From the NCBI GenBank assembly GCA_965207035.1, contig OZ242259.1:3117329-3181328 (forward strand): a stretch of 64,000 bases of DNA. Reading direction: 5' to 3'. Both the position numbers and the translations under genes were made by a program. The notes under the pieces were generated by a model that was not told the origin of the DNA, did no database searches, and saw only the letters and a list, made by a program, of their open reading frames with translations. Below are positions 1 to 64,000 of this stretch, in pieces. The stretch is from Bryobacterales bacterium (GTDB taxonomy: Bacteria; Acidobacteriota; Terriglobia; Bryobacterales; UBA6623). Each line of letters starts with the position of its first letter. The first letter of the stretch is position 1.

Positions 1-1012
1 GCAACACTGCCCCCTGAACGTTGTTGATCGAGGCGCGGATGAAGTCCGCGCTATCTCGCGTCTTCTCGATTTGGACGTGGGGAAATGCCTTGTGGATCCG
101 GTCGACTTCCTCCCAAAGCTGTTCCGAGACCTGGACGGTGTTGGCCCCGGCCTGCTTGTAGACGTACATGCGCACGCCCGCCTGTCCGTCGACGCTGACC
201 AGGTAATCTGCTTCCTCGTGGCTGTCCTCCACCTCGGCGATGTCCCGCACGTACACCGGCACGCCATTGCGGGTCGCCAGGACAACGTTGCGGATCTCGT
301 CCAAGCTCTGGAATTCGCCCCGCGTGCGCAGGAGCACGTCGAAACGTCCCTCCTCGACGGGCCCGACCGGGCGGTTCATGTTCTCCTGGCGCAGGATCTG
401 GACAACTTGGGGAATTGACAGTTCCAGCGCCCGCAGCTTCTTCAGATCCAGATCGACGTGGATTTCCCTGCGCAACCCGCCGCGCACGGTGAAGGCAGCC
501 ACTCCCGGCACGCGCTCGAGACGGTACTGGAGCTGCTTCTCGACGTAGTGACGCAGTTCCTTGGCGTCCAGCCCATGGGCGGAGACTGTCAAGTACATGA
601 TCGGGTACTGCGACGAGTCGTACTTGTACATGCTGGGAGGATCCATGTCTTCCGGCAGGTAGCGGCGGCGACGGTCGAGACGGGCGCGCAGTTCGTTGGC
701 CGCCTCGTCGATGTCGACGCCGTAGTCGAAGCCGACCCGCACATAGGCCTGGCCTTCGTATACCGAACTGGAGATTTCCTTGACATTCGGGGCGGCCGCA
801 AAGGCCTCTTCGAGCGGCCGGACCACCAAGGTCTCCATCTCTTCCGGCGCCACGCCCTCGTAGTCGGCCCGGACGCTGATCGTCGGATAGACAATCTCCG
901 GCATCAGGTCAACGGGGATATTGACGAACGCAACCGCCCCCAGCAAGATGGCGACGAGGCAGAGCATCAAGACAGTCACCGGCCGGTGAATCGATGCCGT
1001 CGCGAGATTCAT
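1..1012 (-). CDS. RND efflux transporter permease subunit (AcrB/AcrD/AcrF family), N-terminal part; runs off the window start
   Basis: Read manually from ATG at 1012: MNLATASIHRPVTVLMLCLVAILLGAVAFVNIPVDLMPEIVYPTISVRADYEGVAPEEMETLVVRPLEE, a typical AcrB-family N-terminus. It lies directly downstream of an MFP gene. Not in the ORF track because it is truncated. Confidence 0.93.
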   Translation of the reverse strand, partial: MNLATASIHRPVTVLMLCLVAILLGAVAFVNIPVDLMPEIVYPTISVRADYEGVAPEEMETLVVRPLEEAFAAAPNVKEISSSVYEGQAYVRVGFDYGVDIDEAANELRARLDRRRRYLPEDMDPPSMYKYDSSQYPIMYLTVSAHGLDAKELRHYVEKQLQYRLERVPGVAAFTVRGGLRREIHVDLDLKKLRALELSIPQVVQILRQENMNRPVGPVEEGRFDVLLRTRGEFQSLDEIRNVVLATRNGVPVYVRDIAEVEDSHEEADYLVSVDGQAGVRMYVYKQAGANTVQVSEQLWEEVDRIHKAFPHVQIEKTRDSADFIRASINNVQGAVL

Positions 1013-1108
1013 TTAGGCTGCTTTCCGGACCCCCGCAGCTCAATCATAGCGCCAAGATCACAGGGTTTGAGGCTCGATTCTCGCCGAACCGCCCGAAAAC
1101 GCGGGAAC

Positions 1109-2350
1109 CTAGCTCGCGTTTTTTGTGGGTGCTGTCTTTGTCGCACCGCCACCACTGTTCCCGCCGGCTCCGCCACCCTGGCCCTGGCCACCGGCGCCTC
1201 CACGCCCAGGTGGAGGTCCAGTGCTGATCCGATCCCCGTCGCGCAGCATCGTCGCCCCGCGCCCGACAATCCGCGTCCCGGCGTCCAGGTTTCCGAGGAC
1301 CTCGATCTGTCCCTCCCGGGTCATGCCAGTCTCGATAACACGGAATATGGGTCGATTGCCATCACCCTCAACGATGTAAACCCCGGGGTCCTGGCCGCGG
1401 TAGACAAGGCCGTCCCTGGGAATCAGCGTCGCGTCCCGCAAAGAACCGAGATCCAGGGAAATGCGAGCGAACATCTCCGCCTTGAGGACCATCTCGCGGT
1501 TGGGGATATCAATCTCGATCAGGGCGCTGCGCGTGGCGGCGTCCAGGACTGGAGCGATGCGGGCAACGACCCCCTCGAAACCGCGACCGGGCACCGCATC
1601 GACCATGACGTTGGCGGGATTGCCGATCGTCAGTTTCGCAATGTTGCGCTCGGGGACGTTGCCCTGCGTCACCATGGTCGCCAGATTGACGATCTGCAGA
1701 ATCGGCTGGTTCGGGCTGACCAAGGCTCCCGGATCGATGTAGCGCTGGGACACAACGCCGCTCATCGGGGCGTAGATCTTGGACTGGTCGAGACGGATGC
1801 GGAGTTCGGTGAGTTCCGCCATCGACTGCTGCGCCTGCGCTTCTGCGAGTTGCAGTTGCGCCTGCATGACTTCCAGGGATGTCTGTTCCTGCTGGTATTC
1901 CTGCGGGGACAGCAATTCCTCGTCGAACAGCAGTTTGGCGCGCTCGAGGCTGGCCATGGAGTTGGCGAGTTCGGCCTCCCGCGACGAGATGTTGGCCTGG
2001 CTCACCGCGAGGGCGGCCTCCGAGCGCCTCACTTGCTGCTGGAGTTCGTCGTCCTCCATTTCCGCGACCAGTGCGCCGCCCGTTACCCGGTCTCCGACCA
2101 GGAAGTGGATGCGCTCGATCCGGCCCGTGTTCTTCGGGTTGACGTCGACAACTTCCTTGGGCTTGAGCGACCCCGTCAGCAACAGCTCCTCGCGGATCTG
2201 GCCAGTCCTTGCTTCCGTCAGCTCCACGTTGATGATCCGGCCAGCCTGCTTCTTGGCCGGGGCAGCGGCCTGCTGGGTCGCGTCGTATACTCTAGAGCCG
2301 ACCAGGTACACGAGTATGATGCCGATCAGGACGGCTATGATTCGTTTCAT
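1109..2350 (-). CDS. RND efflux periplasmic adaptor (membrane fusion protein)
   Basis: N-terminal TM (MKRIIAVLIG...), lipoyl-like halves (GRIERIHFLVGDRV; IYAPMSGVVSQRYIDPGALV), helical hairpin, Gly-rich tail. Start at 2350 preferred over 2401. Confidence 0.92.
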   Translation of the reverse strand: MKRIIAVLIGIILVYLVGSRVYDATQQAAAPAKKQAGRIINVELTEARTGQIREELLLTGSLKPKEVVDVNPKNTGRIERIHFLVGDRVTGGALVAEMEDDELQQQVRRSEAALAVSQANISSREAELANSMASLERAKLLFDEELLSPQEYQQEQTSLEVMQAQLQLAEAQAQQSMAELTELRIRLDQSKIYAPMSGVVSQRYIDPGALVSPNQPILQIVNLATMVTQGNVPERNIAKLTIGNPANVMVDAVPGRGFEGVVARIAPVLDAATRSALIEIDIPNREMVLKAEMFARISLDLGSLRDATLIPRDGLVYRGQDPGVYIVEGDGNRPIFRVIETGMTREGQIEVLGNLDAGTRIVGRGATMLRDGDRISTGPPPGRGGAGGQGQGGGAGGNSGGGATKTAPTKNAS

Positions 2351-2429
2351 AGAGGTTGACTGGGAAGCAGGCGGAACGCGCACACCTTCCCCTTTGTTCA
2401 AGGCGCGGCGAATGCCTCTGCGGTTACGC

Positions 2430-2990
2430 TCAAAACTCCAGCCGGTCCCCTAGCTTAAGACCTTGCGCAGCCGCCTGACCGGCCGCCAGTTCCAGGACAT
2501 AGACGGAATTCGCCGTGCCGCCGTAAGACGGGCAGCGCCCCGGGTCGGAGTCGCGACAAGGCGGAGCGTCGTGGACGATCTCGACGATCCTGCGCCCCCC
2601 GTCCAGCCAGATCATGTCGAGAGGTATGAGGCACTGGTACATCCAGAACGATCTGGGCGTCGCGCGATCGCCCACGAACAGCATTCCGTTGTCGGGAGGC
2701 AAGTCGGAGCGAAACATCATTCCCATCGCCTGTTCCTCGGGAGTCATGGCCAGTTCCGCCTCGACCTGGCTGCCGTTCGGCAGCACGACGGTGGTCGTCG
2801 GCAATCGCGGCTGGGCGGAACTCGCTGCCGGCCTGGACGCGGGGCCGGCGCAGCCCAACAGCAGCGCCACAACCAACTGGGCCGCGAAGACGCGCAACGG
2901 CAAACGGGAGACAGATGAATTCGCGTGGGCCAGCGTTCGTTCCGGCACGGCCGACAGGGTCCTAGTACTTGAGCAATCGCTCGATCGCAA
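2430..2990 (-). CDS. DUF192 domain-containing lipoprotein
   Basis: Motifs ELAMTPEEQAMGMMFR, GMLF, FWMYQCLIPLDMIWLD and YVLELAAG match DUF192; lipobox-like LLLGC. The true start is probably downstream of 2990. Confidence 0.85.
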   Translation of the reverse strand: MRSSDCSSTRTLSAVPERTLAHANSSVSRLPLRVFAAQLVVALLLGCAGPASRPAASSAQPRLPTTTVVLPNGSQVEAELAMTPEEQAMGMMFRSDLPPDNGMLFVGDRATPRSFWMYQCLIPLDMIWLDGGRRIVEIVHDAPPCRDSDPGRCPSYGGTANSVYVLELAAGQAAAQGLKLGDRLEF

Positions 2991-4989
2991 GTCTCACCGA
3001 ATCCTCGGACGGGAGGACCTGCCGTTCCAGGTTCACGGCGGACGGGACGAAGCAATCCTCGGCACCCACGCGCGCAACGGGCGCGTCGAGCTGGTCGAAG
3101 CAATGCTGGGAGATCTCGGCTGCCACTTCGCCTCCGAAGCCCATGGTCAGGGAGTCCTCGTGGGCCACTACGACGCGGTTGGTCCGGCGCACGCTCTCGA
3201 AGACAGCCTGCTTGTCCCAGGGGATGATCGAGCGCAAGTCGATCACTTCGACCGATCCCTTGCCTTCCGCCTCCAGGGCGTTCGCGACAGCCTCGGCCTG
3301 GTGGACCGTGTAGCCCCACGTCACGACCGTGAGGTCCGTGCCGCTCCGCCGGGTCTTGGCCTTGCCGAACGGGATCAGGTAGTTCTCGTCAGGTTCGGGC
3401 GTGCGCGCGGGCATGGCGCGGTACAGGCCCTTGTGCTCCAGGAAGATCACCGGATCCTTCATCCGGGCAGCGGTCTTGAACAGCCCCTTGGCGTCCTGCG
3501 CGCACGACGGATACACGACGTACCAGCCCGGGATGTTCGCAAAGAATCCCTCGATGTTGGCCGAATGCCACGGTCCGCCCTTGATATAGCCGCCGCAGGC
3601 CACCCGGCAGACCATGGGGCAGCCCCACACTCCGGCACTGCGCCAGCGCATCGGCGCGATCTCGTCGCGCATCTGCATGAACGCCGGCCAGATGTAGTCG
3701 GCGAACTGAATCTCGATCACGGGCATGTAGCCTGCCGTGCCCATGCCGCCGGCGATGCCGAGGATCGAAGCCTCGGCCAGCGCGGAATTGACGCAGCGGG
3801 CTTCTCCGAACTCGTCAGTCAGCCCCTTGGTCACCCCGAAGACCCCGCCCTTGGGATCCTGGATGTCCTCCCCCCACATGACGATCTTGGGATTGCGCTG
3901 CATCTCTTCCCGGATGCCGGCGTTGATGGCCTGGACCATCGAAACGCGTTCGTTCACGAACGTCGGCTCCGACTCCTCCTCGACCGGAAGGTCCTTGGAG
4001 AAGACATGCTGCATGACGTCGTAGTTCTGCGGGTACGGGTGGGAATCGGCCTCTTCGGCGGCGCGGTCGACCTCGTCCTTGATCTTGGCGCGCAGGTCCT
4101 CGATTTGCGGCTCGGTCAACAATCCGGAACTCAGGACCTGGGCCTCGGCGCGGAGAATCGGATCGCGCATGGCAACTTCGTCCAGTTCCTCCGCGCTGCG
4201 GTACTTGCGGTGGTCGTCGGACGAGGAGTGGTGGTCGAGACGCACCACATTGAACTCGATCAGGGCCGGGCCCTTTCCATCGCGAATGTCCTGGATCAGT
4301 CCGGGTAACAACTGGTACATCGTCTCGAACGACCCAGTGCCGTCTAGGTTGTACGCGGGTAACCCGAAGCCTTCCGCGATGTCGTGGATCTTGGACGCGG
4401 TCTGGTACTTCTGCGGGACGCTGATCGCGTAGCCGTTGTTCTGGACGACAAACAGGACAGGCAGCTTCTCGCGAGCTGCCCAGTTCAGTGATTCGAAGAA
4501 TTCACCCTCGCTCGTGGCACCTTCACCGGAGGACGCGTACACGATGGCGTCGGAGCCGTCGTACCGCAAGGCACGAGCCGCGCCGACGGCCGGCAGGTAC
4601 TGCGTGCCGGTACAGGCGCTCTGGGCCACCAGTTTGAGCTCTTCCGAGGACCACTGCTCGGGCATGTTCACGCCCTCGGAGTTCGGGTCTCCCTCGCGAT
4701 TGAGCAAGCCCAGGAAAATGTCCTTGTACGACATGCCGAGCGTTACGGCGACGCTCTTCTCGCGGTAGTAGGTGTAGAACCAGTCATGCCCGGTCCGCAT
4801 GAGCATGGGCACACCGACCTGCACCTGCTCGTGACCCCGGGTGGACGCGTAGAAGGCAAGCTTGCCCTGCTTCACGAAGACCTTGGCACGCTCCTCGACG
4901 TAGTAGCACTGAAGGAGCTTCTCGTAGAATTCCCTGACTACCTTGTCGGGAACGATCGCCTCGGTTACGTCCATCACTTGGGTTGCCAT
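2962..4989 (-). CDS. 2-oxoacid dehydrogenase E1 component, fused alpha/beta subunit (branched-chain/pyruvate type)
   Basis: TPP-binding GEGATSEGEF...NNGYAIS, HHSSSDD loop, then the beta-subunit motifs GEDI, GGVFGVT, EIQFADY, VIDLRS. Confidence 0.93.
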   Translation of the reverse strand: MATQVMDVTEAIVPDKVVREFYEKLLQCYYVEERAKVFVKQGKLAFYASTRGHEQVQVGVPMLMRTGHDWFYTYYREKSVAVTLGMSYKDIFLGLLNREGDPNSEGVNMPEQWSSEELKLVAQSACTGTQYLPAVGAARALRYDGSDAIVYASSGEGATSEGEFFESLNWAAREKLPVLFVVQNNGYAISVPQKYQTASKIHDIAEGFGLPAYNLDGTGSFETMYQLLPGLIQDIRDGKGPALIEFNVVRLDHHSSSDDHRKYRSAEELDEVAMRDPILRAEAQVLSSGLLTEPQIEDLRAKIKDEVDRAAEEADSHPYPQNYDVMQHVFSKDLPVEEESEPTFVNERVSMVQAINAGIREEMQRNPKIVMWGEDIQDPKGGVFGVTKGLTDEFGEARCVNSALAEASILGIAGGMGTAGYMPVIEIQFADYIWPAFMQMRDEIAPMRWRSAGVWGCPMVCRVACGGYIKGGPWHSANIEGFFANIPGWYVVYPSCAQDAKGLFKTAARMKDPVIFLEHKGLYRAMPARTPEPDENYLIPFGKAKTRRSGTDLTVVTWGYTVHQAEAVANALEAEGKGSVEVIDLRSIIPWDKQAVFESVRRTNRVVVAHEDSLTMGFGGEVAAEISQHCFDQLDAPVARVGAEDCFVPSAVNLERQVLPSEDSVRLAIERLLKY

Positions 4990-5647
4990 AGCCGGTTTGG
5001 TTCTGCGAGTCCGCACAGCGGTCTGACGAGCGCAGAAATCACCTTCAACTTCCCGGCCCCTGATAAGCGGGGAAGGCGTGACCTGAAGGGGAGAAGCGGC
5101 CGCGGCGCTGCTCGTTCTTTGTCTACACGATTATACGCGAACGAGCAAATTCCCGGATCAGGCCGGTGGCTATCGGAATCATGTCAAATGGTCAAGCTGC
5201 CGCGTTCCCTCCCAATCGAACAGTGAAGATCTGCGGTGACATTGTTGTGTCAATGCGGCTGGCGTGATGGTCATCGTAATCAGGAACGGGTCGTTCAGGG
5301 GGGCTTAGACACCCGGAGAGCCAGTTGGAGCTCTTCGAGAACTTCCACTCTGTTGAGGCCAATGTGAACATCTTGCTGGAGTTCCCGGAAGTGAGGTTTC
5401 CGGGGGTGCCGTGCAAGAAGATCTGGGCACGCTACATCGCGGCACGCACGCAGGGCCTACCACAATGGGAATGCCTCGAAGAGTTGCCGGAAGTGGCGAT
5501 CGAGCACCAGAACCTGCGAGTGGAGCAGGGAGGACAGGATGACCTGGTCAAGTCTGCTACACCTGCTCATCTTGAGCACGTTGAGTGAGCCGAGGCTTGG
5601 CGAGTCAGTCCCGGTCTCCTTGGATTCCGGTTCAGCCAAGCTGCAGG

Positions 5648-5721
5648 TGGAGGGACGGCGTGGAATCGAACCTGGACCCCTGCGTGAGACGGCAATGTTC
5701 TCTCCATAGAGCTACGGCCCC
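5648..5721 (-). ncRNA. Degenerate tRNA-like element (pseudo-tRNA)
   Basis: Minus strand reads GGGGCCGTAGCTCTATGGAGAG...GGTCCAGGTTCGATTCCACGCCGTCCCTCCA, 74 nt ending in CCA. Acceptor 6/7 pairs, D stem 3/4, TTCGATT T-loop but T stem only 3/5, 8-nt anticodon loop CGTCTCAC. Confidence 0.5.
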
Positions 5722-5844
5722 TTCAATCAGGGGCATCGGGCGGCTTCGCTTCTTGTTGCCCAAGTCGTCAAGGGCGAAGACTGTCAAGGGGAACCATTTG
5801 ATCTTGAGTGCTAATGGTCGGAGGTGGTTGATTCTCCCGCTCAT

Positions 5845-6381
5845 TCAGTCCCAGAGCCGGAACACCGCGCCGGCGGTGAAGGCGAATTCATAGTGCCTGG
5901 TATAGCGGAAGCCTGCGTGGACTCCAATGCGTGGAGCCAGCATGATCCGTGCGACGCCGCCCCCGCCATAGTTCAAGTCGGGTGCTGAGAAGCAGTTTGT
6001 GTCGATACAGAACCGTATGTTGGTGAAGCCGACGATCGGTGCCGGAATCAGAGAGACAGTCTTGCTGACCCGGATCGGGATACCGATCGATAGGTCGAGT
6101 CCGCTCAATTCGAGTCCGAGTCCGAGGTTGGTTCCGGTCAGATCCTCGAAGAGGTTCAATACGGTCTGCACCTGTGGGGGTGTTCTGAGGGAGTGCCCGT
6201 CTGCTGCAACGAAGAACCACTTCCGCTCCACCCCGCCGCCTGCAAGGAATCCGCTGAAGCCCTTGTTGGAACTGCTAATCAGGCTGCCGCCGTAGCCATG
6301 GATATGAGTCTGGGCATTGGCGGCTGCGGAGGTCAGTGTGAGTGCCATGCAGAGTGTCAGGACTCTGGCTAGGGCTCGCAT
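5845..6381 (-). CDS. Secreted protein, probable small outer-membrane beta-barrel
   Basis: Signal peptide ending AAANA-Q; alternating hydrophobic beta-strand pattern with Gly/aromatics; C-terminal strand FAFTAGAVFRLWD. Confidence 0.6.
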   Translation of the reverse strand: MRALARVLTLCMALTLTSAAANAQTHIHGYGGSLISSSNKGFSGFLAGGGVERKWFFVAADGHSLRTPPQVQTVLNLFEDLTGTNLGLGLELSGLDLSIGIPIRVSKTVSLIPAPIVGFTNIRFCIDTNCFSAPDLNYGGGGVARIMLAPRIGVHAGFRYTRHYEFAFTAGAVFRLWD

Positions 6382-6566
6382 TCTAGAGGCTGAGTGTGAG
6401 CCTACCGGAGTCTTGGAATGGTGTCAAGGTGGATGGCGGGAAGGGGTGTACGTCCCGGTTTTGAGATCAGTGTGATTTAACCGAACGCGGTAGGTATGCC
6501 GTATTTGTTGCAAGGTTTTCTGCTGGCAGCGTCTTTACGTGATATAGAATAAAGACAGGAGGCCCC

Positions 6567-6965
6567 ATGCCAGACCCCCATCACACACCCGCCCTCGAGC
6601 AGCAACGTGACCGCATCCGTAGCCAACTCGCCTCCATCGGCGACTTGCGTCCCGGACCGCTGCGCGAGAAATTCATGCGCTGCGGCAAGCCCACCTGCCG
6701 CTGCCAGCACGAGCAGGATCCCGGCCACGGGCCCTACTTCGTGCTCGACTGCCAAACCGGCGGTCGCAAGACCACCCGCTCGATTCCTGCCGACCGCGTC
6801 GCCGAGACGCGCGCTCAAGTCGAGGAATGCCAGCGCCTGCGCCGCTTGACCAGCGAACTGATTGAGGTCAGCGAGCAGCTGTGCGATACCCGCTTGGCCG
6901 AAGACAAGACCGCCACGGGCAAAAAAAACTCTCGGCAGCGCGTTCGCCGCCGCCATCCAAGCTGA
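6567..6965 (+). CDS. IS accessory ORF, DUF6788-like zinc-binding protein
   Basis: GDLRPG...MRCGKPTCRC...GHGPY motif; upstream RBS AGGAGG; lies inside the IS. Confidence 0.78.
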   Translation: MPDPHHTPALEQQRDRIRSQLASIGDLRPGPLREKFMRCGKPTCRCQHEQDPGHGPYFVLDCQTGGRKTTRSIPADRVAETRAQVEECQRLRRLTSELIEVSEQLCDTRLAEDKTATGKKNSRQRVRRRHPS

Positions 6966-8268
6966 GATCGAGGCGCTGCTGAGCCGCGGCCCGGCCGCTG
7001 CACTGGATTTGGAGGCCCTCGAGACCGCCGCACGGCGTTGTGCCCTGCAGGTTGCGGCGCTGGCTGTCCAAGACCGGCTCAACGCCGACGGCTCCGACTG
7101 GCAGGGCCCCCGTCTGCCCTGCACCTGCGGCCAACCCGCCCGCTACGCCGGCCGCCGTGCCAAGACCTTCCTCACCGCGCTCGGCCCGGTCGAACTGCAC
7201 CGCGCCTACTACCATTGCGCGGCCTGCCAGGCGGGTTTCTTCCCGCGCGACCGGTCCCTGGGACTGGAGGGCACCTCGCTCTCGCCGGCCACCACGCGCA
7301 TGGCCGGCACGGCGGCGGCCTGCGCCAGCTTCGCCGAAGCCTCCGAACTGCTCGACGACTTGGCCGGCTTGCGCGTTTCTCCCAAACACGTCGAGCGCGT
7401 CGCCGAGGCGCTGGGACGCGAGATCGACGCCGCCGAGCGCTCCGGCACGGTCTTTGCCAGCGTTCCGCCGAGCGCCCCCACCATGTACCTCGGTATCGAC
7501 GGCACCGGCGTGCCCGTGCGCAAGAGCGAGACGGCCGGGCGGCCGGGCAAGCAGCCGGACGGTTCCGCCAAGACCCGCGAGGCCAAGCTGATCACGGCCT
7601 GGACCGCTGAGGCGCGCCACCCCCAGACCGGCCGTCCCATGCGCGACCCCGGCTCGGTCAGCTACTGCGCGGCGATCGAGAGCGCCGCCAGCCGCGACAC
7701 CGACCGCTACCCGAGCGCCTTCGCGCAACGCGTGCGACGCGAGGCGGAGCGGCGCGGATTCCCGCAAGCCGGGCGGCGCGTCGTGCTCGGCGACGGAGCT
7801 TTGTGGATTTGGTCGTTATGCCAAGAGCAGTTCCCGGGAGCCGTGCAGATCGTCGACCTCTTCCACGCTAAGGAGCACCTTTGGACGGTGTCCCGGCAGT
7901 TGCATGCGGGCCACGACGCTTTGATCAAGGCTTGGGCGGACGAGCGCTGCGACGAACTGGAGGGCGGCCGGTTCGAGGCGCTGCTGGCGGCCCTGCGTTC
8001 TGCCAGCGCCTGCGAGGAGGCCAGCAAGTGTGTCGAGTACATGCAGCGCAATCGCGACCGGATGCGCTACGCGGAGTTCCGTGCCGCCGGGCTGTGTGTC
8101 GGCTCGGGGGTTGTGGAAAGCGGCTGCAAGAGTATCGTCGGATCGCGCCTCAAACAGTCCGGGATGAAATGGACCGTCAACGGTGCCAACGCCATCCTCT
8201 CGCTACGCTGCTGCATCAAGTCTCGTCGCTATGAGGACTTCTGGGAAAGTCGATCAGCCGCGAACTAG
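6862..8268 (+). CDS. ISKra4-family DDE transposase (UPF0236-like); start uncertain
   Basis: Zn-ribbon CTCG and RAYYHCAAC; DDE residues in YLGIDGTGVP, LGDGALWIW (then VDLFHAKEHL) and GSGVVESGCK. Confidence 0.9.
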   Translation: MRSASSCAIPAWPKTRPPRAKKTLGSAFAAAIQAEIEALLSRGPAAALDLEALETAARRCALQVAALAVQDRLNADGSDWQGPRLPCTCGQPARYAGRRAKTFLTALGPVELHRAYYHCAACQAGFFPRDRSLGLEGTSLSPATTRMAGTAAACASFAEASELLDDLAGLRVSPKHVERVAEALGREIDAAERSGTVFASVPPSAPTMYLGIDGTGVPVRKSETAGRPGKQPDGSAKTREAKLITAWTAEARHPQTGRPMRDPGSVSYCAAIESAASRDTDRYPSAFAQRVRREAERRGFPQAGRRVVLGDGALWIWSLCQEQFPGAVQIVDLFHAKEHLWTVSRQLHAGHDALIKAWADERCDELEGGRFEALLAALRSASACEEASKCVEYMQRNRDRMRYAEFRAAGLCVGSGVVESGCKSIVGSRLKQSGMKWTVNGANAILSLRCCIKSRRYEDFWESRSAAN

Positions 8269-8593
8269 GGGCGAGTCTCAAGAAGCTGACGTACACCCGG
8301 CGGGAAGCGGCTGCGGCACAAGGATGATCTTCTGTGGAGGGGTTGAAGCAAGATGTTGCAGCGGCTAGGTGCCTACCGGAAACGATTCCCGAGGCTGTGG
8401 GCATTGGCACGGATGGTCAAGCGGGGGCCGGCGATCGTCGAAAGACAGCAGTACGGCCGAGAGTCTCCAGGCCGGCAAGCCAGGTTTCCTTGACATCCAA
8501 GCGCCTGAAACACGGTGATCTACCATAGTGCGGACGGTCAGGTCGGGATTCGTTCCCGGGACAACCGCAAATGGCGCTTGGGGAGGTAAGGGC

Positions 8594-8866
8594 ATGAAGA
8601 TTTCGCGGGTTGCGCTGGGCTTGACGCTCGGCATCTTGTGGGGAGTATCGATGTGCGGAATCACGATTATTCACGCGATCTTCCCGGACTACGGGTCGGA
8701 ATACTTCCAACTGATCGGGTCGATCTATCCGGGAATCTCGGGATCCGACCCGGTTGTGGATTTGGGGCTGAGTGCCGTTTACGGAGTAGTGGACGGTTTT
8801 GTCTTCGGATTCGTCATCGCCTGGCTCTACAACTTCGTCCTCACCAGGATCGTCCAGCGCCAATAG
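8594..8866 (+). CDS. Small membrane protein (about 90 aa) resembling a family often labelled bacteriophage holin
   Basis: RBS GGAGG upstream of ATG 8594; hydrophobic segments; pattern ALGLTLGILWG...YPG...YGVVDG...FVIAWLYN. The holin function is only a recalled annotation label. Confidence 0.6.
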   Translation: MKISRVALGLTLGILWGVSMCGITIIHAIFPDYGSEYFQLIGSIYPGISGSDPVVDLGLSAVYGVVDGFVFGFVIAWLYNFVLTRIVQRQ

Positions 8867-8941
8867 TTGACCGCCGGGGCCCGAGCATCGGCCCTTGACA
8901 GGCATTGCCCTGGGAATTGCCCTCACCAGCGAGTGCCTATA

Positions 8942-10195
8942 ATGTCGGCCAACATGCAACAACGCTCCCGACGCACGTTCCTGGCGTCACTCGCGGGCGC
9001 CTCGGTTCCCGCCTGGCTGGCAAGCTACCACCGACTCAGCGCGACCACCCACAACAAGGTCAAGATCACCGACATCAAGACGATGATCCTGCAGGGGCCT
9101 CGGACGTACACGCTGGTCCGAGTCGACACGGATGCGGGCGTGCACGGCATCGCCGAGGCCTACGGTTCCCCCGGCCTGGGAATCAAGGAGGAAATTCACG
9201 GCTTGCGCGAGTTGTTCATCGGGAAGGACCCGCTGCAGATCGATCGGCTGTATACCGGATACCGCTACACCGACGGGAGCGCGCACGCCCAGCAGAGGGC
9301 GATGAGCGGCATCGAAATGGCCCTTTGGGACCTGGCCGGCAAGCTGCTTGACGTACCGACGTACAAGCTGCTGGGCGGGAAGTTTCGCGACAAGGTGCGT
9401 CTGTACGACCACTCCCGGCCGGACGACTTCTTCGACAAGGCCGTTCTCCGGGACTGGGCGCAGCAGGTGAAGGAGAGCCCTTTCGGGATCAACATGCACA
9501 AGTTTGGCCCCTTGCGGAACAGTCCGGGCATGGACCCAGGCCGCGATCCCTCCAATCGCATGCTCTCGAGCGACGAACTGCGTAGGTTGCGCCTGGGGTT
9601 CGAGAACTGCCGGGAGGCACTCGGCTTCGAGCACGACATCCTGATCGGCTGCCACTGGGAGTTCGACCTGCGCAGCGCCATAGACATGGCGGTCGCCCTG
9701 ACGGACGTCAAGCCGCTCTTCCTGGAGGACCCTCTGCCAGTCGCCTACTCCGAGAGCTGGAAGCGGCTGGCGGAGATGTCGCCGGTACCGATCTGCACCG
9801 GCGAGAACTGGATGCGCCGCGCCGAGGCGCTACCTTTCGTGGTCAACGCGGCGATCGACATCCTTCACCCTGACCTTCGCAACTCGGGCGGATTCCTCGA
9901 GAACAAGCGCATGGCAGACCTCGCTGACCTGTACTTCCTGCCTATGGCCAACCACAACACCGGAAGCATCGTGAACGGCATGGCGACCGTCCATTGGGGA
10001 TCTACCGTCCGAGACTACTTCGCTTGCGAGACAGTTTTCTTCGACGGTGGCTGGATGGACGATGTCATTGTGCATGACGGGCCGCTGGCAAAGGCCGGCT
10101 TCGTCGAAGTTCCGGACGAGCCGGGCCTTGGGATCGAGCTCGACCCCGACGTGGTCAAGGCGCACCTCGCAGACGGGGAAACCTGGTGGACCTAG
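8942..10195 (+). CDS. Mandelate racemase/muconate lactonizing (enolase superfamily) enzyme with Tat signal
   Basis: SRRTFL twin-arginine motif; GIEMALWDLAGK; FLEDP, TGEN and DILHPD metal-site motifs; PGLGIELD. Confidence 0.9.
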   Translation: MSANMQQRSRRTFLASLAGASVPAWLASYHRLSATTHNKVKITDIKTMILQGPRTYTLVRVDTDAGVHGIAEAYGSPGLGIKEEIHGLRELFIGKDPLQIDRLYTGYRYTDGSAHAQQRAMSGIEMALWDLAGKLLDVPTYKLLGGKFRDKVRLYDHSRPDDFFDKAVLRDWAQQVKESPFGINMHKFGPLRNSPGMDPGRDPSNRMLSSDELRRLRLGFENCREALGFEHDILIGCHWEFDLRSAIDMAVALTDVKPLFLEDPLPVAYSESWKRLAEMSPVPICTGENWMRRAEALPFVVNAAIDILHPDLRNSGGFLENKRMADLADLYFLPMANHNTGSIVNGMATVHWGSTVRDYFACETVFFDGGWMDDVIVHDGPLAKAGFVEVPDEPGLGIELDPDVVKAHLADGETWWT

Positions 10196-10689
10196 AGCGG
10201 AGGCCGACTCTAACTGGGATGTCGGTTTGATGCATAGTTCCCATCTCACGGCGCGCTTGAAGCTGCGGTTCCGCTGAGGAGTCTTCAGTGTCACGAAACA
10301 TCCGTCTCATCCGATTCTCAACGCCAGCTTCCAGAGCCCGGATGTCGATCATGGCCAACCCAGGCGCCAGCACCCTGGGCCAGCCGCGGCGGCAGCGATT
10401 CGGGTTGCCGTTCAATTGATCCATCGATACCCGCTGGCGCCAAGCCGGCCCCAGGTCCGGTGGCATCTGGCCTCCAGCACCTTGAGAGAGACTCTCCTTG
10501 TCGTCCCGAGTTCCGGATCGTGTAACCCTTCGGGCAGACCGTGTGCGGCGTGAATGCGCCTGCCGGGGAACGCGGCTTTGTAGCGACCCAGCGGTCCGCC
10601 AGCTCTTTCGTTCCAAGAGGGAGATGGGCATGAAGGGTGTCAGCCTGCCTGTTATTCTGAGCGTCGGCAAGACTGCCGCCGCCAGCCTG

Positions 10690-11586
10690 ATGGCAAGAAC
10701 CTCAGCACGTCCCGCAGAGCGATCCGCAGCCGCCATCGAGTACCCGTACTCGGACGGCAAGGCAATGGCGGAGAGCCCGCGGCATGTGGACGCGATCCTG
10801 TACGCGCTTGCCATGCTGCGCAACCGGTTCGCAGAATCCAGCCTGGTCCAGGTCGGGGCGAACATGAACCTGTACTACCAGGAAGGCGACGTCGAGAAGA
10901 AGCTGGTCCCGGATCTGTTTGTGGTGCGGGGCCTGGCGGCATTGCCGGAGACCTCCTACCGGGTATGGGAGGCTGGCCGCCCGCCGGGCTTCGTGCTGGA
11001 GGTGGCCTCGCCGGCGAGCGCGGGGCGGGACCGGGGCGTGAAGCGAGCCCTGTACGCATCGATCGGGGTGACGGAGTATTGGCGGTTCAATCCGGTCGGG
11101 TCGCTGCAGGGCGCGTCGCGGCCGGGGCAGCGGCTGGAGGGGAGTACGCTGGCGGGCCTGGGGTATGAGCCGCTGGGCCTGGCAGCGGACGGATCGATTC
11201 GCAGCGAGGTGCTGGAGCTGGATCTGCGGGTGGACAGCCGGCCGGGCATGGAGCACCTGCTGCGCTTCCGCGATCCGGGTACCGGCGAGGACCTGCTGAC
11301 GTTCCGGGAATCGGAGCAGGGCCGGACCGAGGCGGAACGGGCCAAGGCCGAGGCGGAGCAGGCCAGAACCGAAGCCGAGCGGGCCAGAGCCGAGGCCGAG
11401 CGGGCCAGAGCCGAGGCGGAGCGGGCTAAAGCCGAGGCGGAGCTGGCCAGAGCCGCGGCGGAGACGGCGCTGAGTGCGGAGGTTGCGGCGAGGCAGGCCG
11501 CTGATTCGGAAATCGCTCGCCTCAAAGCGCGGATCACCGACGTGCAGGCCGGTCACAAGACACCGGTAACGGACCCAGGCTCGTAG
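10690..11586 (+). CDS. Uma2 family (DUF820) endonuclease-like protein with C-terminal coiled-coil repeats
   Basis: YPYSDGKAMAES, PDLFVV, FVLEVASP and GVTEYWRFNP motifs. Start at 10690 preferred over 10498. Confidence 0.88.
   Translation: MARTSARPAERSAAAIEYPYSDGKAMAESPRHVDAILYALAMLRNRFAESSLVQVGANMNLYYQEGDVEKKLVPDLFVVRGLAALPETSYRVWEAGRPPGFVLEVASPASAGRDRGVKRALYASIGVTEYWRFNPVGSLQGASRPGQRLEGSTLAGLGYEPLGLAADGSIRSEVLELDLRVDSRPGMEHLLRFRDPGTGEDLLTFRESEQGRTEAERAKAEAEQARTEAERARAEAERARAEAERAKAEAELARAAAETALSAEVAARQAADSEIARLKARITDVQAGHKTPVTDPGS
11329..11454 (+). repeat. Six tandem imperfect 21-bp repeats encoding the heptad EAE(R/Q/L)A(K/R)(A/T)
   Basis: Units such as GAGGCGGAACGGGCCAAGGCC and GAGGCCGAGCGGGCCAGAGCC read directly in the sequence. 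Confidence 0.9.
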
Positions 11587-12313
11587 AGTCGAGCCTTTTG
11601 CCACGAATCGCGAGGTGGGGGCGCCCAAGTTCGCGGCGGCCGACGAGCCCGCAACGCGAGGCTTCCTGCGCAGTCAAACAGTTCGAGATCATTCCGATTC
11701 TACGGTGCCATTTGCTTCGTTCTCGCTTCACATCGGGCCTTCAATTCGGAATCATGGCGGACTCACCAGGCCCGAGTCTCGCGCCTGGTGACATCGCCGA
11801 CAATCACGGCCGGCCGGCGCATTCGTAGGCCACGCCAAACAAGAGGTAGTCTCTAACGCCACGTCCGTAGCAACTCCCGCGGACGAAACCGGGGGACTCT
11901 TCAGGCCCGCAGAGCCACCACCCTGTTCCGGGGTGGATCAATCAGGATGAAGCTGATCTCTTGCACTACAATTGAGGTCCGGCTCGGGCTCGCCAGCCAC
12001 GCTCCTTTGAGTCAGTGGAGCATATACTTCCAGGTCAGTTTGGGTCGGCGCAGGCGAACATTGATTGGCAAGGTTTCCGCGAAAGCCCTCCTGGATATCA
12101 GAGTCCGCACTCAATGCCACCTCGGGTCGGAGCCACCCGTCCCCGAGCGCGCTCGCGAACAGTTCTCACGTCCGCCGCGGCACTCCACGGCTCGTTGGTT
12201 GGGCACTTATTATCCGGAAGCCCTCCGAAGTACCATGTGCTGACAGGTCAGCCGACTGGCCAGAGCGTCCGGGAATCCACGACCGACATCGCGCCCTTTG
12301 AGGAGAATCAGAA

Positions 12314-14794
12314 ATGCTGATCGAGGAACAGATCCATGCACGTCAGGAACGTGCGAAAGAGGCCGTCAAGCGCATCCTCTCCAGGCCAAAGGGCAAGCCC
12401 TTCGGCGATTATCATCTGCTTTCCACCAGCGGGCAGGAGTACCGGGTGGCGATGCGCGGCCCTGGCCTGTTCGACAACTATTGCTCCTGCCCTGACTTCT
12501 CCCGCAACACGCTGGGGACGTGCAAGCACATCGAGAGCATCCTGGAGCGGCTGCGCAAACGCTACCGCTCCCAGTTGGAGCGCAGGCGATACGAGCGAGA
12601 GAGGGCATCGCTGTCCCTGCTGTACGGCGAGAGCCTTGATGTGCAGTTGAAGCTTCCGGGAACCCCGGAGCCCTCGCTCAAATCCGTCGCGGCCGAGTAC
12701 TTCGACAGTTCGGGAGTCCTGATGCGCGGGAAATACGCCCAATTCGGGACTGTCCTGGGAGAGTTGCGCCGAGCCGACAGCGCTGCCGTGGTGTACAGCG
12801 ACGTCCTCGACCATGTGGACCGCGTCAACGAACTCGACGAAGGTCTCGCTTGGGAGCGGGAGCAATTGAAGAAGATCGAGGATGGCAAGCGGATCCTGCG
12901 CGGCTTGGTCAAGGTTTCGCTGTTCCCTTACCAGCTGCGGGGCGTCCTGTTCGCGGCGAGCCGGGGCCGCGTCGTGCTGGCCGATGACATGGGGCTGGGC
13001 AAGACCGTCCAAGCCATCGCCGCAGCCACGCTCCTGAAACGGCGCAGCGGCATTGAGCGGGTACTGGTGATCTCGCCCGCTTCCGTGAAGTACCAGTGGA
13101 GAACCGAGATCGAACGTTTCAGCGATCTGTCCGTACAGGTTATTGACGGCGACAAGCTACGCAGGAAGAAGAGATACGCAAGCCCGAAGTTCTTCAATTT
13201 GATTAACTACGAGCTCGTCCGGTGGGACATTGAGGAGCTACGGGCGCTGGGTGCCGACCTGATCATCCTCGACGAGGCGCAGCGCATCCGGAACTGGGCC
13301 ACCAAGACGGCACGCACTGTCAAGCAGTTGAAGAGCCGCTATGCTTTCGTGCTCACCGGAACCCCTCTCGAGAACAAGATCGAAGAACTGTATTCGGTCG
13401 TCGAGTTCGTGGACGGACGCGTGCTGGGGCCTGCCTTCCGCTTCCTGCACGAGCATGTCGAGACGAGCGACACCGGAAAGCTGCTTGGCTACCGGGGATT
13501 GAAGCGGATTCACGAGCAGCTGAAGCCGATTCTGTTGCGTCGAAAGCGCGACGAGGTTCTCAAGCAACTCCCGGAGCGAACCGACCAGACGTTCAGAGTG
13601 CCGTTGACCAAGCAGCAGGCTGAGCCGTACTGGGAGCAGAACGAGATCCTGGGCCGGCTCATGCACAAGTGGAAGCGGCAGGGATGGCTCTCGGAAGTCG
13701 ATTTCCGACGGATCACCTGCTGTCTGCAAAACATGCGCATGCTATGCAATTCGACGTTCCTTTTCGACAAGGAGACCAACCACTCCCCGAAGCTGGACGA
13801 GTTCAGCGAGATCATCCGCGAACTCGCCATCGAGGAAGGGAGAAAGACCGTTGTCTTCAGCGAGTACGAGCGAATGACCCGCTTGGCAGCCAAGGAACTG
13901 ACAAAGCTCGGGATTGAATTCGTGTCGTTGCACGGGGGCGTCCCCACACCCAAGCGGGGCGAGCTGATGGACCGTTTCCGCACGGACCCAAATTGCAGGG
14001 TGTTCCTCTCCACCGATGCAGGCGGCGTCGGGCTGAACCTGCAGTCCGCATCGGCGGTGATCAACTTCGAGCCCCCGTGGAATCCGGCGCGGCTGGAGCA
14101 GCGCATCGGGCGGGTCCACCGCATGGGACAAACCAATCCGGTCCAAGTGATTCACATGCTCACCGAGGACAGCATTGAAGAACGGGTCTGGGAAACGATG
14201 CAACTCAAGAAGGCGCTCTTCTCTGGTCTCTTCGATGCAACTGCCGACGAGGTCAGCTTCGAGAATCTCGGTCGCTCGACCATGCTCAAGGTCGTCGAGG
14301 AGATTATGGACGACGTCCCGGTGACCGCGACCGACACCGAAACAGAATCGGAGCCCGGTCCAGATGCGCCAATCGAAGCCTCTGAAATCGAGGACGACCG
14401 AGCAGGGGCACACGCTACAACCGAACAGGTTCCGCCCGGGGAGACTCGTCCAGCCACGACTACCGGGGACACGCGCCCACCGGCGGCCGAGCCGAGCCCG
14501 TCGGGCCCGTCGCCGGCTTCTGACATGGAAACGGCCGTGGCAGGGCTCTTTGAGGCGGGAGTGAGATTCATGGAGGCGTTTGCCAGTGCGCCGGTCCCAG
14601 CTGCCGGGCAGTCGGGGCGACAGGTTCCGGAGGAGATGCCGCCCCGGGGGAATGGACTCTTGGCAGGCCTGGTTCAGACTGACCCGGAAACAAGCCGACG
14701 GGTGATGGCCATCCCCTTGCCTGAGGGCATGGATGCGGCACGGATCGAGCACGCGGTGGGTGGCCTTCTGCGGAAGCTCTCTGGCACATCCTAA
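12314..14794 (+). CDS. SWIM zinc finger + SNF2-family (DEAD/DEAH) helicase
   Basis: CSCPDF...CKH SWIM motif; LADDMGLGKT; ILDEAQRIRN; LTGTPLEN; STDAGGVGLNLQ; QRIGRVHRMGQ. Confidence 0.92.
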   Translation: MLIEEQIHARQERAKEAVKRILSRPKGKPFGDYHLLSTSGQEYRVAMRGPGLFDNYCSCPDFSRNTLGTCKHIESILERLRKRYRSQLERRRYERERASLSLLYGESLDVQLKLPGTPEPSLKSVAAEYFDSSGVLMRGKYAQFGTVLGELRRADSAAVVYSDVLDHVDRVNELDEGLAWEREQLKKIEDGKRILRGLVKVSLFPYQLRGVLFAASRGRVVLADDMGLGKTVQAIAAATLLKRRSGIERVLVISPASVKYQWRTEIERFSDLSVQVIDGDKLRRKKRYASPKFFNLINYELVRWDIEELRALGADLIILDEAQRIRNWATKTARTVKQLKSRYAFVLTGTPLENKIEELYSVVEFVDGRVLGPAFRFLHEHVETSDTGKLLGYRGLKRIHEQLKPILLRRKRDEVLKQLPERTDQTFRVPLTKQQAEPYWEQNEILGRLMHKWKRQGWLSEVDFRRITCCLQNMRMLCNSTFLFDKETNHSPKLDEFSEIIRELAIEEGRKTVVFSEYERMTRLAAKELTKLGIEFVSLHGGVPTPKRGELMDRFRTDPNCRVFLSTDAGGVGLNLQSASAVINFEPPWNPARLEQRIGRVHRMGQTNPVQVIHMLTEDSIEERVWETMQLKKALFSGLFDATADEVSFENLGRSTMLKVVEEIMDDVPVTATDTETESEPGPDAPIEASEIEDDRAGAHATTEQVPPGETRPATTTGDTRPPAAEPSPSGPSPASDMETAVAGLFEAGVRFMEAFASAPVPAAGQSGRQVPEEMPPRGNGLLAGLVQTDPETSRRVMAIPLPEGMDAARIEHAVGGLLRKLSGTS

Positions 14795-14825
14795 GCGACA
14801 ACCCAAGTGATGCCACATGACCTAG

Positions 14826-15248
14826 CTTGCGGCCATTGAGGAACCGAGGCCTGCACAGCCAACCGGCTCCTCGACGCTCGTCAGCATCCCCGTGCTGCTC
14901 GCGCATCCCAGCCTGACCCTCGAGGTCGTGATTACGGTCGAAGAAGAGGTTCGAGCGGTCAGCGAGAGCCGGAAGCGGCGGCGGCGCAACTGGGTCAGCC
15001 TGGACCGCCGGCTCGTGGATGTCGTCGCCACCCATTCCAGCGCGTCAATGGCCGACCTGTTCGCCATGGTCGACGCCGAGCTGCCCGAGCGGTTCACCAC
15101 TAACGACATTGCAAGGGCCATGAGGTCGTCGCACCGCCTCGGGCAACAGGCCGCGTTCTGCTTTCGTGAAGCGGGCGTCAGCGAGATCTGCGGCAAGGAT
15201 GGCAACGCATTGGTGTATCGACGCATGCCGGGACCGTCCCTTTCCTGA
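14826..15248 (+). pseudogene. 5'-truncated remnant of a conserved hypothetical protein
   Basis: Frame is open only from a TAG at 14823. LVSIPVLLAHPSLTLEV...DRRLVDV...LPERFTTNDIA...GKDGNALVY resembles the C-terminal half of a conserved family I recall; its N-terminal half is absent. Confidence 0.45.
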
Positions 15249-15284
15249 CACGGCATCCAGGGCAAACCCGCGTCGACAATAGGT

Positions 15285-16133
15285 ATGCGGATGCAGCCTG
15301 AGGGACCGACAACGGCGGGTCTGATGTACTCGGACACCGCTGGCGATGGACCGGTGATCGTTTTCCTGCATGGGGTGCTCATGAACCAGACCCTGTGGGA
15401 CGAGGTCGTCGACGGTCTACGGGATCATTACCGCTGCATCGTTCCGGTGCTGCCCTTCGGAGCACACCGAACGCCAATGCCCGATGACGCCGACCTCTCC
15501 CTACAGTCAATCGCGACCATGCTGGCGGAGTTCCTCGTGGAACTCGACCTGCACAACGTCACGCTGGTGTGCAACGACTGGGGCGGCGCACAACTGGCCA
15601 TCAGTCCGGGAGGGTCCGATCGTGTCGCGAATCTCGTCCTGATTTCTTGCGAAGCCTTCGACAACTACCCGCCCGGCCTCCCCGGACGGCTGCTTTGCCT
15701 CAACGCAATCCTGCCAGGCGGTACGTTCCTGTCTGTCCAATTCTTGCGTCCTCGTTGGCTCCGACATCTTCCTTTCACGTTCGGCGGCATGTCGAAGAAG
15801 CGGGTTCCGAACAACCAATTCTTGGGCTGGATCCACCCCGCGTGCCACGACCCAATGGTCCGTCGCGACCTGACCAAGTATCTTCGAAGCGTCCCGACGA
15901 AGAAGCTACTCCTTCAGTGGGCCGAGCGACAGCGATCGTTCCAAGGGCCGACCCTCATCGTCTGGGCACGCGAGGACAAGCTGATGCCGCCCGCCCATGC
16001 CAAACGCCTGGCGGCGCATTTCGAGAACTCGCAACTGGTGTGGGTCGACGACAGCCGGACCCTCATCCCAATCGACCAGCCGGCGATCCTGACGGAACAT
16101 CTCCGTGCGTTCCTTGCTGCGCACGCATCCTGA
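15285..16133 (+). CDS. Alpha/beta fold hydrolase
   Basis: VIVFLHGVLM, nucleophile elbow CNDWGG, PTLIVWAREDK; epoxide hydrolase/dehalogenase-like. Confidence 0.9.
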   Translation: MRMQPEGPTTAGLMYSDTAGDGPVIVFLHGVLMNQTLWDEVVDGLRDHYRCIVPVLPFGAHRTPMPDDADLSLQSIATMLAEFLVELDLHNVTLVCNDWGGAQLAISPGGSDRVANLVLISCEAFDNYPPGLPGRLLCLNAILPGGTFLSVQFLRPRWLRHLPFTFGGMSKKRVPNNQFLGWIHPACHDPMVRRDLTKYLRSVPTKKLLLQWAERQRSFQGPTLIVWAREDKLMPPAHAKRLAAHFENSQLVWVDDSRTLIPIDQPAILTEHLRAFLAAHAS

Positions 16134-16161
16134 CTGCAGACTTGCTTCGGAAAAGCGAGGC

Positions 16162-18105
16162 CTACTGATAGAAGGGATCGGCTTCAAGCCACCGTGGTCC
16201 GTATCGAGGAAGCGGCCGACCCACTTCGAGAGCGCCCAGATCCGGGGCATCTCCGGTGAATTGATCATTGACGGTGGGAATACGGACCCCGGCATCGACA
16301 GCCTTGCCTCCAGGCCTGAGCCGGAAGTTCAGGTCCTTGGCGTGGTAGACGGCGTGGCGCTTCGACGGATCGGGAGGCGCCATGTCCTCGAAGATGTCGA
16401 AATCGATCTCGATTCCGTGCTCCTCCTGGCCGGTGGCGGTCCTGAATTCCGCAAGAGTGGCAAACACTTGGGACTGTGCCGCTCCTTGCGAGCCCTGCGC
16501 CGCGCCCTCGCGAGGGGCGAGCCAGCGATATTGCGCGGCGACACCGCGATTGGGGCGGAAGCCGTTGTAATCCGAGCTGTACGCCGTGGTGGCGTTTGAC
16601 CACCTCATTACTCCGCGATCCGGTGTGTCCCGACCCAAGAAGAGGTTATTGCGGTAGTGCATGTTCGACGTGGTATCGCCCGCCACCTGCTCGCCGATGA
16701 TCGTGTTGTGGTACGCGAACAGTCCCGCTGCCTTGGCTGAGAACTTGAACGCAACGCCGCTGGGGACGTGGTAGAGCAGGTTGCGGATGAAGTAGGCCGG
16801 GCCCCCGAAGACGGGCTGCGCGCTGTAGCCACCATGCGCGGCGTTAACGCCGCGGTTGTTGTAGACGCGGATGTTGTGGACGCCGCCATCGGTCTCGATG
16901 AAGTCATCACCGGATAGGTGGATGTCGTTGTTGTAGATGTCGATCGACGAGGCCCGCCGATGAGGATCAGACTCTGGAGTGCCGTACGTCGATATGCCGA
17001 TGCCGTCGTGGAAGTAGGCAACTGCGTTATGGGCGATGACGTGGCCGGGCCCATAAACCTTGACAGCGTAGTAGCTGCGCACCTCGTGGGACCCGTAGGG
17101 ACCCGCACTGCGCCAGAGCGGACCGGTCCAGCCGACAAGCAGGTTGCGTTGCTCGGCCCGACCCAGAAAGACGTTGTCGGCGATGTAGAAGTCGCTCGAC
17201 CCTTCGTATTCGGTCCAGACGCCGAAGCCGACATCTTCGAAGCGGCAGTTCCTGACAGTCAGGCCGACGGCTCCCGTTACGTTCTTGAATCCGGCGAAGA
17301 TCGCGACGTCCGTGCTGCGAAACGTGATTCCGTCGAAGATGTGGTGCGCTGAGGCAGTGACGTCGAAGAGTCGGTGGTTGCCGGCCCCGTCGAAGACGAC
17401 ATCGCCGTCGCCAGCCGCTCGGATCGTGATCGGCCGTTCAGCCGTTGCCTTGATGGTCAGCCAATTCGTGCCGTCAAACGGCGTCATCATGGGATCGACA
17501 TAGTTGAGCCGGTCATTCCGGTAGAGTCCCGCGTGAACCAAGATCGTGTCACCGGGTTGGACGGGACGCTCCCACACGACGCTCCAGTCACCGAGCCCGG
17601 CGCCGTAGTAGGCCTGCAGCAGGCTTGTAAAGCTCGGTTCCAGCTTCTCTCCCTCGTGATATGGGGGATAGACGTGCCGGATACTACCGCCCTCGTACGG
17701 CTGCGGCTCGGAACGCGTCTTGACCCGGACGGTTTGGGTGGTGTCGCCAGTGGCACCGTCGGGGTCGCTGAGCTGGAACCGGCAGTCGTATTCGGTACCG
17801 GATTCGAGGTTGAGGATGCTGCCCGCGAATCCGTCCGGGACGGTGTAGTCGAGATGCTCCCGATTGCGGAAGACACGCTCGCCTCCGATGCGGACCAGCG
17901 GAAGGGCCTCGCGCCAGGAAGAGTCGCCCACCCTGCGGAATTCAACGGCGACGGAGGCGTTGCGGTTGTCGTCGCCGGTGATGGACCATTCGAAGCCGAG
18001 GTTGTGGAGCGTCGGATGCTCGACAGTGAAGCGACCAGCGGTGATGGAGTCCTGAGCGGAAGCGGTGGCAGACAGCAAGATCAGAGAAGCCAGAAGAGAA
18101 CGCAT
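16162..18105 (-). CDS. Secreted right-handed parallel beta-helix (pectin-lyase-like) protein with N-terminal FN3-like domain
   Basis: Signal peptide MRSLLASLILLSATASA; repeated IADNVF/IAHNAV/IYNNDI/VYNNRG/AYHNTI turns; C-terminal DAG...APDLGALE motif. Confidence 0.75.
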   Translation of the reverse strand: MRSLLASLILLSATASAQDSITAGRFTVEHPTLHNLGFEWSITGDDNRNASVAVEFRRVGDSSWREALPLVRIGGERVFRNREHLDYTVPDGFAGSILNLESGTEYDCRFQLSDPDGATGDTTQTVRVKTRSEPQPYEGGSIRHVYPPYHEGEKLEPSFTSLLQAYYGAGLGDWSVVWERPVQPGDTILVHAGLYRNDRLNYVDPMMTPFDGTNWLTIKATAERPITIRAAGDGDVVFDGAGNHRLFDVTASAHHIFDGITFRSTDVAIFAGFKNVTGAVGLTVRNCRFEDVGFGVWTEYEGSSDFYIADNVFLGRAEQRNLLVGWTGPLWRSAGPYGSHEVRSYYAVKVYGPGHVIAHNAVAYFHDGIGISTYGTPESDPHRRASSIDIYNNDIHLSGDDFIETDGGVHNIRVYNNRGVNAAHGGYSAQPVFGGPAYFIRNLLYHVPSGVAFKFSAKAAGLFAYHNTIIGEQVAGDTTSNMHYRNNLFLGRDTPDRGVMRWSNATTAYSSDYNGFRPNRGVAAQYRWLAPREGAAQGSQGAAQSQVFATLAEFRTATGQEEHGIEIDFDIFEDMAPPDPSKRHAVYHAKDLNFRLRPGGKAVDAGVRIPTVNDQFTGDAPDLGALEVGRPLPRYGPRWLEADPFYQ

Positions 18106-18380
18106 ACTGCTCGATTCTAGCCATTGATTCCGCTCTTGCAGACGGCCTCGGCGCCATTCACGGTTGACCTTGACCGATTCGCTCGTTCGACCGGCCATTT
18201 ACGGGAAGCTCATCGTCAGCTCGGGCGCACAGCCCGAATGGAAATCGATCGTCAAGGGCGACCAAACTGCAGGCCTGATCCTTGCCGGGACGGCGAGTTC
18301 GAGAAGACTGAAGGATGGCATGGTGAGGCCTTCAGTTGAGCGGCAGCAAGTGCGAATTCTGAGGTACCACGAAATCCAAC

Positions 18381-18419
18381 TTGCAATCCTTGCGGTGGAT
18401 GTGTACTATGTACTACACA
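18381..18419 (+). promoter_or_regulatory. Sigma70-like promoter with overlapping palindromic operator
   Basis: TTGCAA (18381-86), 17-nt spacer, TACTAT (18404-09). Inverted repeat TGTGTA-N8-TACACA (18400-18419) and direct repeat TGTACTA x2 cover the -10 box. Confidence 0.6.
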
Positions 18420-18425
18420 CTACTC

Positions 18426-18776
18426 ATGCCGTTCGGATTGTACATACGTGGCCTCCGTGAGTGTCGGCACAGCGACGACCGCTCGTACTCATTGCGCCAA
18501 GTCGCGCAGCGAGTCAGCCTGGAGCCTGCCTACCTGAGCAAGATTGAGCGTGAAGTGGCGTCTCCGCCTTCCGAGGCAACCATCCGCCGGATCGCCGATG
18601 ACCTCGGCGAGAACCCTGACCTCCTGCTCGCAATGGCGGGCAAGGTCTCCAAGGATTTGCAGGAGATCATCATCCGACGGGCGCCGCTTTTCGCGGATCT
18701 GCTCCGAAACCTTAGGGAGGCCCCCGACCATGCGGTCCTGCGGATAGTGCGAGAAGTTCGAGATGGCGATTGGTAG
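18426..18776 (+). CDS. XRE-family helix-turn-helix transcriptional regulator
   Basis: MPFGLYIRGLR...SLRQVAQRVSLEPAYLSKIER...PPSEATI is a typical HTH_3 pattern. Confidence 0.9.
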   Translation: MPFGLYIRGLRECRHSDDRSYSLRQVAQRVSLEPAYLSKIEREVASPPSEATIRRIADDLGENPDLLLAMAGKVSKDLQEIIIRRAPLFADLLRNLREAPDHAVLRIVREVRDGDW

Positions 18777-18831
18777 TGAATCCGATCGAACTAGATCACG
18801 AATGCCCAAGGAGGAATGAAAGACAGCAATC

Positions 18832-19821
18832 ATGATTGAACTAGAAAACGACACACTCCGTTTCAGGTTCCCGGAGGTTCACCAAGATGCCCGTTGCGAG
18901 GTCAGCTTCTTCAGGACCCTCAGGATTCCCGACGACAACCGCGAGTATCCGCTTCCGCCAGGATTCTCGAGCTTCCCGCTCAAGCATGTCGATGACTACA
19001 CAAGCAACGCCCCGGAATCCTGGGGCCGCCACGGAGGAGTCTTCATGCCCATGCACCAGGCGGAGGCCATGTGGATGTCATTCTCCGGACGTTATCCGAT
19101 GGCATTCAAGATTGCCGCCGGAAAGGTCTCCGCCCTGACTGGTGAGCCTTGGCAGGACGACCTCTGCGAGAGGCCAGACCAAGACTACGTGGTGATTCCG
19201 GAACAGCCCTGGCTGGACGGTTTCTTCGCAGGCAAGGGCCTGATCCGGCAATTCGTTGCAATGCCGCTCGGCGAGGGCTACACGGCTGAGGAGCAGCTCA
19301 CCGGGAGGGGAGAGCACGGTGGCCTACAGATCATTGCCTACCCAATGAAGGCTGCGGAGTACGAACAGCTGATGCGGCGTGAGACCCACTTCGAAGCGCG
19401 CTCAGTGATGTGTGCGGCATTGGCAAGCAAGCCGGAGATGGGGCTTGCGCCGGGTGGCATGATGCGGCAGGAGATCTACGAAGATCCGTACGGATTCAAT
19501 GTTTGGGATCGGTCCGAGAGTTCGCGCTGCTTCGTGCATATTCTCAACAGCTTGCAGTACTTCTCAGTAACCAACGAAAAGCCTCCGACTCGACCTCCGA
19601 CCGCGCAGGAGTACACCGACGCAGGCCTTCCGTGGTTCGATTACTATGACGCTGACCGCAAGGCTTTGGCTGCGACTACCAAGCTCTCGAAGCTGGAGAG
19701 CGTCTCAACCCTGAAGTCCAAGCAGCGGCGGGATGACTTGCCGGACAACGAACCTGTATTCCCGGAAAAAGTGATCAAGCTGTCCAGGCACGGTCCGGTT
19801 GTCAGGGAAGGCGATTTCTAG
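18832..19821 (+). CDS. Conserved hypothetical protein (329 aa), soluble
   Basis: Long ORF with RBS (AAGGAGG region); motifs RTLRIPDD...YPLPPG, PMHQAEAMWMSF, QPWLDG, QFVAMPLG.GYTAEEQLTG, GLPWFDYY. No function can be assigned. Confidence 0.85.
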   Translation: MIELENDTLRFRFPEVHQDARCEVSFFRTLRIPDDNREYPLPPGFSSFPLKHVDDYTSNAPESWGRHGGVFMPMHQAEAMWMSFSGRYPMAFKIAAGKVSALTGEPWQDDLCERPDQDYVVIPEQPWLDGFFAGKGLIRQFVAMPLGEGYTAEEQLTGRGEHGGLQIIAYPMKAAEYEQLMRRETHFEARSVMCAALASKPEMGLAPGGMMRQEIYEDPYGFNVWDRSESSRCFVHILNSLQYFSVTNEKPPTRPPTAQEYTDAGLPWFDYYDADRKALAATTKLSKLESVSTLKSKQRRDDLPDNEPVFPEKVIKLSRHGPVVREGDF

Positions 19822-19926
19822 GTCGCCAGACCACACTCAGCAAGACCCTGATAGGCAAAGACCAGAAGTTTCCAGAAACCGTAGGCCAAATCGCTGGCTA
19901 TCCCTTCGGCCCCTCGCCGCCGGGCA

Positions 19927-21396
19927 TCAATAGCTATCTACGCGCTGGCGCATCTCTGCAACGAAGGCAGGATCAAGCAACGGGTCGTTCGTCGTGCGAC
20001 GCCAGTCGTCCAAGGCCGCCTGCAATCGTTCCAATGTCGCTGTGTGTTCCGGATCACCGGCGAGATTCCGGAACTCCCAGGGATCTTCATCCAGGTCGTA
20101 CAGTTCAAACTCCGGAGGATCGGCAAGGATGTCGAATGCGCGCCGCACGGGCGTCCCCTCGTAGCGTTGCTCTCGAGCCGTCACGTAGCCCGGATCACCA
20201 TCAATGCCGGTTCTGGCGCTCCCGGTCCCCGCCAGCAGATTGTGAATCAGCTTGTACTGGTGGTCCCGAATGGCGCGCCGGGGAAACCATGGCGGCCCAT
20301 GCATATGAAACTCCCCGACAAGGTATTCGCGCCAAGCCGCATCGGGGTCCTCCAGAACCGGCCTCAGCGACATCCCCTGCATCTCGACAGGAGGGATCGC
20401 TCCTGTTGCATCCAGGATCGTGGGCAGGATATCGACGGTCGAGACCATCGCCTCGCTTCGCGCGGGCTGCGAGACGCCTGGCCAGCGCACTAGGAATGGA
20501 ACACGCAAGCCGCCCTCGTAGACCGTTGTCTTGCCGCGGTCGAACGGCGGCCCGTGGTCGCCAGTGAATATCACCAGCGTGTCGCCGGAGTGGCCCTTTC
20601 GCTCGAGCGCGTCAAGAAGCAGACCGATACCGATGTCGACGCGCCGGACTTCGTTGTAGTAGCCGGCCACTCGCTCGCGCTGCTCCGGCGTATCAATCCT
20701 TTGGAATGGAAACACCGTCTTCTCGCTTGGCTCGACCAGGGTTGGAGGAATGCCGTTGACTTGGTCCATGAAAGTCCAGTCACCAATCACCTCCCTCGTC
20801 TGCGGATCTCGCTCGCGGGAGGCGTGAGGATCGGTGTAGTTCACCATCAAGAAGAAGGGGGCGTCCTCCCCGCTGCCAATGAACTCTTCGGCGCCCTCGG
20901 CTATCCCCTTCACGTCGCGGCCGTTCACCCTCAATCGGGCGTCCCACTGGAACTTCTCTTCCGGGGCGACGTGCAGCTTCCCGATGATGCCGGTTCGATA
21001 GCCGGATCGCTTGAGGATGTTTGGAATCGTGGCGTCGTGCAAGTGCGGGTGCAGGCTGAAGTCCGAGGCGTTGGTCAGCCCGAACTGCCCATTGCTGTGC
21101 ACATAGAGACCCGTGAACATGGCGCTGCGGGACGGGCTGCACGACGCTTGCGCCACGTAGGCGACCTCGAACTGGACGCCGCTGGCAGCAAGGGCGTCCA
21201 GGTTTGGGGTGTTGATGACACTGTCGCCGTAGGCGCTCAGTTGCAGGCCGAGATCATCGGCCGTGATGAGCAGGACGTTGAGCCGCGACGGTGCTTCGGC
21301 CGGCTCGTGCGAGCAACCGATCGATCCCAGCAGCAAGATTGCCAGCGCAATTCGCCGTGTCGCTGACAGGATTTCCCAAGACCGTTGATCCCGCAT
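19927..21396 (-). CDS. Sulfatase (N-sulfoglucosamine sulfohydrolase-like), lipoprotein
   Basis: NVLLITADD; formylglycine motif CSPSRSAMFTG; GKLHV; FTGDHG; lipobox-like SIGC. Confidence 0.93.
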   Translation of the reverse strand: MRDQRSWEILSATRRIALAILLLGSIGCSHEPAEAPSRLNVLLITADDLGLQLSAYGDSVINTPNLDALAASGVQFEVAYVAQASCSPSRSAMFTGLYVHSNGQFGLTNASDFSLHPHLHDATIPNILKRSGYRTGIIGKLHVAPEEKFQWDARLRVNGRDVKGIAEGAEEFIGSGEDAPFFLMVNYTDPHASRERDPQTREVIGDWTFMDQVNGIPPTLVEPSEKTVFPFQRIDTPEQRERVAGYYNEVRRVDIGIGLLLDALERKGHSGDTLVIFTGDHGPPFDRGKTTVYEGGLRVPFLVRWPGVSQPARSEAMVSTVDILPTILDATGAIPPVEMQGMSLRPVLEDPDAAWREYLVGEFHMHGPPWFPRRAIRDHQYKLIHNLLAGTGSARTGIDGDPGYVTAREQRYEGTPVRRAFDILADPPEFELYDLDEDPWEFRNLAGDPEHTATLERLQAALDDWRRTTNDPLLDPAFVAEMRQRVDSY

Positions 21397-21539
21397 TTCA
21401 ATAGACCCGTCCGAAGCTGGTGGCGCGCCTTGCCGGGTCGGACCACTGGCCCCCCGGCCCACATCCTATACGAGTTTATTGTCGCTACGCTTGGGGCGGA
21501 CTGGACAGACAGATCCCCGAGCGAGAGTTCGGCGGGCCT

Positions 21540-22415
21540 TCATGTGCCCGTCGGTGTCATCAGAGTTCCAGCCAACCCCTAGCCCGCGCCTTCATTGCGG
21601 AACATAACGTGTTCTTCCTGGTAGGAGTAGGGGCGCTTGGGTCCCCGCGAACGTGCTTGGCCAGGGTCTGTTTCCTGGCGCTTGATCGTTAGCGGGATCG
21701 AACGACCGCTTTGCATCCACTTGCCAACAATCTCCGACCCATCCTCGCTCAAGGTGCCCTCAAACGAAGCTGGCGGGGAGTTGAGTCTGAATCGGACTTT
21801 CTGTTCTTCTACCAGAATTTCAGCAATCTTCAGACCTGTGGCGCCCTGATCCAAACTGTCCAGCGTCCCTGTCAGGGTGCCTGATTCGTCAGCCTTGATT
21901 CTGAAGAGCAGCCTGAGTCTTGTCGCTCCAGCTTCAAGGCGCCCAAGCCAGAAACCACCCACCCCATCACCCTCGACTCCAATCAGCGGAAGAGGAGACG
22001 CCTGCCTGGCAACCAGTGCCGGATCGACGTCCCCTGAGCGATCGAGGCTGAACCTGAGCGAACCACCCCCTTGGGTGAAGTTACCACTGAGCCGCTCAGC
22101 ATCCTTTGATAGCTTGCCGTGGAACTGCGGGAATCCTGGAACCCCTTGCATCGAGAATGCAACACGACTGCCCTCGACTTCGATGTTCGAAAGTGCGAAG
22201 TCCCGAAGTCCCTGGGCTGGAATGCTGATTTCGCCGACCCAGGAGCCTTGCGATGTCTGAGCGAGTTCAACGGAGATCCCCAGATTGATTTCGGGCCCGT
22301 TGATACTGCCTTCCCAGTGCCCCTGGGGTGCAGCGTCCTGTGCGTTCGCGAATAGGCTAGTCGCGAGGATCGCACCGAGCACCTGGCCGGCCGCCAGTAC
22401 TGAAGCATTTATCAT
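21540..22415 (-). pseudogene. Secreted alpha/beta-hydrolase-type gene truncated before its catalytic domain
   Basis: Two repeated W.G.(I/L)...beta modules, then PKRPYSYQEEHVMFRNEGAG-TAG(21579)-GLAGTLMTP-TGA(21540). The motif after the stop matches the usual (T)LAGTLT.P entry into the hydrolase domain, which then decays. Confidence 0.65.
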
Positions 22416-22642
22416 TGTTTGTCTACCCTGGCTGGGCCTTTCCGACTTCCCGATCTATCCTCCCGAGGTATTCTAACAAGGCTCGCCGCAGGCTAGTCAT
22501 CCGGGTCTCGGGCGCGCCAAGGGCGGGCTTTTCGCGCCAGCACAGTGAGACTGAAAGTAGTGCCAGAACAGGGCGCTCATTCCTAGCAGGAGACAATATA
22601 TGAGCCGTTACGTTGGGGCGAGGCGCATCATCGGTCCCGCCG

Positions 22643-23338
22643 CTATAAGTGGAAGGTAGCTGGCATGTGCTGCAGGAATGCGGCCAGCCCGAACGACAGA
22701 CCTGCGGCGATGATCAGGATCATCGGCACGAGCACCGCGATAAGCCAGACTACGATCGCTGCGCCCGTTGTGATCCTGGCCAGGTCGCGGATGACTATGA
22801 CACTCAGCACGACCACGTAAATGCCCCCCGCTAGGCCACCGATGATGGGGACGATCCCCAAGGCTGAGGGAGCCATGGCAAACAGGAGCGCACGGAACCA
22901 ATTGGAATATGCCGGTACTTCGCTTGCGAAGAGGCGTGAGATCAAGCAATAAAGTCCCGCGTTGATCGCAATGTAGATGATCGAGAACGGGATCGTGACC
23001 ACGATAATCGGCAAGAGCAATAGGAATGCCGCGGCGTTAGCGACGCCCAGAACCAATAGGCCTTGTTTCGTGCTGTTCGGATCCGATGCGATCTCATCCG
23101 AAATCCCGGGTTCGAGTTTCAACATGGCGACGACGCGAGCCCACGTGGTACTTCCCCTGGCTTCCTGTCGAGCCTCGCGACGCACATCCTCCCGATACCT
23201 CTGCTCTTCCGCGGAGTGGATCTCCTCGGATCGGATTCGCTCCTTTTCGGCCTCGTTCAGCACGTTGCCCGCAGGAGCCTGCGACCCGGCATCGGATCCC
23301 TGCCCTTCGTCGCCAAGTCCTTCGCGTTCTTCGCTCAC
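22643..23338 (-). CDS. Yip1-domain membrane protein
   Basis: GTG start after GGAG RBS; five hydrophobic helices; WFRALLFAMAP...GIVPIIG pattern. Confidence 0.7.
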   Translation of the reverse strand: MSEEREGLGDEGQGSDAGSQAPAGNVLNEAEKERIRSEEIHSAEEQRYREDVRREARQEARGSTTWARVVAMLKLEPGISDEIASDPNSTKQGLLVLGVANAAAFLLLLPIIVVTIPFSIIYIAINAGLYCLISRLFASEVPAYSNWFRALLFAMAPSALGIVPIIGGLAGGIYVVVLSVIVIRDLARITTGAAIVVWLIAVLVPMILIIAAGLSFGLAAFLQHMPATFHL

Positions 23339-23840
23339 TTCATGTTCTCCTAGCTCCCAAGCTGACACGCCTCCAGAGACCGTCTGCCAAGGCCGTCCTA
23401 TTCTGTCACACGGGGATTCCCACCTTGTTCCCCGGCTCATGAACGCGAGTCGCCGACCCAGGTGTTAGCCGTCTGAGCGAGAGCCCATCTAAGGAGCTCT
23501 CAGCGAGGTGGATCCGCATCAGAATCGCCAATCCTGGCGATTGTTCCGTTGCAGGCCGGTTGCCGGGCGTCTTGGGGCGACCTCTCCTAAGGCGGAACTG
23601 CCAGCAGCGCATCCACCGCGCTGAGATGCCCGCCGCCAGCACAGAAGCTGTAGATCAGCGACAGTATCGTTTGCTCGGCGACAACAAACCAGAATCCTCA
23701 CACACAGTCATCAACCTGTCCAAACGTGTTCCCGCTGTCAGGAAAGGCGACTTCCAGATCGCTGGGTCACGCGCGGCATGACCCTGATTGCCAGAAACAA
23801 GACAGGAGCCTTCTCGCGGCACGCCATATCACATTTGGTC

Positions 23841-24392
23841 TCAGTCAGAGGCCGGACGCGGACCAACGGAGGAAGTGGCGCTTGGCTGATCGTAGACCTC
23901 CATCAGTGCCTTGTTCTCAACGGTGATCCTCATACGAATCAACAGCAGGTTCAGCGCGGATGCGACCAACGCCAGAGTCCACGCTCCGAAGATCAGCGGC
24001 ACGACGGCGATTTCGCCACAGACGATCAGATAGTTGGGGTGATTGACGAACCGGTATGGCCCGCGACGAATGCGCGTGGCGCCGGGAAGCACCATGACAC
24101 GGGTCGTCCATCGTGTACCCAAGGTCACGATCACCCAGAGTCGCCCGCATTGCAGCAGGCAAAAGAACGCGAGCAACGGAATCGAGACCGCGGCTCGGGG
24201 GTCAATCGTGACAAGGAGCGCCAGCAGCCATCCGGCGTGCAGGGCGACGAAGACGAAGTAGTGCCGCTCGCCAACTTCGATCGCACCCCGAGCCAGTAGC
24301 GCCCTGTGGTTCCGGCGCGCCAAGACGAGTTCCGCCAGCCGCTGGGCCACAAGGAAACCGACGACCGCATAGAGCGGGCTGATGACGGTCAC
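23841..24392 (-). CDS. Isoprenylcysteine carboxyl methyltransferase family protein (BpsB/SrsB-like)
   Basis: QRLAELVLARRN, GAIEVG..HY, TLGTRWTTRV, GPYRFVNHPNY, RITVENKAL; 4-bp overlap with the PKS stop. Confidence 0.9.
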   Translation of the reverse strand: MTVISPLYAVVGFLVAQRLAELVLARRNHRALLARGAIEVGERHYFVFVALHAGWLLALLVTIDPRAAVSIPLLAFFCLLQCGRLWVIVTLGTRWTTRVMVLPGATRIRRGPYRFVNHPNYLIVCGEIAVVPLIFGAWTLALVASALNLLLIRMRITVENKALMEVYDQPSATSSVGPRPASD

Positions 24393-25444
24393 GTTGATTG
24401 CAGGACCAGAAACGCAGCCGAAAAACCCGGTCCCAGGCTAGTCACCAAGTGGCGTTTCGGCGCCCTGTCTCCGAGGGCGCGCTTGAGAACGAACAGCACC
24501 GTTGCGGCGGACATGTTGCCGTAGTCGCGGAGAACGGCCCGGGACTCCTCGAGGCCGCCGGGCTGAAGGTCGAACGCAGCTTCGAGAGCCTCCAGCACCT
24601 TGGCTCCGCCGGGATGGCAGATGAAGCTGTCGATATCACGCAGCCCAAGGCCCTCGGAGGCCAGGAACTCTTCCGTCACACCGCGCATCCGCGTGCGGAC
24701 CAGGTCGGGAATGCTTCGAGAGAACACCACCGCCAGCCCGTCGTCCGCGACGTCCCATCCCATGATGTCGAGCGAGTCTGGCCACGTGTATTCGCCCCAT
24801 GCCGAGACCTCTGGTCCCGGTCCGTGGTCCGTTAGCACAGCCGCGGCGGCACCGTCGCGGAAGAGGGCCGTCGCCACCAGGTTTCGAACGGATCGATCGC
24901 GAGATCGAAACGTGAGTGTGCAGAGTTCGACGACAAGTAACAGAACGCGACTGCCCGGGCGGGCGCGCACGCATGCGGCGGCACGCGCCAGTCCCAGTAC
25001 GCCCCCAGCGCATCCCAGCCCGAAGATCGGCAATCTTTGCACATCGCGGCGGAAGGGCAGTTCGGCCATCAGCCTGGCGTCGAGGCTGGGTGTAGCGATG
25101 CCAGTCGTCGAAACGGTGACGATCAGGTCGATGTCTTCAGGTTCGAGATCTCCGGCAGCCAGGCATTCGACGGCGGCCTCCCTCAGCAGGGGAATCGCAT
25201 TCTCGAGGTAGAGACGGTTCTTTTCCTCAAAGCCATGCTCGCCGCTTTCGTACCAACTCCGGGGGGCGCAGACATATCCCGCCCCGATCGCGGCGTTGCT
25301 GAAGATGTCCAAGAGACTTCGGAGACCCGAAACGGCACCGGCAAAGAACGAGGCGCTGAAGTTCTTGACCTCGTCCTGGGTCATCCGGTTGCCCGGCACC
25401 GCCGTGGCGACCGACCTGATTCTAGGAGTCGGTTGAGAGGCCAT
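24389..25444 (-). CDS. Type III polyketide synthase (chalcone/stilbene synthase family, BpsA/SrsA-like)
   Basis: Catalytic triad contexts GLGCAGG (Cys), HPGG (His), GNMSAA (Asn); VELCTL; LGPGF. Confidence 0.95.
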   Translation of the reverse strand: MASQPTPRIRSVATAVPGNRMTQDEVKNFSASFFAGAVSGLRSLLDIFSNAAIGAGYVCAPRSWYESGEHGFEEKNRLYLENAIPLLREAAVECLAAGDLEPEDIDLIVTVSTTGIATPSLDARLMAELPFRRDVQRLPIFGLGCAGGVLGLARAAACVRARPGSRVLLLVVELCTLTFRSRDRSVRNLVATALFRDGAAAAVLTDHGPGPEVSAWGEYTWPDSLDIMGWDVADDGLAVVFSRSIPDLVRTRMRGVTEEFLASEGLGLRDIDSFICHPGGAKVLEALEAAFDLQPGGLEESRAVLRDYGNMSAATVLFVLKRALGDRAPKRHLVTSLGPGFSAAFLVLQST

Positions 25445-25886
25445 GGATCATAGTCACCTTCGAAGATGCCAACTGCAATGCGGTTGCAGTCCGAACGAGG
25501 CGAAGCCCATACGGACGCGGGTGGTTCATGCTGATTGAATCACAAACCCCAGGATCGAGTGTCTTGGTGCGGCGCGGCACGACCGCGCTCCATTGGACTG
25601 CGGTATCGATCGCCTGAACCATGAGAAACCAGTGAACCGCGAACAGCTGCATGGAATTTCGAGGTATGCACTGGGCCGGGCACCGATGGCTGGATGGCCG
25701 TCAGTCAATCTGCAGGGGACTACCAAGAAGAATCGGCTCGGAGATTTCATCAGGGAGAAGGATTTTGGGGCCGAACAGTGGCACCCGCGTCAGATAAGAG
25801 AGACTTTCGGTCCGGTTTGGCAACGCCATGAGGATCGTGGGGACGGCTCCGCTGGACTAGAATGATCCCAGACCTGCTGGGACTCC

Positions 25887-27332
25887 GTGATGCTCCGAGT
25901 GATTCGATTCCCGTCGCTCCTCGCCGGACTGCTGCTCTTCAGTAGCACCGCCGAACTCGGTGCCCAATTCCCTGACCAGGGACCAAGACTGCCCGGTGAC
26001 ACCGGAGGCAACGCCCCACTCCGCAGCGGTCTTCCGCAACCGGGCGCCAACATCGCTGCGACTGTGCGCACCGCGTTGTTCTCAAGGAGCGGCGCAGACC
26101 GGGACCGAGCGCTTCGTTTCCTGGTCGAACGCGGCAAGAAGGACGTGATCCCAGCTTTCATCGCCGTGCTGCGTCTGCTGCCCCCCGAACAGGCCGGCCC
26201 GGTGTTCGACGTGCTCCAACGCCTCGCCGGAGCCGAGATCCCGCGCAACTGGGAGGCATGGATCGAGTGGCAGGAGGAGCACGACGAAATCCGTCCCTAC
26301 CGGGGGTTCGACTCCCTCAAGGCGGAAATCCTCGCCCAGATCGACCCTAGATTCCGAAGCTTCCTCTACCAGGGGGTGCGGCACAAGATTCGCATCGAGG
26401 AGATCGTCTGGGGAGGCGTCAAGAAGGATGGGATCCCAGCGCTGGTGAACGCCAAACAGATCCCTGCAGCGGAAGCGACCTACCTTACCGACCGGGAACT
26501 GGTCTTCGGGGTCAGCATCAACGGCGATTCGCGCGCCTATCCGCTCCGCATCCTCGACTGGCACGAGATGTTCAACGACGTTGTGGGCGGCGTCCCGGTG
26601 TCCCTCGCCTATTGCACGCTCTGCGGGTCGGGCATCCTCTTCGACACCCGGGTCCGCGGCCGCCGGAAGCCGTTCGTCTTCGGCTCGTCCGGGCTTCTCT
26701 ACCGGTCGAACAAGCTCATGTACGACACCCAAACGAATTCGCTCTGGAATCAATTCACCGGGATGCCGGTGGTAGGGAAGCTCACCGGATCCAAAATCGA
26801 ACTCAAGATCCTGCCGGTGGTGATCACGAGCTGGCAGGACTGGCTCGCCGCCCATTCGGACACCACCGTGCTCTCCCTCGACACCGGCTTCGAGCGAGAC
26901 TACCAGCCCGGCCGACCCTACGGCGCGTACTTCGCCAGCCCCGATCTCATGTTTCCCGTGGTGATCCGGGACCGCCGTCTCGCGCCGAAGGACCGAATCT
27001 TCGTTCTGCGGGACGGCGACAACGAAATGGCCTGGGCCCTCGCTCTCTTCGAAGGAGGCACCGTCCTCCACGACCGGGTCGGACCGCGTGATGTAGTCCT
27101 CGTCGGGAACGCCGAGACGGAAACCGTGCGCGCCTACGAATCGGGAGGACGGACGTTCGTCGCCACTGAGGAGGATCCGTCTCGTCTGGCGAGCGAAGGA
27201 TCGCTATGGACCGTCACCGAGGACGCCCTCGCCGGACCGGCCGGCGAGAGCCTAGCCCGACTCCCAGGGCATGTCGCCTACTGGTTCGCCTGGCAGAGCT
27301 ACAAGGCAGGAAAGCCGGTGCGGGTGGAATAG
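25887..27332 (+). CDS. DUF3179 domain-containing exported protein with N-terminal helical extension
   Basis: WGGVKKDGIPAL, RAYPLRILDWHEMFND, YCTLCGSG, SGLLYRSNKLMYD.QTNSLWNQ, YWFAW; signal peptide. Confidence 0.88.
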   Translation: MMLRVIRFPSLLAGLLLFSSTAELGAQFPDQGPRLPGDTGGNAPLRSGLPQPGANIAATVRTALFSRSGADRDRALRFLVERGKKDVIPAFIAVLRLLPPEQAGPVFDVLQRLAGAEIPRNWEAWIEWQEEHDEIRPYRGFDSLKAEILAQIDPRFRSFLYQGVRHKIRIEEIVWGGVKKDGIPALVNAKQIPAAEATYLTDRELVFGVSINGDSRAYPLRILDWHEMFNDVVGGVPVSLAYCTLCGSGILFDTRVRGRRKPFVFGSSGLLYRSNKLMYDTQTNSLWNQFTGMPVVGKLTGSKIELKILPVVITSWQDWLAAHSDTTVLSLDTGFERDYQPGRPYGAYFASPDLMFPVVIRDRRLAPKDRIFVLRDGDNEMAWALALFEGGTVLHDRVGPRDVVLVGNAETETVRAYESGGRTFVATEEDPSRLASEGSLWTVTEDALAGPAGESLARLPGHVAYWFAWQSYKAGKPVRVE

Positions 27333-27576
27333 CAGCCCATCAGGACCGAGCCGGATCGTCAGCTACGCCAGGACAGTCCGGCGCTCGGACGGTGCTCTCG
27401 ACTGTCTTGAGGTCGACCTGACTCAAGAGGTTCCGATCGGCTGCCATGACTGTAAGAGATAGAGAGTTATTGATTGCCGGATATCGCTGAGCAAGCACGC
27501 CCTTCGATGCAGGCAGTGGGAGAAAAGGCTGCTTGAGCCTAAGACCATTAGCAGCCGGGATGTAAGTCTTCGGGTT

Positions 27577-27927
27577 CTACCGGGACCGTAGCAGTGCCGA
27601 CCAGAACAAGGCGAGCAGGATCAGGACGAACAGTGATCCAGTGACGATGATGAGTATGTTGATTCCGGATCGGGAGGATGGCTTCAGGAAGGAAGGATTG
27701 GAGTCCCATGGAACGAGCCAGCCAATCCGTACTCCAAGAATTCGAAGTCCGATAGAAGTGAGAGCGACCACTGCAGGAGCACATGCTCGCACCCATCCGA
27801 TCTCGGACACGAACAGGAACGGGCCGACAACGCAGGCAACAAGCAAGGCTCGCATCGGCAACGAGGTGGGCCAGTGCTTGGTCCTCCCTGGCAGATTCCC
27901 TCGTCCTGGCATTGCGTCCAGCCCCAT
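27577..27927 (-). CDS. Small hypothetical membrane protein
   Basis: Two to three hydrophobic segments; no recognisable family; start uncertain. Confidence 0.35.
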   Translation of the reverse strand: MGLDAMPGRGNLPGRTKHWPTSLPMRALLVACVVGPFLFVSEIGWVRACAPAVVALTSIGLRILGVRIGWLVPWDSNPSFLKPSSRSGINILIIVTGSLFVLILLALFWSALLRSR

Positions 27928-28073
27928 TCAACTCCATAGCTCGACAGTATCGGTCCGTCTCTGTTCCCAGGAATCGCAGCCAAACGTCACACGGCACAAG
28001 ACACGAAGGAAGATCAATCTCCACTTGCCGCGAGCAAATGGAACAGGCTGCCTGCTGAGAACCCGGGTTTGAA

Positions 28074-28709
28074 TCAATCGAGTTCCCTGACCTGTAGATT
28101 CCGATAGAAGACAGGCCATCCTTCTGACTGGAGGCAGATGTTGCCTTCAGTGGGTTCGAAATCGTGCCCTTCGTTCATCTTCTTGCCGTTGAGAGTTACG
28201 GTGACGATTCCACCGAGAGACTGGATCTCGATGCTTTCCCAATCTCCGAACGGCTTGCGGTTCTCGTGGACTGGGCCCCGATGAGCGCCGCTCACCCTGC
28301 CTCCACGCACACCGAACAAGCTGCCCGCTTCACCGTAGTGACCCTGGATTTCCAGGGATCGTGGCCAAGTCTCTTCAATCGTGCCCGCGTGAATGAAGTA
28401 GCCAGCGTTGGGATACCGAGGAGGCTGGTCCTTCCAGCCCTCCTTCTGGAAGCGCCATTCGGCGCGGAAGATGAAATTGCGGTACACCTTCTTGCTCCGC
28501 AGAAAGCCGTTAGGCTTGCCTGTGCAAACAATGACACGGTCCTTAACAGACCATGTGTCCGGGGCCGACCCTTCCACGGTCCAATGCTCGCTCACATGGG
28601 TAACGGGCGAAAGTGACACAAACCGTTCAGACTGAGCGGACAAGAGCGCAACGGAGCCAGCCAGAACACCTGTGGCCAAACCGAAACGCATCACATCGCT
28701 CGCATGCAT
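28074..28709 (-). CDS. DUF1080 (3-keto-disaccharide hydrolase-like) exported protein
   Basis: WSVKDRVIVC, YRNFIFRAEW, NAGYFI, LEIQG, GDWESIEI, GNICLQSEG..VFYRNLQV; signal peptide. Confidence 0.88.
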   Translation of the reverse strand: MHASDVMRFGLATGVLAGSVALLSAQSERFVSLSPVTHVSEHWTVEGSAPDTWSVKDRVIVCTGKPNGFLRSKKVYRNFIFRAEWRFQKEGWKDQPPRYPNAGYFIHAGTIEETWPRSLEIQGHYGEAGSLFGVRGGRVSGAHRGPVHENRKPFGDWESIEIQSLGGIVTVTLNGKKMNEGHDFEPTEGNICLQSEGWPVFYRNLQVRELD

Positions 28710-28849
28710 CCAAAACCTCTAGCTTCGAGTTGCCCAACCCTCGCGGAATCCCGTAGCGGCACGAAGATCCGGTCTGGCTCTACCAAGCGCGATGGTAAGC
28801 TGAGCAGCGACTGAATGCAAGCCGCAGGTTTCTTTCAGCAGAGACCGAA

Positions 28850-30013
28850 GTGAATTCCAGCAGCATCGTCCGCCGTCGTTTCCTGCAAGGGGTCGCCGCC
28901 GCTACGGCGGTGACATCCGTTCGAGCCCAGAACGATCCGCTACGCTTCGGCATGATCGGGGTCGGCAAGCGGGGCACTGCCCATCTGGGCCAGTTAGTCG
29001 AACGTTCCGACATCACGGTCCAGGCAGTTTGCGATATCGACTCCGCCGCCCGCGATGCCGCGCAGAGCGCAGCACAGGGGGACAACCCTCGTTCCTACAG
29101 CGACTACAGGGAGCTGCTCCGCCAGAGCGACGTCGACGCCGTGCTGATTGCCACGCCATGCTACCTGCACGCCGAAATGGCAGCAGCGGCGCTCGACGCA
29201 GGCAAGCACGTGTTCTGCGAGAAGCCGCTTGCGATCTCGGCGGACCAGGTCCAACTCGTACTGAATGCCGCGCGCAACTCGAAGTCCGTGTTCCAGATCG
29301 GGCAGCAGTCGCGCAACTCCCCGCACATGCAGGACGTCGTGCGCCAGATCCACGAGACGGGGCTCATCGGCACGCCGCTCGTCATCAAGGCCCAGCGACA
29401 CAGCACCCCTTCGAGACCGGGGACGCGGCGTGAATGCGGCAGCGGCCAACAGCGGCGCTTCCCGGGCTGGTACAACGACGTCAAGCTCTCGGGGGACCTG
29501 ATCGTCGAAAACGCCATTCATAACCTCGACGTCTGCAACTGGCTGACCGGCAGCCGGCCGGTCAGCGTCTACGGACACGGCAAGCGATACCTTCCCGAGC
29601 CGATGCCCGCCGGCACGGTCATGATGGACGGCTTCAGCGTCGAATACATCTACCGGAACGACATGCATCTTGACTACAGCCAGCTCTACCTGCACCCCCG
29701 AGCACTCAAGAAACTCCCAAACGGCATGTGGTTCGTCGTCTATGGCGAGAAGGGCACAATCGAACTGGACTACAGTTCCTGGACTTTCTACGACATTTAC
29801 GGGGACTCCGCGCCCGTCGAGCATCAAGCCCCGGAGGGCATCGACCTGACCGAAGCGGCCCACAACGACTTCGTGCGGGCAATCCGCGAAAACCATAGGC
29901 CGGTCGCTGACATCGATGTCGCCGCCACGGCGGCACTCACCAGCATCATGGGGAGGGAAGCCATCTACCAGCGCCGGATGGTCACGTGGGACGAGATGGG
30001 CGTCTCAATCTAG
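28850..30013 (+). CDS. Gfo/Idh/MocA family oxidoreductase with Tat signal
   Basis: VRRRFLQG twin-arginine motif; FGMIGVGKRG Rossmann fold; HVFCEKP; ENAIHNLD. Confidence 0.92.
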   Translation: MNSSSIVRRRFLQGVAAATAVTSVRAQNDPLRFGMIGVGKRGTAHLGQLVERSDITVQAVCDIDSAARDAAQSAAQGDNPRSYSDYRELLRQSDVDAVLIATPCYLHAEMAAAALDAGKHVFCEKPLAISADQVQLVLNAARNSKSVFQIGQQSRNSPHMQDVVRQIHETGLIGTPLVIKAQRHSTPSRPGTRRECGSGQQRRFPGWYNDVKLSGDLIVENAIHNLDVCNWLTGSRPVSVYGHGKRYLPEPMPAGTVMMDGFSVEYIYRNDMHLDYSQLYLHPRALKKLPNGMWFVVYGEKGTIELDYSSWTFYDIYGDSAPVEHQAPEGIDLTEAAHNDFVRAIRENHRPVADIDVAATAALTSIMGREAIYQRRMVTWDEMGVSI

Positions 30014-30124
30014 AAATCACCTACCAGACTTGGCCTCGGATCGCCGGACTCTACTGATGCACCCATGCTGGCGTACAACGGCTTGAATCTTGGAACGGCG
30101 GCTCGGACAATGATGCGGAGCGCA

Positions 30125-31018
30125 ATGAAACCAAACCTGAGTTTCTGGCTGATCTGCTGGCTCGCTGTGGGGTCAGTGAGCTGGTGCCAACCGGTCCAAC
30201 TCCCATCTCAGGAAAGCAGGCCACTGCCGCAACTGGAGGAATTCCTTGAGCATGTCAAGCAAAACTTGAGCGGAGATCGCATGCTGCAGAGTCAGTATAC
30301 TTTCAGCCGCCACGAAACCACCCAACAGATTGATCCTCAAGGGAAAGTGAAGAGCAGCTCGTCTAAGCAATGGGAAGTCTTCCCATCTGTCGATCCGAAG
30401 CTTTCCTACCAGCGCTTGATCGAGGAAGATGGAGTACCAATCAAACCCTCGCAACTCGAGAGCCAAGACCACAAGCATCGCGAGAAGGTAGAAAAAAGTA
30501 AGCAACTCACGCCTGAGCTGGTCGAGAAGAAACGCCGGGAGGCAAGACAAGAAGAACAGCGCGAGATCGAGGAACTCTTTCGACTCTTTAGGTTCCGGAT
30601 GCTGGACCGGGATACGGTTGAAGGAATCTCCACTGTTGTCGTCTCGTTTGAGCCTCGGCCCAGCTACCGGCCCGCCCTCAAGTCCATTCGTCCTCTGCGA
30701 AAGATGCGAGGACAAGCCTGGATCTGTGAAGACGACTATCAAGTGGTTAAGGTCGAGATCGAGACCATTGAGTCTCTGTCCTTAGCGTGGGGTGTGGTCG
30801 CGCGCTTACACAAAGGGGCCCGTTTGCGATTTATGCGGCGAAAGGTCAACGACGAGGTCTGGCTGCCGGCCGAGTCCCATTTCCTGGTTTCGGGAAGGGT
30901 CCTGTTGGTAAAGAAGTTCCGCGTCGAGATCCGCAACCGCTATTCCGACTACCGCAAGTTCACCGTGGAGGACTCGGTCAACTATCTCCCGGATCCAACG
31001 TCTCCGGTTCCCAAATGA
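30125..31018 (+). CDS. Exported hypothetical protein (outer-membrane lipoprotein-sorting/LolA-like fold suspected)
   Basis: Signal peptide; YTF..HET, GQAWICEDDYQVVKVE, VWLP, YSDYRKF pattern recalled from Acidobacteria. Fold assignment is inference. Confidence 0.65.
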   Translation: MKPNLSFWLICWLAVGSVSWCQPVQLPSQESRPLPQLEEFLEHVKQNLSGDRMLQSQYTFSRHETTQQIDPQGKVKSSSSKQWEVFPSVDPKLSYQRLIEEDGVPIKPSQLESQDHKHREKVEKSKQLTPELVEKKRREARQEEQREIEELFRLFRFRMLDRDTVEGISTVVVSFEPRPSYRPALKSIRPLRKMRGQAWICEDDYQVVKVEIETIESLSLAWGVVARLHKGARLRFMRRKVNDEVWLPAESHFLVSGRVLLVKKFRVEIRNRYSDYRKFTVEDSVNYLPDPTSPVPK

Positions 31019-31631
31019 ATCACTCCTGCTATGGGTGCTTTGGCCAGGGCTCATTGCACCGGAAGCAACTCTAGTCGGTTGCTGGGTCCGGGAAGCACTC
31101 CTCCCCAATCTGACGCACGAACTATCGAGACGCTGACAAGGCGGTTACCGTGAAGACTGATTGAGCTATGAATCTGCTTCAGAATCAGATTGGCCCGGAT
31201 CGCCCGACTAGCAATTTGTGCTTGGATCATAGGACCGCACCATCGTCTCCATTCCAAAGATCCTGAACAAGGGAATCGGCAGCTAGCGCAAACCTGGTTT
31301 CGGTGCAACGGTCTGAAGGGATTCATTCGCACGTTAGTTTCTGGCCTCGCTCAGGCTACCACCGAGTACATCGTGGCGGGTCCCAGTGGGCGGGAGAGAC
31401 GAAAAGAGTTTACCGGCGACATGCGCCTGGCGCTCGAAGCGAGTCGGTCGAAGCCAGTCTTGATCGACCCAGTGCAATTGGCGCAGACTCTGCGGGGAAT
31501 CAGGGAACTTCGCACTGGTCATGCCTATCTCAGACTGCACTGACTCGCCTGAGACCTCGTGAAGAACCGGATACTACATTATTGAGGTCGCAATCGATCC
31601 TGCACGTCCGGAGTCCAAGGTTATTGCTGTT

Positions 31632-34211
31632 ATGCATCTGAGAAAATCGCCCCTCGTCCTCTTTGCCCCCGAGACTGCGCGCCGCTCGCTTCAAGTGGTT
31701 CGTGGTCGCGCGACGAACTCCGTAAGCTGCGGTGCCGCGGCGTCGGAAATTCCGCTGCGATTCATCCGCTCGGTTGTTCGTTTTGCGCGTTTGGCTTGCA
31801 TTGCTCTGCTCATTGCGGGAACCGCGGTTTCGCAGAGCTTCATAACCCTTCCTCTCGACGAGAACGGCAATCCCGTTCTGCCACCTCGCACCGTACTCGA
31901 AGCAGCCTACAGCATCGACACCATTGGAGGAACCGGATACGAGGGTTACGGCGGTGACGGTGGACCCGCCACCGAGGCGGTTTTTTTCACTCCATCCAGT
32001 CTCGCCGTCGATAAAGCCGGGAACGTGTACGTGGTCGACCGGAACAACAACCGGGTGCGTAGAATCGACGTCTCCGGAACGGTCTCGACGGTCGCGGGCA
32101 CCGGGCGCCAGGGCACGTCCGGGGATGGCGGGCCGGCTACTGATGCGCAGCTCTTCAGTCCCAGTGCGATCGCTCTAGACGCTGATGGCAACATTCTTGT
32201 CGCCAGTTCCAGCGGACACTGTGTTCGCAAGATCGACGAAGGAGGCACAATCACAACGATCGCGGGCACCGGTGAGCAAGGGTCGAGTGGAGATGGTGGA
32301 CCAGCAATCGAGGCGAAGCTTGACCGGCCCAATGCGATCGCCGTTGATGGCGAGGGCAACGTCTACGTTGCCGAACACGGCTCGCACCGAGTGCGAAAGA
32401 TTAGTGCCGTTGGTGTCATCACAACGTTTGCGGGAAACGGGGTGAGGGGCCACGGAGGGGACGGTGGGCCTGCCACAGACGCGCAGCTGGATTTCGTGAA
32501 CGGCCTGGCGGTTGACGCGGCTGGCAACGTCTACATGGCGGACATGAATCAGGCAAGAGTTCGCAGAGTAGACCCTTCAGGGATGATCACCACAGTCGTC
32601 GGGACGGGAATCAGAGGATGGTCCGGCGATGGCGGTCCCGCCACCGAGGCCCGAATCGCTACCCCGGCGGGCATCGCAGTAGACTCGGAGGGAAATCTCT
32701 TCGTGACCGAGTACTGGGTGGGCCGGATTCGGAAGGTTGATCCGGACGGAATCATTACGACAATCGCAGGAACAAGCCAGCAGCAGTCTTCAGGGGACAT
32801 GGGCCCGGCATCCAGAGCTGGTATCGACCGGCCCAGCGCAATCGCAGTTGGTCCCTCCGGGAATCTCTATATCACCGAAGCCTTCGGCAACAAGATTCGA
32901 ATCCTGAGGCCTGTTGCCCAGCAATCGGCGTTTACGCTGACCCTTGGTTCGAGTGGGGATGAGGTATTGCTCGCGGTGGCCAAGAACGGGGTCGTCAAAA
33001 TCGGTGATCAGCCGCTCCTGAACGGATTCGAGGTCACGGCGCGTGATGGCTCGAAGTACTTGATTTCGCAGAACCCCGCTGGGGTGATTGTTGCCACTCA
33101 CATCCCGGAGCAAATCGTTGCTGTTGAGGATCGAGGCGGCAATCCCATTCTGACCCCAGTGGGCGCACCGGACGGAGCCTACATCATTGACGTCATCGGA
33201 GGGACTGGACACCACGGTGTCGGTGGTGACGGCGGCCCGGCGACCAAAGCAGTATTCCGCACTCCAGACGGTGTGGCTGTAGATGCGGAAGGAAACGCGT
33301 ACGTGGTAGACCGCAACAATAGCCGGGTGCGTAGGATCGACGTCTCTGGACTGGTCTCTACGATCGCTGGCACCGGGCGCCAAGGCACGTCCGGGGATGG
33401 CGGGCCGGCTATTGATGCGCAGCTCTTCAATCCCAGTGCGATTGCTCTAGACGCTGATGGCAACATTCTTGTCGCCAGTTCCGGCGGACACTGTGTTCGC
33501 AAGATCGACGGAGCGGGCATGATCACGACCATCGCGGGGACAGGAGAGCAAGGGTCGAGTGGAGATGGTGGACCAGCAATCGAGGCGAACCTTGACGGAC
33601 CCAATGCGATCGCCGTTGATGGCGAGGGCAACGTCTACGTTGCCGAATACGGCTCGCACAGAGTGCGAAAGATTGATACTGCGGGCATCATTACTGCGTT
33701 TGCTGGAACCGGGGTGAAGGGCCATGGAGGGGACGGTGGGCGCGCTACAGACGCCAAGCTGGATTACGTGAGGGGCTTGGCGGTCGATTCGGCTGGCAAT
33801 GTCTACTTGACAGACATGAATCAGGCCCGAGTTCGAAGGGTTGATTCTGGCGGGACAATTGACACAGTCGTAGGGACTGGGGCAAGTGGATGGTCGGGCG
33901 ATGATGGTCCAGCCACTAAGGCCCGGATCGCCACTCCCGCGGGAATAGCCGTGGATTCTGAGGGGAGTCTCTTCCTGACCGAGTTCTGGGCGGGTCGGAT
34001 TCGAAAGGTCGATCCGGACGGAATCATCACGACGGTCGCAGGCACGGGTCGCCAGGAATCTACCGGAGACATGGGCCTGGCAGTCGAAGCCAGCCTGGAC
34101 CGGCCCAGTGGAATTGCCATAGACTCGGCGGGGAATCTCTACGTCACTGAAGCCTACGGAAACCGAGTGCGGAAACTCAGGCCTGCTGGTAGCAAGGACG
34201 GGACTCGGTGA
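31632..34211 (+). CDS. NHL-repeat (teneurin-like) exported protein with two duplicated propeller blocks
   Basis: About 12 repeats of TIAGTG...GDGGPA..A.L..P..IAVD..GN.YVA/D.....RVRKID. True start probably downstream of 31632. Confidence 0.9.
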   Translation: MHLRKSPLVLFAPETARRSLQVVRGRATNSVSCGAAASEIPLRFIRSVVRFARLACIALLIAGTAVSQSFITLPLDENGNPVLPPRTVLEAAYSIDTIGGTGYEGYGGDGGPATEAVFFTPSSLAVDKAGNVYVVDRNNNRVRRIDVSGTVSTVAGTGRQGTSGDGGPATDAQLFSPSAIALDADGNILVASSSGHCVRKIDEGGTITTIAGTGEQGSSGDGGPAIEAKLDRPNAIAVDGEGNVYVAEHGSHRVRKISAVGVITTFAGNGVRGHGGDGGPATDAQLDFVNGLAVDAAGNVYMADMNQARVRRVDPSGMITTVVGTGIRGWSGDGGPATEARIATPAGIAVDSEGNLFVTEYWVGRIRKVDPDGIITTIAGTSQQQSSGDMGPASRAGIDRPSAIAVGPSGNLYITEAFGNKIRILRPVAQQSAFTLTLGSSGDEVLLAVAKNGVVKIGDQPLLNGFEVTARDGSKYLISQNPAGVIVATHIPEQIVAVEDRGGNPILTPVGAPDGAYIIDVIGGTGHHGVGGDGGPATKAVFRTPDGVAVDAEGNAYVVDRNNSRVRRIDVSGLVSTIAGTGRQGTSGDGGPAIDAQLFNPSAIALDADGNILVASSGGHCVRKIDGAGMITTIAGTGEQGSSGDGGPAIEANLDGPNAIAVDGEGNVYVAEYGSHRVRKIDTAGIITAFAGTGVKGHGGDGGRATDAKLDYVRGLAVDSAGNVYLTDMNQARVRRVDSGGTIDTVVGTGASGWSGDDGPATKARIATPAGIAVDSEGSLFLTEFWAGRIRKVDPDGIITTVAGTGRQESTGDMGLAVEASLDRPSGIAIDSAGNLYVTEAYGNRVRKLRPAGSKDGTR
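31866..34186 (+). repeat. Intragenic direct duplication, about 1.05-kb block repeated at an offset of 1272 bp
   Basis: Matching anchors: GGCAATCCC.TTCTG at 31866/33138, GCCTAC at 31905/33177, AGGCCT at 32907/34179. Long stretches are near-identical, e.g. GGCACGTCCGGGGATGGCGGGCCGGCTA. Confidence 0.9.
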
Positions 34212-34906
34212 TGCTGTATGCAAGCCAGAGCACAGAAGCGCACCTGCTTGCCGCCAAGGTCGGAGAACCGCGAAGAGCGGCTCGCATAAGATCGCGACCA
34301 AGTCCGTGCAAGCTGCTTCCCGCTAGCGCCCCATCGCATTGGGGTTGACCGTCCAGCTTGCGACTGGCGGCGGCCCCGGATCCACGACGATGCGCTTGTC
34401 CTACCCTTCCACGCGCAGCTGTTCCTGGGAGGTCCTGATCACTTGGGCCAGCTGCTTGCGCGGAGTTCTTGCGGCAATAATGCGGAGGCCGGTGTGAAGC
34501 CTACCTGCACCTTGAGCGACGGGTGGCCCTCCCGTATCCTGATTCGACTTGGCTCTCTGAGCAAGGCTGGTCTTGCCGTTGCTCTGAATTCTCCGTGCCC
34601 GCGACAGGGGAGCCGACCGATACCTTCTCGAGTTCGTGGCTTCCAGACGAAACCCATTCAGTCGAATTGCAGGCGGGCGAACCTTTGGTCCGAATGAGTG
34701 GATCCATGGATAAGAGCTGTTCCCACCATTGCCGGGCAGATCGCGCTCTTGCGGCAGCCATCCGTCGTGCCAAACGTTGATCAAGGGTCCGGTCGTGGGG
34801 TTAGACCGGAAAACCCCATTCGGGGCACGCAGCGCAACATGAAAAGACTAGCCTCAACCGTGCTCAAAGAAATCTGTCGCGAGATCAAGGCACTACACTG
34901 GAACTT

Positions 34907-35974
34907 ATGGAGACTCATCTCACCAATGCCCGACGCCGGCGCGTTGGGCTCGGAGTCGCGGTGCTACTATTCGCAAGCCCTTGGCTGGCAGGCGCCCAGA
35001 CGCCGACTGCCGGGCCAGAGCGCGGCGCTGTGGTACCCGAATTCGAAGCCGAAGACCAATCGGGCCAGTCCCGAACATTCAAGGACCTCACGGGCGAGAA
35101 CGGGCTCCTGCTACTGTTCTTCCGCTCGGCCGACTGGTGACCGTTCTGCAAGGGCCAGCTCGTGCAGCTGGAGCGCAAGCGTCAGGCATTCGAAGACAAA
35201 GGGGTCCGAATTGCTGGCATTAGCAACGACCGCGTCGGTGCCCTCAAGGCCTTCTCCGACAGAGCGGGCATCGGCTTTCCGCTACTCTCCGATCCGGATT
35301 CCGCGATCATCCGCGAGTTTGGTGTGCTCAACGAAGAAGTACCGAAAGACCATCAGTTCTACGGGATCCCCCACCCGGTCGAGTTTCTCCTGGGTCCCGA
35401 CCGCGTCGTCCGCGAGAAATTTCACGAAGCCAGCTACAGGGACCGTTTCACGGCCGGTCGAGTTCTGGTCCGGCAACTTGGCAGCGATTCAGGAGCAGCA
35501 CGATCGACCGCGCGAACATCGCACTTGAAGCTCACGACGTGGGCAAGCGACGCCGCCGTACGCGGCGGCAACCGCTTCGCACTGGTGGTCGACGTCGATC
35601 TCAATCAGAAGATGCATGTCTATTCACCCGAAGTGGAGGGCTATATTCCTATCGACTGGCGCATGGAGGAAGCTGCTGGCGTGACGGTTTACGATGCCGA
35701 GTACCCGGAGTCCAAGTCGCTGCACTTGCCAGCGATCGACGAGACAGTGCCCGTGTACGAGGGTTCGTTCCGCTTGGTCAGGGACGTAATGATCGGCCAA
35801 GACAGACAACTCGGTGACCTGCTAAAGGATGGCAAGCTAACGATTCGCGGCAGCCTGCGGTATCAGGCTTGCGACGACAAGATGTGCTACCTGCCCACCT
35901 CCGTACCGCTCGAATGGACTGTCGACTTCGAGCAACACGACCGACAGAGAGTCAGCGAAGACCTCCGGCGATAA
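34907..35974 (+). CDS. Predicted selenoprotein: AhpC/TSA (peroxiredoxin-like) domain with UxxC motif fused to DsbD N-terminal domain
   Basis: ORFs 34907-35140 and 35162-35974 are in the same frame and joined by TGA 35138-40, giving FFRSADW-U-PFCKGQLVQL. C-terminal YQACDDKMCYLP is the DsbD-alpha Cys pair; signal peptide present. Confidence 0.85.
35155..35171 (+). promoter_or_regulatory. Candidate bacterial SECIS hairpin
   Basis: CCAGCT-CGTGC-AGCTGG is a perfect 6-bp stem. The loop has G at its second position and starts 20 nt after the UGA. Confidence 0.6.
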
Positions 35975-36134
35975 GCGCAACAGTGTCCTAACAAGAAGTC
36001 GGAATCCGGACGCGGTGGCTGGGGGACGTTGCCGACGCAGGTAGTCGGAACGGCCGTTTCGGCCCATCGTAGACGAGTGCCCGCACAGACAGGGTCCATA
36101 CTTAGATACGATCGCCTAAGGGCAGGAACTAGCC

Positions 36135-36620
36135 ATGCCAGAGTCCACTCCAGCTACGATCGAAGGCGGATTGACCGCTCAAGGGCTGCGATTCGGCTGC
36201 GTGGTGGCGCGTTTCAACAGCTTCATCACGGACCGGCTCTTGGCGGGAGCGCTAGACGCCATCAATCGGCACGGCGGCGACGTGGACAACGTCACTGTTG
36301 CCCGCGTCCCTGGATCCCTTGAACTCGCAACAGCGGCGAGCGCCATGGCGGCAAGCGGAAACTACGACGCCCTGATTTGTCTCGGCGCGGTCATCCAGGG
36401 CGAGACGGACCACTACGACCACGTCGCCTCCGGAGCGGCCAGCAGCATCGCGCGGATCGGGCCGGAGAGCGGTGTGCCGACCATCTTCGGCGTGCTCACT
36501 TGCGAGAACGCCGAGCAGGCAATCGACCGGGCGGGGGGCAAGAGCGGCAACGCCGGCTTCAACGCAGCAACAGCGGCGATCGAGATGGCCAACTTGCTCG
36601 GCAAGCTCAAAGCCGAGTAG
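36135..36620 (+). CDS. ribH: 6,7-dimethyl-8-ribityllumazine synthase
   Basis: VVARFNSFITDRLL.GA, VPGSLEL, CLGAVIQGETDHYD, FGVLTC, AIEMANL. Confidence 0.97.
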   Translation: MPESTPATIEGGLTAQGLRFGCVVARFNSFITDRLLAGALDAINRHGGDVDNVTVARVPGSLELATAASAMAASGNYDALICLGAVIQGETDHYDHVASGAASSIARIGPESGVPTIFGVLTCENAEQAIDRAGGKSGNAGFNAATAAIEMANLLGKLKAE

Positions 36621-36638
36621 CCCGGCCAGATCTAAGTC

Positions 36639-37079
36639 ATGCCGTCCCGCCGCCGTTCGCGCGAGAGCGCGTTGCAGATGATCTACCAGTGGGGGATCGG
36701 CGGCGGATCACCGGAGAAGGTCGTGGAGGACTTCTTTGGCGGCTTGGCTGGGGATGGACCGCGCCCGGTTGATCCCTTCGCCGAGCGGCTCTTCCTGGGC
36801 GTGACCCAGGAAGTCAGGGAGCTGGATGCAATTATCCAGCGACATTCGAGCCGGTGGTCGCCTGAGCGCATGTCCACGGTCGTCCGCGACCTGTTACGGC
36901 TCGCTATCGCCGAGTTGCGGTGGGCGAAGACGCCGCCGCGGGTGGTGATCGACGAGGCGTTGGAAATCGGAAGGCGCTTCGCAGGTGACGACGCCACGGC
37001 ATTCCTAAACGGCGTTCTCGACGCCGCCCGCCGTGAAGCCGAGTCTCAACCGAAGGCACAGCGTTCAGCGACAACCTGA
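36639..37079 (+). CDS. nusB: Transcription antitermination factor NusB
   Basis: RRRSRESALQMIYQW, LRLAIAEL, VVIDEALEIGRRF, FLNGVLD; canonical position after ribH. Confidence 0.95.
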   Translation: MPSRRRSRESALQMIYQWGIGGGSPEKVVEDFFGGLAGDGPRPVDPFAERLFLGVTQEVRELDAIIQRHSSRWSPERMSTVVRDLLRLAIAELRWAKTPPRVVIDEALEIGRRFAGDDATAFLNGVLDAARREAESQPKAQRSATT

Positions 37080-37116
37080 CCCGCCGCAGGCTCCCGCAAC
37101 TCGTGGAGCGAGGTGC

Positions 37117-38184
37117 TCAGGGCCTCACGATCCGCACCCTGTGGTTTTCGCTATCCCCGATGTACACGTTACTCGCGGTGTCGACGTAGACTCCATGGGG
37201 CCGCGCCAAGCCGCACTTCAAGGGATCGCCGTCCGGTCCGTCATGCCGAGTTCCGTCGCCAGCGACTGTCGAGATCGTCCCCGTTTCCGGGTCAATCCGG
37301 CGGATTGCCTGATTCTCGGTGTCGGCAAGGTAGATTGCCTGGTCCGGGCCCACTTCGATGCCCTTGGGACCGGCCAGGGTCGCCTTGACTGCGGGGCCGC
37401 CATCGCCGGTAAATCCCTTCTCGCCTGTTCCGGCCACGTGGTGAAGGCGCATTGCCTGCATGTCCAAGCGGTAGACCGCGTTGCCCTCGCGCAGGGCAAT
37501 GTACATGTCTCCGTTTGGCGCGAAGGCCAAGGCCCGGGGCCCATTCAGAGGGGTTCCATCCACGGGAGCGCCGTCGGGTGTCGGCGCCTTGGTCCCGTTG
37601 CCGGCGAAGGTTGTGACGATTCCGGTCCTGAGATCAACCCGGCGGATCCGGTGGTTTCCGATGTCGGCGATATACAGCGATCCCTTACCGTCCAGAGCGA
37701 TCGAATGGGGACGGTTGAACTGCGCCTTGATGGCAGGGCCTCCATCTCCGGAGAATCCACGCTCACCTGTGCCGGCCACCGTCGAGATCACTCCGGTCGA
37801 TGCATCAACCCGCCGGACTACGGCATTCAGCATTTCGACGAAGTACATGTTGCCCGAGGCGTCGAAGCGGACTTCATAAGGGTCATTGAGCATCGCCTCT
37901 CGGGCCGGACCTCCGTCGCCGGAATAACCGACTTTCCCGGTACCAGCGACAGTCGAGATCGTGCCTTCCGCCATGTCGATCCGCCGGATCCGCTCGGTGT
38001 CGATCTCGCACACGTAGAGCGCCCCGTCGGGACCGAGAGTGAGGCCGTATGGGTTGCCGACCTGCGCTGCGGTCGCGGGACCGCCATCGCCTGTGGCGCC
38101 GGACTCCCCGGTCCCGGCCAAGGTTTCCGTTGTCGCCGCCGACAAACAGGGCACAGCCAAAATGGCCGCAAGAAGTAATCGCAT
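37117..38184 (-). CDS. Secreted NHL-repeat (teneurin-like) beta-propeller protein
   Basis: Signal peptide followed by six STVAGTG...GDGGPA..A....P repeats. Confidence 0.9.
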   Translation of the reverse strand: MRLLLAAILAVPCLSAATTETLAGTGESGATGDGGPATAAQVGNPYGLTLGPDGALYVCEIDTERIRRIDMAEGTISTVAGTGKVGYSGDGGPAREAMLNDPYEVRFDASGNMYFVEMLNAVVRRVDASTGVISTVAGTGERGFSGDGGPAIKAQFNRPHSIALDGKGSLYIADIGNHRIRRVDLRTGIVTTFAGNGTKAPTPDGAPVDGTPLNGPRALAFAPNGDMYIALREGNAVYRLDMQAMRLHHVAGTGEKGFTGDGGPAVKATLAGPKGIEVGPDQAIYLADTENQAIRRIDPETGTISTVAGDGTRHDGPDGDPLKCGLARPHGVYVDTASNVYIGDSENHRVRIVRP

Positions 38185-38312
38185 GCGGACAGGTTAGCTC
38201 ACCCGTACTGATAACGGGGCTAACACGCATGGTAGTCCTGCGGAACCAAGAAAGAAGCCGCGCCCCGAGGAATGAAGATTCCGCTGGCTGCGATAGAAGT
38301 TTCTCTCGACCC

Positions 38313-40184
38313 TTAAGATTCAATCCTCGACTTCACAAACATCTCGGTCTCCTTGTCCATGAAGTGCACGAAGCAGCCCTTTAGACCACGCGACAGCAGC
38401 ACCCGGTAAGAGTTCTTGACAAGGTCTACAAAGGTCTTTCTTGACCGTCGCACGACGGTGTCGTATGACGCTTCCGGATACCCTCCCCAGCTCTGGCTGT
38501 CGAAGCTGTAGCGCAGATCCGGCCCGAATATCACGCCGACATAGTCGAATTCGAATCCCTGAGCAGTGTAAATACAGCCGATCTGCTCTATCCCGCAAGG
38601 GTCATATGCCCAGACGGATGCTTTCGGAATGCCCTTCGCCAGTCGTCCGCTGTCCGGCTTTGCGTTCCAGGGTCGAAGATACTCCCCGATCACGACATCC
38701 TCGACAAGCGTCCCGTCATGATTCGGCTTAGACCATGGCCAACAGAATCCTGCGGTCATTCGTGCTGAATGCCCTTCAGTGGCTTTCTGCCGGATTGCGG
38801 TCTCAAGCTCCTCGGCCGACCCGAAGATCCGAAAATCGAAGGCGTCCGAAGAATCCCAAAGGACATTTGCCGTCCGAGCGATCCCGAGGGTGTTGTTGAC
38901 CCAGTTCACGAATCCATCGGACCCGGCGCAACGGAACTGGGCCTGGAGCTCAAAATCGAGAGTCTTGCACCCTCGCTCCTTTGCAGCGCGGACAAGCAGG
39001 TCAGCCGATCCGACCTCGTTTGGGCGCACTACCTGTTTGTCGTCCACAAAACACACAAGTACTTGCGAGGCATCCATTAGTTCATCCACTTGACGGCGAG
39101 AAGATTTCTTGGCCTTTGGGGTGAACCGGTGATTGCTGGTTTCACGGATCCGGTGAGCCTCGTCACAGATCAGGACATCCACGACGGGCGAGTCGACCGC
39201 CATGTAGCTATTGAAGTACTTGAACTGGATGCCCCCGCGCGATCCGATGATCGTGCGCAGAGTCTCTGTAAAGGCTTTGGAGCCCGTAGCGTACTGCGCG
39301 TTGACACCCTGCAGAAGCAAGTCGCTCATCAAATTGAGGGCAATGACCGACTTACCCGTTCCCGGCCCCCCTCGCACGACCAGCACCGTTTTCTTGCGGT
39401 CATGGAATCCCTTCCTAGCGATCGCCAAGACCTTCTCGTAAACAACTTGCTGTTCATCGAGAAGCACATAGGACGGTAGGCCCTTGATGACTTGTCCCAC
39501 ATGATCCATGAGCTTCTTGCTCGGCCGGTACTGGCTCTGCTCGACCCGTTCCAGAACATCCAGACCCTCGCCGATCTCAAGCCGTCGCCTCAAATAGTTG
39601 GCCAGCCGGTCCACATCGTCCGCTGTGAATGCCGGGAAACGCTCGACAATTCTGCGGTATTTCTCGGCGAATAGCGCATCGCCCGCCTCGGCGTAGTAGT
39701 TATGAAGATAGGCGCAGGAGCCAAGACGAATGGGGGCGGGACCGTCGTAGAACGCCGTGTGGGCATCCTCCAAGTACCGCTGATATTGCCCGACCTGCGC
39801 GGACGGGTGTAGCACGTCGCGCTCGGCGCCGCCGACCCAGGTCGATACTAGGTTCTCGCCGTCCGACTGCTGACACTTACTCCACTGCTTGAGCTCAACG
39901 ATGACGGCGTTGTCCTCTTGCTTGCCATCCCGTCCGCAGACCAGACAATCGAGACGCCTGGACGTCAACGGAAGCTGGTACTCCAATGCAACCCCGTGGT
40001 CCATCAGCTCTGCAAGCTGGAACACGTGAGCCATGGCGCTGAGCGAGGCACGCCAGGAATTCACCTCAGCCGGGGAGGGTTTGAAACGGTAGTGGTTGAA
40101 GAACGAATCCTTCAGCTTTTCTGAAATCTGGTTCCGCGCGGTGTCGGCGACGAACTGCTTGGAACTGCCGGAGTAGAGGCGCAT
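38313..40184 (-). CDS. DUF2075 (Schlafen group 3-type helicase) protein with N-terminal PD-(D/E)XK-like nuclease domain
   Basis: LEYQLP...RRLDCLV...VIVELKQWS nuclease-like motif; Walker A GGPGTGKS; Walker B LICDEAH; QFRC.GSDG; GCIYTAQGFEFDYVGVI; YRVLLSRG.KG. Confidence 0.9.
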   Translation of the reverse strand: MRLYSGSSKQFVADTARNQISEKLKDSFFNHYRFKPSPAEVNSWRASLSAMAHVFQLAELMDHGVALEYQLPLTSRRLDCLVCGRDGKQEDNAVIVELKQWSKCQQSDGENLVSTWVGGAERDVLHPSAQVGQYQRYLEDAHTAFYDGPAPIRLGSCAYLHNYYAEAGDALFAEKYRRIVERFPAFTADDVDRLANYLRRRLEIGEGLDVLERVEQSQYRPSKKLMDHVGQVIKGLPSYVLLDEQQVVYEKVLAIARKGFHDRKKTVLVVRGGPGTGKSVIALNLMSDLLLQGVNAQYATGSKAFTETLRTIIGSRGGIQFKYFNSYMAVDSPVVDVLICDEAHRIRETSNHRFTPKAKKSSRRQVDELMDASQVLVCFVDDKQVVRPNEVGSADLLVRAAKERGCKTLDFELQAQFRCAGSDGFVNWVNNTLGIARTANVLWDSSDAFDFRIFGSAEELETAIRQKATEGHSARMTAGFCWPWSKPNHDGTLVEDVVIGEYLRPWNAKPDSGRLAKGIPKASVWAYDPCGIEQIGCIYTAQGFEFDYVGVIFGPDLRYSFDSQSWGGYPEASYDTVVRRSRKTFVDLVKNSYRVLLSRGLKGCFVHFMDKETEMFVKSRIES

Positions 40185-40186
40185 GG

Positions 40187-40552
40187 CTAGAGTTCGGAAT
40201 ACTTTCGGTTCGATCCACGAGCTTTGTCCACCGGATAGCGTTCAGCGTTCTTGGCCATCTTCCGTTCGAAGGCAGCCCCGAGATCGATATTGAAGCGGTC
40301 GGACAGTCGAAGCACGAAAAAAAGCACGTCCGCCACCTCGTTCTCGATCCGCTCACGACTCTCAGGATTGTCGAGGGATCGTAGGCAGTCCTCGTCCGAC
40401 AGGAATCGAAATCGCTCGAGCAATTCTGCTGCTTCGGTGACAATCCCGACAGCAAGGTCCTTGGGACCGTGGAACTGGTCCCAATCCCGCTCTTCACAAA
40501 AGCGTCGGACGGCGAGCGATAGAGAGTCCAGATTGGTGCTAGCGTCGCTCAT
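40187..40552 (-). CDS. MazG-like nucleotide pyrophosphohydrolase (dCTPase/DCTPP1-like)
   Basis: ERDWDQFHGPKDLAVGIVTEAAELLERF...EVADVLFF...KMAKNAERYP; 2 bp upstream of the DUF2075 start. Confidence 0.93.
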   Translation of the reverse strand: MSDASTNLDSLSLAVRRFCEERDWDQFHGPKDLAVGIVTEAAELLERFRFLSDEDCLRSLDNPESRERIENEVADVLFFVLRLSDRFNIDLGAAFERKMAKNAERYPVDKARGSNRKYSEL

Positions 40553-40961
40553 CCATTGAATGCCGGCCCGCGTTACCACCAGCAACAGATCGTCCCTGCA
40601 TAATACCCGAGAACATCGGAAACGCAGGCTGTTCGGTCGCTCTTCTGCTCGGCTATTCCCCTGCGATGGATGATGGACGATGCTTCTTCAGGTCTTCGTA
40701 ACAAAGTGGATTCATATTTAGTTGTAGCTTCCAAATCAGAAAAAGGACGCTCGCACAAGCGCAATTGGTTCAGCCTGGGCCTTGGGCGATATCGAGCGCC
40801 CGCTCGGCGAGTGAGGCGAAGGGCATTCCGGCGCCATCGGCCCGTGCCAGTCTCGGCCCTTCGGTAGCGCTGTGGTGAACTGAGCATCGTGAGCGATCTC
40901 ATTGGGGCCGTCCGCCACGATTCCGGGTAGATCCAGTCCTAGCGTGGGCTAGAATCGGGCG

Positions 40962-42746
40962 ATGCGCGCGTGGGTTCCAGCCTTTCTAGTAGTCGTGCTT
41001 CAGGGCTGCGCAGGCCCACAGGGGAATGTGTCGGGCGATGTCCAGGTCTGGCACACGGTCACAATTGCTTTCGACGGACCCGAGTCGTCCGAGACAGCCG
41101 AGCCGAATCCATTCACCGACTATCGACTGGATGTGACCTTCACCGGGCCCGGCGGCGATTTCGTGGTGCCGGGCTTCTTTGCCGCCGATGGCCGCTCGGC
41201 GGAGACGTCGGCTGACTCGGGTTCGACATGGCTGGTACGGTTCTCGCCCAACGCCGAAGGCAGCTGGCGCTATCGCGCGTCGTTTCGAGCGGGCCCCGGC
41301 GTTGCAGTCGCCGACGATCCCGCCGCCGGCCAGCCCGCGGCCTTAGATGGAGCATCAGGGGAGTTCGTGGTCGAGGGGTCCGACAAGCAACCTCCTGACT
41401 TCCGCTCCCGTGGACGCCTCGAATACGTCGGCGAGCGCTACCCGAGGTTCGCCGGAGACGGCACGTACTTTCTCAAGGGCGGCGCCGACAGCCCGGAGAA
41501 CCTGTTGGCCTACGTGGACTTCGACGGGACTCGCGACCACGACGCCGAGTCGGGCCGCCGAGAAGCATTCCTGCATCGCTTCGAGCCACACATCCATGAC
41601 TGGCTTGAAGGCGATCCGACGTGGCAGGACGGCAAGGGCAAAGGATTGATTGGGGGCCTCAACTACTTAGCATCTGAAGGCGTGAATTCGATCTACTTCC
41701 TACCCAACAACGTCGAAGGCGACGGAGACGACACCTGGCCGTGGGTCGACCGCACGACATTCGATCGCTTCGACGTGAGCAAGCTCGAGCAGTGGGAGAT
41801 CGTCTTCTCACACGCCGACCGCCTGGGGATTCTGCTGCACTTCGTCACGGCCGAGACGGAGAACGACCACCTGCTCGACGACGGCGACCTTGGCCTCCAT
41901 CGCAAGCTCTACTACCGAGAGCTTGTCGCGCGCTTCGCCCACCATCCCGCTCTGATCTGGAATCTTGGCGAAGAGAACACCAATTCCACCGAGCAGCGCA
42001 AAGCCCACGCATCGGCCCTGCATCGGCTCGATCCGTACGACCACCCCGTCGTGATGCATACTCACGCGACCGTCGAGCGCCACGAACAGCACTACGCTCC
42101 CTTGCTTGGCTTCGAGGACTTCGAAGGCGCGTCCATGCAGATCCGGGACGACCCTGTCGTCCACTCGGCGCTCATCGAATGGATGCGCAGGTCGCGCGAG
42201 GCCGGCCGCCCGTGGATCGTGGCCTTCGACGAGCAGCGCACGGGGCGCGACGGCGTCGCACCGGACTCGGAGGACGACTCCCGCCACGACGAGCGGCGCG
42301 ACCATCTATGGGCAACCCTGATGGCGGGGAGTTGGGGGATCGAATGGTATTTCGGATACATGTATCCGCATAACGATCTCAACCTAGAAGACTTCCGCTC
42401 GCGGTCTCAGATCTGGACAATGACACGCCATGCGCTCGAGTTCTTCCACGAGCATCTACCGTTTCCAAGAATGTTGCCAGCCGATCACCTGGCCCCCGAC
42501 GGCGACGCCTTCGTGCTCGCCAAGCCCGGTGAGATCTATGCCGTCTATATCCATTTCGGAGGGAGCGCACGCCTGGATCTGGAAGGCACCGAGGGTGAGT
42601 TCGACGTCTCTTGGTTCAATCCGGCCGAAGGCGAGCAATTGGCCGAAGGCGTCGCCGTATCCGGTCCGGAAATCGTGCGACTCGGGCCAGCACCAGGCGA
42701 CCCTGCCCAAGACTGGGTAGCGCTCGTGCGCCGCGCTCAAGACTGA
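40962..42746 (+). CDS. DUF5060-domain lipoprotein with glycoside-hydrolase-like barrel and C-terminal collagen-binding-like domain
   Basis: Lipobox LQGC; NPFTDYRLDVTF, FFAADG, W.VRFSP..EG.WRY; WNLGEEN; YAVY, SWFNP..G, DWVALV. Confidence 0.8.
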   Translation: MRAWVPAFLVVVLQGCAGPQGNVSGDVQVWHTVTIAFDGPESSETAEPNPFTDYRLDVTFTGPGGDFVVPGFFAADGRSAETSADSGSTWLVRFSPNAEGSWRYRASFRAGPGVAVADDPAAGQPAALDGASGEFVVEGSDKQPPDFRSRGRLEYVGERYPRFAGDGTYFLKGGADSPENLLAYVDFDGTRDHDAESGRREAFLHRFEPHIHDWLEGDPTWQDGKGKGLIGGLNYLASEGVNSIYFLPNNVEGDGDDTWPWVDRTTFDRFDVSKLEQWEIVFSHADRLGILLHFVTAETENDHLLDDGDLGLHRKLYYRELVARFAHHPALIWNLGEENTNSTEQRKAHASALHRLDPYDHPVVMHTHATVERHEQHYAPLLGFEDFEGASMQIRDDPVVHSALIEWMRRSREAGRPWIVAFDEQRTGRDGVAPDSEDDSRHDERRDHLWATLMAGSWGIEWYFGYMYPHNDLNLEDFRSRSQIWTMTRHALEFFHEHLPFPRMLPADHLAPDGDAFVLAKPGEIYAVYIHFGGSARLDLEGTEGEFDVSWFNPAEGEQLAEGVAVSGPEIVRLGPAPGDPAQDWVALVRRAQD

Positions 42747-42918
42747 CCGTACTGACGGGTCAAGCCCCACAGTAGATTGTGAACGATCGTTTTCCTTGCA
42801 ATTTCGGATTTGCTCAGATGCTGAAGAAGTGCCCTGGTTACCTTGTATAGAGTGGACGCGGCCCCTCAGCTCAGAGCGATGGGGCGGAACGCTGGTATCG
42901 ACAGGATTCTGGACTGCT

Positions 42919-43257
42919 TTATCCCTTCCGCGACAGTAACTTCCCGTAGAAGTCCCTTTGCATCGGCCCCGAGCGGTAGAGAAAGTAGTAGATGAGTGCT
43001 ACCCCGACAAGTTTCACTGCCGTGTCGGCCGCGGAGGGAACTGGAAGCCACTCCGCACCCCAATTAACCAAGGGGATGGAAACGAAAAAAAGAAGCAGTA
43101 GGTAGGGAGGGAACTCCTTAGGCGCTCTCTTCGCGCCAATCATGATCGTGGTTACACAAGCGATTGAGACCAAGGCAATGGAGAACGCAACGATCACCCA
43201 AGCAAGCATGGCAACCTCAACATACCCTGCCCGCATTATAGAGCCACGATCAAGCAA
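42919..43257 (-). CDS. Small hypothetical membrane protein (3 TM)
   Basis: Three hydrophobic segments; no recognisable family; start uncertain. Confidence 0.45.
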   Translation of the reverse strand: MLDRGSIMRAGYVEVAMLAWVIVAFSIALVSIACVTTIMIGAKRAPKEFPPYLLLLFFVSIPLVNWGAEWLPVPSAADTAVKLVGVALIYYFLYRSGPMQRDFYGKLLSRKG

Positions 43258-43525
43258 CTCCTGAGCGACTCTTTACTTCCTCGGATGCTTGTTCACTTGC
43301 TTCCGCTCATTCCGCCCATTGGGCGGTGTGTTTACAAGAGCCTTTGGTGACGTTTTCTGGTATTCGGCAACCGATGCAAGTAGCATTCAACGCGTCTAGC
43401 CAGCGTTCCTTGGGCGTTCCATCGTGCGCCTGGTTCATGTTCCCAGGCTGTCCCCGATGGAGGAGAGATGCAGTCTTCCTCGTGAACGATAGCGCGGTGG
43501 ACCGGGTATATGGAGAACGGAAAAG

Positions 43526-44416
<891 letters not shown>

Positions 44417-44544
44417 GCCCACAAGTCCCTTCAATACAGCTCATCCAAGAGTTTGGGAGGGGTTCCGAGACGGCTCACAGCAGGGCCGTCCTATCCCCGA
44501 ATAGTCACCGTAGCAAGCGACCTCTGGCTGCAACGAGCGCCAAT

Positions 44545-45049
44545 GTAATTGTTCAGTAACAACCCTTGACTCATGGGTTGTGGACCGAGAGAAGAGCACC
44601 CTTGGGAAATCGGTTTCCAACCAGAGATGGCATGAGCAGCTGGCTGGAGGGGGTGAGCGAACCATTGGACAGTGGTCTTGCGGTTCGAGAAGGATCACAT
44701 CGACGCTAACGCCTCGGTCAACCACGACCATGCGTCCGCCTCCGATTCGTTGCCCTTCGAACACGACATGGTCAAGCACTCCCTGAGCGAATACGTCCGG
44801 GGATAGGTTCACACGAACGGAGTCGAATCCTTCTGTTCAATGCCAAAGCGAGCTCACGACGGGACGTTTCACAAGATCAGCCCCAAGCACCTGAACCGCT
44901 AAGTACGGGAGTTGGCGGGTAAGCACAACATCCGGGATGCAGACGCGCTGGCCCAAATGCCGAGCCTAGTCGCTGAGCTTGTGCGGAAGCGGCTTGGGTA
45001 CCGCCACCTTATTCCCGACCACGAACTGGCTTCGGGCGCTCATGCGTAA
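44545..45049 (+). mobile_element. Decayed IS1595-family element (transposase pseudogene)
   Basis: From 44762: HDMVKHSLSEYVRG*VHTNGVESFCSMPKRAHDGTFHKISPKHLNR*VRELAGKHNIR...KRLGYRHLI, with in-frame stops at 44804 and 44900. The left boundary is approximate. Confidence 0.85.
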
Positions 45050-45409
45050 ACGGTGGTTTTTCTGGCGGATCGGACGAACCAATGCGCGTACGAGATCCTC
45101 CGGCTTCGCACTCCAATATTAGGTCTCTTCCTCATTCCTCTGCCTCTTGGAAACTATGGTCTCGACATGCCTAAGTGGCACTAGTGATTGGCAGGAGTAG
45201 CATGGTTGCTTCACGGCCTGGGACTCGTGCGAGATCCACCCATACAACCGAAACCGGTCTTTCCCTACCAGTTCAAGCGGAGAGATCATATGACACTCGG
45301 TGAACGTCTCTCGGCGCGACATCTCCGGAATCAGGCTCCACCATATCGGGTTCACCTTGCTCAACGATCAGTCTGATCCCCGCGGTTACCGCGCTACTTC
45401 TTATCGGCT

Positions 45410-45590
45410 CGGCGAACCGTTCCGGGAGACTTGCATCGATCCGCACAGTCTCTACGGCCAGGTAGACGATTCGCTTGAACGCACTAACCAAGTCCAGAGG
45501 GGCCTCGAACCAGCCGGTCGGATCGTTGACGATCCTACTGTGCGTGTCCGTGGCAACGCGATAGCGAATAGTCCATGATTGGATCGCTAC
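45410..45590 (-). pseudogene. C-terminal fragment of a type ISP restriction-modification enzyme
   Basis: AIQSWTIRYRVATDTHSRIVNDPTGW...LVSAFKRIVYLAVETVRIDASLP resembles the LlaBIII-type C-terminus (W.IDRYQV..D..SGIVNDPN.W...L..IVTVS.ET..IV..LP); the rest of the gene is absent. Confidence 0.7.
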
Positions 45591-45615
45591 CATAGAATGC
45601 GTCGCCTCATGGCGG

Positions 45616-48600
45616 GTGGTGATCGCCGGACCGAACGAAGCCGTGAAGAAGCACATCGCCCGGCCTGAAATTGAGACGTGCGCGGTCGTCTCTGGCCTAC
45701 CAGCAGTGGAGTACACACATACAACGGTTCACACGGAACTGGAGGCGGGCGTACGGGTGCGGCTCAAACACAACCCTGGACGCATCGGTGTCGTGACGGG
45801 CCGGATCCGCAAATACGGCGGCCTCAGGAATTGGCAGATCTCGTTTCCTGAAGGTGTGCAATACGCTCCTGAGGACCAACTCGAGTTGGTGGGCGAAGGT
45901 GGGGACGACCCACTCGACCTCCTAGACAGAGGCAGGCTCGCGGATGGAGTCGTTCTACGCCGGACGATCACCCACGCGCGTCTGACCGGCCGGCTCGCCG
46001 ACGTCATCTACAGCATGGACACGACCGGGACGGATTTCTACGCCCATCAGTTCAAGCCGGTTGTGAGTCTCATGAACTCTGCTGGCCGGGGACTCCTGAT
46101 TGCTGACGAAGTCGGTCTCGGAAAGACCATTGAGGCGGGTCTGATCTGGACGGAGCTTCGGACTCGCTACGATTTCCGGCGACTCCTCGTCCTCTGCCCA
46201 GCCGTCCTTCGCGAGAAGTGGCAGCGAGAACTCCACAAGCGCTTTGGAGTCGACGCCGAAATCATGGACGCGCGCCGGACGCTGACGCAACTCCGCCTGG
46301 CTCAAGAACAGAGATACACTGCCAGCTTCGCAATCATTGCCAGTCTGCAGGGACTGCGCCCAAACAGAGGCTGGGACGAACGGGACCCGGAGAATTCGGG
46401 CGCCTCATCCAGACTCGCGCAGTTCCTCGAGGACCGGAGCGAGGACGACCCGCTCGTGGATCTTTGCGTTATCGACGAAGCGCACTACTTGAGGAACCGG
46501 GAGACAATGACCGCCTCCCTCGGTCGCCTCGCCAGGTCTGTTTCCGACTTTATCCTGCTTCTTTCGGCAACGCCCATCCACCTGAGGAGTGAGGATCTCT
46601 ATGTCCTCCTCAACCTGGTTGACGAGGACACGTTCAATCGCCCGCAAGCGTTCGACGACATCCTCAGGGCCAACAAGCCCCTCGTTCGTGCCCGAGATCT
46701 CGCTCTGAGCAGTTCCAGGATTGCGGATGCCGCGACAAGTTTGCGGCAGGAACTCGTCCAAGCATCGAAGAATCCACTGCTTTCCGGTAGTGAGCAACTA
46801 CGAGCGTTGATCAACGAAGAAGTTTGGCGAAGCGACCTGAGCCGAGTCAGTGTTGTCGCACGATTGGCTGAGCGCTTGGAGAGGGTGAACCTCCTTGGCC
46901 ATGTCGTGACCCGGACCCGCAAACGGGATGTCGAGGAGCGCCGTGTCATTCGGGATGTGAAGGCTGCATTCGTGAAGCTCACTCCAGTTGAGCGGGCGTT
47001 CTACGAAAGCGTTACGGCCACGGTACGTGACTATTGTATGGTGCACGATGCCCATGAGGGGTTCCTGCAGGTAACCCCGCAGCGCCAAATGAGCAGCTCA
47101 ATGCCTGCGGCTCTCGCGTCTTGGCTGCACGGAGAAACGATTGACGGGGAGGACCCGGACGATGATGAGCGTCCCCTTCGGGCCGAGCTGTTCAGACGAG
47201 CTCGGAAATTGGGGGATCTCACGGAGTTGCGGCGACACGACAGCAAGTACGAGAAGCTTCAAATGAGCCTGCAATCGCTGCTCAGTAAGGATCGGAGGGA
47301 GAAAGTGGTCGTCTTCTCGTACTTCCGTGCGACTCTCCGGTACCTGTCCGAACGACTGGAACGGGACAGCATCCGCAGCATCGTCCTTCACGGCGGGACG
47401 GCAGACAAGGACGGGACCGTGCTGGAGTTCTGCAATTCGCACGACCACCGAGTCCTGCTTTCGTCCGAAGTCGGCAGCGAAGGAATCGACCTGCAGTTCG
47501 CCCGGATCGTCATCAATTACGACCTTCCATGGAACCCCATGCGCGTGGAGCAGCGCATCGGTCGCATCGACCGACTCGGGCAACGCGCCGAGAAGATTCA
47601 TGTCCTCAACCTGCTCTATGACGACACGATCGACTCACGAATATATAAGCGACTGTTCATGCGCTTGGGGATCTTCGAGGGTGTACTCGGAAGTCTTGAG
47701 CCGGTACTGGGTGACACAATCCAAAAACTGGAGACGCACCTCTTCAGTAGGAATCTCACTCCAGAGCAGGAAGAGGAGCGGATCGAGCAGACGGGTTTAG
47801 CCCTCGAGCAACGTCGGCGAATGGAAGACAAGCTCGAAGCCGAGGCTACGAGCCTGACTGCGTATGGCGACTACATCCTGAATCAAGTCAAGGCCGCTCG
47901 CGACCTCAAACGATCGATCTCCGCTCGCGACATCTGTTCGTACATTATCGATTTCATGACCATGCACTACCGCGGCACCGAGTTTCGGGAGGTCGCGAAT
48001 GATCCGATGCGATTCCAAGTGAATCTCTCGATCGAAGCACGACACGACCTCAATGAGTACCTCAGAGAGCAGCGGCTACAAGGATCAACTAGGCTCGTAA
48101 GGGACACCATTGGATTGGTACCGTGTCGATTCGAGAATACCGCCGTCCCCGACCTCAATGGCCGCGAGGAAGTCATTAGCCAGTTCCACCCGTTAGTCCG
48201 GTTTGTCGGCAAGCGCCTGAGTGAGCCCGATCTGCAGAGTCGTCCGGCGGTCGCAGTTCGATTGCCCGCGCAAGGATCGACTTCAGAGTTAGACCCGGGG
48301 CGTTACGCGTTCTCCGTACAGCGCTGGTCCGTACAGGGACTGCGGGACATGGAGCGCCTATACTATGCGGCGTCAGCACTCGAACCGAGTCCCGACGGAC
48401 TCCAGGCAGAGCTCGCGGAACATTTGATCGTAACCGCCGCGAAAGACGGAGAGGCATGGTTGGGTGCACACCGAGCGGTCGATCTGCTGCATGTCGTCGG
48501 GACTGTCGAAGAATGCTGTATCGCGCCTTCCGACAAAGAATTTGAGAGCTATATCGCCGATCGGAAGGCCGAGAACAACGACAGGGCGAGGATTCAGGGG

Positions 48601-48867
48601 AGCATGCTCGATGATCAATATCGTACACAGCTAGGTAGATTAGAGGCAGTGCTCCAGCGCCACCAGAATCTGGGCCGAGACCGACTGGTCAAGGCAACTA
48701 GAGGGCGGCTCCGGGCTCTAGACAGGCGCGTAGAAAGGCGCCGTAAGGAGATCGACGAGCGCGCGAGGCTTCAGTACTCCAGCGAAGTCGTGTGCGTCGG
48801 GATCATTGAAGTAGAGGAATGCCCGCGAGATTCCTGTGGCCGCAAGACTGAAAAGGAGGTGTTGTGA
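45616..48867 (+). CDS. SNF2/RapA-like helicase (about 1080 aa) with N-terminal SH3/Tudor-like domain and C-terminal coiled coil
   Basis: LLIADEVGLGKTIEAGLI, VIDEAHYLRN, LLSATPI, LSSEVGSEGIDLQF, DLPWNPMRVEQRIGRIDRLGQ. Start uncertain. Confidence 0.92.
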   Translation: MVIAGPNEAVKKHIARPEIETCAVVSGLPAVEYTHTTVHTELEAGVRVRLKHNPGRIGVVTGRIRKYGGLRNWQISFPEGVQYAPEDQLELVGEGGDDPLDLLDRGRLADGVVLRRTITHARLTGRLADVIYSMDTTGTDFYAHQFKPVVSLMNSAGRGLLIADEVGLGKTIEAGLIWTELRTRYDFRRLLVLCPAVLREKWQRELHKRFGVDAEIMDARRTLTQLRLAQEQRYTASFAIIASLQGLRPNRGWDERDPENSGASSRLAQFLEDRSEDDPLVDLCVIDEAHYLRNRETMTASLGRLARSVSDFILLLSATPIHLRSEDLYVLLNLVDEDTFNRPQAFDDILRANKPLVRARDLALSSSRIADAATSLRQELVQASKNPLLSGSEQLRALINEEVWRSDLSRVSVVARLAERLERVNLLGHVVTRTRKRDVEERRVIRDVKAAFVKLTPVERAFYESVTATVRDYCMVHDAHEGFLQVTPQRQMSSSMPAALASWLHGETIDGEDPDDDERPLRAELFRRARKLGDLTELRRHDSKYEKLQMSLQSLLSKDRREKVVVFSYFRATLRYLSERLERDSIRSIVLHGGTADKDGTVLEFCNSHDHRVLLSSEVGSEGIDLQFARIVINYDLPWNPMRVEQRIGRIDRLGQRAEKIHVLNLLYDDTIDSRIYKRLFMRLGIFEGVLGSLEPVLGDTIQKLETHLFSRNLTPEQEEERIEQTGLALEQRRRMEDKLEAEATSLTAYGDYILNQVKAARDLKRSISARDICSYIIDFMTMHYRGTEFREVANDPMRFQVNLSIEARHDLNEYLREQRLQGSTRLVRDTIGLVPCRFENTAVPDLNGREEVISQFHPLVRFVGKRLSEPDLQSRPAVAVRLPAQGSTSELDPGRYAFSVQRWSVQGLRDMERLYYAASALEPSPDGLQAELAEHLIVTAAKDGEAWLGAHRAVDLLHVVGTVEECCIAPSDKEFESYIADRKAENNDRARIQGSMLDDQYRTQLGRLEAVLQRHQNLGRDRLVKATRGRLRALDRRVERRRKEIDERARLQYSSEVVCVGIIEVEECPRDSCGRKTEKEVL

Positions 48868-50546
48868 CCTGTCGCGGCATCATTCAGTGGGTCCGTCGCT
48901 GTCTTGGCCTTGAAGGGAGACATCAGCCGGCTCCACCGTCTCGTGGCACAGATCAGTACCCGCCGCCGGCAAGCACTGCAGAGTCTCGACAGAAGGTCAA
49001 GAAGCCGAGTGAGCGTGAGTTGGAAGTCGTCCAGTCTTCGTCGGGAATGGGAATGCCACCTCCTGGCAACAATCAAGAACCAACCCAAGCCGGTGCGGCC
49101 GGGGTTGATGATCATATTCAGACTGCTAGAACACAGTTCTCAGGTCACTCGAGGGAGACGACAGACCTCGTTATTGGGCTCGATTTCGGCACATTGAGCA
49201 CAAGAGTTATTATTCGAAGTCCGTACGTGGGCGACGGACGCGCTGTGCCCGTGGTATGGCAGGTGCGGGCCGAGATGCCGCCTCATTTCTTGCCGGTCGC
49301 TCTCCTCGAAGGCCCGAACGGCACACTCACCCTGACGTCAGACTGGACGGACCGAGAAGCAGGCAATCTCAAGACCGATCTCATGGACAGGCCCGACGAT
49401 GCCACCGTGCGTGCGCGCGCCGCAGCGTACCTAAGTTTGGTGCTCCGCGAAGCCAGATGTTACGTGCTCGACACGCAGGCTGAAGCATACGGCTCGTATC
49501 GTATCCGATGGGCTGTCCACTTGGGAATACCCTCCGCCGGATACGACGACGACGAAATCAAGAGGGCATTCCTGTCGGTCGCGCGCACCGCATGGATGCT
49601 ATCGAGGCGCTCAGAACCTATGACTCTAGACGCAGCGATGATGGAGCTAGAGGCAGAGGGTCACGCCAAAGCGATCGAGGCGGACCCAGACGTGACCGGT
49701 ATCGAAGTAGTACCAGAGATCGCAGCGCTAGTCGTGGGCTATGCGCGATCACGCCGTCGCAAAGAGGGGCTACACATGATTATGGATATTGGGGCTTCGA
49801 CCATCGATATCTGCGGTTTTGGCCTTGAGGGTCGGGACGGAGATGACCAATACTTCTTGTATACGGCGCTCGTGAGGCGGTTCGGGATACGCGAACTGCA
49901 TCACCGTCGGATGGATGCGATCAGGAATGCGAATCTGGAGGATTCGGTGCGCGTACCTGCATCACTGGATCCGTTCTCTGAAGTACCGGCGGTTGGTAGC
50001 GATTATGTGGAGGCTCCAGCGGATCGGTTGCGCACGGAGTTGGATTCCCTCGACTGCTCCTACTCAGCGGCCTGCACTCAAGCACTGATGATCGTGCTCA
50101 AAGATCTAAAGACGTGCCGGGACCCGCGGTCGCTGGCATGGAAGACTGGCCTCCCTCTCTTCAAGACTGGTGGCGGCAGTCGACATCGACTCATCACTCG
50201 TGCAGTGCAGGAGGCAAACTTCCGCCTAACCACCTTGTCCGGTGCAGCGAGAATTGACGTGCAGACCCTGCCAACTTTGGAGACATTGGCGCTAGCCCGA
50301 AATCGCTCAAGAGATTTGTCGGCAGAAAATGGCGGCGAGGATGGATCTGGACAACCACGAGCGGAATCGTCAACAGATGCCGATTGGGAAGATTGGGACG
50401 CTCTGGCAGAGCGGCTTGGAGTGGCTTATGGCCTCAGCTTCGACAGATTCGAGATCGGTGATATCACACCCCCGCGTGAGATCGACAACGTGCCCCCCAT
50501 GCCGCTGGGCAAGCCAACAGAGTACATTTCAAAGGACCACGTTTAG
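48864..50546 (+). CDS. Uncharacterised actin-like/Hsp70-fold (ASKHA) ATPase
   Basis: Phosphate-1 VIGLDFGTLST, connect-1 VVPEIAAL, phosphate-2 IMDIGASTID, adenosine KTGGGSRH, connect-2 RLGVAYGLS. GTGA overlap with the helicase stop and GGAGG RBS. Confidence 0.75.
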   Translation: MTCRGIIQWVRRCLGLEGRHQPAPPSRGTDQYPPPASTAESRQKVKKPSERELEVVQSSSGMGMPPPGNNQEPTQAGAAGVDDHIQTARTQFSGHSRETTDLVIGLDFGTLSTRVIIRSPYVGDGRAVPVVWQVRAEMPPHFLPVALLEGPNGTLTLTSDWTDREAGNLKTDLMDRPDDATVRARAAAYLSLVLREARCYVLDTQAEAYGSYRIRWAVHLGIPSAGYDDDEIKRAFLSVARTAWMLSRRSEPMTLDAAMMELEAEGHAKAIEADPDVTGIEVVPEIAALVVGYARSRRRKEGLHMIMDIGASTIDICGFGLEGRDGDDQYFLYTALVRRFGIRELHHRRMDAIRNANLEDSVRVPASLDPFSEVPAVGSDYVEAPADRLRTELDSLDCSYSAACTQALMIVLKDLKTCRDPRSLAWKTGLPLFKTGGGSRHRLITRAVQEANFRLTTLSGAARIDVQTLPTLETLALARNRSRDLSAENGGEDGSGQPRAESSTDADWEDWDALAERLGVAYGLSFDRFEIGDITPPREIDNVPPMPLGKPTEYISKDHV

Positions 50547-50806
50547 GTTCGGGTGTAGCTCAGGACTTGACAACGGCCTACTGGCAACCCACAAGAATTC
50601 AGTTGGAGGGCTGTAGGCGCACAGACACTGATTGAACTCGAGTCAAGGGTCCAGCCTAGTCAGAATAGTCCGGGAAAGCCTTCCCCACCCCACCGGAATT
50701 CTGGAATTCCCAACAGCCGTCTCGTGCACCGGCAGTTGAGGTGGCTTGGCGTTGACGGCTCAACGCGGTCGCCGCTGTGGGTTCTTGCGGGGATTCGCGA
50801 CGTTAA

Positions 50807-50883
50807 CGGAGTGTAGTCGGCGGCAAAATGCTGATTCCTTTGAGTTCTAACATCGTTCGGTTCAATTTGAACAGTCGTTCCGA
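50807..50883 (+). ncRNA. Degenerate tRNA-like element (Gln(UUG)-like loop)
   Basis: CGGAGTG pairs 7/7 (two G-U) with CGTTCCG; T8-A9; CT-TTG-AG at positions 32-38; GGTTCAATT T-loop-like motif. D and anticodon stems pair poorly. Confidence 0.35.
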
Positions 50884-50898
50884 TTGATTCTGAAGGAG

Positions 50899-50976
50899 GA
50901 CTAAATAGCTGAGTGTCGGTGAAGGCCAGTCCATGAAACGACCGATCGCGGGTTCGAGTCCCGCCCGCATCTCCCA
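50899..50976 (+). ncRNA. Degenerate tRNA-like element with perfect T-arm
   Basis: GCGGG-TTCGAGT-CCCGC at 50948-50964; TAGCTGAG D-arm-like start; 8-nt loop CATGAAAC closed by GTC/GAC; ends in CCA. The acceptor stem does not pair properly. Confidence 0.35.
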
Positions 50977-51378
50977 AACTCATCGCACCTCCGAGGGCGC
51001 GTTCTGGTCCTCCGTCTTCCCTGTTCGATTCATTAAACCGTGAGAAAAGCAAATGACTGGCACTCATTGAACGAATATTGGTCCGGTTGACAATCGGTTC
51101 ATTCTGTAGGAGACTAACGGTCGGGAGCATCAGTGAGATGCCCGTGCCGGGCCGCTTGCTGAATACAACAGTCAACAACCACCAGTGTTAGGCGTAGCTC
51201 CCCGAGACACGCTGGCGAATAAACACGACTTCACCGTAAATTTCACGTGATGTTGCCAAGGCCCGGCACCTTTGGGCGTCGGAGGCTGGGCCGTGGCTAT
51301 ACGCGGTCGGAGGTCGCTATGCGAGCATGTTTTCAATGGTTCAGGGGCTGTGGAGGTGCGTCTAGGTATCATGCTGAC

Positions 51379-53079
51379 ATGCAACGTATTGTTATTCTTA
51401 TCGTTTCGTGTTTTGTCAGTGTTCTTCCTGGAGAGGACCTAAATTCATCTAGGTACGCGGCTATCGATTATTCTTCCTTGATCACCGAACTCTCTCCTAG
51501 CGTTGTTACCGTTGAGGCTGATGCTGGAAACGGTTCTGGTTTCGTAGTTCATGAAATAGGGTTAATCGCAACGAATTACCACGTTGTCGCCAATACCAGG
51601 TTTCTAACCGTTGGATTCTCTGATGGTCGAAGGGTCAACGCTGAGGTTGTCAAGTTGGATTCTAGGTCTGATTTGGCTCTGTTGAAAGTCCATGCGGATC
51701 ATGTACGCGGCAGGATTCCTGTCCTAGGTGTAACGAGGTTTGATTCTAATGTTAGGCCAGGTACGCCTGTTCTGGCGCTTGGAGCACCTTTAGGACGAAC
51801 CTCATTCCCTTCGCAAGGTATTGTTTCAAAGGTGAGCGAAACGTCTTTGTTAGGAGATTACCTCCTCGAACCGGGTAGTTCGGGAGGTCCGCTAGTGCTG
51901 TTGTCAGGTGATGTGGTAGGTATCAATACCTTCGGTGTCGGTGATATAGCCGGAGCCGTCAGAATTCATTTGTTACGAGAGACAATCGCAGGGCTTGATA
52001 TCGAAAGGGTTGAGAAGATATTGGTTCCCCTCGAAGAACTTGCGCCAGCGGCTACCGAAGAATACCCGCTTGATCTACTACGAATAAAAGCCAATCAACA
52101 GATCATTCCTTCATCCTACGCCTATATGGCTGGAGCGGCTTTCGGAGTTCGGATATCGACACCGGTCTCTCAGGCTTCCTCGGTGCTGTACGAAGATTTG
52201 CAGCAAGCCGCGAACCGATACAAACGTCGCGGTCGGAAGATTCACGATCCAACCTACAGCGCCGTGGACGAGGTTTTCTATCGTTGGCATCAAGACGCGG
52301 TTGATTTGACAAACCTGTTGGTGACGGTGACTGTAGACCCGCAGGCCACTCAGACCGCGGGAAGTCTAGTCGGGCAGATGGTTGGCGCTGGTCTCGGTCT
52401 CGGGGCGCATCTGATTCCTTCTACCTTCAAATTCAAGAAGGAGTTCTACCGGCTCCACGTTGAGCGGGACGGCGAACTGATTGAACCGTTTAGACGCGGA
52501 CGATTTCTAGACGAAAGTTTCGTCCGAAATCCTATCATTCGGTTCGTAGATGAAGCCTATGGGGGGAAATACCAATACGATCCTCGAGATTTTCTTTTCG
52601 GAAATGTTTTCGTATTCAAGGTCTACGAGGCGACTAATCAGTATAAGCCGCACCACTCGAAGACGTTCAAGGCTGATTCAGATCTGATCAAGGCGATACG
52701 ATCAGACTTCCGAGAGACGGTCGGCGAAGCCGGAGACTACTGGAAGTCCGAATACAGGCGGGAGACCGTTCCCCCTGGTACCGGTGAGGTAACTGTAGGT
52801 GATGGCGATATCGGAGTGCGACACGCGATACGCGATCAGTTTCTAGAGTTAACTGAAGTGCTTCCAGGTTCAACCGCCTACGCTGGAGGGTTGCGAACGG
52901 GAGATTTGATTATGGAGATCGATGGAACCTCTACAGTAGGCTGGTTGCGTCAACGGCTAGGCGAATCGCATGATTTTTCTAAGCTCCTAAACCTATTCGT
53001 TCGAGGGAAACTGTCGGATCTTAAATTGACTGTCTTACACGGTAAACTCGATCCTTACGAAATTCGTTTCAAAAGGTGA
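51379..53079 (+). CDS. Secreted trypsin-like serine protease (HtrA/DegS-like) with distant C-terminal PDZ
   Basis: Triad ATNYHVV, SDLALL, GSSGGPL; PDZ-like EVLPGSTAYAGGLRTGDLIMEIDG; signal peptide at 51379. Visibly more A/T-rich than its neighbours. Confidence 0.88.
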   Translation: MQRIVILIVSCFVSVLPGEDLNSSRYAAIDYSSLITELSPSVVTVEADAGNGSGFVVHEIGLIATNYHVVANTRFLTVGFSDGRRVNAEVVKLDSRSDLALLKVHADHVRGRIPVLGVTRFDSNVRPGTPVLALGAPLGRTSFPSQGIVSKVSETSLLGDYLLEPGSSGGPLVLLSGDVVGINTFGVGDIAGAVRIHLLRETIAGLDIERVEKILVPLEELAPAATEEYPLDLLRIKANQQIIPSSYAYMAGAAFGVRISTPVSQASSVLYEDLQQAANRYKRRGRKIHDPTYSAVDEVFYRWHQDAVDLTNLLVTVTVDPQATQTAGSLVGQMVGAGLGLGAHLIPSTFKFKKEFYRLHVERDGELIEPFRRGRFLDESFVRNPIIRFVDEAYGGKYQYDPRDFLFGNVFVFKVYEATNQYKPHHSKTFKADSDLIKAIRSDFRETVGEAGDYWKSEYRRETVPPGTGEVTVGDGDIGVRHAIRDQFLELTEVLPGSTAYAGGLRTGDLIMEIDGTSTVGWLRQRLGESHDFSKLLNLFVRGKLSDLKLTVLHGKLDPYEIRFKR

Positions 53080-53114
53080 CCGCTAGCATTATTGGGTAGG
53101 CCCCCATTTGCTGC

Positions 53115-53334
53115 GATAGTAGTACTTTAATTCTCAACCACGCGCCCCTGACGAGAGCCCGTTCTCCGCAATCAGTGCCTTGAAGGTCAGGCGCTTGCCG
53201 TCCGTGCCTGCGATGAGACTGGCCATCTGGTCGACGGTGTCTAAATCGCGGAGGTTGTTCCGCCCCACGAACTCGGCCACGTAGCGGTTGAGGGGCTTGG
53301 TGCTCATCTTGTGATACGTGCCGTAGTAGCCGCG
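53115..53334 (-). mobile_element. IS1595-family remnant (transposase C-terminus plus right end)
   Basis: Minus strand encodes RGYYGTYHKMSTKPLNRYVAEFVGRNNLRDLDTVDQMASLIAGTDGKRLTFKALIAENGLSSGARG*, followed by GAATTAAAGTACTAC, an IS1595-type end motif. Confidence 0.85.
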
Positions 53335-53456
53335 TTGTGGATTCTCGACGCGTTGTCAAGTGATCGGTATAATTCCCCTTTTTTCTGCGGTTTCCATACC
53401 CCGCCCCAGCCCTACTCATCTTCGTCTTGGAGACGATTCAGCTGACACCGAGCGGG

Positions 53457-55622
53457 TCAGGGACGGAGGGATTTGGCCAACGCTGCATTACCGACTCGGT
53501 CGCGCACACGCAAGACGACCAGGTGCTCGCCCGGCTCGAGGTCTTCGAGCGGCAGTGTGAATGTTTCCTGCCGAGAATCAAGGATTCCGTCGTCTGACAG
53601 CACCGGTCCCCAGTCTCCCGCATCCACCGAGAATTCGGCAGAGCGGATCTCCGAGACCTCGTCCTCAACTTCGAACCGAAGCTCTCCTCCGGAACCGTCC
53701 GGGAGTTGACGAACGCGCGGCGGCGTTTGGTCGACGAGCACGGGGCGGCTGATCCGCTCGGCTTCCAGTGCTCTCTCCGGCGAATTCGCCTGACCGTCAT
53801 CGACCTTCACTCGAAACTCGTAATGCCCGTCGGCGAGGGTGTCACTCTCAATCGAGAGGCGGGAACCGGATACGTCGTCACGAATGGTCTTCCAGTTGGT
53901 CTCGCCTTCCCCACGGAATGACACCTCGGCGCGTAGCTTGTCGCCATCCGGATCCTCGGCACTCCAAACGATCGCCAGCTTGCGGAGCGATGTCGTGGCC
54001 GTTGACTGCTGGCCCGTCTGGCGGGGCGCAGACGACGATCCGGAAGCCGAGACCGTGATGCTATAGCTGTTCGAAGTGCTGGAGGACTGGGAACTGGAAG
54101 AGTCGGACGCCTTTACTGTCTCCGGAACGACGTTGACGGATTTCACCACGGGTGCCGAGTTCTGCGGAAGGTAGTGCACCCGCAGCGAGTCCAGGCGTGC
54201 CAGGCCCTTCAGTGTCACGCGCCACTGGAGAAAGCGGGCCGGTGGCGAAGGCACGGGCGAGCCGGCCATTGCGTCTAGCGGATCTGACCACCCGCTCCAG
54301 GTGGTATCGGGCCGGTAGGTGTTTCCGCTCCTTGTCTGGATCTCGATAGCGGCCCCTTCCAGGGCGTCCCCGCGCCACGACAACCGGCCCCACCGCGAAA
54401 CTCCGCTGGTATCGAACGGAACTGAGTCGTAATGACCGGAATCCGCAGCCGCTTCACCAAGGCGATAGAGTGCCCCCCCGTGGGCCGATCCGACAAGAAT
54501 CCCGTCCCCGGACTGCGACAGCACTGTCATCTGGGCCCTGCCGGTCTGCGAGATAAGGCTCAGCTGGCGATCCTTGCCGGTAGCATAGATGCGGCCTTCC
54601 TGATCCGTCGCGAACAGCGCGCCAGGGTCGGTTCCGTCACGAACTACCAAGCCCAAAATGTTTTCCTCGTTGGACGACCAGAGCTTCTCGACGGCCTGGC
54701 CGTCTCGAAGCCGCATCAACGCAGCGCGCTCGCCAGCGTAAGTGACCTGGGGCTGGGCATACGAAACCGTGGAACCAACTCGGGTTGTCGCGGCCGTGGA
54801 TGTCGCCGCGCCACCCGCCGCCTGGACCGACATGACAGCTTGGCCGGCAGGAATGGCCTGGAGCAATCGATCCATCCCGCCACCCATGGCAGCGAAGTAG
54901 ATCGAACCGTCGCCAGTGACCGCCACGGACCGGATTTCGGGCAGATCCGAGTCGAACAGCCCAAACGCGGTGCCATCTTCCGCCACCCGATAGAGAATCC
55001 CTTCCGGGTCCGTGCCAGCCAGCACGTGGCCGGAAGAGTCAAGTGCCAGGCTCATGACGTGGCGCTGTCCAGACTCGAACCACGCAGCCCCTTTGCCGTC
55101 AGTCCCGACACGGTAGACCTTGCCGCCATCGCCGGTACCGACAATCAAGTGACCCTTGGAATCGAACAGCAAGGACCAGATGTACTTCTCACCGGGATCG
55201 AAGAACACTTCGGATTCTCCGTCCGAGGACACCTTGTAGACCTTGCCTTCGGGTGATGTGCCGGCATAGAGGAAGCCGTCCGGCCCGGCAGCCAGGGCGA
55301 AGACCTCGATCTCGGGTGCCTTCCAGAGCTGTTGCCCCTGGCCGTCAGGAGAGACCTTGAAGACCGCACCCTGATGGCCCGTACCGAAATAGACGGTGCC
55401 GTCAGCAGCCCGCGCGATAGACCACAACACGGCTTGCTCTGAGTCGTGTACCGTGTCCAGCGACGGCGCCACCCGCAGGCTCCCTTCTCGATCAAGCGCC
55501 ACGTTCTGGAAGGTCCCAGCCAGGAAATCGCCGTAGCGCGACAGCTCCCAGCTACGGGTACCTGCCCCAGGCAGGACCGCGACCTGTACCAAGGTCGCCA
55601 AGAAAATCGCCAAGCAGCGCAT
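53457..55622 (-). CDS. Exported beta-propeller + fibronectin type III domain protein
   Basis: Signal peptide; repeats VYFGTG..G.VFKV, LYAGTSPEGKVYKV, LIVGTGDGGKVYRV; C-terminal WSAEDPDGD and Ig-like domains. Confidence 0.75.
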   Translation of the reverse strand: MRCLAIFLATLVQVAVLPGAGTRSWELSRYGDFLAGTFQNVALDREGSLRVAPSLDTVHDSEQAVLWSIARAADGTVYFGTGHQGAVFKVSPDGQGQQLWKAPEIEVFALAAGPDGFLYAGTSPEGKVYKVSSDGESEVFFDPGEKYIWSLLFDSKGHLIVGTGDGGKVYRVGTDGKGAAWFESGQRHVMSLALDSSGHVLAGTDPEGILYRVAEDGTAFGLFDSDLPEIRSVAVTGDGSIYFAAMGGGMDRLLQAIPAGQAVMSVQAAGGAATSTAATTRVGSTVSYAQPQVTYAGERAALMRLRDGQAVEKLWSSNEENILGLVVRDGTDPGALFATDQEGRIYATGKDRQLSLISQTGRAQMTVLSQSGDGILVGSAHGGALYRLGEAAADSGHYDSVPFDTSGVSRWGRLSWRGDALEGAAIEIQTRSGNTYRPDTTWSGWSDPLDAMAGSPVPSPPARFLQWRVTLKGLARLDSLRVHYLPQNSAPVVKSVNVVPETVKASDSSSSQSSSTSNSYSITVSASGSSSAPRQTGQQSTATTSLRKLAIVWSAEDPDGDKLRAEVSFRGEGETNWKTIRDDVSGSRLSIESDTLADGHYEFRVKVDDGQANSPERALEAERISRPVLVDQTPPRVRQLPDGSGGELRFEVEDEVSEIRSAEFSVDAGDWGPVLSDDGILDSRQETFTLPLEDLEPGEHLVVLRVRDRVGNAALAKSLRP

Positions 55623-55633
55623 TGTGGACTCGC

Positions 55634-57394
55634 TTAATTCCCAGTAACTACAAACCGCAGATCGATCCGCCCACGCACGACGCCATCGAAACCGCCGATC
55701 CTTTGATCTGCCAAGGTCGTGGTGAGCTCCGCGGTTGCACCGCTGCCCCGGCCTTCCGCGGTCGACAACACAGCGTGCAGCGAGGCGGGAGGAGCCGGCA
55801 GCTTGTCAGAATGCAGCCAAAGCGACCGCTTGCGCCGCCAAACCCGGAGATAGGCGTCGTCACTGCCTCGCAAGTTGTTCAGGAAGCGAATGGTGTCGGC
55901 GGCATCGCGCACTTTCCGTCCGCCCAGCAGCCCTCTCCACTCCGCGAGATTCGCGGTGACGGCGTCGCCGATGGTGACCTCAACCGTGCCAGCGGGCATT
56001 GAGACAGGCACTTCGTAGGGCAGAGTGCGAATCTCTTCCTGGCCGTCAGGGCCCTTTGCGGCGAAATGGATCTGAACGGTCTCCCCCGGCCTCACCTGGG
56101 TCTTGGAGAGCCACGCCCGGACCAGATCCGTGTACCGGTCAGCAGGCACGGGTTCAACCTCCAAGTCAACCGACTCGATTTCGACACCGGCATGGCCGGT
56201 CTCCAGCAAGTATGCGAGCGGCGCGACTGTAGACAATGCCGCTATCTGGCCGACGGCAGCCGCCCCGGTGTAGATGTCGTCCAGGACCAAGCGGGGCAGG
56301 CCGTCCGTGAACGCTGCACTACCGCGAACACGGATCGTGAGGGGCCCCAGCGACCGCTCGGTGACGCTGATCGACGAGAACAGCGCGGTCTCCAAGAGCA
56401 TCGGAGTGAGCAAGTTGTCACGGACGACCTCGAAAGAGTACTCCTCTATCGGACCGGCGGGCGAAACGATGCGGACCTTGCAGGGCACCATGGCCGGCCC
56501 GGGGCCGAGACGGCCGGCGATGCCGGCCTGCCTGTCCATGGATACTTCGCCGATCAAGGGCCCGATTCCGCTCAGCTTGAACGATGCGTTGAGATTGGGC
56601 ACCAACGTCATCACAGACGCCCGCATCATTGGCATCTGGGTATCGCCTGCCGACATGAACCGGTGGCCGAAGGCGAGCACGCGATCGCCATCGATGTGCG
56701 TGATCGTCCCCGAAGCACTCATGGTCATGTCGCCTCGAATCAAGCCGACGCTGATCATGGAGCCCGGCTCCAAGGGGCCACCCGCGTCGTCGCGGAGGCT
56801 ACCACCTGCACCCTGCAAGGGGCGCAAACCGAGACGCTTGAACCGCTCGCCAAACACTTCCAGCGTCCGCTCACTAAACCCTCCGAACGAAACGGGAGTT
56901 GCAATCGGCTGGAACTGGGAGGCTGACTCAGATGCCTCCGGAACCGCGACGCGGGGCATCCCGGCAAGCTCCCGCCAGTCATCCAAGGGGCCGGCGGCGA
57001 GTGGAGAACTGCTTGGAGTGCCTTCCTCGAACCCCGCAACCATCTCGCCGATCGGCCGGATACCAGCCAGTGGCTCCTTCGAGAACGGAAACATCAACGC
57101 CACGGCCCCCGCCAGTCGGCCGTCGATGTAGACGGGACTGCCGCTCATGCCGGACATCACTCCGGTCCGCGCGAGCGGGCCGCCGGACAGCTTCCCAAAG
57201 ATCACCGACGATTTCGGACCCGCAAAGTTCTCCAGCACGCCGAGGATCTCGATCTCGAACTCCTCGACCTCGGTGCCCTGGAAGACGGTCTTCCCGATAG
57301 CGCGCTGCCCGGCCCGCACTTGATCGACCGGAAAGAACTCCTGGCCGAGCATCGGCACGGCCAGGCACAGCAATAGCGCAAGGCGAATCAACAA
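55634..57394 (-). CDS. SpoIVB peptidase (S55) domain protein
   Basis: GKTVFQGTEVEEF, GVMSGMSGSPVYIDGRLAGAV (catalytic Ser context), GTIT.IDGDRVLAFGH.F; signal peptide. Confidence 0.9.
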   Translation of the reverse strand: MLIRLALLLCLAVPMLGQEFFPVDQVRAGQRAIGKTVFQGTEVEEFEIEILGVLENFAGPKSSVIFGKLSGGPLARTGVMSGMSGSPVYIDGRLAGAVALMFPFSKEPLAGIRPIGEMVAGFEEGTPSSSPLAAGPLDDWRELAGMPRVAVPEASESASQFQPIATPVSFGGFSERTLEVFGERFKRLGLRPLQGAGGSLRDDAGGPLEPGSMISVGLIRGDMTMSASGTITHIDGDRVLAFGHRFMSAGDTQMPMMRASVMTLVPNLNASFKLSGIGPLIGEVSMDRQAGIAGRLGPGPAMVPCKVRIVSPAGPIEEYSFEVVRDNLLTPMLLETALFSSISVTERSLGPLTIRVRGSAAFTDGLPRLVLDDIYTGAAAVGQIAALSTVAPLAYLLETGHAGVEIESVDLEVEPVPADRYTDLVRAWLSKTQVRPGETVQIHFAAKGPDGQEEIRTLPYEVPVSMPAGTVEVTIGDAVTANLAEWRGLLGGRKVRDAADTIRFLNNLRGSDDAYLRVWRRKRSLWLHSDKLPAPPASLHAVLSTAEGRGSGATAELTTTLADQRIGGFDGVVRGRIDLRFVVTGN

Positions 57395-57492
57395 CGCTCA
57401 TTCTAGCCGCACAGAGCCGATGGCGGGGCTCTCTTACGCCTCGATGACACCAACCGGTACAGTCGAGCGTCATCTCTAGTACGATTGGCTTC

Positions 57493-60400
57493 ATGGTGTT
57501 TAGTGGGTTAGGTCGCTATTCCCTGTTGACGCTGCTCGCTGCCGGAATCGGTTTGGCGCAGCAGATAGACGGACGTATCCAAGGCCAGGTGCTCGACCCG
57601 ACCGGTGCGGTGGTCGAGGGTGTCGAGGTCATTGCGGAGCAAACCGACACCGGCACTGTTCGCCGGGCGGACAGCGGACCCGAGGGTCTCTATGCGATCC
57701 CCGCGCTGGCTCCCGGCGCGTACACCGTCAGCGTCTCCGCGGAAGGCTTCAAGACGGTCCAGACCGGGCCGATAGCCTTGGCAATTGGCGACCGGATTAA
57801 CGCTGATTTCGTGCTGGAGATCGGTCCAGCATCCGAAACAGTGATCGTGTCTGCATCAGCCTGGGCCACTGAGGCTTCGGACGCTGCCGTCGGCACGGTG
57901 ATCCCTAACCGGTTTGTTACCAGCCTGCCGTTGAACGGCCGCAATTTCCTGCACCTGTCGCTGTTGACGCCAGGTAGCGTGCCGGCAGCGGTCGGCTCGC
58001 CGGGCAGTGAGCGCGGACGCTTCGCGTTCCAGGCGAACGGGGCCCGGGAATCAGCGAATTCGTTTGTCTACGACGGGGTGTACGCCATCGACCCGATCCT
58101 GAACAGCTTCAGCATTGTCCCGCCGGTGGACGCGGTGCGGGAGTTTCGCATCCAGACATCCAACTCGGAAGCCGGGCTTGGCCGCAACAGCGGGGGGCAG
58201 GTAGTGGTCGCGACCAAACGGGGCACGAACGAGTGGCACGGCACTGCGTACGAGTTTCTGCGTAACGACCGATTGGACGCCCGGAACTTCTTCAGCCGCC
58301 CGGACGACCCCGTGCCTGCGCTCCGGCGTAACCAGTACGGCGCGTCACTAGGCGGGCCGGTCGCGGAGAGCGGGACGTTTTTCTTCGCCAACTTCGAAGG
58401 CCTGCGCGAGACCCGGGCGACGACACGCACGACGAATGTGCCGACGACGGCGGAGCGGCAGGGCGACTTCTCGGGCAGCCCCGGACAGCCGCCGATCAAT
58501 TTCTACACAGGCCAGCCCTACCCCAACAACAGGCTGCCGTTTATGCACCCGATCGGGCAGGGAGTCGCGGGCCTCTACCCGGAGGCGAACCGGGCGGCTG
58601 TCGGCCAGAACTTCGTGGCAGCGCCAGAGGGCGAGGATCGAACAGACAGGCTCGACGCGAGACTGGACCGGCGAATCGGGAACCGCGGACAGTTTGCGGG
58701 CCGCTACAGCCTGGCCGACAGCCAGCGCAGCGAGCCCTACGCTGCGAATCAATTCTCGTCGGTGCCTGGGTACGGCAACGACCTGGATGAGCGGGCACAG
58801 AACCTGATGATCTCCGAGACGCACACGCTAGGGTCAAATCTCGTCAACGAGGTGCGCTTCGGATACAACCGGATCTCGAACAGTACGCTGCACGAGAACA
58901 GCGGCTCGAGCCTGAACCGCCAGCTGGGCTTGCCGGACTTCGCGACCCGGGATATCGATCTCGGGCTGAGCTTCTTTCAGGTCACGGGCTTCTCCTCGCT
59001 GGGAGGAGAGTTCAACAACCCGCAGGTCAGCACCGTGCGGTCCTGGCAAATCTCCGACTCGCTGAGCTATTCGAAGGGCAGGCACCTGGCGCAGTTCGGG
59101 TTTGAGATCCGGCGCATCGGCCAGGATGGATTCCGGAACGTGCTGTCGCGCGGGAGCATCTACTTTACGGACCGGGCCTACACCCAGAACGCGCTCGCGG
59201 ACCTGCTGTTTGGGCTGCCCAGCTACACCGTCGCGGCCCGAAGCGACAACCTGCAAGCCGCGCGCACGGGAGCGACGAATGTCTTCGCCACCGACACCTG
59301 GCGCCTGACCCGCAACCTGACGCTCTCCCTCGGGCTGCGCTACGAGTACAACGTGCCGGCCTACGACGAGGAGGACGCCGCTTCGCTGTTTGATCCAGCC
59401 AGCGTCCAGATCGTACGGCTGGGGGAATCCGGCGTGCCGCGTAGCGGATTCCTTGCCGACCGCAACAACCTCGCGCCGCGCCTGAGCCTGGCTTTCCGAC
59501 CGGCGTCATCCGACCGGCTCGTGTTTCGGGCCGGGTGGGGTCTGTACTACAACTTCTCGGACCTTGCGGCCGGCCAGGGGATCTACTTCAATCCTCCGTA
59601 CTTCCAGTCGCTGCTCTTCTTCCCGTCGCAGTTTGCACCGATAACGATTGACCAGCCATGGCCGGAAGGCCAAGCCGCTCCGGTGCCTCCCAGCGTGACC
59701 ACCTACGACCGGGAATTGAGGACAAGCTACGCACAGCAGTGGAACTTCACTGTACAAACCGAGCCTGTTGAAGACGCGGTGCTCAGCGTCACCTATAGCG
59801 GCTCGCGCGGCACGAAGCTGATCGGCGCCCGGGACATCAACCAGCCCGCACCGTCTCCGGCACAGCCCAACTACCGTCCTCTGCCAATGTTTTCAGACAT
59901 CAATCTGATTGCGTCGGCATTTGATTCGATCTATCACAGCCTACAGAGCCAATTCCAATGCCGATTTCAGAGCGGACTGACCGGGCTGTTTTCCTACACA
60001 TGGTCGAAGTCGATCGACAACGCGTCGAACTTCTTCGCATCGGCGGGGGACGCAAATTACCCGCAGGACAGCAACAACGTGGCGGCCGAGAGGGCCCGCT
60101 CAAGCTTCGACACGCCGCATCGGTTTACGGGAAGCTTCGTTTACGAACTGCCTATCGGCGCGGAAAAGAAATGGGGTTCCGGCTGGCGGGGCGGCACGGC
60201 TGCGCTACTGGCAAACTGGCAGCTGAACGGAATCGTCACGATGCAAACGGGGCAGCCATACACGATCGCGCTGCCAGGGGAATTCGACAACTCCAATACC
60301 GGGCGATCCAGCTATGGCTTCGGTGCGGGCGACCGGCCCGATGTCACGGGCGATCCGCACCTGGCGCAGCCCGATCCGCAGTTGTGGTTTGATCCGACGG

Positions 60401-60669
60401 CTTTCTCGTTGCCGGCATACGGCACCTTCGGCAACGCGGGGCGCAACATCGTGGGCGGTCCGGGACTCGCGAATGTCGATTTCTCCGTGCTCAAGAACGC
60501 CGAACTCGGGGAAACCACGACGTTGCAGTTTCGGGCTGAGTTCTTCAACCTCCTGAACACCCCTAACTTCCTGAACCCGAATGTGTTCTTCGGCACGCCC
60601 GGCTTCGGCCGGATGCTGGCTGCGCACAACGGCCGGGAAGTGCAGTTCGGAATCAAGCTGATCTTCTGA
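57493..60669 (+). CDS. TonB-dependent receptor with carboxypeptidase-regulatory N-terminal domain (Oar-like)
   Basis: GQVLDPTGAVV, LPLNGRNF..L, AVREFRIQTSN, TKRGTN, YEFLRND, NNLAPR, QFRAEFFN..N, QFGIKLIF. Confidence 0.93.
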   Translation: MVFSGLGRYSLLTLLAAGIGLAQQIDGRIQGQVLDPTGAVVEGVEVIAEQTDTGTVRRADSGPEGLYAIPALAPGAYTVSVSAEGFKTVQTGPIALAIGDRINADFVLEIGPASETVIVSASAWATEASDAAVGTVIPNRFVTSLPLNGRNFLHLSLLTPGSVPAAVGSPGSERGRFAFQANGARESANSFVYDGVYAIDPILNSFSIVPPVDAVREFRIQTSNSEAGLGRNSGGQVVVATKRGTNEWHGTAYEFLRNDRLDARNFFSRPDDPVPALRRNQYGASLGGPVAESGTFFFANFEGLRETRATTRTTNVPTTAERQGDFSGSPGQPPINFYTGQPYPNNRLPFMHPIGQGVAGLYPEANRAAVGQNFVAAPEGEDRTDRLDARLDRRIGNRGQFAGRYSLADSQRSEPYAANQFSSVPGYGNDLDERAQNLMISETHTLGSNLVNEVRFGYNRISNSTLHENSGSSLNRQLGLPDFATRDIDLGLSFFQVTGFSSLGGEFNNPQVSTVRSWQISDSLSYSKGRHLAQFGFEIRRIGQDGFRNVLSRGSIYFTDRAYTQNALADLLFGLPSYTVAARSDNLQAARTGATNVFATDTWRLTRNLTLSLGLRYEYNVPAYDEEDAASLFDPASVQIVRLGESGVPRSGFLADRNNLAPRLSLAFRPASSDRLVFRAGWGLYYNFSDLAAGQGIYFNPPYFQSLLFFPSQFAPITIDQPWPEGQAAPVPPSVTTYDRELRTSYAQQWNFTVQTEPVEDAVLSVTYSGSRGTKLIGARDINQPAPSPAQPNYRPLPMFSDINLIASAFDSIYHSLQSQFQCRFQSGLTGLFSYTWSKSIDNASNFFASAGDANYPQDSNNVAAERARSSFDTPHRFTGSFVYELPIGAEKKWGSGWRGGTAALLANWQLNGIVTMQTGQPYTIALPGEFDNSNTGRSSYGFGAGDRPDVTGDPHLAQPDPQLWFDPTAFSLPAYGTFGNAGRNIVGGPGLANVDFSVLKNAELGETTTLQFRAEFFNLLNTPNFLNPNVFFGTPGFGRMLAAHNGREVQFGIKLIF

Positions 60670-60684
60670 GGCGGGGCGCCTCAG
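60666..60684. terminator. Perfect hairpin between convergent genes, containing both stop codons
   Basis: CTGAGGCG-GGG-CGCCTCAG is an 8-bp stem. There is no U-tract on either side, so intrinsic termination is uncertain. Confidence 0.35.
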
Positions 60685-61391
60685 CCGAGGCGATCCCAGA
60701 TCTTCGAGAATTCGTGGACACCCTTGTTGCCCATGATCCAGCGGGCAGCCTTCAGGGCTCCGTGCGCGAAACCGAGGCGGTTTCGGGCGGAGTGGCTTAC
60801 CCGGATGGTATCCGCTTCCGAGTCGAATCCGATTTCGTGAATTCCGGGGAACTGACCGCTCCGCTGCGTGGCAACGTCGACGGGACGCGAGTACCCGGCG
60901 TCCCGCATGGCATCGAGAAGCCGCAGGGCCGTGCCTGAAGGAGCGTCCTTCTTGTACTTGTGGTGGGCCTCGTACATAAAGGCGTCGTATTCTTCCTGGG
61001 CGGCTAGAGCCTTTGACGCGGCTTCGACGACGCGATAGAAGGCATTGACACCGATTGAGAAGTTTGCTCCGTATACGAGGGCAGAATCGTGCTGGTTGAC
61101 AGCCTCCCGGACCCGGTCGAGCTGGCCCAGCCAGCCGGTCGTGCCGATTGCCAGAGGTATCCCGAGTTCGGCTAGCCGAACCGCATTGTCCGCCACGACT
61201 TCAGGGATCGAGAAATCGACCGCCACGTCGATCCCTGTGAAGTTTTCCTCCGTCAAGCCGTCCCCGTCGGGATTGTTGAACTCATCGAGGCGTAGGGCCA
61301 CCTCGAAGTCGTGAGAGGGAGCCAGTTGCTCCAGGAGGCGGCCCATGCGGCCGTAGCCAACCAATGCCAGCTTGTCTGGTTTGGCGCTCAC
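60681..61391 (-). CDS. dapB: 4-hydroxy-tetrahydrodipicolinate reductase
   Basis: VGYGRMG, VDFS, IGTTGW, ANFSIGVN, EAHH..KKDAPSGTA, HSARNR..FA.GAL.AA. Confidence 0.96.
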   Translation of the reverse strand: MSAKPDKLALVGYGRMGRLLEQLAPSHDFEVALRLDEFNNPDGDGLTEENFTGIDVAVDFSIPEVVADNAVRLAELGIPLAIGTTGWLGQLDRVREAVNQHDSALVYGANFSIGVNAFYRVVEAASKALAAQEEYDAFMYEAHHKYKKDAPSGTALRLLDAMRDAGYSRPVDVATQRSGQFPGIHEIGFDSEADTIRVSHSARNRLGFAHGALKAARWIMGNKGVHEFSKIWDRLG

Positions 61392-62761
61392 TGCAATTGT
61401 CCTTTCCGCGGGCGCGGCTCGTCGAAGAAGGTGGCGTGAAGGCGCCGCACGGCCACCTCAAGATCGTTTTCGTCGATGACGAATCCCACGTTTACTCTCG
61501 AGGCACCCAGCGAGATCATGCGGATCCGAATGCCCTCAAGCGAATTAAAGACCTTGGCCGCGATGCCCGGAGTATACCGGATGCCCTCGCCGACCACGCA
61601 GACAATTGCCTTGCCTGGAGTCGCTTCGGCATCGGAGATTTCGGAAAGATCCTCAAGGATGTCAGGCAGGCTTTCGGTCCGGTCGACAGTCATCGAAACA
61701 CTCACTTCGGAGGTCGACACCATGTCAACAGGCGTCTCGTGCTGCTCGAAGATCGCAAAGACCTGGGCGAGGAATCCATGAGCCATCAGCATGCGGGTCG
61801 AGTAGATGTCGATGAGAGTGATGTTTTCCTTGTAGACGACCGACTTGACCACGGTTTCCGATTCCGATGGCTCGGCGACGATGAGAGTGCCCTCGGCTTC
61901 GGGGTGCCGTGAATTGAGCACGCGGATGGGGATACCGCTCTCGATCGCCGGCAGCATGGTCGACGGATGCAGCACACGTCCGCCGAAGTAGGCAAGCTCG
62001 GAGGCTTCCCGTATTGAGAGCAGCGGCAGACTGCGAGCCGAATCGACTAGAGACGGGTCAGCGGTCATGACGCCATCCACGTCCGTCCAGATCTGCACCT
62101 CCTCGGCACCTAGTGCGGCACCGGCTAGCGATGCCGTGTAGTCCGAACCACCCCGCCCCAGCGTGGTCGGGGAGCCATCCTCACCGGTCGCGATGAACCC
62201 TCCAATAACAGGGACCTTGCCTTCCGCAAGAACCTGAGGGACCGCCTGTTGCAGGCGCTCTCGCGTCGGGTCCCGCAGGGGGCCGGCACCACCGTGCCGG
62301 GCCTCAGTGACAAATAGTTCCCTGGAGTCTGGGTTGCAAGCTGCGAGGCCGCGGTGGATTAGCGCGAGTGTAACGAGACGGCTGGAGATCCGCTCGCCGA
62401 TGCCGAGCAGGGCGTCCAACTCGGCTGAAGGGGAAGCCCTGTCAGAACGGGAATTAATCGCATGGAGCAGATCCTTGGCTTCGGACATTGCCTCGTCGAG
62501 AAACGAAACCATTTCGGAGGCGGCACCTCCTGATACGAGTGCCCGGGTAACCGCTTCGGTACGGTCGCGGATCTCCGTGAGGATGTCGGCACGCGCGACG
62601 GGACCCGCTTCCGCCGCTTCTACCAGTCGGTCCGTTGTTTCGCCGATTGCCGAGACGACGACGAGAGGATGCCTGTCGGTCCTGCTCTGGATGTTGGAAC
62701 AGGCCCGTTCGATCGCACTGGAACTGCCGACGGAAGTCCCTCCGAATTTCATGACAAGCAT
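61388..62761 (-). CDS. lysC: Aspartate kinase
   Basis: MKFGGTSV, VVVSA, TLGRGGSDYTA, IWTDVDGVMTADP, two ACT domains; overlaps the dapB start. Confidence 0.96.
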   Translation of the reverse strand: MLVMKFGGTSVGSSSAIERACSNIQSRTDRHPLVVVSAIGETTDRLVEAAEAGPVARADILTEIRDRTEAVTRALVSGGAASEMVSFLDEAMSEAKDLLHAINSRSDRASPSAELDALLGIGERISSRLVTLALIHRGLAACNPDSRELFVTEARHGGAGPLRDPTRERLQQAVPQVLAEGKVPVIGGFIATGEDGSPTTLGRGGSDYTASLAGAALGAEEVQIWTDVDGVMTADPSLVDSARSLPLLSIREASELAYFGGRVLHPSTMLPAIESGIPIRVLNSRHPEAEGTLIVAEPSESETVVKSVVYKENITLIDIYSTRMLMAHGFLAQVFAIFEQHETPVDMVSTSEVSVSMTVDRTESLPDILEDLSEISDAEATPGKAIVCVVGEGIRYTPGIAAKVFNSLEGIRIRMISLGASRVNVGFVIDENDLEVAVRRLHATFFDEPRPRKGQLQ

Positions 62762-63053
62762 TGCTGTTTTTCGTTTCGGCCGGGAAGCCTAGAATCCCAC
62801 TAGACTCGAAACGGTCAGTGACGCACCTGAGCCGTTGGTCTGGACGGATCGAGCCGAGGTCCCTCTAGGACCTTGCTGAAGGAAGGGCGGAGCGGAACCC
62901 ACGGAGGCACTGGAGCACACACTCTGATTCTGACAGGCTTGTGCGAATTGACGTCTGTCCATAGCCAACGAAGGGTGTGCGACCAAGAAGCGTCAGCCAA
63001 ACCACGAAGTTCTTGACCGGCCTGTTAACATGTGAGTACACGCTTCGATAAGC

Positions 63054-63147
<94 letters not shown>

Positions 63148-63349
63148 CGCATTCAGACGGAAGCGTTCGTTGAGTCAGCCCCCGAATCAAGGATGGCGGG
63201 GATAGTGTTCGTTGAGCAGAACTGGCCCGTCATACTGTTCTCATAGCGGAAGAGTGGTTCAGGAGACAAGCAGCAAGGTGCCTCCTCCCAGCGAGAGCAG
63301 TTGTTTGTCGAGGCCAACACGAAAGTCAATGGCTCGATACAGGTCAAGT

Positions 63350-64000
63350 CTAGGAGTCACCGTTCCGCAGAGAATCTGTGGTCTTGAGCCACGTAACAGG
63401 GATCAACGCTTTGTCATCGCGCCATCTCTCGACTATTGCCGCTTGGTACCAATTCTCGATCACGTCGGCATGCTCAGTGACTATGACCTGAAAGCCTGGC
63501 CGTAGCTCATCAACCACATCTCGGATAAGCTGCAAGATCCCGATCACTGCTCGGCGGTCTTTGTCATTGATGTTGCCTTTCAGGCCCACAAGCTCTCGGT
63601 CAGCGGGAAAGTAGGCCTGAGAAAGCTGATCCAAGAAAAGAAATCGAGGTACGGGCCGCGCGTTTCGCACGAACCACACATGTAGAGCCAGATGAGCAAT
63701 GATATGGCAGCAGAGCGCATTCGCGGCACTGCCCATTCGGCTCATAGGAATGGGGCCGGTTTCGATGTCCGCCACGACCTGTAGTCGACGCACATCCAAT
63801 CGAAAAGGGTTCCCCCCAAACTCATGCTCAAGCCTGCCCGCCCATTCCGTGAGGCGATTTCCGACTATTGAGAGGATGGAATCCAAGCGCTCCTGAAGTC
63901 CCTCGTCACTGAGCTCGCCCTCAATGCGCTCGATCTCCCTCTGAATCTCGGCGATTTCCTGGCGTAGGTCTGAGCTTTCGTCAAGCTGTGGTAGTGACTC
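63350..64000 (-). CDS. DUF3732 domain SMC-like/ABC ATPase protein, C-terminal part; continues beyond the window
   Basis: Frame is open to 64000 (coiled coil ESLPQLDESSDLRQEIAEIQREIERIE). Motifs MGSAAN..CCHIIAHLALH, PVPRFLFLDQLSQAYFP, FQVIVTEHA, WR..KALIP..W. Confidence 0.88.
   Translation of the reverse strand, partial: ESLPQLDESSDLRQEIAEIQREIERIEGELSDEGLQERLDSILSIVGNRLTEWAGRLEHEFGGNPFRLDVRRLQVVADIETGPIPMSRMGSAANALCCHIIAHLALHVWFVRNARPVPRFLFLDQLSQAYFPADRELVGLKGNINDKDRRAVIGILQLIRDVVDELRPGFQVIVTEHADVIENWYQAAIVERWRDDKALIPVTWLKTTDSLRNGDS

Follow-up and report, generated by a model that had tools for sequence, protein, structure and literature searches.

A mobile two-gene cassette that couples a DCTPP1-like pyrophosphohydrolase gene to a DUF2075 nuclease-like helicase gene is a candidate anti-phage module

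Introduction

Among described systems, the closest to the locus reported here are single-gene defences. Nhi of S. epidermidis (SERP2475; Bari et al., 10.1101/776245) and the Nhi-like proteins (Millman et al. 2022, 10.1101/2022.05.11.491447) are validated anti-phage proteins, each a single polypeptide of ~600-620 aa encoded in defence contexts, in which an N-terminal nuclease-type domain is followed by a DUF2075 (PF09848) SF1-type helicase. Nhi is reported to be capable of slowing the growth of its host, perhaps with collateral damage to host DNA (10.1101/776245). The helicase domain of the Schlafen group III proteins SLFN11 and SLFN14 belongs to the same Pfam family. Enzymes of the nucleotide pool are also directed against phage replication, as in the nucleotide-depletion defences built on dCTP deaminase or dGTPase (PMC10121019), and DCTPP1 is a pool-sanitising enzyme (PMC7162842). 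The DefensePredictor study (PMC13092281) placed the NTP pyrophosphohydrolase (MazG) domain among its predicted defence domains, none of which was validated, and for its MazG systems makes no mention of DUF2075, Schlafen or Nhi as a partner.

Here we describe a pair of adjoining genes, one for a MazG-like protein and one for a DUF2075 helicase, in a Bryobacterales genome. The architecture of the large protein is itself not new, being the layout of Nhi and the Nhi-like proteins, although here the nuclease domain is a putative one; unlike Nhi, for which no need of a partner has been reported, members of this DUF2075 subfamily usually have a DCTPP1-like gene as partner, and many of them carry an S24 tail.

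Results

Layout of the gene pair

Both genes lie on the minus strand of the window, the whole 64,000-nucleotide stretch of DNA that was analysed (contig OZ242259.1, positions 3,117,329 to 3,181,328). The MazG-like gene comes first (40187..40552) and encodes a DCTPP1-type all-alpha NTP pyrophosphohydrolase, assigned by PF12643 and DCTPP1 structures in the PDB, of 121 aa when read from its ATG, with a TTG at 40585 as a second possible start. It is followed by the gene for the nuclease-like DUF2075/SLFN-g3 SF1B helicase (38313..40184; 623 aa from an ATG; PF09848), and only 2 nt separate the two (TAG-CC-ATG), in agreement with the spacing given in the initial annotation. That annotation had also proposed an insertion among unrelated genes, which was borne out: the neighbours in the window are housekeeping or metabolic genes (ribH, nusB and genes for NHL-repeat proteins, a DUF5060 protein and a desaturase), and positions 38276-40653 are the only part common to three pair-bearing congeners. 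A 109-aa ORF upstream (40573-40902) was rejected as a gene, being Arg-rich and unconserved in relatives, where homology stops at 40653. No sigma-70 site came up in a scan of the sequence that precedes the MazG gene. A consensus scan placed a terminator-like hairpin 47 nt past the helicase stop codon (38254..38266, minus strand), which is weak evidence of a terminator, as the number of such hairpins in the region shows no excess over the shuffled expectation.

The small protein is kin to DCTPP1 and retains its metal ligands

The small protein matched the Pfam profile PF12643 (E 6e-13, 49.3 bits against a cut-off of 27), and it aligned over its full length and without gaps to mouse DCTPP1/RS21-C6 (PDB 2a3q/6sqw; E 5.7e-20), so that the DCTPP1 kinship proposed earlier holds. 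The two all-alpha NTP-PPase motifs that had been pointed out are both present, EAAE (E40, E43) at 40424..40435 and EVAD (E72, D75) at 40328..40339, both on the minus strand, and E40, E43, E72 and D75 align to the metal ligands E63, E66, E95 and D98 of RS21-C6 and are at least 95% conserved among 56 homologues. In comparison with the DCTPP1/RS21-C6 structures (PDB 2a3q, 6sqw, 7mu5), all four ligands and W47 are kept, but mouse H38 is replaced by V15 and mouse W73 by F50, and the MazG-like gene differs further in being accessory, cassette-bound and prokaryotic. It is the sole PF12643 gene of this genome; such a gene was found in 14 of the 401 genomes of the phylum Acidobacteriota, and DUF2075 adjoins it in only 4 of those 14. 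A housekeeping MazG was rejected for this lineage, the gene being single-copy, present only where the helicase occurs and as sparse as this within the phylum.

The large protein joins an SF1B helicase core to a nuclease-like N-terminal domain

The helicase half of the large protein, read earlier as a DUF2075 helicase with Walker A and B motifs, was recovered in full. Residues 265-610 (38355..39392, minus strand) matched the whole PF09848 (DUF2075/SLFN-g3 helicase) model at E 9e-87 (292 bits), the Walker A motif GGPGTGKS (39348..39371, minus strand) was invariant in 58 sequences, and in the Walker B/motif II stretch CDEAHR (39150..39167, minus strand) D341, E342, H344 and R345 were invariant. 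An AlphaFold2 model of the protein (pLDDT 86.4) gave Foldseek matches to RecD2 (1e-11), SLFN11 (7zel; 7e-11), Dda, Dna2 and Upf1, which point to an SF1B fold. The likeness to Schlafen group III proteins ends with the helicase: identity is ~11%, and the N-terminal domain of the large protein is different, lacking the Schlafen/AlbA-type RNase domain. More than 8000 homologues were found at E ≤ 1e-10, with 47-96% identity, across bacterial phyla and archaea, and many of them bear a LexA-type S24 tail.

The N-terminal domain (aa 1-240; 39465..40184, minus strand) had been read as PD-(D/E)XK-like, a claim of which the motif and the predicted topology stand but the fold was not confirmed. Its conserved motif residues are E68, D79 and E97-x-K99, and the putative catalytic motif D79...E97-L-K99 spans 39888..39950 on the minus strand (D79 at 39948-39950, E97-L-K99 at 39888-39896). 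Across 58-72 homologues D79, E97 and K99 are either invariant or conserved to at least 90%, and the model of the domain (pLDDT 90.6) places them on strands 2 and 3 of its predicted alpha-beta-beta-beta-alpha-beta core. Foldseek against the PDB returned nothing significant for the domain (top match EndoMS/NucS, E 0.45), Pfam gave only sub-threshold matches to the PD-(D/E)XK-clan families NERD, PDDEXK_9, HSDR_N_2 and MTES_1575, and the PDB gave no match to this domain when queried by sequence and by profile, whether with the whole large protein or with the domain by itself.

The pair has no counterpart among named defence systems

A check for a named system found none for the pair in PADLOC. The MazG-like protein matched none of the 5027 models of PADLOC v2.0 at E up to 0.01 and is no component of a multi-gene system there, and the helicase gave partial matches only, to PDC-S41, AbiO and Nhi. 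The top match was to PDC-S41 (PDLC05014, a single-gene DUF2075 candidate), which resembles the large protein in overall architecture and in an N-terminal E...D...ExK motif; the score, however, was 56.6 bits in two partial stretches, with no match over the full length. A true PDC-S41 paralogue occurs in the same genome, matching that model end to end with 404.5 bits; it is 21% identical to the large protein, retains the E...D...ExK motif at that low identity, and has no MazG partner. The Nhi model (PDLC02372) was matched by aa 238-418 over model positions 180-329 of 470 only (E 1.2e-10), and AbiO (PDLC02350) by aa 238-390 only (E 1.2e-11), again short of full length and, for both models, confined to the N-terminal part of the helicase. 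Because the Nhi and AbiO models match in part and PDC-S41 weakly, the homology of the large protein to validated defence proteins is remote. None of the papers searched describes the pair, consistent with the earlier statement that no validated system with exactly these two genes was known. The nucleotide-depletion defences are alike by analogy, and differ in belonging to an unrelated enzyme family, whereas here the pool enzyme is coupled to a nuclease-helicase.

The two genes travel together as one mobile unit

The pair is one horizontally mobile, co-inherited unit. The sole stretch common to the pair-bearing congeners is a cassette (38276..40653, minus strand) that takes in both genes with ~100 nt upstream and 37 nt downstream: one congener (L001) matched at 92% over all of it, and two others matched at 81-83% over 38313-40620 (L002) and 38320-40580 (L003), with unrelated flanks. 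The helicase gene was present in 4 of the 31 genomes of the genus, at a different site in each, and in none of 30 others of the family or order; within the genus PF12643 occurred in exactly those four genomes and always adjoined the helicase gene. The NHL and DUF5060 genes that flank the cassette lie, in the closest relative, beside a different 8.5-kb segment (PHP, dienelactone hydrolase, PIN, MFS and sulfatase genes), and the equivalent chromosomal site there holds metabolic rather than defence genes, with no evident defence hotspot. No clean empty site was found in the congeneric genomes, and a search of the cassette ends for direct or inverted repeats gave nothing convincing. An origin as a phage-borne gene was rejected, since homologues turned up in just 4 of the 50,697 phage records.

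Of 80 species-level loci from many bacterial phyla and archaea, 54 had a MazG-like gene adjoining that of the helicase. In the 45 loci with MazG upstream the median intergenic distance was 1 nt, and 38 of them ranged from a 4-nt overlap to a 3-nt gap; the order was inverted in 7 loci. Distances among the MazG-like and the helicase proteins co-varied (Mantel r = 0.50, with none of 2000 permutations as high), and phyla were intermixed in the helicase tree, indicating extensive horizontal transfer. At about one quarter of homologous helicase loci with adequate flanks the MazG-like gene was missing, so that the helicase can stand alone. An HD/YfbR-like gene took the place of MazG at two loci (L004 and L011), and a Priestia plasmid carries a DUF3578-MazG-DUF2075 arrangement with a MutT gene nearby.

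Homologous pairs lie among defence genes

Enrichment for defence genes, suggested as a check on the initial annotation, was seen: the count of PADLOC families was 200 per 150 ORFs near the pair and 20 per 140 among random ORFs (~10x), a measure that counts redundant models and takes its control from this single genome. The far flanks of the pair loci gave 130 families per 148 ORFs. HNH was the most frequent family near the pair, along with SoFic, MADS, AriA, AbiE, BrxP, Cas7/Csm3, pAgo and Dsr1, and individual contexts included BrxE, toxin-antitoxin genes, TIR, restriction-modification and ABC-3C systems. HNH_2 or HNH nucleases were present in 18 of the 80 loci, and one family of these neighbours resembles the modification-dependent EVE-HNH enzyme VcaM4I (PDB 6yex) in size and in the position of its HNH motif.

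Discussion

The MazG-like/DUF2075 pair is probably a defence module, its anti-phage function being judged from gene context and kinship. Defence is the most likely function given the coupling of the genes, their association and mobility, the defence context, the intact catalytic motifs, the kinship to Nhi and SLFN11, and the recurring theme of HD, HNH and modified bases. The fuller proposal, of one mobile and translationally coupled operon that unites an Nhi-type effector with a dNTP hydrolase against phages, stands at slightly better than an even chance, and the anti-phage reading of the initial annotation is partly supported, each of its suggested checks that was carried out having turned out in its favour. 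Weighing against the proposal are the remote homology to validated defence proteins, the housekeeping or metabolic neighbours in the window, the metabolic genes at the equivalent site of the closest relative, the lack of a significant nuclease match for the N-terminal domain, the helicase loci that have no MazG-like gene, and the low share (4 of 14) of PF12643-bearing Acidobacteriota genomes in which that gene adjoins DUF2075. Under this proposal the large protein would be the Nhi-type effector, a putative metal-dependent nuclease (D79, E97, K99) driven by an SF1B helicase/ATPase motor, which, to judge from the architecture it shares with Nhi, would unwind and degrade phage DNA or replication intermediates. 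The small protein is predicted to be an active DCTPP1-like dNTP pyrophosphohydrolase, presumably converting dCTP-type nucleotides to dNMP and pyrophosphate. Such hydrolysis would starve phage replication or drive unmodified bases into phage DNA, and the enzyme may also bar modified nucleotides freed by DNA degradation from the host genome. The two proteins may be in physical contact.

A link to modified nucleotides is plausible, given the homology to DCTPP1 and the frequent HNH neighbours with their one VcaM4I-like family, and the small protein may favour 5-modified dCTPs made by the phage; that the pair is specific for modified cytosine we consider doubtful. A narrower version, which we think unlikely, is a two-part immune module, widespread in bacteria and archaea, against phages that swap cytosine for modified forms, which would destroy the 5-modified dCTP pool and degrade the stalled or unprotected replication intermediates. 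Loss of the 5-modified dCTP pool would stall phage replication or strip the protective modification from phage DNA, the Schlafen-type nuclease-helicase would load on the resulting intermediates, and in long-form relatives the LexA-type tail would have to cleave itself, stimulated by RecA, before degradation could proceed. If true, the module would parallel, in prokaryotes, the replication-stress sensing of SLFN11 and add to it an attack on the pool of nucleotides.

Three other explanations were weighed against the joint defence operon. The two genes could have independent functions and merely travel together, DUF2075 being a complete single-gene defence like Nhi and the MazG-like protein serving neighbouring modification-dependent nucleases or forming a separate nucleotide-depletion defence. 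Nhi and Nhi-like proteins do act as single genes, the helicase occurs without MazG, and other Acidobacteriota have MazG-like genes beside EVE- or HNH_2-like ORFs without DUF2075; against this stand the narrow spacing in 38 of 45 loci, the co-variation of the two proteins, their strict co-occurrence within the genus and a cassette that in the window holds just these two genes, and we find independence quite unlikely. A toxin-antitoxin or abortive-infection pair is very unlikely. The nuclease-helicase would then be a self-damaging toxin, released on infection to cause cell death or arrest, which the MazG-like protein would restrain or for which it would set the trigger by removing a nucleotide signal. 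The tight coupling with the small gene first would suit such a pair, as would the frequent toxin-antitoxin genes among the neighbours, the slowed growth and possible host DNA damage noted for Nhi (10.1101/776245) and the LexA-type S24 tails of many homologues, which suggest regulated activation. Yet the small protein retains every catalytic residue, unlike a binding antitoxin, and a toxin minus its antitoxin should be intolerable, whereas about a quarter of the helicase loci have no MazG; the order of the genes is inverted in 7 loci, and that an HD hydrolase can stand in for MazG points to a catalytic role.

The least probable of the three is an accessory DNA-repair or replication-stress module that processes forks or damage and cleans the dNTP pool in the manner of DCTPP1, with phages uninvolved. 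That DCTPP1 sanitises the pool (PMC7162842), that the structural matches include SLFN11, Dna2 and RecD2, that S24/LexA-type tails tie the family to the RecA/SOS signal and that a MutT gene lies near the pair on the Priestia plasmid all agree with it. A repair function sits poorly, however, with a pair that just 4 of the 31 congeneric genomes carry, at a different site each time, with the extensive horizontal transfer to which the intermixed phyla of the helicase tree point, and with neighbourhoods where genes for restriction, Abi, CRISPR, pAgo and toxin-antitoxin systems abound, not repair genes.

If phage defence is indeed its function, the pair would stand as a common system missed by the annotation tools now in use, and as the first case in which a pool-sanitising enzyme of the DCTPP1 type is tied to a nuclease-helicase effector, connecting attack on the nucleotide pool with modification-dependent restriction and with helicases of the Schlafen type. 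For this genome the cassette is a 2.4-kb horizontally acquired piece, and within the window it lies 5 kb from a DrmD-like SNF2 gene (PADLOC DrmD, 1.6e-256).

The MazG-like and DUF2075 genes are tightly coupled

The two-gene operon proposed in the initial annotation was confirmed by the ORFs, profile matches and motifs of its products. On the minus strand of the window, the MazG-like gene (40187-40552, 121 aa) comes first and is separated from the DUF2075 gene (38313-40184, 623 aa) by the 2 bp originally reported, read as TAG-CC-ATG. The 121-aa protein matches the Pfam MazG-like family PF12643 (score 49 bits, cut-off 27) and gives a gap-free, full-length alignment to dCTP pyrophosphatase 1 of mouse and human (RS21-C6/DCTPP1; PDB 2a3q, 6sqw; E 5.7e-20), which bears out its assignment to the all-alpha NTP-PPase type with metal-ligand motifs. 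The DCTPP1 metal ligands E63, E66, E95 and D98 correspond to E40, E43, E72 and D75, and across 56 homologues these residues and W24, H28, K98, N102 and Y106 show at least 95% conservation. With these residues kept, the MazG-like protein is very probably an active enzyme.

The Walker A/B motifs and DUF2075 helicase described for the large protein also held up, with PF09848 (DUF2075, now named 'Schlafen group 3 helicase') covering aa 265-610 end to end (292 bits) and both Walker A (GGPGTGKS) and motif II (DEAH) invariant in 58 sequences. The AlphaFold2 model of the 623-aa protein (pLDDT 86.4) matches the SF1B helicases RecD2, Dda, SLFN11, SLFN14, Dna2, Upf1 and nsp13.

For the claimed PD-(D/E)XK-like nuclease motif, the conserved residues and modelled topology stood, but the fold was not confirmed by Foldseek, PDB profile or Pfam searches. 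E68, D79 and E97-x-K99, within aa 1-240, are invariant or reach at least 90% conservation in the homologue alignment, and the motif EYQLP...RR.D...VI.ELK is kept in a paralogue from the same genome at only 21% identity. The predicted model of this domain (pLDDT 90.6) has an alpha-beta-beta-beta-alpha-beta core, the usual arrangement of PD-(D/E)XK nucleases, in which D79 stands at the start of one strand and E97/K99 on the strand after it. No Pfam family matched aa 1-240 above threshold, the sub-threshold matches being to the PD-(D/E)XK-clan nuclease families NERD, PDDEXK_9, HSDR_N_2 and MTES_1575; Foldseek against the PDB returned nothing significant (best EndoMS/NucS, E 0.45), and a profile search of PDB sequences gave no match. 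We regard the N-terminal domain as a putative but likely nuclease.

The pair is a mobile unit

The DUF2075 helicase gene was found in 4 of 31 congeneric genomes, and 30 further genomes from the same family or order lacked it; the MazG-like family occurred in exactly the same four congeners, each time adjoining the helicase gene. PF12643 genes are present in only 14 of 401 Acidobacteriota genomes, with a single one in the Bryobacterales genome of the window. The stretch 38276-40653 is the sole sequence common to the window and the three other pair-carrying congeners (81-92% identity), with unrelated flanks, and the cassette of the closest relative is 45 kb from the NHL-repeat/DUF5060 site. The MazG-like and DUF2075 pair is thus one mobile unit; its insertion among unrelated genes, as first described, agrees with the ordinary genes immediately adjoining it in the window and with flanks unlike those of the congeners.

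The interval between the NHL-repeat and DUF5060 genes varies across the genus. In the closest relative, the counterpart of window 38207-40879 is 8.5 kb of mostly metabolic content (L097:1824-10373), including PHP, dienelactone hydrolase, PIN, MFS and sulfatase genes.

Association of the two genes across phyla

A protein search with the large protein gave at least 7999 homologues at E ≤ 1e-10, and one scan of species-representative genomes yielded 80 loci (47-95% identity) from many bacterial phyla and archaea. A MazG-like gene was adjacent in 54 of these (47 upstream, 7 downstream). By refined coordinates, the median gap was 1 nt in 45 upstream cases, with 38 of the 45 ranging from a 4-nt overlap to a 3-nt gap, a spacing characteristic of translational coupling. 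The two proteins co-vary in their pairwise distances (Mantel r = 0.50, a value reached in 0 of 2000 permutations). Phyla are intermixed in the helicase tree, and loci lacking MazG fall in a few clades, suggesting secondary loss or replacement of the partner. In one such clade (L004:2821-3381 and L011:11898-12458), a gene for a 186-aa HD-domain protein (HD_3/YfbR-like 5'-deoxynucleotidase) lies directly 3' of the helicase gene, followed by an HNH_2 nuclease gene; a hydrolase in the place of MazG suggests that the required property of the partner is nucleotide hydrolysis.

The association is one-sided, as the PF12643 gene adjoins DUF2075 in only 4 of the 14 Acidobacteriota genomes that have it, lying beside EVE- or HNH_2-like ORFs in two and beside aspS in one. 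In other Acidobacteriota loci (L146:399-1538 on the minus strand, L149 and L157), ORFs resembling modified-base readers, rather than DUF2075, are coupled to the MazG-like gene; one of these weakly matches UPF0310 protein PH1033 (E 0.059) and another resembles a 311-aa HNH_2 family.

In 23 of 71 full-length homologues (L005, L007, L012, L015, L027, L028 and others), the large protein carries a C-terminal extension of about 180 aa matching Peptidase_S24 (LexA/UmuD type), in which a GxSM serine motif and a lysine are conserved and an AAAG stretch is present; the protein of the window is the short form. Near-identical helicase genes (tree distance 0.02-0.05) were placed in different phyla at loci L032/L033 (Actinomycetota and Planctomycetota, in bins from a single study) and L064/L068 (Chloroflexota and Spirochaetota), reflecting either very recent transfer or binning error.

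Defence-family matches near homologous pairs

The 150 ORFs lying no more than three genes from the pair, drawn from 68 loci, hit 200 PADLOC families at E ≤ 1e-10, compared with 20 families for 140 random ORFs of the window's genome called in the same way. The excess is roughly ten-fold and clear, although many redundant models and a control from one genome make the measure crude; the defence-gene enrichment sought for the pair was found. Matches included HNH (9 members), SoFic, MADS, PDC-S04, AriA, AbiLi, AbiEii, BrxP, Cas7/Csm3, the pAgo PIWI domain and Dsr1; for ORFs at a distance of 6.5-10 kb the count was 130 families, among them pAgo, PbeC, DndD, SIR2-APAZ and Cas10. One locus has the order HTH-MazG-DUF2075-BrxE amid toxin-antitoxin genes; another, in which toxin-antitoxin genes abound, also has an HNH_2, a TIR/SEFIR and a methyltransferase-HNH gene. 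On a Hymenobacter plasmid the pair occurs with restriction-modification genes, and on a Priestia plasmid DUF3578-MazG-DUF2075 is flanked by a restriction endonuclease and a type I system. The large-protein gene is all but absent from phage genomes (4 of 50,697 records).

Relation to known systems and proposed function

The S. epidermidis protein Nhi, which joins a PD-(D/E)XK nuclease to a DUF2075 helicase, has been validated as a single-gene defence (bioRxiv 10.1101/776245), and a validated 'Nhi-like' protein has this layout without sequence identity to Nhi (bioRxiv 10.1101/2022.05.11.491447). Published work also counts PF09848 among Abi families and notes DUF2075 genes next to modification-dependent nucleases. 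The large protein shares the nuclease-type and DUF2075 helicase layout but falls outside these families; by analogy it would work like Nhi and Nhi-like without being a member of either. No named PADLOC system matches the pair: the MazG-like partner matched no model, the matches to Nhi and AbiO are confined to the first part of the helicase, and PDC-S41 scores 56.6 bits against 404.5 for a true member elsewhere in the same genome. The DefensePredictor paper lists the MazG domain among predicted defence domains, none validated, and names no DUF2075 partner (PMC13092281). Our literature search found no relevant mention of DUF2075 with MazG, Schlafen with MazG, or Nhi with pyrophosphohydrolase, in keeping with the earlier statement that no validated system with exactly this pair is known.

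We consider it somewhat probable, by analogy, that the pair is a two-gene defence module, in which dCTP-type nucleotides would be hydrolysed by a DCTPP1-like enzyme and phage DNA or replication intermediates attacked by an Nhi-type nuclease-helicase. Action against modified nucleotides is a more doubtful proposal with circumstantial support: 18 of 80 loci contain HNH_2 or HNH nucleases, one HNH family near the pair resembles the EVE-HNH enzyme VcaM4I (6yex) in size and HNH position, and the McrB-N-like DUF3578 gene of the Priestia plasmid overlaps the MazG gene. Rival explanations are that the two genes form a toxin-antitoxin-like arrangement, that they constitute an accessory repair module, or that they encode independent functions which travel together. 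The pair is a good candidate for a defence module, and the initial anti-phage interpretation is partly supported.

Other genes of the window and a second DUF2075 copy

A DrmD-like SNF2 gene 5 kb from the pair (45616-48867, 1083 aa) matches the PADLOC DrmD model from end to end (E 1.6e-256), and the 560-aa ORF overlapping it (48864-50546) has no PADLOC match. An 826-aa SNF2-type helicase (12314-14794) gives strong partial matches to the PADLOC models ZorD, DpdE and DrmD (E down to 1e-70), and a 610-aa ORF (51247-53079) weakly and partially matches the protease part of RT-Protease_XI (E 2.7e-11). A 178-aa ORF (63350-63886, minus strand), with tRNA-Ser beside it at 63054-63147, matches the C-terminal end of LmuB (E 3e-34) and may mark the boundary of a Lamassu-type system running off the window.

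The same genome encodes a second DUF2075 gene roughly 180 kb from the pair (G000:C1, about 3336.7-3338.6 kb; L118:1432-3321, minus strand), which is a full-length match to the PADLOC candidate PDC-S41 (E 1.9e-121) and lacks a MazG partner; its product is 21% identical to the large protein of the pair and keeps the N-terminal E...D...ExK motif.
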